Below are positions 1 to 64,000 of a stretch of DNA of 64,000 nucleotides, in pieces. The stretch spans positions 3,410,001 to 3,474,000 of the forward strand of contig CM035358.1 of the NCBI GenBank assembly GCA_020137815.1, written 5' to 3'. Under the pieces are notes generated by a model that saw nothing but the letters and a program-made list of their open reading frames with translations, was not told the DNA's origin and made no database searches. The stretch's first letter is position 1; every line of letters begins with the position of its first letter. This stretch comes from Hormiphora californensis (taxonomy: Eukaryota > Animalia > Ctenophora). The position numbers and the translations under genes are program-made.

Positions 1-1563
1 ATTGTATTGATGGAGTCCATTGTGGCAGAGGGTAGTAGGTGGTACTTTCTTAGTTTAGAGACGTTAGCACGGGGTCCTACTATCTTCACTGTCTTACCCT
101 CCCGCTCAATAGTCACTCCAAAACTGTCCCGTAATCTAGAAAATGAAAGGAGGTAAGATGGTGGGGTAGAGGTAAGATGGTTTGAGTCGTTTGACACTGT
201 GTATGAACAATTCAAAAGATGGTGGGGTAGAATATGAAAGGCAAATGCTCTGGCTGCACTGAGAATAGGGTCAGGCCAATGCTCGATCTGATGGGGTGAG
301 AAAGTTGAAGATATAGACCTGGCCTGCTAGATATACTCACTGTTGAATCCTAGAGTCCAGTGCCTCGTACCGTCCAACCTCTCCGTCAGTGAGGTCAATA
401 ACTTTGTGGGCCTTACTTCCCCTGAGCCCTTCTCCAATATAGACTGCCGCCAGGTCCGCACTGGATTGGTGGTTGCTATAGATACGGACCAGACTCCTGT
501 CCATTGTATCTAACTTCATTTGGACCTGTTGGTTAATATTGTTATCCATGTTATCATGGTTACCATGGTTACCACAGTAACTCCATTAACTTACATCAGG
601 GAAGACAGTTTCAAGGTTTGAAAAGATGTGACTATCACCACGTGCGGGGAGGGTGAATTTGCCTCTTTCCGTCCACAATCCATTACTTTCATCATTATGG
701 ACCACCCTCACGTAACGCTCTTCTACCTGGGATTACGTAACCAGTGAAACGGGGGGGGGGGGGGGGTGAAACTATAGTCATAATAGATTGGGTGATGGCA
801 TAAGGGGCGGGGTATGACGTTATGTGATCGTGCTGATTTATACGTCATGACGTCAGAAGTGACGTATAATGTCCGTATAATTGTATTGTCGTGAACTGTG
901 ACAGATTCAAGATTGGTAACGTGGCACAAATGAGATTGGGGGGTAATGTCTGAAATGTCATGTTTAACTTTAGCTTGTCAAGCCCCACCCTTTCTCATAG
1001 AGAAACAAGCAGAGTGGACTGTGAACCCTGTCAGTAGTAGGGAGAGGTGCCTCACTATATTTCACAACTCACGTCTCTTGGTAGGGCTCCCTCAGGAACT
1101 GTACTTGCTGGTGGATCTGAAACTTCCTGGAGGGGGAGAGAGTTCGTTAGTACTTGCTGGTGGATCTGAAACTTCCTGGAGGGGGAGAGTTCGTTAGTAC
1201 TTGCTGGTGGATCTGAAACTTCCTGAAGGGAGAGAGAGTTCGTTAGTACTTGCTGGTGGATCTGAAACTTCCTGGAGGGGGGAGAGAGTTCATTAGTACT
1301 TGCTGGTGGATCTGAAACTTCCTGGAGGGGGAGAGTTCGTTAGTACTTGCTGGTGGATCTGAAACTTCCTGGAGGGGGAGAGAGTTCGTTAGAAAGGAGA
1401 GGTGATAACAGCGTGATGTTCTAGGTATGTGACAATCGAAAGATAAAGTCGAAAACTCATTTCATCGAATATTTTATATGAAAACGAGACTGACATTTCA
1501 TGAGTTTTTACATCACTTCAGCCCCTGCTATGACGTCACTAGAAATAACCGCAGCCCTTCACG

Positions 1564-1641
<78 letters not shown>

Positions 1642-1646
1642 GAGAT

Positions 1647-1679
<33 letters not shown>

Positions 1680-4600
1680 AAGAAAGAGAGCGAGAGAGAG
1701 AGAGAATGATGAGTTGAAGAGCTCATGGGTGTGTCTACTTTATAAGTGCGCTGTGTTCTCGTGCGTCAGAGTTGGTGGGGGAGGGTGGGAGAGTCTTGAT
1801 AAGCTAAAGATTTAAACGTCACAACCCTGCCACCTTCTTGTGATAGGTTAGTTTATTCATGTACCTTGAATTTATTTTCCCTCCATATATTCTGTGGTTT
1901 TGTCCCAATTCGACTTGATTAGTCAACCCTTTCTAAATTAAAACGTAGTGGGTGGGCCTATATAACAGGTAACCCCCCCCCCCCTCACTCTGTAGCTACC
2001 CCATCCTGGAAACCTTTCCCATGAGGAACCCTTTTTTGATAATCAGCTTTTGAGAGGGGAAAGATGCACCTTTTTTCTTTGGTAGTGCTTTGGATGTTTA
2101 TGTTGACACGTTTACTTGCAGCACCCTTGCTTAGCATTGAATTGTTGCGGAGCACGGAAACAGTGTCAAGCGACTCAAGCTTAGCAGCTAGTATGTGACA
2201 AGTACAAAGTACCTGCTCGTTCAGTGTACTACAAGTACAAAGTACCTGCTCGTTTAGTGTACTACAAGTACAAAGTACCTGCTCGTTTAGTGTACTACAA
2301 GTACAAAGTACCTGCTCGTTCAGTGTACTACAAGTACAAAGTACCTGCTCGTTCAGTGCACTACAAGTACAAAGTACCTGCTCGTTCAGTGTACTACAAG
2401 TACAAAGTACCTGCTCGTTCAGTGTACTACAAGTACAAAGTACCTGCTCGTTCAGTGTACTACAAGTACAAAGTACCTGCTCGTTTAGTGTACTACAAGT
2501 ACAAAGTACCTGCTCGTTCAGTGTACTACAAGTACAAAGTACCTGCTCGTTCAGTGTACTACAAGTACAAAGTACCTGCTCGTTTAGTGTACTACAAGTA
2601 CAAAGTACCTGCTCGTTTAGTGTAGACATCAGTTTTTGCTCCATAACCTCAACTTGCTGCTGGGGGCCACACAACCTAACCACAGCTGGCTCCGGCACTG
2701 GTCCTAGCAGCTGTCCTCTGGGTGGCTGGTGACACTGGACAGAGTCACTGAGCATTGGTTGTCTGGTTATTCTGAAGGGAGAGGGGTGTATTGTTATAAA
2801 TGGGGGGGGGGGGGGGGGCTTGTTGTAATTTACTAACACGAAAACTTCCAATTAATGCATCTACTAAGATCTCTCAGATTATTTTGTTGATTGCTTACAA
2901 GAGAATTCGATGCCATTTCTCAATATTTCCATCGCAGTTAATTTCTACATTCCTCGTCACTAAGTCCTTCATGTTAACATCATCCGCTCGCTTCTCCAAC
3001 CGTTGTATATAATTGTCGACCTGGAGGTGAAATAAATGGGGTTGGAATGGGGTGGAAATGTAAGGTTTAAATAATAAAATATTAAATGAATAATAATTAC
3101 AGCGTCTTTGTCTCCAAAGATCCTCCACTTGTGAATTTGCTGCTCTTTTGTTTCAGCTGTTTCGATTTTCCGACTACTGATATAGCGTGGCTGAGGGAAA
3201 ATACATAACTTTTAAAATATATGAAAGAAATGGGGAACTCAAAATATTGGTTAAACAATGTGACGGGAGTTTGGGAGAATTCTGAAAAAAGGTTTTCCAA
3301 TACGCACCTCGACTTCTGTAACATAGTCCCAGAAATCTCCCAGAACCCCCTTGGGTATCTGTTTAGAGATATTCCTTGAAATAGAGAACTCCCTAACGAC
3401 CAGAGTATCCAAGAACTCTCGTAACTTATCGCCCATAGCAACCACGATCTCCTCCCTATAATGACACAGGGAAAATGTTGAAGTTCCTCTGTCTACAAAA
3501 TGTTCAACATCCCAATTGTTTTCAGAGGAAATGCGAATTTTCTCGAACAGCACAGGTCCACTTAGTTCGTCCGCCGGTAATTTAATTTCAACCTCGTGAA
3601 GAGAGTCAAGATGTGCCTTCATTTTCTTGGTAGAATATTTCCTTCTTCTGTTGTTTTTCTGGTAGAATATCAGTTGAGGAGGGTTAACAGAGGTAACGAG
3701 AGGGGTATCTGGGTTCTTCATCTTTCTCCGCACGTATTTAACTTTCACAGGTGTTGACTCGATGATTAGCTGTTCTCTTAGTCTGGATACAAATGATTCA
3801 GCGGTTTCAGTGGGTGACCGCAGGGTGATACGGCGGGAAGTGGTTTCCTCGCCAGGGGGTGCCTCAAATATCCCAACAAGGGGACGATATTCCTCCTGAA
3901 ATATATGGGCAAGAATTTACGATGGGGGGGGGGGGGTTACAATCTGAGAGCTCCCCGTAAGAAGAGGAGTTCCCCAGAAGCACAAAACACTTTTACCAGA
4001 ACCCGAAAACTCGAGAGAAATTTTGTAAAAGTTAAAGATGGGTTAGAAGTTCTAATAAAACACAATCTTCCACATAACAGCTACCTCGTGAACATTCTCT
4101 TTGAACAGAACACCTAGAGCTCTGACAAACTCAGGAGATGTAACCAGCGTCTCTGTGTACTTGTGGTGGCACTTGGAGAATAACCACTCCTGTAGTAATA
4201 GGGGGAGACATGAGTTTTATGAGATCTGGGTTAGAAGATTTTCAACAAGAGTTAGAATTAAATTGCAAGACTTTAGGTAACGGACCAAGAACTTTTAAAT
4301 CTTCAGTTAAGTCGGACCACTATTAACGGCTTCTCCCGGAGATCCCGGTAAATAGGGCTATTTATCGGGATCTCCAGGAGAAGCCGTTAATAGGGGTCCA
4401 ACTGTATAGTACTTCTGAAGATTTAAGTTCTTGGTCCGATACCTGATATCTTGCAACCCCTGGGTCCGACTGTTCCAATCCATATTCCTATCTATATTAC
4501 CTTGAAACTGGAGATATTATCCTCACAATCAGCTGCCAGGTGAACTTCACTAGGTGATATGGGTACCATGGTAACACCAAACTTAGAAAACTCTGGATCT

Positions 4601-5349
4601 GTTGTCAGGGAAACAACTGTCTCAAAATCACCCTCAGTTAGATACCCACCTACACCTCCCTTCCGCAGACTCGTCTTGAACTCTCGAGATTTATACTCCT
4701 TAATTGCACTCTGAATTGCCCTTGCCCAGTTGACAGTGTCTCTGTGTCCATACAGAACTGTTGAGTCCCTGCTATCTGATATCTTGAACTTTGCTAACCC
4801 AGTTTGAAGGTAACGACTCCAAAACGCGCTCATTATACCATCATACACCGGCTGATCATGTTGAACCTCGACAGCGAAATCCTCCAACACCCCCAGAGTT
4901 TCCTGTAGTTTAGTTTGCAGCTCATTTTGATCAAGATATTTGGGCGTTGTGGCGAATACAGTTCCATCTTTCAACTGGAAATACCCGTTATCTGACCCAA
5001 CTAACATTCGCCGGAAGGGACCTGATTTCATCAGATCCCCTAATAGTTTGTGATGTTCAGGGGTCTCAGATATCCTGTACTCCCAATGTTCATACTTCTC
5101 AAACTCTCTGTTCAGAAACCGCTCTACATCGGGGTGATCTGATAAGATATCTTTTCTTAGTAAACTAAGGGGATCCCTAAAGTCCACCTCTACATCAGGG
5201 AACCTTATTTTGATCTTAGATTCAAGGTCATCTCTCCGGAAGTGGAGGTTGACTTGTGATGAGAGGGTTCGAGGGAAGGAATGTCTGGGGAGTTGTACTG
5301 TACAATGTCTGGAGAGTTGTAGGGTACGATGCCATCGCCAGATAACCAT
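1..5349 (-). CDS. Multi-exon uncharacterised protein with KH-like segments (PARP14/DTX3L-like architecture possible); 3' end runs off the window
   Basis: Open exons bounded by GT/AG at ~5349-4500, 4190-4074, 3895-3308, 3191-3101, 3020-2870, 2770-2610, 1125-1072, 523-341 and <137. The last visible exon reads LRDSFGVTIEREGKTVKIVGPRANV (KH-like). ATG follows an acceptor (TTGTCTAG|TCGATG). Exon limits are approximate. Confidence 0.55.
1101..1391 (-). repeat. Tandem array (6 x ~47-50 bp) of branch point + acceptor + exon start
   Basis: Minus-strand unit CTAACGAACTCTCTCCCCCTCCAG|GAAGTTTCAGATCCACCAGCAAGTA. Confidence 0.9.
1567..1705. repeat. (AG)n/(AGAGAGAGAT)n microsatellite
   Basis: Direct reading. 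Confidence 0.95.
2198..2623 (-). repeat. Tandem array (~13 x 33 bp) containing exon end + donor
   Basis: Plus-strand unit acaagtacaaagtacctgctcgttYagtgtact; minus strand reads GAGCAG|GTACTT; in-frame 11-aa repeat LNEQVLCTCST. Confidence 0.92.
4263..4456. mobile_element. Short intronic palindromic MITE(s)
   Basis: Outer arms ttgcaaga..ggaccaagaactt / aagttcttggtcc..tcttgcaa; inner hairpin ctattaacggcttctcc..ggagaagccgttaatag. Confidence 0.7.
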
Positions 5350-6075
5350 CGACTAGACAAGGTTGGAGGGAGTTATATGACGTCAAAAGAGCTCTTTTGA
5401 GAGATTAAAATGGTTGAGAGATTTAGTAATCGAGAAGGGGTGGAATGTTAATAGGGGGTATTTGAGTGGGTGTTGAGGGGTTAAAGGGTCCAAGGGGTGA
5501 TGTTGGAATGGGTGAGTTTAGGGGGGGGGGGGTGTTCGAATTCACAATATATATCATTATCATGACATAATCATAGATAGAGGGGGGATAATAAAACAGC
5601 CAATATTTTGGGAAATATGTATGTTTATGGGCGTTAGTGAAATACAATAAATATATAAATGAAGATGTCTGGCACGCCATGTGTTATAGATTCCCTTCTG
5701 TCTAGCTGTTCTCTCTTGGTCAAATAAACAATAAACATGTATAATTAATAATAGTAATTACTTGGGATGTCATGAAGGAGCATGATGTATTATATAAGAG
5801 CTATAGGGCGTTGTCTGTGTGTGGGCGTGTACCCCTTGTGATAGTAATGAAAAGAGAGGGAGCAGGGTGTGTCCAACCACATGATGATATGATGATGATG
5901 GCTATCAATTCCAAACATAATCTCTCTCTCTCTATCTCTCGCTCTCTCTCTCTTCCTCCCTCTCTCTCCCTCCCTCTCTCCCTCCCAATCATTTGTGCCC
6001 TCCCTCTTCATTCTTATGATGATATGATTTGTGATATGTCCCATGAAACCTCTTCTTTTTCTCCTTTATTATATC

Positions 6076-6829
6076 GGGGGGGTCGTCACCTTTTATTTTG
6101 CCCACTTTTGCCCACATTTGCCCACATGGGCAAACCAAAATCTCAAAAAACAGGTATAATGTGGGCAAAGTGGGCAAAAAGTGGGCAAAAATATTATAAG
6201 CATCAAAATTTTACCAGAAAACCCTCTGTGACAAATGTTTTTCACCTCCAATGTCTTCCAAGAGGTCCCCTCTATCGATTCCAACCGATAATTAATGTAC
6301 TTACTTATGACTTAGGGTTGATAAGGCTCCATGTCCGACTGGACAAAAGTGGGCAAAAAAATTTGGCAAAATTAGGCAAAGGCCAGTGATTTTTCGTCAT
6401 TTTGGGGCTTTTTAGGGAACTGATACATAACAAAGGTTTTCCACTTGCATTGTACTCCAATGGGGTCCCAGAAAAACCAGAAAAATTTTCCACTCCAACC
6501 ATGTGAGAAACGTGCCTAAAATGACCAATTTTCCTAATTTTGCCAACATATTTTGCCCATTTTCCCAGTTGGATATGGAGCCTTATCAACCCTGAGCAAA
6601 TAAATTATCGGTTGGAATCTATAGGGGGGACCTCTAGGAGGACATTGGTGGTGAAAAACCTTTGTCACAGACGATTACCTGGTTGATAGCATATATTTTT
6701 TATGGATTTAAATTTTTTGCCTACTTTTGCCTACTTTTGCCCACTTTTGCCCACTTTTGCCCATGTGGGCAAATTCAAAATTTAAGAATAATGTGGGCAG
6801 TGGGCAAAAAAAAAGGTGACGTACCCCCC
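6076..6829. mobile_element. Non-autonomous TIR element with G-run termini and 8-bp TSD (Merlin/MULE-like)
   Basis: Termini GGGGGGGTCGTCACC..GGTGACGTACCCCCC; flanking direct repeat ATTATATC (6068-6075, 6830-6837); subterminal TTTGCCCAC repeats. Confidence 0.8.
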
Positions 6830-7007
6830 ATTATATCCTTCCTCTCTAGCTCTCTCTCCGCCATCTATTTCTCCCGACTTTCTCGGTGGTAGGTGGTAAT
6901 CAGGATTGAGTCGACTACTACATGTCCCCCCTCCACTCCTATAGATTCAGAGTGGAGGAGGGCCACGCCTGCCGCGCCTTCTGTGATTACTACTACTACA
7001 AATCTAC

Positions 7008-7112
<105 letters not shown>

Positions 7113-7792
7113 AAGTTTCGTAGTTAGGTTTGAGAGAGTGAGGCCATATCAAAGTCCCTCATTTATGACTTACCAGATGAAATGAGAAGTTGAGAGAAAG
7201 CCCGACCTGCTGAGAGAAAGAAAAAGGTGTGTCACAGGTCCATTTCCTCTAATATCTCCTTCACACTTTCAGTATAACTCTCTCTCTCCCTCTCTCTCTC
7301 AGCTCTCTCTCTCTCTCTCTCTCTTGTTCTCTCACTGTCACAATACTTCCGCTTCTCCACCCAAGTTGCATGCCACGTGACCAATTTGATTACGTCACTA
7401 TAATACTCAATGAGAGAGGGAGAGAGAGATAGAAAGAGAGAGAGTGAGAGAGAGAGAGAGAGTGAGTGGGTGGGTGTACTTGTGCGAGTGTAAACGATTA
7501 CCCCCTCTTCCCTCTTCCACCATACTCTCTCTTTTGCCCAGTTGCCCAACCCCTCTCACTTTGTCCCAGCTTGCTACTACCGGCTCACTCACTCCCTGGT
7601 AAAGCCCTGAAATAGGTCCAAACCTTTATTTCTCGATTGTCAGTTACCTACTTTAATCTCCCGTTGGCCATTTTATTCCCGGTGTGAAACTGGGCAGTGT
7701 CTCTCGACTTTCACTTGGTCATTTTTCTACCTTGTCCCAGATTTCTGGTCATTGTTCTAACTTGTCCCAGATTTCTGGCCACTACCCTCTCA

Positions 7793-18134
<10,342 letters not shown>

Positions 18135-18683
18135 TCTTCTCTGGATCCTTCTTGAAGATTCCTTTCTGATGTGTTTCTCCTGATTTTAAATAGCCATGCT
18201 AGGGTGTAGATGCTGTGTTAAAGGCTTGGTGAGGACGGCAAGAAAAAGAGAAACGAGGGTCAGGAATAACAAGAACTGGGTCTTGGTGGTTGGTCTCCGA
18301 GCTCCCAGGGCCCTGTGAGCTCAGAGACAGGGCAGGGGTGAGACATGTGGGAGAATATCGCGCATGCGCGCACTGATAATGCCAACGTGCTGTACTTTCA
18401 TATTATAACTGGGGTTCGGGGATTGTGAACGGGGGACTTGGGTCAGAATGGGGCACACTGTCACACTCTTTAGTAAAGTTGGACGAAGATCAATAAAGTA
18501 ATAACACAAAATAGCTTCTTTCAATTATACATAAAACACAAAATCCTTATAAAAACCGGATAAAAATCAACTTTGTAAAATTACCATTACCACATCAAAT
18601 TACCACAGATAATACAAATCAAGATATCACATAAATTAACGATAAATTACTACGAAAAACATAAACAGTTCAATTCTTTATGT

Positions 18684-20272
18684 TTATCGGAAGGTGAGGG
18701 AGCGATATAGCGGGATTAGACGGTAGATAAGACAGGGAAAACCAATACCAAACGAAACTCCTGAAAAAACCGTTTAGTTACAACCTTCACTTTGGCGTCG
18801 ATATATCAAAAACTTGGTAACGAAGTCACCAGCTTGCGAAGGTAACCAAATTCAATACAGGGTTTGGTGGTAACGAGGGAGTACTTACCACAGAAGAGAA
18901 GTGGTTCCCAGACCTTGCCAGGTACCAGCTCCAGAATCAGAATGCCGGTTGTTAGAAGGAGGGCCAGGACGATAAAGAATCCTGCATACCGGAGGAGAAG
19001 AAGGGATCGCTCAGCTTTGGAGAATGTTGTCAACCTGATAGCGGAGAGATGGGAAAGGACGTGTTAACTTGCCTTTTTATGCTCAAACCCTCGGGACACG
19101 GGAAAACAGGTTCGAGCAAGGCAAAACCATGCCAGCCATCTCGGTGTGGTGTACGATGATATGTTTCGGGTAACTGAGATCTTACCTGACATGGCAGCGA
19201 GGACATCTAAAGAATTTGATCCGTTGAAACTTGACAGAGGCATAGCATGCGGGGCAAGTTAGGGATGCCTCTCTTTTTCCATCTACAGACCCCCCAGACT
19301 CCATTTGTAGCTTCGGTTTTGGTAGAGGGGGCATCAACTGGGTCTTGTGGTGGCTGAAAGGAAGGAAAGTTAGGAATCAATTGGTAAAACAAGGCAAAAA
19401 CACGAATAGTTCAACTTCCAAAACAAGGCAAAAAAACAAATAAGCTGGTTCAAATTTAACAATGTTTTAACTTACCAGCCCTCTCGAGGACAGATAACGG
19501 CTCGAGCAGAGGCATTGCATACTAGAAGACAGTTACACACACATCGGATATACTTTTTACCGGGATAGGGCTCTTTAATCGGCTGAAAAAGAAAGTTAAA
19601 GATAAACAAGAGCGTTCTAATTTTACTCTACAGTCCAATCTTATTGTTCACACTCTTCTTTTTTAGCCAATAAACCAGGTACACCTTCCACTTTGAGTCG
19701 CTTGACACTGTGACCGTGCTCCGGTTTTTAGAATAAAAAGAAAGTACATGAACAATTAAACTTAGTACTTACATTTCCCTCCAAGCACCGTGGGCACTTT
19801 ACCACCCTGGCCTTCAGGGACTTGATGGAGATGGTGGTCTGACACACCTGACAGGTTATGTACTCCTCGACAGTCGGGCCAGGGGACACATCAGGGGGTC
19901 GGTAGGGGACTGAGAGGTAGGAGGGGGTTAGATTTTAGAAGGGGCCATGGGACACATCGGGGGGTCGGTAGGGAACTGAGAGGTAGGAGGGGTTAGAAGG
20001 GGACATATAAGGGGTCGGTAGGGGACTGAGAGGTAGCAGAGGGTTAGTGATAGCGAATGTTATGGGACAAAGAAGATGCTACAGATTAAAAACAGTTAGA
20101 ATATAAGAACACAGCGGAACTAACTTGACGCCATGCTGGCCTCCTGGTCGGGTATCCCTCTACTATTCTCCAGGCTATCATAGAACCCAGTTAACCTTCC
20201 TTCTCCCTCTCCACCATCTTGTTCAGTGTTAAACTCAGCCGTTATCAGCGGGACACCGTCGTCTCTTTCCAT
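18684..20272 (-). CDS. PIP4P: Phosphatidylinositol-4,5-bisphosphate 4-phosphatase (TMEM55/PIP4P family)
   Basis: Spliced exons give ITCQVCQTTISIK..VVKCPRCLEGNPIKEPYPGKKYIRCVCNCLLVCNASARAVICPREGC (TMEM55 signature) and two C-terminal hydrophobic helices. Confidence 0.85.
19883..20036 (-). repeat. Three tandem copies of a TMEM55 acceptor + exon start
   Basis: Minus-strand unit CTAACCCCTCCTACCTCTCAG|TCCCCTACCGACCCC..ATGTGTCCC. Confidence 0.85.
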
Positions 20273-20457
20273 GACAACACACTACTATGGGACGTAGTTG
20301 TAACTTTGTCATATAACAAACAATCCGGACACCACTACCAGTTATAAAAAACGCAAGTTCAAAAACTGTTAAAAATTAAATAACGCATTAAAACAACATC
20401 TTCACTATCTTCAATAACATCAATTCTTCTGTCACCCCTATCCCACATCCCTCTTCT

Positions 20458-22712
20458 CTAATCCTCCTCCTCCTCCCCTTCACTTGAAGACACATCAGGT
20501 TCCCCTGCCTGATCCACACACCTCTTACAACCACACATAAATAGATAGTTAGCTAGAAGGTGTTTCTGCCTAGAATGCCGGTTCATCTCACACTCCCCAA
20601 AATATGAAATACACAGCTCCTCTCCAAGAGTAATGGGCCGGACAGCACGAACTGTCAGGTTAAAGTTGGACCTGAGAGAAATAGGATCAGATAGCAGATC
20701 TAGTGGAATTGGGAAAAGCTTGGATATAACAACTATGACGAAGAAAACAAGTTCTTTACCTTTCATATTTGATCTGACAGTTAGGTGAGCAGGAGTGGTT
20801 TAGTTTGCTTTGTAGTTGAAATAACCCCGTTCCTTCTACTGATGTAAACTGCCCTGCTTCTTCCTCCACTGCATCATACAAATCTTCTATCCTAGAGTGG
20901 GAGAGAAAACTTGTCACAATCAGAACACATGTTATGTTCTAACCCTCCTTTACATATTATGTAAAAGTTTCCACTTTCCCGGGAGGGCACGGGGAAACAG
21001 GGTCGAGCAAGGCAACAGAATACGATAACTTTTGGTCAACGAGGAAGTCTCACAAAAGACAGATGACTGTAGAGTTAATAAGAGTACAATGGCCGACTTT
21101 GGATCAGGAAAGAAGTGGCTAAATGGTTAGTTAACCTACTCAGATTGTAAAGGTGTGTCCCATAAATCCTGACAGTATTCATCCAACGCTGATGTTCCGA
21201 TTCCCTGACCGTTCATTCCTAGGTGGATAGGAATTTGAAAAAACAAATCCAGGTAATTCAATTCAATTCCTAAGTATGAATTTGAAAATTAAGCCTTGTG
21301 CATCAAGATGGAAGAATAGGGAAAACAGAATATCCGAGGTTTGTTGTACAACGTACCCATCAGAGCGATGAAACTAATAAAATTATTTGTCTCAAGAAAC
21401 CTCTTCACAGACTCATTTTCACCACCAAAGATCTGTATCAGGCCATCTCTAAGTAAACCAAGCTGGTCCTGGAACTGGGGTTCCAGTAACTTGTGAACAA
21501 TGTTACCTGATACCGCCTCGGAACAGAAATCTCCTAACCACTCTGGTATCTGGCCTGAAATAGGAAATAAATAATAATGTGTTTCTAAGAAACCAGAAGG
21601 TTTCAAAAGAAAGGCCGATAGGTGAAAGATCATAGATGTAGGCTATAATACTGAATGTATATCAATGCTTATCACTCTCCAGAGTCCTTGTTGAGAGAGA
21701 GAGAGTCAAGTTACAGAGTGGCAGGGTACAAGCAGTGTAACGAGGTCACGCACACTTGATGTGTGTATATTCAGCATTGTGATAAGAAATAAAGGGGATA
21801 AGAGTGAATATACCGACATTATCTCCCGGTGCTCCAACCCCTTCCACTAACAAATCAAGAAGCTGAATTCCTGCTTATAAATTCCCAGTAAGTATAATTT
21901 CATGGAGTCTTTACCTGTAGGTTATTATGGTTCCAATAACCTTGACAACAAGAATCAAACTGGTGGTTTCAGGTGGGAAATGGTTTGATCTCCACCGTTC
22001 ATCTAGTGCTAGTAATGGATGGTTTGGATCACCTGACGAATAAGGCAGTTGTAAGGGGAGAGTTGAGTGCATACAACTCGCTAAAGAGCAATCAAAATAA
22101 CAGTAACCTCAATCATTGTTTATGGTCATTCCAACCTCTAATACAACACACCTTTAGTACACACAGGCCGGTGGTAGTTCTTCAGCGCACTATCTCTACA
22201 CTTCTCACAACAAAACAATGCAGCACATTCCCCACAGGGGTAAATATCTGGTGAAGTTTCAGCTTCCATCTTATCGTGTTTAGGGAGAGTTAGTTTGGGG
22301 TTGTTTGCAAGCCTCCTAGCCATCTCTAGAGGGGATTCCAGGGATCTGAGACAATGATGGCATGCCATGTACCTGCAAACAAAATGTTAATTTATTTCCC
22401 TTAACTCGACTGTCATTCGTACACTGGAAAATCAGGAGCTAAGTACTAATTACCCGTATACAACACCCCAGGAGTATTGTCCAGCAAAAATTGGATCTTC
22501 AGTAAATACAACATCCCCTTCAGCTATGTCTTGAGTGGCGTACAAACCTAAAGAGTAAGGGTCAAAAGAATGCTAAAAGAGGACATAAGTTGTCCATACC
22601 TACCAATTCCACGGTCTTCCGAGAATTTCGCTTCAACAAGGGCCTTCTTTTGTTGAATAACAGCGTTTGTTCTAGCGACTGAGCCTGATATCATGTCCGT
22701 TCGACCCATCAT
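20458..22712 (-). CDS. SMYD5: SET and MYND domain lysine methyltransferase SMYD5
   Basis: GLYATQDIAEGDVVFTEDP, MYND CHHCLRSLE..CGECAALFCCEKC, NGQGIGTSALD, GLFQLQSKLNHSCSPN, GEELCISY, post-SET YLFMCGCKRC and an acidic tail. Confidence 0.88.
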
Positions 22713-23570
22713 CTTTAAACCTATTTGATATAAATCATTTGTTTGGATGAAAATTAAACAAAAAAGCGAGCTGCGAAAGACATTTACCAAGTCAATGGCC
22801 CCGTTTATAACCCGGAATTATCTCCCATGAGTCTCTTCTTATCTTTTAACTCTAATCATCGAGACTTCTCGCAAAAACAAACTGAACCTCTAGACTACCC
22901 TGCACATCAAAAAGCTCTGTCCGTGCCTTTTTAACTTCACTCCTGTATCCGGTATCGTTTAACTGCAGCGGACCTACTAGCTCCTACAAGTGCGGTACAC
23001 GGCGTTCATTCACGAAAAAAATTGGGTGCAGAAAATGTAAACGAACCACTTAGTCCGGACCACATGGGTGACAAGCGCTGTCGCGGAGTTAGCTCTTTCG
23101 AACGTGCACGCTATAAATTTCATTTTCGGCAATTTTTCATCAAAAATCGTGTCATTTTCCCACTTTTTGGCTAGTTTTTATTTTCGTCTCTTCTCTCACC
23201 CCAAAAAGTGGGTCCTTGACCTAGGCTTTCTTCGCCCCTGGGCAAAATACGCCTCTGAAGAGTGGAAAAGTTTTTTGGAACTTTTTTTCAAATTTTTAAC
23301 CCTAAAACTTGCGCGCGCGTGACAGGACGCGCAAAGATTTTACGCGCTTCACTCTCATGGTTACTCGCGCGCGGGAAGTCTAACATCCCGTCGCGCGAAC
23401 ACTGCTGTACTTTTCACTCAACCGACATTCCTGTCTCCTGCGCGCGAGCGGCAACTGGAGACTGATTTTGAGCTGTAAACAAATTCAAAATACGTTTTAT
23501 AAAATCAGACAAAAGGTGATTTTGTAAATAGCGGTACATCATAGCGCAATATTATTATACAGGCATTTAA

Positions 23571-23760
23571 AGGAAAACCAAAAAAACAATAGTCCTCAGC
23601 CGTTTCTAGCATTTTGCTCTACCCCTCCGGGCTCCGGCCTCCCCAAACTCCATCTTTGAAGCTTTGGAAAGTACACCAAGCAGAAATATCTTGTCAGTGG
23701 GACCGTGGGAAATAAATTAATCCCCAAAATGAGGGCTATAATTGTTGTTTGGGTTTTCCT
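23571..23760. mobile_element. Kolobok-like MITE (TTAA TSD, AG..CT ends)
   Basis: TTAA|AGGAAAACC..GGTTTTCCT|TTAA. Confidence 0.7.
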
Positions 23761-23923
23761 TTAACACAGGGCTCCACAAAACAAAGCTAATCGATTAGCG
23801 ATTGAAAAATAACCGCAATAAATGTTTCCAAGACAGTTAAATCTTTCTCTGTGCGGCGAATATATCTAAAAATTCCCCAAATAAAACATTTTCAGTTAAA
23901 GATCAAACGTCTTTTACCACCCT

Positions 23924-26900
23924 TTATTTAGAGGCCTGTTGTTTGGCGTGCTGGTCTCTCAAAAGTCTACGCTGGATTTTTCCAGAGGGTAACTTTGGGA
24001 TTGATTTCACAAACTCCACTTCTCCCAGCTGCTTGTAGTCACTGACTTGAGATGCGATAAACTCCATAACGTCTTCATCAGTTATAGTTGCTGTGAATGG
24101 TTAATGAGATTAGTTGTGTTGCTGGGAATAGGATAGTTAGTAATGTTGAGTTGTGCTGCTCTCTCGCCCCGGCACATTTGTAAAAAGAGGGTTAGAACAT
24201 ACATCATATTGGTTGTCATGTATTTACAGAAATGATCACAACCTCTCTCTCTCACCTTCGAAAGTTTTGACAACATAAGCCTTGGGTGATTCACCGTGGT
24301 TAGGGTGTTCAATACCAATAACAGCACAATCCTCGATCTGGTCGTGATTTAGAAGGAGACCCTCCAGCTCAGCAGGTGCTACCTGGGGGATATGTTTAGG
24401 GGGAGATCTAGGAAGACTGGGGGAGATCTAGGAAGACTGGGGGAGATCTAGGAAGACTGGGGGAGATTAGGTCAGTCTTTTTTAGACATTATTATAGGGC
24501 TACACATGGACTTAAGTTAGTCAACTTATTTAAGTAAATTAGTAATAGAGAGAGGGGCACACAGAGAGGGAGGGATCATGCACTTTACCTGGAATCCCTT
24601 TACTTTAATGAACTCCTTCAATCGATCCACGATATAGAAATCCTCCTCATCATCAAAGTAGGCAATATCTCCCGTTCTCAGCCACTCTCCTTCAAAACAC
24701 TCGGCATTGGCAGCCGGGTTTTTGTAGTATCTAGAGAGTGGAGAGGTTAGTTGAGAGAAAGGAAGATGCAATGGGGAACTTGTAGTATCTAGAGAGTGGA
24801 GAGGTTAGCTGAGAGAAAGGAAGATGCAAGGGGGGACTTGGGTGGAGGAATGTGTGTTTTATTTGCCTTGTTCGACCCTCCCTCCCCGCGCCCCGCGATA
24901 AAATAAAATAAAAAGGTTTGAACAAAACAATGTTTTATTTGAGAACCGAGCAAATTCAGGTTGGATATTATCTTCACAGTGTCAGTGAAATAGAATAAGT
25001 AGGAGAGTGATTTATGCAAAGAGAAAGGGGGAAGAAGTGTATAACAACAGGGGGCTGTTATAGTGGGGGATGCAGTGGGAGATAGGATGTGAATGTCAAA
25101 ACAAACATGAGAATGTTCCTACTTCGTACCCCTTCATAACAGGAGGTCCTCGGATCCAGATTTCTCCCCTCTGATGAGGACCCACCATTTCACCCGTATC
25201 AACATCAACCAACTGTTGGGGGCAAATTATATATACGAGAGTTACACGCAGAATCAAAACATATTATTATGAAACCCGATAGCTGATTTAACGGTCGTTT
25301 GAACATTTTGCGCGCTCATGATAACTGCTAGCTGGGGCATTTAACACCCTGCTCGCTGTTTAACAGTCCCGCTCTCTTTTTCACGCATTTCTCTTCATTT
25401 GAATAACATGCGTGTAAAATTCTAAGTTTTGAAAATGTGTGTAAACACACAGTTCTGTCAACAAAAGAAAGGGGAAACATGTCTGCAACACGTTTCAATG
25501 TTATCTCTCTCATAAGGAGTGAAAAGAATCACATTCCATTCATTTCTCTCTCTCATTGTCTCTTTTACTGTTCACTACCTCTGACAGTGTGTATTGCCCC
25601 TAATCTTTCTCTCTCTTTCTCAAACATGTTAGGAACAGTAGACACTAAGTCTACACACATTTTCACGGTGTCTGTTGACTAATTGCCAGCAGTCCTAGTG
25701 TGTTTCACCTTGTGTTGTGTCTCTTATTTGTGTGTAATTACTATCGGGTTTCATAAAATATGAACGTTTGTTAGCCTATCGCGTTATAGGTTTAAATCAC
25801 CTCCCCCTCACCCTCGGCTGGCGCCTCGGGATCGGCGTCGGGATTTAAACCAGTTTAATCGCCCTGCCGGGCGATTAAACTCCAGTTGGCTGTCCCCAGC
25901 TCGCGCTGGGAACAGCCAACTTCATAACGCGCCAGTCTACAAACGTTCATACTTCATATATACGAGAGTTACACGCAGAATCAAAACATATTATGTCCCC
26001 TGGGAGTTTGGTAATGTCACTAACTATACAACATACTGCTGTGTAATATGGCTGTCGATATTATGTACAATAATATGAACAAATTACAATATTTTGTAGC
26101 AGTTTTTAACTAAACTGAGAGGTATGGTGGCCGTGGCTCGATTATCATACAACACCCTGTACAGCACCCAGTGTAAACCAGGAACCGACCGAATCAGGAA
26201 AAACTGGACCCTGATTGGCTGATAACCAGTCACGTGACCTAAATAACGAGTTCTGATTGGTTGTTTACTTGTTTTGGTCGGTTCCTGGTGTCCCCCCTCT
26301 CACCTTGATTTCCTGCCCGGGGATAACACGACCCACTGTACCAGATTTATGGGAAGCCTCTACTCCGGCCACTGTAGTTGCCCCTGAGGTCTCTGTGCAG
26401 CCGTAACCTGGGGGGATGGTGATTACTAATTGGTGGGGTAATTGGTTACAGAGGGAGAGGTCTGTACAGCCGTAACCTGGGGGGATGGTGGTGATTGGTG
26501 GGGTAATTAGTTACAGAGGGAGAGGGTGCGTGGGGTATTTAGTTATCTGAGTGATTACTATAGTTGATTTCACTGCAGATTTACTGACAATTCTTGCAGC
26601 TTTGTTATGATGGTACATGTACTAATATTACTGGTTTAACTAGTGTACGTGTTACTTTCCAATGAATATTATGCAAAATTAGATCAAGCATGATAAGAGA
26701 AATGAAGGAGAGAACACACTTGGAGGAGGAAGAAAAAGGAAGAAACGAATCAAAGCAGAAGTGACACTGTCACTGCCCTTAGTCTTATCGCTGATACAAC
26801 TGATAAGAATTACCCTCTAGCTCGTGAACGGTAGAGCACGCTAGCAAGGAACTTGAGAATATTGTGATGTTACCGAGCCCGCCTGAGCTGACTAAAACTG

Positions 26901-28956
26901 AAATGAATGCTGCAGAAATTTAGGGAACACATCCGTCATGCATGCTGTACTACAAATAGTTCTACCATACAAACGTTTTACATTTATACATGTTTCATTC
27001 TCCCCTACATCCGGATATATGTTATGCGCTACGAACTATAACCACGCAGCTTGTTAAACATTGGAGGAAGAGTTACATACTTATTATCTATAGAGGAAGC
27101 TAGGAGAGAGAGAGAGAGAGAGCGATGAATAGAGAGGGGAGACAGATAGAGAGGGGAGATAGAGGGAGAGATGGGAAGCTCATTACAATGTTCTAATATA
27201 AACTAATACTTGTAACTCTCCAATACTAGCACTGTCTGCCTACACACTCTCAAGAAGGTAGTACGTCAATTACCTACACACAGCAAGCCTGGTGCTGTAC
27301 TCCGTGCATGGATGGAGTGGTCAGTAAAAGTGCTGTTTAGAGCAGTGAAGATTGATGAATCCAAAATAGGCAATTCCTAAATCTGATTACATACAAAACC
27401 CACACCCTAAGCAATCTCATAAAATATAACACACAACTCACCCTGGTTACTAACTACTACAATACTACTGAACCCACCCTGAGCAATTCGTAGATCGATC
27501 CCCGGGTTACACTCCTTCAATCTCGTCAACACAGCCTCCTCTGTTTCAGGGGCCAGGGGTGCTGCGCCCACAACAATTAGTCTCAACGAGGAGAGATCAT
27601 AGTTGGATACAATGTCCATTTTGGAGAGCATCACCATGATAGGAGGTACAACTGTCGTTCCGTGTGCCTGTGATGTATTTGCTGCTTAGATAAACCTCAA
27701 CTCTAAAGGATTTGGGCTAGCTGGGATTGTATAGAACGAACCTTGTAGTTTTGCAAGTTTTCTAGGAAGAGCTCAGGTGTAAAGAATGGAAGGGATACTC
27801 GTCTGTAGCCTTGGATAACACAATGCTTTGCCAACAACCCTCCATATGAGTGAAATTCTGGTAGGAAATCAACCTGATATGGAGAGAGCAATTGGTTATT
27901 TTTTACATAACCATTTTGACATAAAATAATGTCTTGTTTCAATGTTTCAACCCAAACATTTACTTACTATTGTAATTTGGTCGATTCCTTCATCTTCAAC
28001 TAATTTATCGTAGTTGCTGCTGACAGCGATAGCTGCCAATTGTGAATTTAGGTTGTTGTGTGTCAACTCAACTGCTTTCGGTAAACCTATAAGGGGAACG
28101 AAGTTACAAGCTAGTTTCAAAAAGAGATTTTGGTGAACAGATTGAGATAGTGATGTCTGGTTACCTGTTGTTCCACTCGAAAACATCATCATGGCTGTAT
28201 CGTGTATTGAACCATTGAACTCTGGACAGAGTACACTCTCCTCTCTGAGACAAGAATTGTTAAAGTATAACTTAGAATCATATATTTTAGCCCACGAAAG
28301 TTGACCAGGTTCTTCTAGTTTAACTTACTTTGCCCATTCGTCTATGACCTCGAGATTTGGTAAAACTTTCAGAGGATGATCAGCCTGAACCGCTTCAATG
28401 TTGCTCTGACTACACATGTGACCAATAGCAAAGTTACACTCGCTCAATTTGAGCAACTTGATCATTTCCGCTTCTGCAAGGGGAAGTGATGGGTAGTTTT
28501 ATGAAGGAGTAAATGGAATGCTTTATAAAGGAGCAGGACTTACTGTTATAAAGAGGGTTAAAATGAACGGGAACTGCTCCAGTAGCCATTACACCTAACT
28601 TGGTAGGCAGATAATTGAGATGGTTTAGGCCTATAATAGCAACATGGTCACCACTTCCCATTCCAACAGATTTGAACTTGTTGGCTAGCCGGCCTATCTG
28701 TGATATAAGGCGTTCTCCCGTTGTCTCTTCCTTACTCAACACATCCACCTAGTAGAATTGTGTTAAAATAATTCCTTGGAAGCATATATTTCTCTCTTGG
28801 GGGCAGGTAACTTACGATAAGAGACTTCTGACGGTGGTTTTCACAACTCGTCAGCACGTATTCGTGGGAGGGTATGGCGGGATGATTGAGGGGTGTAGGA
28901 CATGTCACAATCCTTCCAGCACCACTAGACAGACACCGCCTCAACAACTGAACCAT
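23924..28956 (-). CDS. 4-coumarate-CoA-ligase-like / firefly-luciferase-family acyl-CoA synthetase, ~12 exons
   Basis: AMP-binding motifs [90 protein letters not shown]; ends QQASK*. Confidence 0.92.
25227..25994. mobile_element. Two adjacent TIR elements bracketed by a ~39-bp direct repeat in a ligase intron
   Basis: atatatacgagagttacacgcagaatcaaaacatattat at ~25230 and ~25956; inner TIRs tatgaaacccgatag/ctatcgggtttcata and tatgaacgtttgt/acaaacgttcata. Confidence 0.65.
26179..26287. mobile_element. 109-bp MITE copy 4
   Basis: Same TIRs and core as 13580-13688; TSD degenerate. Confidence 0.85.
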
Positions 28957-29155
28957 AGCCTGGATAAGAAGTGAGCTGTGGGAAATGTTATCAAAAAGGA
29001 GAGGGATTGAGGGAAGTTGAGCTGGCAGATAAAAGAAATGAGGGAAGAAAGGAATTTGACAATGTTGTACAGCTCAGGGTGAAATAAAAACCCATTATTT
29101 CCTTATAAAATATATCTCTTAAAAACATAACACAATAACTTATAACGACCAGCAT

Positions 29156-30001
29156 TTATTCATCTGTAAACTCTGGTTTCCTTTTCCCAACGAATGCTCC
29201 CATTCCTTCCTTCTGGTCCTTGGTCGAGAAGGTAGCGTAGAACAACCTCTTTTCATAATCCAAACCCTGCTGAAGGGTCGTCTCATACGCGGCATTAACA
29301 GCCTCTTTGTTTAGAGCAACTGCAATCTTTGAGAAGTTGGCAATCTTTTGTCCCGCTTCGATCGATTTAGCGACTAGCTCGTCAGCAGGATAAACCTGTG
29401 CTACAAGTCCAATTTGTTTTGCTTCCTCTGCACCGATGAAGTTTCCTGTCAGGCACATTTCCATTGCTTTACTCTTTCCAACAGAGCGGGTTAGACGTTG
29501 AGTACCTCCTGCTCCGGGGATGACTCCTAGAGTAATCTCTGGCTGACCAAACTTGGCACGATCACCAGCGTAGATGAAATCACAGATCATCGCCAGCTCA
29601 CAACCTCCACCGAGAGCAAAACCATTTACAGCAGCGATTATCGGTTTCTTGTTTTTCGTTACCATTTCCAAGTCATTGAAAAGTCCGGTCATGTAAGTGT
29701 CAGCGAATGACAATGGCTCCATCATTTTGATATCTGCTCCAGCTGCAAAGGCCTTGTTTGACCCCGTAAGAACAAGACATCCAATATCTTTATCAGCGTT
29801 AGCATCTTTAACAGCAGCATTAAGATCTTCGATCACTTGGAGGTTGATTGAGTTGAGTGCCCTAGGCCTGTTGAGCTTCAGAAGTGCAACTTTATCATGT
29901 TTTTCCACCAGAACGGTTTCGTAGGCAGCCGGATCACAGTTAAGAAGTCTAGCAGCTGTTGGGAACAGCAGGGAACGCTTGGCAAGCACTGACCGGATCA
30001 T
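29156..30001 (-). CDS. ECHS1: Mitochondrial short-chain enoyl-CoA hydratase (intronless)
   Basis: 281-aa ORF with AFAAGADIK, PIIAAVNGFALGGGCELAMICD, KFGQPEITLGVIPGAGGTQRL and an N-terminal presequence-like segment. Confidence 0.95.
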   Translation of the reverse strand: MIRSVLAKRSLLFPTAARLLNCDPAAYETVLVEKHDKVALLKLNRPRALNSINLQVIEDLNAAVKDANADKDIGCLVLTGSNKAFAAGADIKMMEPLSFADTYMTGLFNDLEMVTKNKKPIIAAVNGFALGGGCELAMICDFIYAGDRAKFGQPEITLGVIPGAGGTQRLTRSVGKSKAMEMCLTGNFIGAEEAKQIGLVAQVYPADELVAKSIEAGQKIANFSKIAVALNKEAVNAAYETTLQQGLDYEKRLFYATFSTKDQKEGMGAFVGKRKPEFTDE

Positions 30002-30168
30002 GTTTCTAAAACGGGAGAGATTTAAAAATTTAAAAACTGAAAAGCTGTTCCAGTTTTATTGAACTATTGGCATACGTTGCAGGCCCCTTATAATATAATG
30101 CGCGCATGAGGGGGCTGCAGCGCATTCCAAATTGAACTACTGAACTGTAGCATGCACATGATAACTTC

Positions 30169-30417
30169 GGCCAGCGTTAAAATCTGGGTGTTTCGTGAGT
30201 GCTGACAAACGGTTTTTTAGGGTTAGGGCTAAAGTAGGGTTAGGGTTAGGGTTGGGGTTTGGGTTGGGGTTAGGCCTTGACATTCCCTACCAGATAAACT
30301 TTGATTTAGCCAAAACGGTTGAGTGGTTCGGCGGTTAGAGCCGTTTTAGTGAATCAACTTTTTTGGCAGCGCGCACCTGTAAACAGGCCACCAAACACCC
30401 AGATCGTAACGGCGCCC
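30169..30417. mobile_element. MULE/Merlin-like MITE with internal (TTAGGG)n-like repeats and 9-bp TSD
   Basis: TIR GG..CGTTA(A/C)(A/G)ATCTGGGTGTTT; TSD GATAACTTC (30160-30168, 30418-30426); ttaggg-type repeats at 30217-30274. Confidence 0.8.
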
Positions 30418-31034
30418 GATAACTTCATAATCGCGCTGCTTTTGTTTTGCGCGTCATATAAACACGCGCGAAGAAAGTGTGCTTTTTACAGCTGAAATGA
30501 CATTCAGTCTGCGCGTTCCTGTCGGTTTGTGGACACAGCCTTGGGCTTGGTTGAGATTTGGATCGTTGTCGTTGTTGCCTCGACTATCCAAATGGTACAC
30601 AGTTTGTTACACTGGTTTAACAATGAGTGTATACTTGCCACAGACAATTATTGAGTGTGTCAAAAACAATTGTATAACACACCGGTCACGAGACTAGTTT
30701 AATTGGAAAGCTGCCAACAGACTACACAGACATGTGATGAGGTCATTCCGGTACACGTCAATGGGAGAGATAAAGAGAGAGGGGGACGTAGAGAGCTGAA
30801 AAGACGCGGTATTGGGGTAAAATGAAACACAGGCATTTTGATGGGGTGGCTGAAACAATATTAGGGGACCCCGTACCTCTATTCACATAATTTCTCGGCT
30901 ATCAATATTACACACTGCAAATCTAAAAAACTAAAACCCTCAAATCGAGGAAATTATCGGACCTCCCAGCCAAGTGTAGTATCATTGTGAATTATCAGTG
31001 AAAATATCAAATTGTCCAGCTCATCCGGGGGAAT

Positions 31035-32367
31035 TTAGCAGTGGACTAGAACGTCTGAAAGTAGCGTCTTCGGTCGTACGAACCGTTGCTTCTTACATTC
31101 GATCTGAAAGGAAGAGAGAGGGGGTAAGATGACTGACTTCTAGATCTGATAACTACCCTATCCCTTGGTAACGAAGTTACCCCTCCCTTGCCATTGCGTG
31201 AGAGGGGTTTTTCGTAACCAATCTAACCACACTACAAAACCTCCCTTTTTTTCTAAACCCCTGCTAACTAACCTCAATTAATCCGATGTGTATGTGAGAT
31301 GTACACTTTAATCGAGCAAACTGGGACACTGCTACCAGGACCACCCTGTCCTGCTGTGTCTTAGTCCAGTGTACTGACACCGTGTCTGCATCACTCACAC
31401 TACCGTACACAAGATCTTCCGCCTGATGGGGGAGGGGGTATTACCGTTAAACTTGGGAGAGAGAGCTAGAGAATGTGATGATTTAAGTTACATTGTTGTT
31501 TTGATTTGGGGAGTTTCAATACTACTAACCTCTTTCACAGTTTTAATGGGTACTTTGGAGATCTGTTTCCTCACAGAATCTGATAGTTTCTTCATCTTCC
31601 TCTCTGCATGCCTCTCTTCCAAACTGGGATAGGTGTTGTTTAGATATTTCAAATTTCAAAGCTACCATGTTCGTGGCCAAGGCATTGTAGCTTCCCAAAA
31701 AGCCTCAAATTACACAATATGAAATTTTACACAATACTCCCTCGCCCCGTGTTAACCTACATTTGATCTTGTTCCTGTTCTGTTGTGTCAATGAATACCA
31801 GCCACAGCTGCATCTTAGCTGGATCATCGAACAGAGAAGAGAGGGGAGAGTTGTGGGAGGGTGTGATATCTTGTAGCTCTCTGTCAATCTGTGTGGGGCC
31901 ATATTATCACCACTTGTATTATTCATTTTGTAAAAAAAGGAACCGGAGCAATGGGTTACGACCAAAAAAATAAAGGACGCTAAATATACTGCTGGTATAT
32001 TTTCCTTACCCCAAGTTCGTTAGATAGTTCCTTCAGGAAGAGGTCATTCCTCTTCTTGCAACTGTACACATCCCCCTTACGCTTTCCGGTACTCTTCTTC
32101 TTTCTTCTTACCTCTGTATCACCAATCACCTGCAAATAATGTCCCAATAATTAGTTGCCAAGCTAGACTGCCACTCGCCACTGCCACAAAAAATTAATTA
32201 GCTGTTTGTTGGATACCTTGGTTCTTGTTTTAAAGCGTCGTTCTATTAGAGCACTAAAAACACGTTTAAAAATAAAATGAAGTTCTAGTGTAATCAAGAA
32301 CACAACTCACTGGGATGGTGGCATCTGTATCAGAAGAGAGGATCTCGTTAATCTCATTGAGTTCCAT
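31035..32367 (-). CDS. Uncharacterised small multi-exon protein
   Basis: GT/AG-bounded open exons: MELNEINEILSSDTDATIP / VIGDTEVRRKKKSTGKRKGDVYSCKKRNDLFLKELSNELG / LEERHAERKMKKLSDSVRKQISKVPIKTVK / AEDLVYGSVSDADTVSVHW.. / IECKKQRFVRPKTLLSDVLVHC*. Confidence 0.5.
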
Positions 32368-32594
32368 TATACTTCTCTCAATACTGAGCCGGGGACGCTC
32401 CCGACCTACACCCATCTCTAGGGGGAGTGGCCTTCCTAACTAGATGGAAATATATGTTAGTAGCAGGAGTTTCATTATTATGATAGAGATGCTGGGTCAC
32501 AACTGAATACCTTAATACCTTTATGTTACATACCTGGAACCGGGGGGGGGGGGGGGGTTCAGGATAAATGGTTCGGACGTATATGCCACTTAAG

Positions 32595-33387
32595 TAGTAG
32601 AGTCGATAACTACATCGACCTATCCCAATTGTTCCAGTTTTTGTCACATCTGTTTGGAGCCTCGACGAGACCTCTAAACAGGTGTTACTTTTTCACAAAC
32701 TGTTTTCATCTTGGTGTAATCAGCAGTTGAAATGTTGCTGATCATAACAAAAACCTGACTAAATTTTTTCAACTTGGGGTAAAACCATGGGTGTCAAAAG
32801 TTAGCTCTAGGTCCCCTGAGTAACCATCCGGAGACTCTAAGAGATATTTCAAGCCGTTCTCCCGTAATCATTAATCCCGGTGGAGAAAAAAATACAATGC
32901 GGACGTACGTGAGCGCTGGCAGGCTGTTTACATGTTATTGTATGTCTCTCACTCTCTCTGGAAAAACCGCACGTGCGGTTGAGCCGCGCGAGATAACTCT
33001 TTCTCAAGGGGGAGAAAAGAGAGAGACGCACATTAACGTTATACATTAAAGTTGAGGTTGTAGGCAATTGCACGTACGTCCATACTCAAATATGTGCTCT
33101 ACCGGGATTAATGATTACAGGAGAACGGCTTGAAATATCTCTTGGAGTCTCCGGATGGTTACTCAGGGGACCTAGAGCTAACTTTTGACACCCATGGTTT
33201 TACCCCAAGTTGAAAAAATTTAGTCAGGTTTTTGTTATGATCAACAACATTTCAACTGCTGATTACACCAAGATGAAAACAGTTTGTGAAAAAGTAACAC
33301 CTGTTTAGAGGTCGTGTCGAGGCTCCAAACTGATGTGACAAAAACTGGAACAATTGGGAGAGGTCGATGTAGTTATCGACTCTACTA
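32595..33387. mobile_element. Foldback MITE with TAG..CTA ends and 4-bp TSD (Academ-like)
   Basis: ~290-bp inverted arms TAGTAGAGTCGATAAC..GTTATCGACTCTACTA; TSD TAAG. Confidence 0.85.
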
Positions 33388-33443
33388 TAAGGGGGTGGGT
33401 GTCTTTTCAAAATTGCCACTTGTTTTTCGCTAAATGGTCATAT

Positions 33444-34342
33444 TAGGTCTATCGGTATTGATCTGGACAGGTATGTTTGTGAGAGAACAGAGCGAGATAG
33501 AGCCAAGCGACCTCTTCCAGCGTCTTCCTTGGACATTTTTAGGTTGGACTAGGATGGTGGGAACCTTCGCCTACTGGCAGTATTGCCTCACGAGCAATAT
33601 GTTTCAATGCTACTCTAGCTGCCGCTTTATGCAAGAAAAAACTGTGGCACTACGGATGATTTAATATGCCATGGCATTTTTCTATTGGGGACAGATGATC
33701 GGTTTGACCAATGTTCTTAGATCAATTTTTAAGCCCGAATCTTATGCAACCAAAATTGAAGCGTTTAGATTCCATCTTCATCCTCAAAAATTGGATTTTT
33801 GCCAAAATTATGCTTGGCGCACTTCATGGCCGTTTTTGTACGTCTAAATGACTTGAATCCAACATTAAATGTTAGCTTATACAATTTTCTAGGTCCTATG
33901 TTAGTTTTATTACGATCGGTCAATAGATACCTGGCTCATGGCGGCTTTTTTCAACATTTGTAAAAAAATTTAAAATCTAGCCTTATCAAATCTAGCGAAA
34001 ATCGCTTCCCCATGCTAGAAATTTTATCCAAAAATTTCAGGAAGGTTTATGGAGTACTTATCTCAAGCCATTTAATAAGCAATATATAGGGTTAAAAACT
34101 TTCCAAATTATCCGGAAGTAGGTCATATTGGTCCAAAATTGAGTTAAAAGTTATCATAAAGCGGCAGCTAGAGTAGCATTGAAACATATTGCTCGTGAGG
34201 CAATACTGGCAGCAGACAAAGGTTCCCACCATCCTAGTCCAACCTAAAAATGTCCAAGGAAGACGCTGGAACAGGTCGCTTGGCTCTATCTCGCTCCGTT
34301 CTCTCACAAACATACCTGTCCAGATCAATACCGATAGACCTA
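33444..34342. mobile_element. Foldback MITE with TAG..CTA ends and 4-bp TSD (Academ-like)
   Basis: ~190-bp inverted arms TAGGTCTATCGGTATTG..CAATACCGATAGACCTA; TSD ATAT. Confidence 0.85.
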
Positions 34343-34473
34343 ATATTTTGGCCAAATTTGGTCAATTTTCGGCCAAATTTGGTCAATTTTGGGTAAAAAT
34401 TGAGATTCTTCGAGGTGGACCTGAACAATTTTCAATTTTCAAAATTCAAATTTCGATTTTCTCGCACGCGAAA

Positions 34474-35474
34474 TAGTAAGGTGATAAAACAGGAACACCA
34501 CAAAAAAAATTGTTACAAAGGATTTCCACCTCAAATGTACTCCTAAGGGTCCCCTCTATCGATTCCAACCAATGCTCATATTTGCTCAGGGGTGCTAAGG
34601 CCTCATTTCCGGGTGGGCGTGGTACCTGTATTTTCAGCCTGAGGCCAAAACCATAAGTACCCTTAAAATAGGAGTAGAGATAAAATCGAGGGCACTAGAG
34701 TGATCAGCGTCCTCGCATTAGTGGGGGTAGGTGCCGGAATTAAGTCTCTATCTCATCTGGTTAATTAGATAATTGAATAATTAGGTTTGCGCATAACCGT
34801 TTTTTGGCTATATGGCTATAGCCACTTAGGAATGGTTTAGAGACTTTTCATTGATGCCATTTTGTAGACAAAACGAAGTTGTGGGGGGTCGACGTCGGAC
34901 TTTTAAGCTCTATCTTCAACCGTTTAGCCGTTATTTGGCTTTTAAGATTCTCCAAATGAGCAAAATACGGTAAAAACCCCGATTTTGAACACCGTTAAAG
35001 CCAAATAACGGCTAAACGGTTGAAGATAGAGCTTAAAAGTCCGACGTCGACCCCCCACAACTTCGTTTTGTCTACAAAATGGCATCAATGAAAAGTCTCT
35101 AAACCATTCCTAAGTGGCTATAGCCATATAGCCAAAAAACGGTTATGCGCAAACCTAATTATCCAATTATCTAATTAACCAGATGAGATAGAGACTTAAT
35201 TCCGGCACCTACCCCCACTAATGCGAGGACGCTGATCACTCTAGTGCCCCCGATTTTATCTCTACTCCTATTTTAAGGGTACTTATGGTTTTGGCCTCAG
35301 GCTGAAAATACAGGTACCACGCCCACCCGGAAATGAGGCCTTAGCACCCCTGAGCAAATATGAGCATTGGTTGGAATCGATAGAGGGGACCCTTAGGAGT
35401 ACATTTGAGGTGGAAATTCTTTGTAACAAATTTTTTGTGGTTGAGGCTAAAATTTTAGTTAAATCACCTTACTA
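34474..35474. mobile_element. Near-perfect 1-kb palindromic element with TAG..CTA ends and 3-bp TSD (Academ-like)
   Basis: TAGTAAGGTGAT..ATCACCTTACTA; ~450-bp arms, ~50-bp loop; AAA flanks; shares core with 60479-61488. Confidence 0.88.
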
Positions 35475-37678
35475 AAAATTTTTTCTGTAAATTTTTTCCC
35501 CACCCGGATGATCGTTTTAGCACGTGTGCTAAAAAGATCATAAAGGGTTTAGAAATCTCGGATTTGAAATAGTAACTCGAGCGTGGTCAAAATCGCGTGT
35601 GTCACGGTAGCAGCCTGACAACCGCGATGCTGACAATTTTGAAAAGTTCGTCCGCAAAGTTATTTCACTACGGATTGTGGTGGCGTGCGCTCAAAATTTG
35701 CTGCGCGCGGCGCTCTCAATGCAGCGTTGTTGGTCTCACACCTCGTGCGTTACAGCATGGCGCCGCTACTAGCGCTCGAATGGATTTAACTTCTTAATCA
35801 ATCTGATCGAAACTAAAACTAAAAGCTCAGCTCGTTAGTATGGTGACTGACGGAACGTGAGAAGTTCCCATGCATAGCTTAGTGTCACATAACATTGTAA
35901 TTAGGCGTTGGCGTCGCGACGATCAGATCACATTGCACGGTATCATCTAGTGTGGGCGGCGCTCAGAGATCTCATCGCAGATCGCTTATCAGTGAATGTG
36001 ATCGGTTTGAGTATTCGTTGGCAGGGAAACACAGCATTATGAAACATAATGCAATAATAATTCTTGTTTGGTTTTGTTCCCAGAAAACAGCCTAACACGG
36101 TGTCCATGAAGGAGGTTTTACCTCGCCTAGAGTGACCCGAGAAGTTACGGACCCTACCCCACGTATTTGTCTGAGCTTCATTTTCATGTACGAAAATGTG
36201 TAGTTTTCCGAAATCTTACCTGGATTAGGGTTTGTTGAAGTAGGGATATTTCCGAAATCCACTGTACCAGTTTTTCGGCTGTAATTTTTGAACGCCTGCA
36301 TGAAATCAAAATTCGTAAAAACCAGGTTGTTCGCCTTGAGAAGACGCAACTTTTGGTGTATACTAACTCTTATTTTGATCCACAACTGTGGTCACAGGAG
36401 CCAAAAACGTGTTTGCAGAGTAGACATCTTTAAGGGGCCACAGTAAAGAGAGTTTTCGACCAAATCACACAAACCCATGACCAATCTGTAGCAAATTGAT
36501 TATATTTTATTGGTAAAAATTCTCAAGACCGCATAGTCGGATTTTAAATAACTGTCGTTTTTTGTCTCATATAAGACGGTCCTCTCCGGCCTCCGCACCG
36601 AGCCTTCGGCCCAGTGCGGCTACGTGAGGCGTACCCCTTGTCTACTTGTTTCTGAGTCGCGACGCGCAAACCAAGTGCTATCGCGCGCCAACTCTTCTCT
36701 CTCGTTAGCCTAAATGCGTCTCTCACTTTTCCCACGCACCGTGGGAAAGTCGCGTGAAGCTTTTTTTACAAGAACAAGTGTTGAAAATGTGTAAACCGCG
36801 CCGCGTGTTGATCTTTGCGCGTTCTAAAGCTGTGTTTGGGGTCTGACTGTGCATCGAGGTTGCGCGATGTACAGTCAGTGTCTGACAACGTTTTTTAGAG
36901 TTTTCAAATTTCTTTAAATGATCCTTTTGGATTTTGACCACTTAAGCAATTTTTAGGCATATACGTCCGACCACTTAATCCTTTTAAAAGGGCAAGTCTC
37001 TATCTCTTTTAGTTTTAGAGATATAATGGCATCGTGAAAAAAGCAATAAGTGTCCCGGGTCTATCTATGTACTAGTATCTACCTATGTATGTTTTGACGA
37101 TTGCGAAAGCATGAAACTTTGAGTAAACGATTATTAAATCTTAATAATATTCAACCCTTTTTTTTAGATTAAATGAAATAAACTTCGGTCGCGACATGTT
37201 ATCATAGTAATAGTCGTCAAGGTCTTCAAGATCATGTTGAAAGCTGTAAATAAGAAGCGGGGGCGCCTCTCGTTGGAAGTTATTGAGGTCTTTCAGAAAT
37301 TTTCCGGTTACTCGATCACATCCGACAATTTTCAGGGTTTCAAGGTTCTCCAGAGCATTTATTACTGCAGCAACCTCTTCGTCCGTGATATTGGTGAATT
37401 CTAAGGACAATGTCACGAGGGAGAAACACTTTGTTAACCAATGATACCCACTAGCCCGATCTGCCGGTACATATCTATCTGCTTTAAGGGTTCGCAGTTT
37501 TTGTAGATTTTGTACCTTTCCGAGTTCCGAGCATACCATACGCATGCCTGGTAAAGTGAGAGAAATCAGGTTCGGGCACGTTTCAATAACTGTAGAGATA
37601 CATTGATCAGCGGCATTGAGCGACTCACGAGGAAAGTCAGAGTCTATATGGAGGTACTCCAAATTTGGCATCGATTCC

Positions 37679-37721
37679 AGTTTCAAACTTTTCAACACTA
37701 CTTTAAACAAATTAATTTGAG
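37679..37721 (+). other. Spliced-leader-like 43-mer at the 5' end of LINE A
   Basis: AGTTTCAAACTTTTCAACACTACTTTAAACAAATTAATTTGAG. It is not needed by the host ORF (removing it restores regular LRR spacing), ends in TTTGAG 2 nt before the ORF1 ATG, and matches my recollection of the ctenophore SL exon (not database-verified). Confidence 0.8.
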
Positions 37722-37723
37722 CT

Positions 37724-39016
37724 ATGTCCGATGATGCAGGAATAGTGGAGACAGTGTTGGCGAACTTGAGGACAGCGGCTGGTGCCAAGGGTGCGAAAGC
37801 TGTCGAAGTTTACGAGTTTGAGGATAGCCACGAGGAAAACGTTAGCCGGATGAAAGTTAAAACTAACGATGAACTGAAACCGGTATGTAAGGTTCTGGGA
37901 GTACCGCTAGTGGGACGGGACGGGAAATCTCGAGACAAGCGAGAGCTGGCGGACAAGATAGTTCTCCAGATAGAAACGTTGTTTCCCATTGACTGTCAAG
38001 ACTGCGGTGAAAAATACAGGATCGAACTTGGGAAAAAACCCATATTGAGGTGCTTTCTGTGTGGGCAAGGGGCACACGCATGTAAGTTCTCAGTAGAGGG
38101 AAGCAGGCTTGGGTCTGTATGGTTATGCTTTTGCTGCTGGAAGAAAAATGAGGAAAATACTGACAGGGAGGAGCAGAACCAAGACCCGAATGAGACGGAG
38201 GATGAGAAGACAGTCGGCACCGAGAAGGATGGTGACGAGAAGGTCGACGCTGACGACAACAAGGCGGCAGAGAAAAAAGAAGATACGAGGAAGAAAGGTA
38301 CAGAGGATGGGGACAAAACATTGGAAATTAACTCCGGAAATGTATGCAGTTACTTTCTGAACAAAAATTGCAGACACGGCAGAAAAGGAGATCAGTTGGT
38401 GAACGGAAAATCATGCCCAAAACTTCACCCGGTACTTTGCAAGAGATTCTGCAACTATGGAGGTTCCAAACGTTATGGCTGCATCAAGGGAGTGCAGTGC
38501 AAGTTTCATCATCCACCCCTGTGTAAGGGTTCCGATGCAAGAAGAGCGTGCTACGACAACCAGTGTAGAATGACACACCTATTGCACACTAGTAGGACGA
38601 GAGAGGAACCCCAGAACCCCTGGAAACCAGAAGGGTCAAAGCGGACAACGGCATGGAAACCCTCTGCTCAGGTAGGAGACACAGCAGACACGGCGTTTAG
38701 AGCTAAGCGGCAGAGGAAAATGCCGGAGACAGAAAAAGTTGGAGGACCAGTAACTAAGGAGTTTCTCCTGGAGACACTGGAAAAGATAAATGCCGAACCT
38801 CGTAAAGAGAAACCAGAAGTGAAGAGGGAAGAGCCCCTAACAAAGGATTTTTTACTGAAAGCACTGGAGGTCATGAAGGCAGAAATACAGCAATCGGTGG
38901 TCCTACAGTTACTGGAGTTCAAGACTCAGGTGGTGGATCCGCTAGGGGGAGGAAATATGAAAACAACTTGGGGAACAGCAGGAATACACCCCATACTTCA
39001 AAGTTTCACCTCCTAA
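37724..39016 (+). CDS. LINE A ORF1 (PHD-like finger + three CCCH-type zinc fingers)
   Basis: 430 aa; CQDC..CFLCGQGAHAC..WLCFCC; CSYFLNKNCRHG, CKRFC..GCIKGVQCKFHHP, CKGS..CYDNQCRMTH. Confidence 0.88.
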   Translation: MSDDAGIVETVLANLRTAAGAKGAKAVEVYEFEDSHEENVSRMKVKTNDELKPVCKVLGVPLVGRDGKSRDKRELADKIVLQIETLFPIDCQDCGEKYRIELGKKPILRCFLCGQGAHACKFSVEGSRLGSVWLCFCCWKKNEENTDREEQNQDPNETEDEKTVGTEKDGDEKVDADDNKAAEKKEDTRKKGTEDGDKTLEINSGNVCSYFLNKNCRHGRKGDQLVNGKSCPKLHPVLCKRFCNYGGSKRYGCIKGVQCKFHHPPLCKGSDARRACYDNQCRMTHLLHTSRTREEPQNPWKPEGSKRTTAWKPSAQVGDTADTAFRAKRQRKMPETEKVGGPVTKEFLLETLEKINAEPRKEKPEVKREEPLTKDFLLKALEVMKAEIQQSVVLQLLEFKTQVVDPLGGGNMKTTWGTAGIHPILQSFTS

Positions 39017-41952
39017 ATGCCAGGAGTTTTTGTCCATCCGCGGAGACTACCTGGAAACTTGAGGTGGTACGAGACATGGTGGACGACGAGACCACTCCTG
39101 TGGCTTTCCTGGGCATAACGGAAACCTGGTGGAGAGGGTATATGGCGGAGGCCCAGCTGAAGATTTCCGGATATAACCTGGTGAGATGCGATAGGCAGGG
39201 CAGGATAGGAGGAGGATGTGCCCTGTATGTCCACTCTAGCCTCGCTATATCAGATCAAGTGGAGTATTCGGACACAAGTAACAACCTGGCAGCCGTCTAC
39301 ATGGGCAACACCCACTCAATAGTGGCAGTTATATATCGAGCTGGTACAGATGCAACAGCTTTTCAGAGACTGGTGAAAAAACTGCAGACGTTTATTGATA
39401 CTCATAGCCGGGAAAAAACAGTTCCGGACCTGTGGTTGATGGGTGATTTTAATCTCCCACTCCTGAAATGGAGAGGAGGGTTGTATGAAACTATTGACCA
39501 TCCCTTGTACAATATTATGGGTAACTTGGTAGACGATAATTCTCTCAGCCAAATGGTCAGTTTTCCTACCAGAGGAGAGAACGTCTTAGATCTGGTGCTA
39601 ACCAACCGTCCCGACTATGTCCTTTCAACTAGGGGTGAGGACCTCGGGATTTCTGATCATGAGATGGTTACATGTACCCTGACCTACAATTGCACGGCGA
39701 AGCCCCCCAGGGACGATCGTGTTATGTCAGACTTTGCGGAACTTAATCTCTTAAAAGCTGACTTTGATAGGCTAAACTCTGCCTTTGACGAGGTGGACTG
39801 GGATCAGCTTCAACTACTGTGTACAGAAATGGAAGACCCCGATGGTAGCTTCTTAGAGGTAGTGAGACTTACGGTCCTCCAGGTCTGTAAGATCTTCACT
39901 GAGCTGAAACGTTGGAAAAGTAAACGGAAGGACAAAACACTCCGGCACCTTCGTAGCAGGAGAAGAAAGTTGAACAAGAGAATGGTAGACGCAAAAGGCA
40001 CGACGAAGCTCAAAATTGAGGAGTTGGCCGGGAAAATAACGCTCGCCGTCAAAGCTCATGTAAAAGAAAAGGAGCAGGGGGATGAAGTACGAGCTGCTTC
40101 CGCAATCAAAGTGAACCCTAAATTCTTCTACAGTCATGCTAAATCTCTATCCAAGGTCAAATCAGCGGTGGCTCCACTCCAGAGGCAGGATGGTTCGCTT
40201 ACTACGAACTCGAAGGAGAAAGCAGAACTCCTACAGAGTCAGTATGTTAGGGTGTTTAGCAACCCACTGGACGTGGACCCTGAAAAGGCAGTGGAGAACA
40301 TTGAGGAAAATGAAGCGGAAATAAGCGACATCAGCTTCACGAAGGCGGACATTGAACAGGAACTAAAGGAACTGAAACCGAATTCAGCGGCCCCTCCTGG
40401 TGACATACCGTCCATAGTCTTGAAGAACTGCCGTCGAACCTTGTCCTATCCCATCTGGATTATATGGCAGTCCTCGTTTGAATCTGGTAAAATACCACCC
40501 GTTATGAAGGAGCAGTTCATCTGCCCCATTTTCAAGAAAGGTGATCGTTCAGCACCAGGGAACTATAGACCAGTATCACTGACGTCTCATCTTTCGAAAA
40601 CCTTTGAGAGAATTATCAGGAATCATCTGACTGAGTTCCTTGAGAGGGTAGAACTACATTGTAACGGTCAACATGGGTTCAGAAAAGGGAGAAGTACAAT
40701 GACTCATCTGCTTGCGCACATTGACAGGGTTCTCAAACATCTAACGGATAACTACGAAGTTGATGTGCTATATCTGGACTTCCAGAAAGCGTTTGACCGT
40801 GTTGATACTGGGGTCCTACTGAGAAAACTACAAAAATATGGTGTACGAGGAAAGCTACTTGCCTGGATCAAGGAATTCCTAACAAATAGGAAGCAGGCAG
40901 TGCTAGTGGATGGGGAGCAGTCGCGGTGGGAGTGGGTCCTAAGTAGTGTGATCCAGGGAAGCGTGCTGGGCCCTATTTTGTTCATCTTTTACGTAATCGA
41001 CTTGAAGGAGTCTTTGTCAAGTGCTGACGCTTTGTCGTTTGCAGACGATACGAAGCTCATACAGGTAATACGGACATTGCTAGACCAGGCAGAACTCCAG
41101 AAGGACTTGGGAAATGTGAGTCAGTGGTCTCTGACTAATAATATGAGACTTCATGAGGAAAAATTTCAACTGGTAAACTACTCGCTAGGCAGATCTAAAC
41201 TCCTGAGAGAGCTGCCTTTCGCTGCAGAAACCTTATCCTATGTTACTTCGGGAGGAACTGTGGTGGAGCCAGAGCAGCATGTGAAAGACTTGGGCGTTTG
41301 GCTATCGGCGGATGGTACGTGGACTCATCACATTGGTGATATTGTGAGGAGAGCTAACATGATTGCAGGATGGATATTCTGTGCATTCAGGAGTAGATCC
41401 CGTGAGGTACTTCTAACCCTATATAAGGCGTTGGTTCGACCCATTTTGGAATACTGCTGTTTGGTGTGGTGTCCAACGAGAATCGCTGACATCCAGGCAG
41501 TAGAGAACGTCCAACGGGCATTTACCCGGAAGATCCAAGGGATGAAGGAGCTGGACTATTGGCAGCGTCTAGAGGCGCTGGATCTCATGTCCCTCCAGAG
41601 AAGACGTCAACGATATGAGATGATACACGTTTGGAAAATCTATCACGGGCTAGTACCCAACTGTGTGCAAATGGAGTTCCAGATTGGCCGGTTAGGAGTC
41701 CAGGCAAAGACACAGAAATACCCTTACTGGGCAGATTCCAAATGGGCAGGTCAGTTGTACAACTCGTTCAGCTTCAGGGCACCTCAACTATGGAACAGAC
41801 TCCCTCGAGAGGTTACTCTTTCAGGCACCCTTCCTGGGTTAAAGGCTAACTTGGGTGCATTCATGAAGCAATTCCATGACAGACCACCGGTGCGTGGCTA
41901 CACGACGGTCCCAAATGATTTCAGAGATGCAGGAAGAAAGAACGTTGTGTGA
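38968..41952 (+). CDS. LINE A ORF2 (APE endonuclease + reverse transcriptase), intact; no AUG before the endonuclease start
   Basis: LNARS, ITETW, GDFNLP, LDLVLTN, SDH (APE); NYRPVSLTS, QHGFRKGRS, LDFQKAFDRV, QGSVLGPILF, FADDTKL, KDLGV (RT). Confidence 0.95.
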   Translation: MGNSRNTPHTSKFHLLNARSFCPSAETTWKLEVVRDMVDDETTPVAFLGITETWWRGYMAEAQLKISGYNLVRCDRQGRIGGGCALYVHSSLAISDQVEYSDTSNNLAAVYMGNTHSIVAVIYRAGTDATAFQRLVKKLQTFIDTHSREKTVPDLWLMGDFNLPLLKWRGGLYETIDHPLYNIMGNLVDDNSLSQMVSFPTRGENVLDLVLTNRPDYVLSTRGEDLGISDHEMVTCTLTYNCTAKPPRDDRVMSDFAELNLLKADFDRLNSAFDEVDWDQLQLLCTEMEDPDGSFLEVVRLTVLQVCKIFTELKRWKSKRKDKTLRHLRSRRRKLNKRMVDAKGTTKLKIEELAGKITLAVKAHVKEKEQGDEVRAASAIKVNPKFFYSHAKSLSKVKSAVAPLQRQDGSLTTNSKEKAELLQSQYVRVFSNPLDVDPEKAVENIEENEAEISDISFTKADIEQELKELKPNSAAPPGDIPSIVLKNCRRTLSYPIWIIWQSSFESGKIPPVMKEQFICPIFKKGDRSAPGNYRPVSLTSHLSKTFERIIRNHLTEFLERVELHCNGQHGFRKGRSTMTHLLAHIDRVLKHLTDNYEVDVLYLDFQKAFDRVDTGVLLRKLQKYGVRGKLLAWIKEFLTNRKQAVLVDGEQSRWEWVLSSVIQGSVLGPILFIFYVIDLKESLSSADALSFADDTKLIQVIRTLLDQAELQKDLGNVSQWSLTNNMRLHEEKFQLVNYSLGRSKLLRELPFAAETLSYVTSGGTVVEPEQHVKDLGVWLSADGTWTHHIGDIVRRANMIAGWIFCAFRSRSREVLLTLYKALVRPILEYCCLVWCPTRIADIQAVENVQRAFTRKIQGMKELDYWQRLEALDLMSLQRRRQRYEMIHVWKIYHGLVPNCVQMEFQIGRLGVQAKTQKYPYWADSKWAGQLYNSFSFRAPQLWNRLPREVTLSGTLPGLKANLGAFMKQFHDRPPVRGYTTVPNDFRDAGRKNVV

Positions 41953-42408
41953 GGCTGTAAATGTTGTTTTGCTGCTCATGCTGTTTATGTTTTTATGTTA
42001 AGTAAGGGACTGTAAATAAACAATTTGACAAGGAGGACCCACGCGATGGGAATTTCATCACGTTTTATGTATTGTGTAAAAATATAATTGAACTTGAACT
42101 TGAACTTGAACTTCTTAAAAAGGAGATGATTTGAGAAATCAATCTTTAGTCTTTTCATCATAGGCATCAACGGTATGGCTGTCTGTAGAGGGACGCGTCT
42201 GATGTAATAAAAAGACACTTCCAAGTGTTCCAAAGTATTGCAGAACGATTGAAGGGTGAACACCAAACTATGTAGTGAAAACTGTATATTCGTATTCACA
42301 CCCCTCCTCAAAGGTCCCTTCATAGTTTTAAAAGATCTTAACGGATTATTTTCTAGGTAAACAGGAATGCATTGCCCATTGATCTTACAATCTGCACTCT
42401 GTATATCA

Positions 42409-45108
42409 CAAGGGGTGTTCCTGCGAATTCGGATATAGGATTGCGCCACTCTCGAAAACTCCGCGCATGCGCCCTCTGTTTCTATTTGGCGCCATAGCTC
42501 AAGAATGGCGCCACCCCGGAACTATGTGAGAACACCAAGTTCAAGAGAATTGTCTCACCTACACCCTCGAAAAAGAAATAGAGAAAACGAATGAGCCAAA
42601 GCCAAGCTACGTATCAAAATGTTTTGACTACCAAAATATGTGAGTGAAGGTGTGGTGTCTTCCAGGGGGTGTAGCTCTGGAACAAAACAAAATCTCGGAA
42701 AGTTCTTGGTAGCCGTGTGTACAAAATCGTCCTGGCTACCCATTGGCATCAAATCTAGAGCAATTTGGTCAACCATGTGAGTTTCTATAAAGCTTTTCTT
42801 GCTTGCGACGGCTTTTTGAGATTCTGGGGCGATCTCTAACTTTCACAATGCTGAAAAGATCACTTTTCATCGCGCGTTTTCGCGCGCCCTCTCCCCTTCT
42901 CTGCAGCTCAGGGGTGTTGGGAGCTAACACGTGTGTGTGTGTTGAAGATATATATCCGAACTCGCAAATTACAAAAACTACAAATAAGCGTTTATGTGTC
43001 CGATTTCAGGGGTAACTAAACGGTATTCCTAATTAGTAGCTCACATTACAGCATTCCTATGTACTTCTACCATCTACTCACATCACCCTGGCCACTCCTT
43101 TACCCAAATCAGGTCTCAGCTGTATCATATCAAACACACCCAATGTGTAATGTGTGGCTTGTGAAATATGTAATCCTATATTTCAAGTCTTTATCTCTAT
43201 CTCTATCTCTATCTCTTGCCCTCTCTTTCTATATTGCCCTTTCTCTCCAGCACTATGACTGCAGTATGCTGCAGTAGGGCCGAGTCCTGATCATCGGAAT
43301 GAAGGAGAATACAATTACACCGAGTTATTGAACAGAAAAACACCATGCACAGTTAAACCCATAAAGTTACACATAACTGGGTTATCTCTCTACCTCTCTC
43401 TTTCTCATTCTCCACATCCCTCTCTTTTTCCATCTCGGTGTGTGAGCGCTTCAGATATTTCACTAGGACAAGCGAGGGCCGAGGAAAGGAAGAAAGAAAG
43501 AAGGAGAGACCGGGCGGTTGAGTTGTGCCACTATCAGTAGGAACAGTTCTTTGTAACTGTAGTGTGTCCTCACACCAAGGTCGCCACTCTGTCTGGAGTG
43601 TCGTGTGTAAGTGTGTCATACCTGCTGCTTTCTCTCTTTCTCTCTCCCTCACTCTCTCTCCCGCTCCCTCTTCTCTCCCTCTCTTTCTGGATCCGGGCCA
43701 GGGGATTTGGGGATTTAACTCTGCTCTCGAGCCTGGGACTTTACGGCCCGATGTGGGAGTGGTGTGTGTAATGGACCGAGAAAGAGAGAGGGAGGGAGAG
43801 AGAGGGAGAGGGAGAGAGAGAAAGTGAGGGAGAGAGAAAGAGAGAAAGAGAGAAAGCAGCAGGTATGACACACTTACACACGACACTCCAGACAGAGTGG
43901 CGACCTTGGTGTGAGGACAATGGACATACTACAGTTACGAAGAACTGTTCCCACTGATAGTGGCACAACTCAACCGCCCGGTCTCTCCTTCTTTCTTTCT
44001 TCCTTTCCTCGGCCCTCGCTTGTCCTAGTGAGATATCTGAAGCGCTCACACACCGAGATGGAAAAAGAGAGGGATGTGGAGAATGAGAAAGAGAGAGGTA
44101 GAGAGATAACCGAGTGTGTAACTTTATGGGTTTAACTGTGCATGGTGTTTTTCTGTTCAATAACTCGGTGTAATTGTATTCTCCTTCATTCCGATGATCA
44201 GGACTCGGCCCTACTGCAGCATACTGCAGTCATAGTGCTGGAGAGAAAGGGCAATATAGAAAGAGAGGGCAAGAGATAGAGATAGAGATAGAGATAAAGA
44301 CTTGAAATATAGGATTACATATTTCACAAGCCACACATTACACATTGGGTGTGTTTGATATGATACAGCTGAGACCTGATTTGGGTAAAGGAGTGGCCAG
44401 GGTGATGTGAGTAGATGGTAGAAGTACATAGGAATGCTGTAATGTGAGCTACTAATTAGGAATACCGTTTAGTTACCCCTGAAATCGGACACATAAACGC
44501 TTATTTGTAGTTTTTGTAATTTGCGAGTTCGGATATATATCTTCAACACACACACACGTGTTAGCTCCCAACACCCCTGAGCTGCAGAGAAGGGGAGAGG
44601 GCGCGCGAAAACGCGCGATGAAAAGTGATCTTTTCAGCATTGTGAAAGTTAGAGATCGCCCCAGAATCTCAAAAAGCCGTCGCAAGCAAGAAAAGCTTTA
44701 TAGAAACTCACATGGTTGACCAAATTGCTCTAGATTTGATGCCAATGGGTAGCCAGGACGATTTTGTACACACGGCTACCAAGAACTTTCCGAGATTTTG
44801 TTTTGTTCCAGAGCTACACCCCCTGGAAGACACCACACCTTCACTCACATAATTTGGTAGTCAAAACATTTTGATACGTAGCTTGGCTTTGGCTCATTCG
44901 TTTTCTCTATTTCTTTTTCGAGGGTGTAGGTGAGACAATTCTCTTGAACTTGGTGTTCTCACATAGTTCCGGGGTGGCGCCATTCTTGAGCTATGGCGCC
45001 AAATAGAAACAGAGGGCGCATGCGCGGAGTTTTCGAGAGTAATAATAATAATAATTATTATTATTACTCTCGAAAATCCTATATCCGAATTCGCAGGAAC
45101 ACCCCTTG
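42409..45108. mobile_element. 2.7-kb foldback element with ~1.25-kb near-identical inverted arms and 6-bp TSD
   Basis: Termini CAAGGGGTGTTCCTGCGAATTCGGATATAGGATT at both ends; TSD ATATCA (42403-42408, 45109-45114); mirror-image ORFs in the ORF track; no transposase. Confidence 0.93.
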
Positions 45109-45463
45109 ATATCAATCTCCAGATCTTTTAATCCTTTTAAATTGGTAAGCATCAATCTTAAATTGTTTTCATCTAACCGGTATGCATGTATAGTTAACGT
45201 CTCTAGAGCTGGCGGTGTGTTGGTAAAAAAGGCTCGGATAAATTTATTTCCAAACTCGACCCCTACAAAACTAAGGTGTGTAAGATTTTTACACAGTCCA
45301 ATAGCTGTTGCAATTTCACAATTTGGTCGTGAGTATGAGAAATAGATATTTCGCAGACTCTCCCTACCTAACTGTATTACTAACATCATTGCAGCCAAAA
45401 AGGCTTTATCTCCCCCAGTACGATTGAGACTTTTTTGTAGACTGTTTCCATCGAGATGCTGAA

Positions 45464-47956
45464 GTGATTGGAGCGATGACCGAGAGATATTGTACCACCT
45501 CCTGCAAACCATCCCACAAACCAACTGTATACAATACACTCCGGGATTTCATGGACACCAACCTTCTAACGCAGTTGGTATCATCACCAACCAGGGGAGA
45601 TAATGTTCTTGATCTAGTGTTCACCAACAGGCCAGATTATGTCCTGGCGGTGAACTGCGACGACCTCGGAATATCCGACCATTCCATGGTGACATGCACT
45701 CTGGCATTCAACTGTACGGAAAGGGTGGAGAGAGACCTTCGGGAGAAAACAGGGTTTGCAGCGCTCAGCTTATTGGACATGGATTTTGAGAGGGCAAACG
45801 CGTTGTTTGAGGAGGTGGACTGGGACCTCCTGCACCTCCTCTGTTCTGAAGGTGGCAGTGATTTTTTGGAACTGATGAGGCTTACAGTTCTACAGATAAC
45901 CACTATGTGTGCCCCACCTAAACGGGTTGGCAAGAAGTGGAGAGATAAGAAGTTGAGACACCTGCGGAGCCGGCGGAGGAAACTCAACCGGCGGATGGTC
46001 AGGGCATCTGGTAAGCTGAAACAGCGGCTAGAGGAAAAGGTGGACAGAATAACGATGGACATTAAAGACCACGTGAAAGATCTACAGCAAGCTAGAGAAG
46101 AAAAAGTTGCAGCGGCGGTTAAGTTGAACCCTAAGTACTTCTTCACCCACGCCAAATCCTTCTCCAAGGTGAAGTCCTCGGTCTCTCCACTCGCGAGGGA
46201 AGATGGTTCTCTTACAACAGATTCTAGGGAAAAGGCAGACCTGCTGCAGCGGCAATACGTGAAGGTCTTCAGTAACCCAGCGGATGTGGATCCAGAGAAG
46301 GCAATCGAGAACATCCCTGAGAACAAGGTGGAAATCTTGGATATAGAGTTTTTCCAGGAGGATATTGAAAAGGCATTAAAGGAGCTTAAACCCAACTCAG
46401 CAGCCCCACCGGGAGATATTCCAGCTGTCATTCTAAAAAGCTGTTGCAGCAGATTAGCGTACCCGATTTGGCTTCTCTGGAAGGAGTCTTTCAATACAAG
46501 TACCATACCAGCAGCAATGAAAGAACAGTTTATCTGTCCAATCTTTAAGAAAGGGGATCGCTCGCTGCCTGAGAATTACCGACCGGTGGCTATCACGTCA
46601 CATATCTCCAAAACATTTGAGAGGGTGCTGCGAGACCACCTGACGAACTTCTTGGAGAGAGCAGAGCTTCATTGCGATAGGCAGCACGGCTTTCGAAAGG
46701 GGCGAAGTACGATGACTCATCTCCTCGCCCATATAGATAGAGTATTAAAACAGCTCACTGAAGGGAATGAAGTGGACGTGTTGTATCTGGACTTTCAAAA
46801 GGCGTTTGATAGAGTTGATACACGTGTCTTACTCAAAAAGCTTCATCGTTATGGTGTCCGCGGCAAACTGTTGGCTTGGATAAAGGAGTTCCTCATCAAC
46901 CGGAAGCAGACGGTACTGGTGGACGGGGAGCAATCATTCTGGGAACTCGTGGTCAGTAGTGTAATCCAGGGCAGCGTACTGGGGCCAGTCCTTTTCATAT
47001 TTTATGTACTCGACCTGAAAGAATGCCTCTCAAGTGCAGACTCGATGTCTTTTGCCGATGACACTAAGCTGATCCAGGCTATCCAGACCCTTCTTGACCA
47101 AGTGGAACTTCAAGAGGACATCAAAAATGTTAGTCAGTGGTCGTCCAATAACAACATGAGGCTTCACGAGAAGAAGTTTCAGTTAATGATATACCCCCTA
47201 GGCAAGTCCCAGTTGCTTAGGGAGCTACCTTTCACGTCTGAAACCCTGAGCTATGTTACGGAAGCAGGTACGACTGTGGAACCTGAACAGCACGTAAAGG
47301 ACCTCGGTGTATGGTTGTCGGCGGATGGTACATGGACTTATCACATCAATGACATCGTTAGGAGGGCCAACCGGATTGCGGGATGGATTCTGAGCGTGTT
47401 CAGATGTAGATCTCAGGAGGTATTACTGACTCTATACAAGGCCTTGGTTCGTCCCATTCTAGAGTACTGCTGCTTGGTTTGGTCACCGTCCAAGGTAGCT
47501 GACATCCAGGCGCTGGAGAACGTTCAGCGAGCTTTCTTAAGAAAGATCTATGGGATGAATGAGCTGACCTACTGGGAGCGGTTGGAGACTCTGAAAATCA
47601 TGTCCCTTCAGAGGCGACGCCAGAGGTACGAGCTTATACATGTCTGGAAAATCTATCATGGACTAGTACCTAACTGTGTAGGAATGGAATTCCAGACAGG
47701 CCGCTTGGGGATACAGGTCAAAACGCAGAAGTATCCTTATTGGGCTGATAGGAGGCGAGCTACCCAGCTGTTCAACTCGTTCAGTTACAGGGCTCCTCAG
47801 TTGTGGAATAAACTGCCCCGAGAGGTGACCCTTTGTGAAACATTGGCAGGGTTTAAGGCTAGCCTGGGTTCTTTCATGAAGGAGTACAAGGACAGACCTC
47901 CGGTGAGAGGGTACCCCACGGTCCCGAATGACTTCAGTCAGGCGGCGAAATCTTAG
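45464..47956 (+). CDS. LINE B truncated ORF2 (reverse transcriptase intact); first ~22 codons are antisense host sequence
   Basis: NYRPVAITS, LDFQKAFDRV, QGSVLGPVLF, FADDTKL. Confidence 0.85.
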   Translation: MIGAMTERYCTTSCKPSHKPTVYNTLRDFMDTNLLTQLVSSPTRGDNVLDLVFTNRPDYVLAVNCDDLGISDHSMVTCTLAFNCTERVERDLREKTGFAALSLLDMDFERANALFEEVDWDLLHLLCSEGGSDFLELMRLTVLQITTMCAPPKRVGKKWRDKKLRHLRSRRRKLNRRMVRASGKLKQRLEEKVDRITMDIKDHVKDLQQAREEKVAAAVKLNPKYFFTHAKSFSKVKSSVSPLAREDGSLTTDSREKADLLQRQYVKVFSNPADVDPEKAIENIPENKVEILDIEFFQEDIEKALKELKPNSAAPPGDIPAVILKSCCSRLAYPIWLLWKESFNTSTIPAAMKEQFICPIFKKGDRSLPENYRPVAITSHISKTFERVLRDHLTNFLERAELHCDRQHGFRKGRSTMTHLLAHIDRVLKQLTEGNEVDVLYLDFQKAFDRVDTRVLLKKLHRYGVRGKLLAWIKEFLINRKQTVLVDGEQSFWELVVSSVIQGSVLGPVLFIFYVLDLKECLSSADSMSFADDTKLIQAIQTLLDQVELQEDIKNVSQWSSNNNMRLHEKKFQLMIYPLGKSQLLRELPFTSETLSYVTEAGTTVEPEQHVKDLGVWLSADGTWTYHINDIVRRANRIAGWILSVFRCRSQEVLLTLYKALVRPILEYCCLVWSPSKVADIQALENVQRAFLRKIYGMNELTYWERLETLKIMSLQRRRQRYELIHVWKIYHGLVPNCVGMEFQTGRLGIQVKTQKYPYWADRRRATQLFNSFSYRAPQLWNKLPREVTLCETLAGFKASLGSFMKEYKDRPPVRGYPTVPNDFSQAAKS

Positions 47957-48138
47957 CTGTGTGTGATTTTGCTGGGTGTGATTTTGCTGTGTGTGATTTT
48001 GCTGATGACTGACCACATGACAGGGCGATTCGTTTTTAATATTTTGAGTTAAGACTTGACAAGGAGGACCCACTCGCTGGGAAATCCGCACGCGTTTAGA
48101 TTGTGTAAATTTAATTTGATTTGATTTGATTTGATTTG
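45531..48138 (+). mobile_element. LINE B: 5'-truncated CR1/L2-group retrotransposon, sister subfamily of LINE A
   Basis: Begins within the endonuclease domain (YNTLRDFMDTNLLTQLVSSPTRG); ORF open to 47956; (TTTGA)n tail; no TSD. Confidence 0.95.
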
Positions 48139-49253
48139 ATCCCCTGGATTCAAGAGTTTGAAAATTGACAAGAGGTCATCCTCAGATAACCGCTGAATGG
48201 TTGGTTCTCCCTCCCTCTCTGGGTCGGTAGACCATTCTTCGAAAACCGGCTTTGTTTCATCGTCCGCGTCGTACTCTGGCTCTGACATTTCTATAACAAG
48301 GGAGAGAAATGTTTAAAGTGAGAGCTGTTCGTAGAAAAATAATTGGACAAGATTAGTAGTATTATAAAACTTTTCGCGATGAATTGTTAGCAATGGAAGG
48401 GCGAAGGCATCCAGCCTGCTGTCTGGGTGACCCAGGTCCCAGGTTTCAACTTTGCCCCTCATGAGTCATGAGCAACATCGGAACCGGAAACGGCTCTTTC
48501 TCTGACAAATACTAAAAAAAACAACAACAAAACAAGGTAGTAGGTAGTAGGTAGAGCGAAGGCCGAAGGATAAGGCAGCTTTTTTGATTTTTCTCTTTTA
48601 AAAAATCCCGGTCTCGTTTTTGGAAACGAGCTTCAGCTTCAAAATTTTGCAAAATAAAATGACTTTTCCAAATGCGCGCGCGGCATAGTCCGCCGCGCAG
48701 ACAAAACTCTTTTTGGCTTGCGCGCTACGTTTTATGGCCTTAAGTTAATTGAAATTCGAGGACATTTGTCAAGAGTCATATTTAATATTGCTGGCAAAGT
48801 AATAATAATAATCTCAAATGAGTTTACCATTTGGTAAACATAACTATAAAACTGCTTCTGCCAGTGTCTCCGCATCGGTTTAGTTTCTAATTCTAATTCT
48901 AGTTCCAGAATAAGATAAAGAAATGTTAACTCTAACATTGGGTACTTGCACGAATAATAATAATATTGGTACAAATACAGTGTTCACGAATACCAACAGT
49001 ACTTGGCGTTACCAAGAATACACACACCTTCACTGCAGTACGTATTGAGGATCTTTACCGAATATATATGCGATCCGGATCAAGTAATAATAATATTAGC
49101 AAATGTATACCGTTGTATCAAAGTTAACAGAAGCTATTGGTCCAGCAAAAGCTCGAGTTTAATGTCAATACATAACTTGTAATTGTCCCCCTCCATCACT
49201 AATCACTATAACAGATATGATCTACACGGCCGTTCCATCACAAGATATCTGAT

Positions 49254-53452
<4,199 letters not shown>

Positions 53453-53908
53453 GTGTTAAAGATGTTAGCATATAACATGACGTTGTGGGAATTAGAGCGG
53501 CAGAAATCTTGCAACAGATTATTTGATTTTAATCAGAATGACAACATTTCAAGAATACTATAATAGGAGCTAATGATAAAATATACCTTGCATCATATGT
53601 GTCAAAGTTATCGAAGTATGATCTCCCTGCACTGCTACAACCTTGTTCTGACATTGAAACACACACACGTCTTACATCATTCCTATAGAGAGATGGAAAA
53701 TGAATCTACACTATTGTGAAACTATTCAGGGGGAAGAACATCTGTTCATGTTGGAACATGATCATTGTCAAGGGTACACCGATTTAAGGGAAAGGTTACA
53801 CCGAGTAAAGCACAGTCTGGATGTAGCTGTAATAAGCAAAGCAAGCAACAACACACCTTCATAGTGAAGTTGGTGGTGTAGGTTGTCATATAAACAAACA
53901 CACTCTTC

Positions 53909-53955
<47 letters not shown>

Positions 53956-53973
53956 CCTCTCTCCTCTCTCTTC

Positions 53974-54068
<95 letters not shown>

Positions 54069-54282
54069 CTCCCCTCTCTCTCTCTGTTCCTACATGTCCC
54101 TTCTCCATAATACTTTGCATAAAATGCCTGTCACGCTAAACGCAGTCGTGCAGTACAACATGTGAGAGACTGCCAATGTGCGCCGTCTAATAAGTTCTCT
54201 TACTTCCTGGGTCGAACGAGAGAAAGAGGGAGAAGGAGAGAGAAAGAGGGAGAAGGAGAGATAGATAGTGAGAGAGGGAGAA

Positions 54283-54317
<35 letters not shown>

Positions 54318-54426
54318 AAGAGAGAGAGATGGAGATGTCTCAGGGAGAGAATGAGAGAGTCTCAGAGAGATGTTACGGTCACGGGTCATTGCACAGAAAG
54401 ACATAAACAAAACAACATCCTCTTAA

Positions 54427-54894
54427 AGTGAGAGTGGACCGGATCAGAATTGGACAAGTTTGTTGTAGGTAGTAGAGATTAGCTTTCTGAGCATTTTGCG
54501 TTTTTGCCGCTCAAAATCGACCCACCCATCACTGAGATATGTTTGTTATGTTGGGAGAATTTCTGCTGGATCAATATTTAACAAACAGGATAGAAACAAT
54601 CCTTGTGTTTTACTTCACATTCTTTAAATTTTTAATATGCTGGCTTGCATTGCCCTGCTTCTGTGCATGGACATGTCAACCTCACTGCTTATATTCAGAA
54701 TGTGTTAGTAAAACACCACGATTGTTTCTATTATGTTTTATACATACTGATTAAACAGGAGTTCTCCCAACATAACAAAAATATCTCAGTGATGGGTGGG
54801 TCGATTTTGAACGGCAAAAACGCAAAATGCTCAGAAAGCTAATCTCTACTACCTACAACAAACTTGTGCAATTCTGATTCGGTCCACTCTCACT
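54427..54894. mobile_element. Kolobok-like foldback MITE (TTAA TSD)
   Basis: TTAA|AGTGAGAGTGGACCG..CGGTCCACTCTCACT|TTAA; ~135-bp arms; lies ~35 bp past the PRPF38B stop. Confidence 0.85.
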
Positions 54895-54930
54895 TTAAAA
54901 AGGTCTGATCTGAAGTGTAATGAAAGTGTT

Positions 54931-57351
54931 TTATTCACTCATTGGAGCTGGCTCATCTGCTGGTGATCTTCTATCATCCTTCAGTGGAGGGGGTGTGCCT
55001 GATTTCCTGTCAGGAGTTATCGATGGGTAATCTTTTCGGTCAGGGGTAACGGATCTATCATGTTTCTGGGGTGTCACGGAACGTCTTCGCTTACTCCTAC
55101 TCCTACTTCGAGATTGGGATCGTTTGCGGTTCTTCTTCTTCTTTTCCTTTTTCCGCTCTCTCGACGAGCTTCGTCTGTCTTTTTTCTTGCGTTCTGGCGA
55201 CCTTCCCCGGGATCTCTCTCTGGACCGATCCCGTGACTTTTTCTTCTTTTCCTTCTTTTCAGGGGCAGAACCATCGTCAGAAATCTGACCTTCTTCCTCG
55301 TCGTCATCATCCTTCTTTTTCTTCTTCTTTTTCTTTGATTTCTTCTCCACCACGTAACGTCGTATTATCCTCTTTGGTGCTTCTTCTTCCTCTCCTTTTT
55401 CGGTGGCACTAGCGGGGTTACTATCTGGCTGATTTTTCTGTCGTCCCTAATTTCTCGATCACCCATTCTATCATCCCTTCTATCTCGATCACCCATTCTA
55501 TCATCCCGTCTATCATCTCTTCGGTCATCTCTCCGATCACGCTCGTCCCTTCTATCACCGGGTTTATTATCCCGCCTGTCGTCCCTTCTATCATATCTTC
55601 TATCCCCTGATCGATCGTCTCGCCCCTCATCCTCCCTTCTCCTCTGATCATTGTCTCTCCCACGATAAGACCCCTCTCTGCTTTCCCTGCCCCGGTAAGA
55701 TCCCTCCCTACTCTCATCTCCCCTGCCTCGGTGAGATCCTTCCTCACCACGACCTCTGTAGGACCCATCTCTAACATCATCTACACGGCCTCTGTAGGAC
55801 CCATCTCTAGTGTCATCTCCACGGCCCCGAGTAGAGTCTTCCCTCCCTTCTTCTCGGTGTCTGTTATATGATCCCTCCCTTCCTTCCTCTCGATTTCTGC
55901 CGTATGACCCCTCCCTCCCTTCCTCTCGGTTTCTGCCGTAGGATCCTTCTCTAGTCCTGTCTTCCTCAGTTCGAAGCCGGTTATACGTCCCCTCTCGACC
56001 TCTATAACCCTCTCGTTCTGCAGGGGTAGAGAGATTTTAGAAAGTGGTATAATCGTGTATGAGAATGAACTTTGAAAATAAAGAATCACATACCGGTTTC
56101 AGCGGCACCATTAGCCTCTCTTCTTGCTTGTCTCCTCTCTTCCAACTTCTTTTCAAGATCTTTTGTTACAACGACTGGTATCCTGAAATATCGTTAGTTA
56201 GTTTACTCCAGGAACCGACCGAAACAAGTAAACAACCAATCAGAACTCGTTATTTAGGTCACGTGACTGGTTATCAGCCAATTAGGGACCAGTATTTCCT
56301 GATTCGGTCGTTTCTAGTTTACTCGTTCTCTATCTTTACATATTCCATCTTAAACTTGTTTTAGGCACATATAACAATTGAATTTAGTTAAATGTTTGCC
56401 CCTGTTACCTTGGGAAGAGTGTGGTAAACCAGTCCAGTTTTGATAGCATCTGCTCACACATATCTCCAATAGTTATCGCTCTCCCGCCTCCAGCGCGCGG
56501 ATCTATCTCCTGGTCAAGGGGGAGAGAGATTTGATAGCACAGATTCGGTTCTAGGTTTAGGCAAAGCAGTACACTTGTAAAAGAAGGGTTGGGGTCTTCG
56601 GGCCCACTAAACAGATAATTGTGATTTAAGAGCTGTGAGGGGTTGGCTAAAGTGTGTCACAATAGCAGGGGTTGGCTAAAGTGACAAGTCACACAGGTGT
56701 ACTCACCCTTCTTCACCCACCTCAGCGCAGTCCATATAGGGCTCCATCCAGGGCCAGAATGTCTTGGGATGCTGGGTGTACCTATAATAATTGGAGAGTT
56801 AGAACCACCGGGAACATTGATTTGTGTAGGGAACAAAAACAACAAAGAACCCCTTTGTATCAGGAAAAAAATACCCCAACAACAACATTGTCAGACCCAA
56901 TTATATCCCAGTTAATTGTTACCTCTCGCACGGACCTGAGATAGAGAAGAGCCACACCACGGACAAAGACGCAGTTATGGTTTAACATACTGTTTAGTTG
57001 GTTTCGGGTCAGTTTCAGCACGAAGAGCTTGTAGAGGAGGCAAAATGCACTACTCACCACTCCGCCTGCCCCTACTCCCCGCACCTGGGGTGAATGAGGG
57101 GTGGAGGAAAAGGAGGAATAAGGGGGTGAAGGGGAGGAAGATAAAGACTATTGATCATATAATAGTTGTATATCCTAGAGGGATCCTATACCAATAAACT
57201 TCTTCCACCATGATACCCTTCCTGGTACTTAGCTATAAACAAGAGTCTGGTGATCGGATCATTAGCTATTAGTATTTAACTTACCCCGCCACACATGCCC
57301 GTCTGTCCAGCGGTCTTTCTGCTTCCCTTTTCCCATGGCTCCAGATGTTTC
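54931..57351 (-). CDS. PRPF38B: Pre-mRNA splicing factor 38B (first exon(s) not located)
   Basis: VKHLEPWEKGSRKTAGQTGMCGG|VRGVGAGGVVSSAFCLLYKLFVLKLT, YTQHPKTFWPW, AGGGRAITIGDM..LDWFTTLFPRIPV, then a long RS/RD-rich tail. Confidence 0.92.
56209..56316. mobile_element. 109-bp MITE copy 6
   Basis: Same family; TSD GTTTACTC. Confidence 0.85.
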
Positions 57352-57944
57352 ACCTAGAGAGGTATAGAGAGGGTAAAACAGAGTACAGATACCCCCACCA
57401 TTCCCAGTTTGGTTCTAACTATAAGTGCAAGCATTCATATCGACCAAAAAAGCCCTTGATTGGGTGTGTGTAAATATTTGATTTTCATTGTTTTCCGTAC
57501 CCTTTCTAAATTTTACCCCGATACAAAAATAAGAAAGTTCCCCGAAGAGTCAAGATGAAACATAACTTTACAAAAAACAGCAAACATGGGCAGAGTGAAT
57601 TATAGGAGGCGACGAGTTACAAAGAAAGGTCATCAATTCGAGGGGGAGAGAGAGGATAAACATATAGAAGTAGAAAGAGAGAGAGGAGAGACTGAGTTGT
57701 TGAAAGGTGGTGGTGGGTTACTGCACACGCCAGATTACCGTGTAAACGGCCCTCCTTATTACACAGGAGGGGACGTCTGGAATGTTTTCAGCGTTACTTG
57801 ACGAGTGTACCTTTCGTGTAGTGACGGTATCAGTATGAAGAAATGGAAAGTGGACCCCAGCCCCACAGAGAAGTGTCCAGGGTGTGTTTGTGTAGCAGAG
57901 TAGTGAATAGGCAAATTTGAAAAGTGAGTCGTTACAAGCAGCCC

Positions 57945-58086
<142 letters not shown>

Positions 58087-58499
58087 TTATGTATTTAGTT
58101 TGACAAATAACGAAATCAAGGTTAATTCAAAGAGAAGTAAATATCATGAACAATATACCGTCTACTGATGTTGAACCACGTCATAGCGATTAAATGCCCA
58201 TATATAGTCATGATTCATGAACCAAAATAACCTAAGTGACAGTTGCTTGAAGCTCCTTCTTTAGACATTTTAAAGCAAGTCATGAAAGTGTCACTGTCTC
58301 TCAAATTAATTTTTTAGATCGCAATAAATCAATGTAGTAAATGGCAATCTGTTCTACAGAATACATCTGAATTCTGTACATTAAACACACCCTAATTTAT
58401 TTTCTAAAACATTTATTTGCTCTCCCTAAACATAATGTCTACCAAGGTCGACTTTTTAGTATTTATCCAAAAGTTTATGACTCCAAAATAGTCCACTCA

Positions 58500-59378
58500 T
58501 TACTTCCCGAAATAGTAAGATTCCGGAATAATATTATTGACAATATCCTTGGAATAGCAACATCCAAACCCCTGTAGAGTCTCGAGTATGATCTGCTTAA
58601 AGCTCATCGGATACCTCCCACCCAACTTCTCTTTCCATACATCCCGCAGTCCCTCCACCAGGAGCCTATCACAAAATATGTTATCTACCGTCCTCATCAG
58701 ATCTATCACACCAAACTGCCGCTTCATGATGTCATGTGACGTCATGATGTGTTGTGACGTCATAGACGAGGTGATGATGTCATCATTGGGTGTACTGCTG
58801 CAGGGAAGCTTGTTTAGCAAGTCATCCAAACCATCCCTGAGATGGTTCAACACTGTAAGATAGGTGTCCCGTGTGTCATCCGATGGATCACTATTCTCCA
58901 GTACATTTATGAGATAATCTAGGATCAACCCACACTTGTAACTGCGGTATGGACCACATGCCAGTTCCCAGGCGAGCCTCCTCTCCTCCCTCCTAAAACA
59001 CGCCTTGGTCGCATCCGCAAAGTCAGAAAACCTCTCACTCGACATTAACCGGTTAATTTCCCGGGCAGAAACCAGCTGTTGCTCAGGTGAGAGGTTAATA
59101 TCTGAACAGACTATGAAGTGAACGACCACCACTGCTTTCCGTATCCTGGGGCTATTCGGGGTAACATGTAGGACCCAGGAGGGAGATCCGGTACAGAGAT
59201 AGGTCTCCAGAGTTTGAGCTAACGACTCAACTTCACTTCTCTTGTAACTGGGGTATAAATGGACTGATAGAGGAATAATTTCCCATCGAGATTTAATGGA
59301 AGTTTCAATGAAAGTAAGAAATGTAAAATAGACTTACCCGCTTGTCAAATGGCCCAGGAGAAACAGAACCAGAATCAT
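58500..59378 (-). CDS. Uncharacterised secreted protein, 2 exons (~260 aa)
   Basis: Exon 1 MILVLFLLGHLTSG (signal-peptide-like) |GTAAGT, spliced in frame to the 59248-58500 exon. Confidence 0.6.
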
Positions 59379-60478
59379 GACACTTAGCAGTGTGGTAAAA
59401 CATCTGGTGCCCCCATTTTTCCTGTCAAATCTTTCTACAAAGTCTATCGCTCTTCTTTTTTAGCCCCTCTCCGTAATATCATAATTATTATTATGACAAC
59501 TCTTTTTTCACTCTCCATACCCCTCTTACAATACATCCCCCTCTTTCAATACATCCCCCTCTTTCAATACATCCCCCTCTTTCAATACATCTCATGCATT
59601 CACCGGGCACACTATAAAGTGTGAGGGATTAATGCTAATAATATGACTTGTGAATAAAGAAAATGAAAAAAAGAAGACATGAAAAAACATGCGATGAAAA
59701 AGAGGGTCATATAATGAGCGGTTCAAGTTGTGAATAGTATATTTTCCCCTATTTATAGAGTTAGTGCTCCATTTCGTCACATCTTCGTATCTTGGACATC
59801 TAGATTCCCCAGTTTCAAAGTACGCCAACCATTTCCCTTTCTTGAAGTGTGTAATCTGTATTCCATTTTGATCATTGTTCCCCAAAACCAGACGTCGTAC
59901 GTGTCCTCAGATCCAAATAGAGAGCTCAATTATGCTGTTATGTATTTATTCTTAGCACTCTTACCTCAACTAAGTGAGAGCACGTTAGCGAGCGGGCCTA
60001 ACTAGCTAAGGAGGGCTAGAGAGAGAGGTCAGAGATAGAGAGAGAGAGAGAGAGAGAATTAAGCTTTCAACCCAATATCTTTAGCGTGCTAGCTACATTT
60101 ACTATGTTTGAGGACCTTACATATGCATATTTCCATGTTTTAATCATAGCTCATTAGCAAAGCATTATAATAAGAATAAAAACCAAGAATATGGTTGTGC
60201 AACGCATTTCTTTAGCCATAAGCCTATTTAAACATGCCACAGAATACTCTGGATCAGCTGTATAGGGCTGATGACACCGTCCGTGGTAGAGATATGTTGA
60301 GGGGGTGATCCCTGTATTGATCTCACGTGGTTCGAAGTTTGGTCAGGCATAGAAGACTCGGGATGTTACAAAGGTGAACAAATTTCAATAGCAAAACAGA
60401 CGTTTCGGCGTAAAATAGCCCTCATCAGTGATGAGGGCTATTTTACGCCGAGGGCTATTTACGCCGAAACGTCTGTTT

Positions 60479-61488
60479 TAGTTAGGGAGAATTAGCCGAA
60501 ATTAGTGGCAAAATTTTTAACAAGCTAATTCCTTCACTAAGTGACCCTAATGGGTCCTCTGAATCACCAAAAAAAAGTTCCAGCCGATCGGGCTTGCAGA
60601 AGGCCCTTATTTCCGGGTGGGCGCGGCACCTGTATTTTCAGCCTGAGGCAAAAACCATAAGTACCCTTAAAATAGGAGTAGAGATAAAATCGAGGGCACT
60701 AAAGTGATCAGCGACCTCGCATTAGTGGGGGTAGGTGCCGGAATTAAGTCTCTATCTCATCTGGTTAATTAGATAATTGGATAATTAGGTTTGCGTGTGT
60801 ACCGTTTTTTGGCTATATGGCTATAGCCACTTAGGAATGGTATAGGGACTTTTCATTGGTGCCATTTTGTTCAGAAGAAAATTTTAGAGAGGAGTTCTGG
60901 AAAAATTTAGGGCCTATCTCTTACCGTTTTGGCGTTATTAGCCGTTAAACTAGGCCAATTAACTCAATTTTTGACATTTTCGCGAAATTTCGACTAATTT
61001 GGCCTAGTTTGACGGCTAATAACGCCAAAACGGTAAGAGATAGGCCCTAAATTTTTCCACAACTCCTCTCTAAAATTTTCTTCTGAACAAAATGGCACCA
61101 ATGAAAAGTCTCTATACCATTCCTAAGTGGCTATAGCCATATAGCCAAAAAACGGTACACACGCAAACCTAATTATCCAATTATCTAATTAACCAGATGA
61201 GATAGAGACTTAATTCCGGCACCTACCCCCACTAATGCGAGGTCGCTGATCACTTTAGTGCCCTCGATTTTATCTCTACTCCTATTTTAAGGGTACTTAT
61301 GGTTTTTGCCTCAGGCTGAAAATACAGGTGCCGCGCCCACCCGGAAATAAGGGCCTTCTGCAAGCCCGATCGGCTGGAACTTTTTTTTGGTGATTCAGAG
61401 GACCCATTAGGGTCACTTAGTGAAGGAATTAGCTTGTTAAAAATTTTGCCGATAATTTGCTGGTTTTTTAGCTAATTTTCCCTAACTA
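60479..61488. mobile_element. 1-kb palindromic TAG..CTA element (Academ-like), TSD TTT
   Basis: TAGTTAGGGA..TCCCTAACTA; near-perfect arms; ~270-bp core shared with 34474-35474. Confidence 0.88.
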
Positions 61489-61569
61489 TTTTGCTATTGA
61501 AATTTGTTCACCTTTGTAACATCCGAAGTCTGCTATGCCTGACCAAACTTCGAACCACGTGAGATCAAT

Positions 61570-62037
61570 GGGGGGGGGGGCCTGCCGCAAGAATCACATG
61601 CCTCATTCGCGATTTTCAGGGTAGCTGAGATTTTTGAGATTTGCGATTTTTGGCCAAAAACCGTGAGATTATGAGAAAATGAGGCAAATTTGCGATTTTT
61701 CCATCCAAAAATTTGGGATAGAAACAATCCTTGTGTTTTTTTTCCAAAAATCGAAATTCTGAATAGAAATTTTCCTTGTGTTCTAATACAAAAGTTAATA
61801 ATAAGCTTAGAATATGACAATGACCTAATTAGGTTATTAAATTAATAGTATGGTCTGGTTTTCAGCTAAAAAATATGACGAAAAACTGAGTATTGGCAGA
61901 AAAAATTGTGCCAATTTACCACAAAAATCTCAAAAATCTCAAACGTAATTGAGCAAATTTTCCCAAAAATCTCAAAAATCTCATCGGCCAAAAATAGGGT
62001 AGCTGAGATTCTTGCTGCAGGCCCCCCCCCCCCCCCC
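61570..62037. mobile_element. TIR element with poly-G/poly-C termini and 6-bp TSD
   Basis: (G)nCCTGC(C/A)GCAAGAATC..GATTCTTGCTGCAGG(C)n; TSD ATCAAT. Confidence 0.8.
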
Positions 62038-62188
62038 ATCAATACAGGGATCACCCCCTCAACATGCCACAGAATAAGTAGAGTATTTGGGGAGTATTTT
62101 CTGTTGGTTAGTACTTGAAGCACCATATTAATTTCATCTTGCTACCTCCACACAACAGATTGCCTAACCTTGACTTTATCAAATTAAG

Positions 62189-62880
62189 ATGTTGATCATA
62201 TTCCTGGCTTCCTTGGCAACCCTTGGGGATGCACACGAGTTCCAGAATGTACAAGTGGATCTCACTAACCCTACGGCATGGACTGCAGCGAATAAATCCT
62301 TCAAAGCAATTGATGGTGATTTAGATACAAAGTATTTGTCAGACAACTCAGCTGATGATCACTTCCAGATGCTAAAATTCGACCTGGATCCACCCAGTTT
62401 CGTTGAATCTGTCACTTTGATTTTAGGGTAAATCGAGACTTTTATTTTAAAGTTGATTCTGACTTGTTGCCGTGTTGCTGTCAACAGTGTCCCAACTGTA
62501 GCTACATTATCATTAGGAGTGGTAGTTGTGAGTGAGTTAAACCACTTGTTTTTGTGCAAAGTTATGATACCGTATACCCATTACCCAATGCTTCAATTAA
62601 TTCATTAAAATACTAAAATCATGTTTCAGAGGGGGTACTCGGAAAAATGGGACGATGGTCTCCATCATGAACGAGCACAGCTTTACAACTTTGTGTGGCA
62701 CGGTGGTGGACATTTCGGATACCAAATCATTCATAATTACATGCCCTAATAATATCACTGCAACCCAATTGATTCTCTTGGATGAGACTGCAGCAGAGAT
62801 AGATTTGGAATCGGGGAAGAATGTGGTGATGAATGTGATAGAAGTGACTGTTCAAGGACTTGCACTAATTCTAATACCAG
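62189..62880 (+). CDS. Secreted galactose-binding/discoidin(F5/8C)-like domain protein, 3' end uncertain
   Basis: Signal peptide MLIIFLASLATLGDA, KAIDGDLDT motif, LKFDL; exon 1 (to ~62427) splices in frame to exon 2 (62630-62880: TLCGTV..ITCP..MNVIEVTVQG). Confidence 0.6.
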
Positions 62881-64000
62881 GTACACATTCCAGTACATAT
62901 AATTAGATGAAAATTTCGTTTATCACCCTTATCCTGGTAATGCGCCTCGTAAACTTTTAGCCACTCCAATCTCTATCTTCCTCTCACTCTCTTAGTTTTG
63001 CAATAACTAAGATATTTAGAAAAGGAGCAAATACAACATATTATGTATTATATTAGTACTCCTAGGCATTTGAGTCAAATGCAGGAATTATTAGATAACC
63101 ATGCGAGACCTTCACTAAAAGTATGCTAGGTCTCTAGAATCACCAAAAAAAAGTTTACCACTTAAACTTCCCCAGAACATCTCTTAATTTGGCGTTAATT
63201 GGGTCTAATTGGCTAATAATGAATTCAAAATTCAAAATCGTTGTAGACGGTCGTGGTTGGTCGCAATCGTTCAGAAATATTATTCTTATCACCTTTAAAA
63301 CATATTAGTGACTCAGCTCTGCCAAATTGGTGCGTAATTGGCCCTAATTGGGCCTAATTGGCTATAAGTTAAGCTTTTTTATGTTAGAACAAGAATGTCA
63401 ATTTTCGCCCTGACTGAGGAAACAATTTGGAACATCAAAATTCATTCACCAACGTGTCCCTAAGGGTCTTCTGGAACACCTCTGAGCTTTGTTACTTGCG
63501 GGTTGAGGGGCAACATGGTCACTTCAGGCAGAGCCTAATATTGGAAATAATTTTAGAATTGGAGTAGAGATTAAAATCAGGATATTAAAGTATGTAGCGT
63601 CCTCGCGGGGGGGGGGGGGGATCCCATGGTATACTTTGGTATACTTTGGTATACTTTGGTATATGGAAAATCCCAAAAAATTATGTGGAAAGTACCAAAG
63701 TATACCAAAGTATACCATATCTTTTTAATAGCTTTACGTACTTTAAAGTGTTAATTTACAACAGGTAAGGCTTTAAAACATTTTATATAAACTTTCTTAA
63801 CTCATAAAATTGGACAATGGTGCTAAATAGGCTAAATTCATAGAATCGAGGGAAAATATTACCTATAAAATGGTGAGTCAGAAAACTGGGGTTTGACAAA
63901 TTGGGACCCATTTGAGTATGATAAAAAAACTTTTAAAAAGTCAAGAAAATGTTCAAATAGTATTTGGTAAAGTCTCCAAAAATTTTTCAAAAATTGCCTT

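Follow-up and report, generated by a model that had tools for sequence, protein, structure and literature searches.

The locus described here raises the question of how a complete host spliced leader (SL) came to stand at the 5' end of a LINE retrotransposon that lies inside a protein-coding gene. The window, by which we mean the whole stretch of 64,000 nucleotides of Hormiphora californensis that was analysed (contig CM035358.1 of assembly GCA_020137815.1, forward strand, 3,410,001 to 3,474,000), contains this LINE (LINE A) and a truncated relative (LINE B). An earlier sequence-only reading had proposed that the RNA of LINE A was trans-spliced and then reverse-transcribed up to its cap. Alternative origins of such a junction are the target site, a jump of the reverse transcriptase (RT) between templates, and a life cycle in which the element has no 5' end of its own.

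The spliced leader, the element and the empty site

The features of the locus are as follows, in window coordinates.

37141..37681, minus strand: host F-box/LRR gene, C-terminal piece (LRR_4, E 1.4e-5, below the Pfam cut-off)
37679..37721, plus strand: complete SL exon of 43 nt, 5' end of the LINE A copy; 37679-37681 (AGT) are common to the SL and the empty target
37720..37726, plus strand: junction AG, 2-nt UTR and ORF1 ATG; in most family copies this AG is instead the end of a native leader rich in pyrimidines (YAG, acceptor-like)
37724..39016, plus strand: ORF1 (430 aa), in which a PHD-like cluster of Cys residues and three CCCH-like fingers were named by eye
38806..41952, plus strand: ORF2, APE endonuclease and RT, in the -1 frame relative to ORF1, with no Met ahead of the first APE motif
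38848..38854, plus strand: slippery heptamer U UUU UUA in the ORF1 frame, candidate -1 frameshift site inside the 211-nt ORF1/ORF2 overlap
42025..42042, plus strand: 18-nt motif of the 3' UTR that LINE A and LINE B share base for base
42090..42113, plus strand: (GAACTT)4 tail, of which the last 5 bases (42109-42113) are common to tail and target
42109..42408, minus strand: host gene, middle piece, placed by the empty-form joint and frame continuity
42409..45108, no strand assigned: foldback-type DNA element with inverted arms of ~1.3 kb, second insertion in the host gene, flanked by a 6-bp duplication (ATATCA at 42403-42408 and 45109-45114)
45115..45527, minus strand: host gene piece, end of the F-box (F-box_5, E 0.024, weak)
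45528..48138 (ends approximate), plus strand: LINE B, a 5'-truncated relative without an SL and third insertion in the host gene; its ORF2 is 71% identical to that of LINE A
48139..48288, minus strand: host gene, N-terminal piece, its ATG preceded by YAG and 2 nt

LINE A opens with a 43-mer that is followed by CT and then directly by the ORF1 ATG, as the sequence-only reading had observed. This 43-mer is a complete ctenophore SL exon. At 43 of 43 bases it is identical to positions 2-44 of the 44-nt leader published for Hormiphora californensis, and this leader is carried by 56% of the Iso-Seq reads of the species, according to the available part of that report (PMC8527503). The same 43 nt form the exon of an SL RNA gene array in a metagenome contig (L022), a 778-bp tandem unit of 5S rRNA and SL gene, where they have a C directly before them and a GTAAG donor directly after. 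These two matches bear out the identification as a ctenophore SL, which the sequence-only reading had made. The first G of the published leader is not encoded in the L022 gene; hence the window would hold the whole SL exon, provided that transcription starts at the A with which the 43-mer begins. A 29-nt core of the SL occurs once in the window and in none of 100 shuffled sequences. Elsewhere in the window, a 13-nt SL-like match at 58300-58312 was rejected as being at chance level (6 such matches versus a mean of 3.77). Rfam returned nine matches within 36500-48500, none of which reached its gathering score or fell at the SL, and a scan of viral_contigs with the SL pattern gave no match.

The 43-mer is also found at the 5' ends of mRNAs, a check proposed by the sequence-only reading. 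Among 34 metagenome loci containing the SL core, 23 are host-like ORFs with the SL at most 7 nt from the contig end, and 21 of these 23 have a Pfam match at E 0.01. In 14 of these host-like ORFs the first ATG lies no more than 9 nt past the SL, and in five it follows after 2 nt, which is the layout of LINE A. The SL of RNA run X13 borders on the adapter and runs on into unrelated sequences.

Both ORFs of LINE A are open. ORF2 spans 1048 aa from stop to stop and matches RVT_1 (E 3.4e-25) and Exo_endo_phos_2 (E 2.5e-6), its best relatives among solved structures being L1 ORF2p. ORF1 had nothing above the Pfam cut-off, with an Atlas lead to zf-CCCH at 0.88, and none of 284 pattern matches in metagenome_contigs was confirmed by alignment as a relative of ORF1. 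The folding z-scores of the 3' UTR motif shared by LINE A and LINE B are 0.41 and -0.15. The insertion of LINE A is blunt, with a 5-nt match to the target at its 3' end and without a target-site duplication. Elements of the CR1 group have a short tandem-repeat tail, no target duplication and a conserved 3' stem-loop. LINE A is likely to be an intact two-ORF APE LINE of this group, an assignment made from structural features; the 60 homologues included no named reference RT.

LINE A lies antisense within an intronless F-box/LRR-like ORF. Leaving out the three insertions produces a stop-free host frame of ~470 codons, a restoration that by itself fits 56 breakpoint pairs. An SL-free empty form, which joins 37681 to 42109, is present in two runs. 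In X2 it has a depth of 54.5 and 7 base differences on each side, and is hence possibly a paralogue; in X6 it has a depth of 52, with 30 letters on its short side. It follows from this joint that the insertion was blunt, sharing AGT at its 5' end and five bases with the tail, and that the host reads KKLLES, not KKLES. The sequence-only reading had claimed an exact reconstruction of the empty site: an SL-free empty form does exist, but it is one codon longer than the reconstructed one. The target itself does not include the SL. That the SL belongs to the target, as an SL gene, a relic or a chance host sequence, or that the junction is an assembly chimera, is scarcely credible given that the empty form lacks an SL, that the host ORF is continuous once the insertions are removed, that no GT donor follows the window SL exon (unlike in L022) and that the same layout recurs in independent datasets. 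This holds even though the host-SL and SL-ORF1 junctions of the window are bridged by no contig in the runs examined, and even though hundreds of genomic SL copies have been reported (718 in Hormiphora californensis and 491 in Mnemiopsis leidyi, their nature being left unstated in the available passage of PMC8527503).

The native leader and the origin of the window copy

The sequence-only reading held that the element has no 5' UTR of its own. This is true of the window copy but not of its family. The ORF1 start (37700-37880) was examined in four runs, of which the DNA runs X2, X6 and X8 gave contigs and X12 gave none, which does not prove absence. In the contigs of all three, a pyrimidine-rich stretch ending in TTTGC precedes the AG at 37720-37721, producing an acceptor-like CAG whose position coincides exactly with the SL junction. 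The sequence-only reading had proposed to search other copies for an outron that ends in YAG ahead of CTATG, and such an outron-like stretch is thus present. In X2, the native-leader contig has a depth of 551.9 and feeds two ORF1 subfamily contigs (436.3 and 247), so that the native leader carries ~81% of the ORF1-start depth, contig depth indicating copy share only approximately. The corresponding contigs have depths of ~3591 in X6 (a bin mean) and 671.5 in X8. X8 has another organism label; its 20 leader bases are identical, against 18 differences in the adjoining 106 nt. The native leader, observed over 20-24 nt and at least 24 nt in total length, is common to two ORF1 subfamilies and conserved across two organism labels. 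Most copies of the family keep this leader, and the SL-capped form is a minority. As the native-leader form is dominant in X2, X6 and X8, the family keeps its own 5' end, with the SL-capped copy as a minority product. A contig spanning the SL into ORF1 was seen in none of the runs examined; contigs drop rare variants, and hence this is a gap and not a disproof. The one RNA run examined, X13, is of low depth and contains SL and LINE fragments separately, with no SL-ORF1 junction.

As the native leader ends in CAG exactly at the SL junction, the window copy is most likely a retrotransposed trans-spliced LINE mRNA, joined at the element's own acceptor. Transcription would start in or upstream of the native leader, which would act as an outron. 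The spliceosome would then exchange this leader for the SL, as it does on host mRNAs, using the acceptor 2 bases before ORF1. ORF2p would prime at the 3' tail by means of the 5-nt target match, leaving no duplication, and copying would proceed to within 0-3 nt of the cap before joining through the 3-nt match. The family may hence have two RNA templates: an unspliced RNA that would give rise to native-leader copies and sustain the family, and a trans-spliced mRNA that would give rise to SL-capped copies without a native leader. The latter are probably dead ends unless there is read-through from a host promoter. Trans-splicing of transposable element (TE) RNA has a precedent, as ~30% of TE Iso-Seq reads of Hydra carry an SL (PMC12220107, in the part available). 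The proposal of trans-splicing followed by reverse transcription is largely upheld as the most likely origin, with copying having proceeded almost to the cap.

The sequence-only reading had also suggested a promoter-less life cycle, in which an element without its own 5' end would depend on read-through transcription and on trans-splicing, possibly at the terminal AG of the integrated SL, for a new cap. Such a cycle is not supported for the window LINE family, in which the native leader makes up most of the ORF1-start depth in X2. The window copy itself, with intact ORFs and only the SL and 2 nt before its ATG, is what this cycle would leave, and SL-capped elements are common among genomic-looking loci (see below). 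Yet native-leader contigs dominate in all three informative runs (evidence that concerns the window family only), the window copy is antisense to the host gene, and no clear tandem SL-SL was found in 11 element 5' ends, where L016 had one weak AT-rich upstream match. We consider it very unlikely that the window copy arose in this way. We found no paper reporting that the nematode SL exon acts as a promoter element, and the idea is not relied on here.

SL-capped elements outside the window

SL capping of LINEs extends past the window family. The 34 loci mentioned above were obtained by scanning metagenome contigs with the 29-nt SL core, a pattern that is blind to SL remnants of <29 nt and to junctions inside the SL exon. 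Seven of them (L003, L007, L008, L015, L020, L021 and L034) consist of the SL and a short UTR, followed by ORF1 and by an ORF2 that overlaps it and bears an APE, with the RT beyond the extent of the contig. ORF1-like frames are also present in L016, L031 and L032, where no ORF2 is visible. Their label is weak; that of L032 is based on Atlas matches to unnamed clusters, whose commonest phylum, where known, is Ctenophora. The ORF1 of L020 is 29% identical to the window ORF1, and the other six two-ORF loci have a different ORF1 type.

Seven of the ten elements have 17-461 nt of flank upstream of the SL, and there is no mutual similarity between the flanks of nine elements, L022 and the window (L031, with 1 nt of flank, was left out). 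Two datasets are DNA-like by content, their ten loci being nine elements, one SL array and no host genes; the remaining six datasets contain the 23 host genes and L020. DNA run X2 has 13 contigs with unlike flanks directly upstream of the SL start.

Eight of the ten elements contain 40-43 of the 43 SL bases (P ~7e-4 versus an even spread over 29-43), the SL intron is absent from all ten (at most two matching bases), and the SL joins at the homologous base in L003, L008 and L034, whose ORF1 proteins are 59-61% identical.

Template switching would involve an RT that copies unspliced LINE RNA and jumps to an SL-bearing RNA at the similarity between leader and SL. U6-L1 chimeras are a precedent for such switching. 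The native leader end aligns to the 3' end of the SL better than ~99% of YAG contexts in the window do: in a post hoc comparison, a score at least as good was reached by 21 of the 1831 YAG contexts, by 8 of the 601 contexts rich in pyrimidines and by none of 3000 shuffles. This microhomology means that template switching retains some weight, and SL-capped RNAs are abundant (the 56% of reads in the available part of PMC8527503). A jump of this kind is nevertheless very improbable, because the junction falls exactly at both AGs, none of the ten other elements has any SL intron, three families only ~60% alike in ORF1 share a homologous SL joint, and TE RNAs are known to be trans-spliced in Hydra at the level given above. 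Retrotransposition of a trans-spliced mRNA is thus our preferred reading for the window copy.

The two-ORF elements also suggest how ORF2 may be expressed. In all eight, ORF2 is read in the -1 frame and the overlap contains a slippery heptamer, although these eight represent only two independent lineages. Eight slippery heptamers occur in 294 overlap codon positions versus three in 3162 positions outside, and in six of the eight elements ORF2 lacks a Met upstream of its first APE motif. The A AAA AAY sites are not followed by any conserved stimulatory structure that we could identify (consensus energy, -1.89 kcal/mol), and a -1 frameshift in such LINEs is not described in the available part of PMC5009743. 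Judged from these sequence features, a -1 frameshift from ORF1 to ORF2 is likely.

Implications and relation to known systems

On this reading, our results provide a DNA record of the RNAs that a LINE copies, which are both the unspliced precursor and the mature trans-spliced mRNA, the latter copied almost up to its cap, with at most a few bases missing. The 5' leader would be lost in trans-splicing; hence, the host pathway may supply a cap for translation and yet divert progeny into promoter-less copies. As the SL marks each such copy, the balance of native-leader and SL copies can be counted genome-wide. A testable explanation is also offered for the hundreds of unexplained SL copies in ctenophore genomes, and both SL-gene counts and long-read mapping of first exons in ctenophores may be inflated by the heads of retroelements. 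In its widest form, the explanation would be that trans-splicing and copying up to the cap are routine for the mRNAs of ctenophore retroelements with several unrelated ORF1 types, and that most of the unexplained genomic SL copies (718 and 491) are retroelement 5' ends. It would further hold that the native 5' end has been permanently replaced by the SL in some lineages, where re-capping of read-through RNA at the terminal AG of the integrated SL gives promoter-independent animal LINEs, and that the SL-like end of the native leader is a relic of an earlier round. Taken as a whole, this combination is speculative, and we regard it as doubtful.

The nearest parallel is found in dinoflagellates, in which trans-spliced mRNAs are copied back and the SL becomes a genomic 5' tag of retrogenes. 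Such SL-tagged retrogenes were described by Song et al. in 2017 (PMC5585692, which in its available part cites Slamovits and Keeling 2008 for them), and further SL-tagged retroposition in dinoflagellates is reported in PMC12014239 and PMC3942190, as far as the available parts of these papers go. In contrast, the cargo in the window is an autonomous LINE, the host is an animal, and the SL is complete and single; host retrogenes account for none of the ten SL loci in the two DNA-like datasets with the ctenophore SL.

Entry of TE RNAs into host SL trans-splicing is shared with Hydra and with Heterodera glycines, in which SL-bearing TE transcripts have been reported; for Heterodera glycines, a LINE/CR1 repeat is named among them (PMC6362198, available part). 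The available parts of the Hydra and Heterodera glycines reports concern RNA only, whereas here the spliced product is present in DNA and the donor form occurs in the same family.

The NeSL and CRE/SLACS elements are also non-LTR elements adjoining an SL exon; they have a restriction-like endonuclease and insert into SL genes (PMC4640811, available part). The window LINE encodes an APE, its target is an F-box/LRR ORF without an SL, and it brought the SL along, in agreement with the view of the sequence-only reading that it is not an SL-gene-targeting element. With CR1-group APE LINEs it shares two ORFs, APE and RT, a short-repeat tail, a 3' target match and the absence of a target duplication, and it differs in the SL 5' end of some copies and in the CCCH-like fingers of ORF1; the group is named in the available part of PMC4640811.

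Among the papers open to our search, which included PMC7986045, none reported LINE copies in an animal genome that begin with an SL. SL-tagged retroposition itself is known. The contribution of the present locus is that a parent form with an acceptor-like end was observed together with the spliced copy.

ORF1/ORF2 overlap in the SL-capped LINEs

Window 38848-38854: slippery heptamer, in the ORF1 frame, within the ORF1/ORF2 overlap

Two-ORF LINEs headed by the ctenophore spliced leader (SL) share a -1 overlap that contains a slippery heptamer in the ORF1 frame in 8/8 cases, a count covering the window LINE and seven metagenome loci (L003, L007, L008, L015, L020, L021 and L034). Six of the eight have no Met ahead of the first APE motif. 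As judged from sequence, programmed -1 frameshifting is a candidate mechanism for ORF2 expression in these elements.

Leaders and ORF1-only-like elements

Three other metagenome loci (L016, L031 and L032) appear to be SL-capped elements encoding ORF1 only. A GCCC-N4-GGGC hairpin-like motif is common to their 5' UTRs, between the SL and the ATG, and L032 has a TAA-type repeat after the stop, at the element end. TTTYAG lies directly 3' of the SL in L016, L032 and the two-ORF LINE L020. When 11 elements were searched for a second SL, the best local match (score 23) fell in L016 1-53, the AT-rich flank immediately upstream of the SL; this match may equally be a second-SL relic or chance.

The native leader, which precedes ORF1 in other family copies at the position of the SL junction (before window 37720), has a 3' end closer to the SL 3' end than ~99% of YAG contexts. 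This likeness may reflect an ancient SL relic, a common acceptor preference, or chance.

Host gene and window surroundings

Window 37141-48288, minus strand: F-box/LRR-like gene, intronless
Window 42409-45108: foldback-like DNA element

The F-box/LRR-like gene, otherwise without stops, has taken up insertions at three separate places within ~1 kb of its own sequence: two are LINEs and the third is a DNA element. The foldback-like element has CAAGGGG at its termini and near-identical inverted arms of ~1.3 kb, and is flanked by a target duplication of 6 bp; metagenome locus L022 (1891-1944) matches it weakly. Elsewhere in the window, translations read as putative enoyl-CoA-hydratase-like (29156-30055) and actin-like (49848-50969) intronless ORFs, and a 33-nt tandem repeat array (1985-2851) carries open frames on both strands that are long and repetitive.

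SL RNA genes and mRNA-like loci

L022 263-381, 693-800, 1041-1159, 1471-1580: SL RNA gene/5S rRNA tandem array

The mRNA-like contigs L009 and L010 each carry, on our reading of the sequence, a putative second ribosomal-protein-like ORF after the first, a layout reflecting either assembly chimera or dicistronic RNA. In L022, a 778-bp tandem unit links a ctenophore-type SL RNA gene to 5S rRNA. Its SL exon begins at A, preceded by C; hence, the leading G of the published SL is unencoded in this gene.
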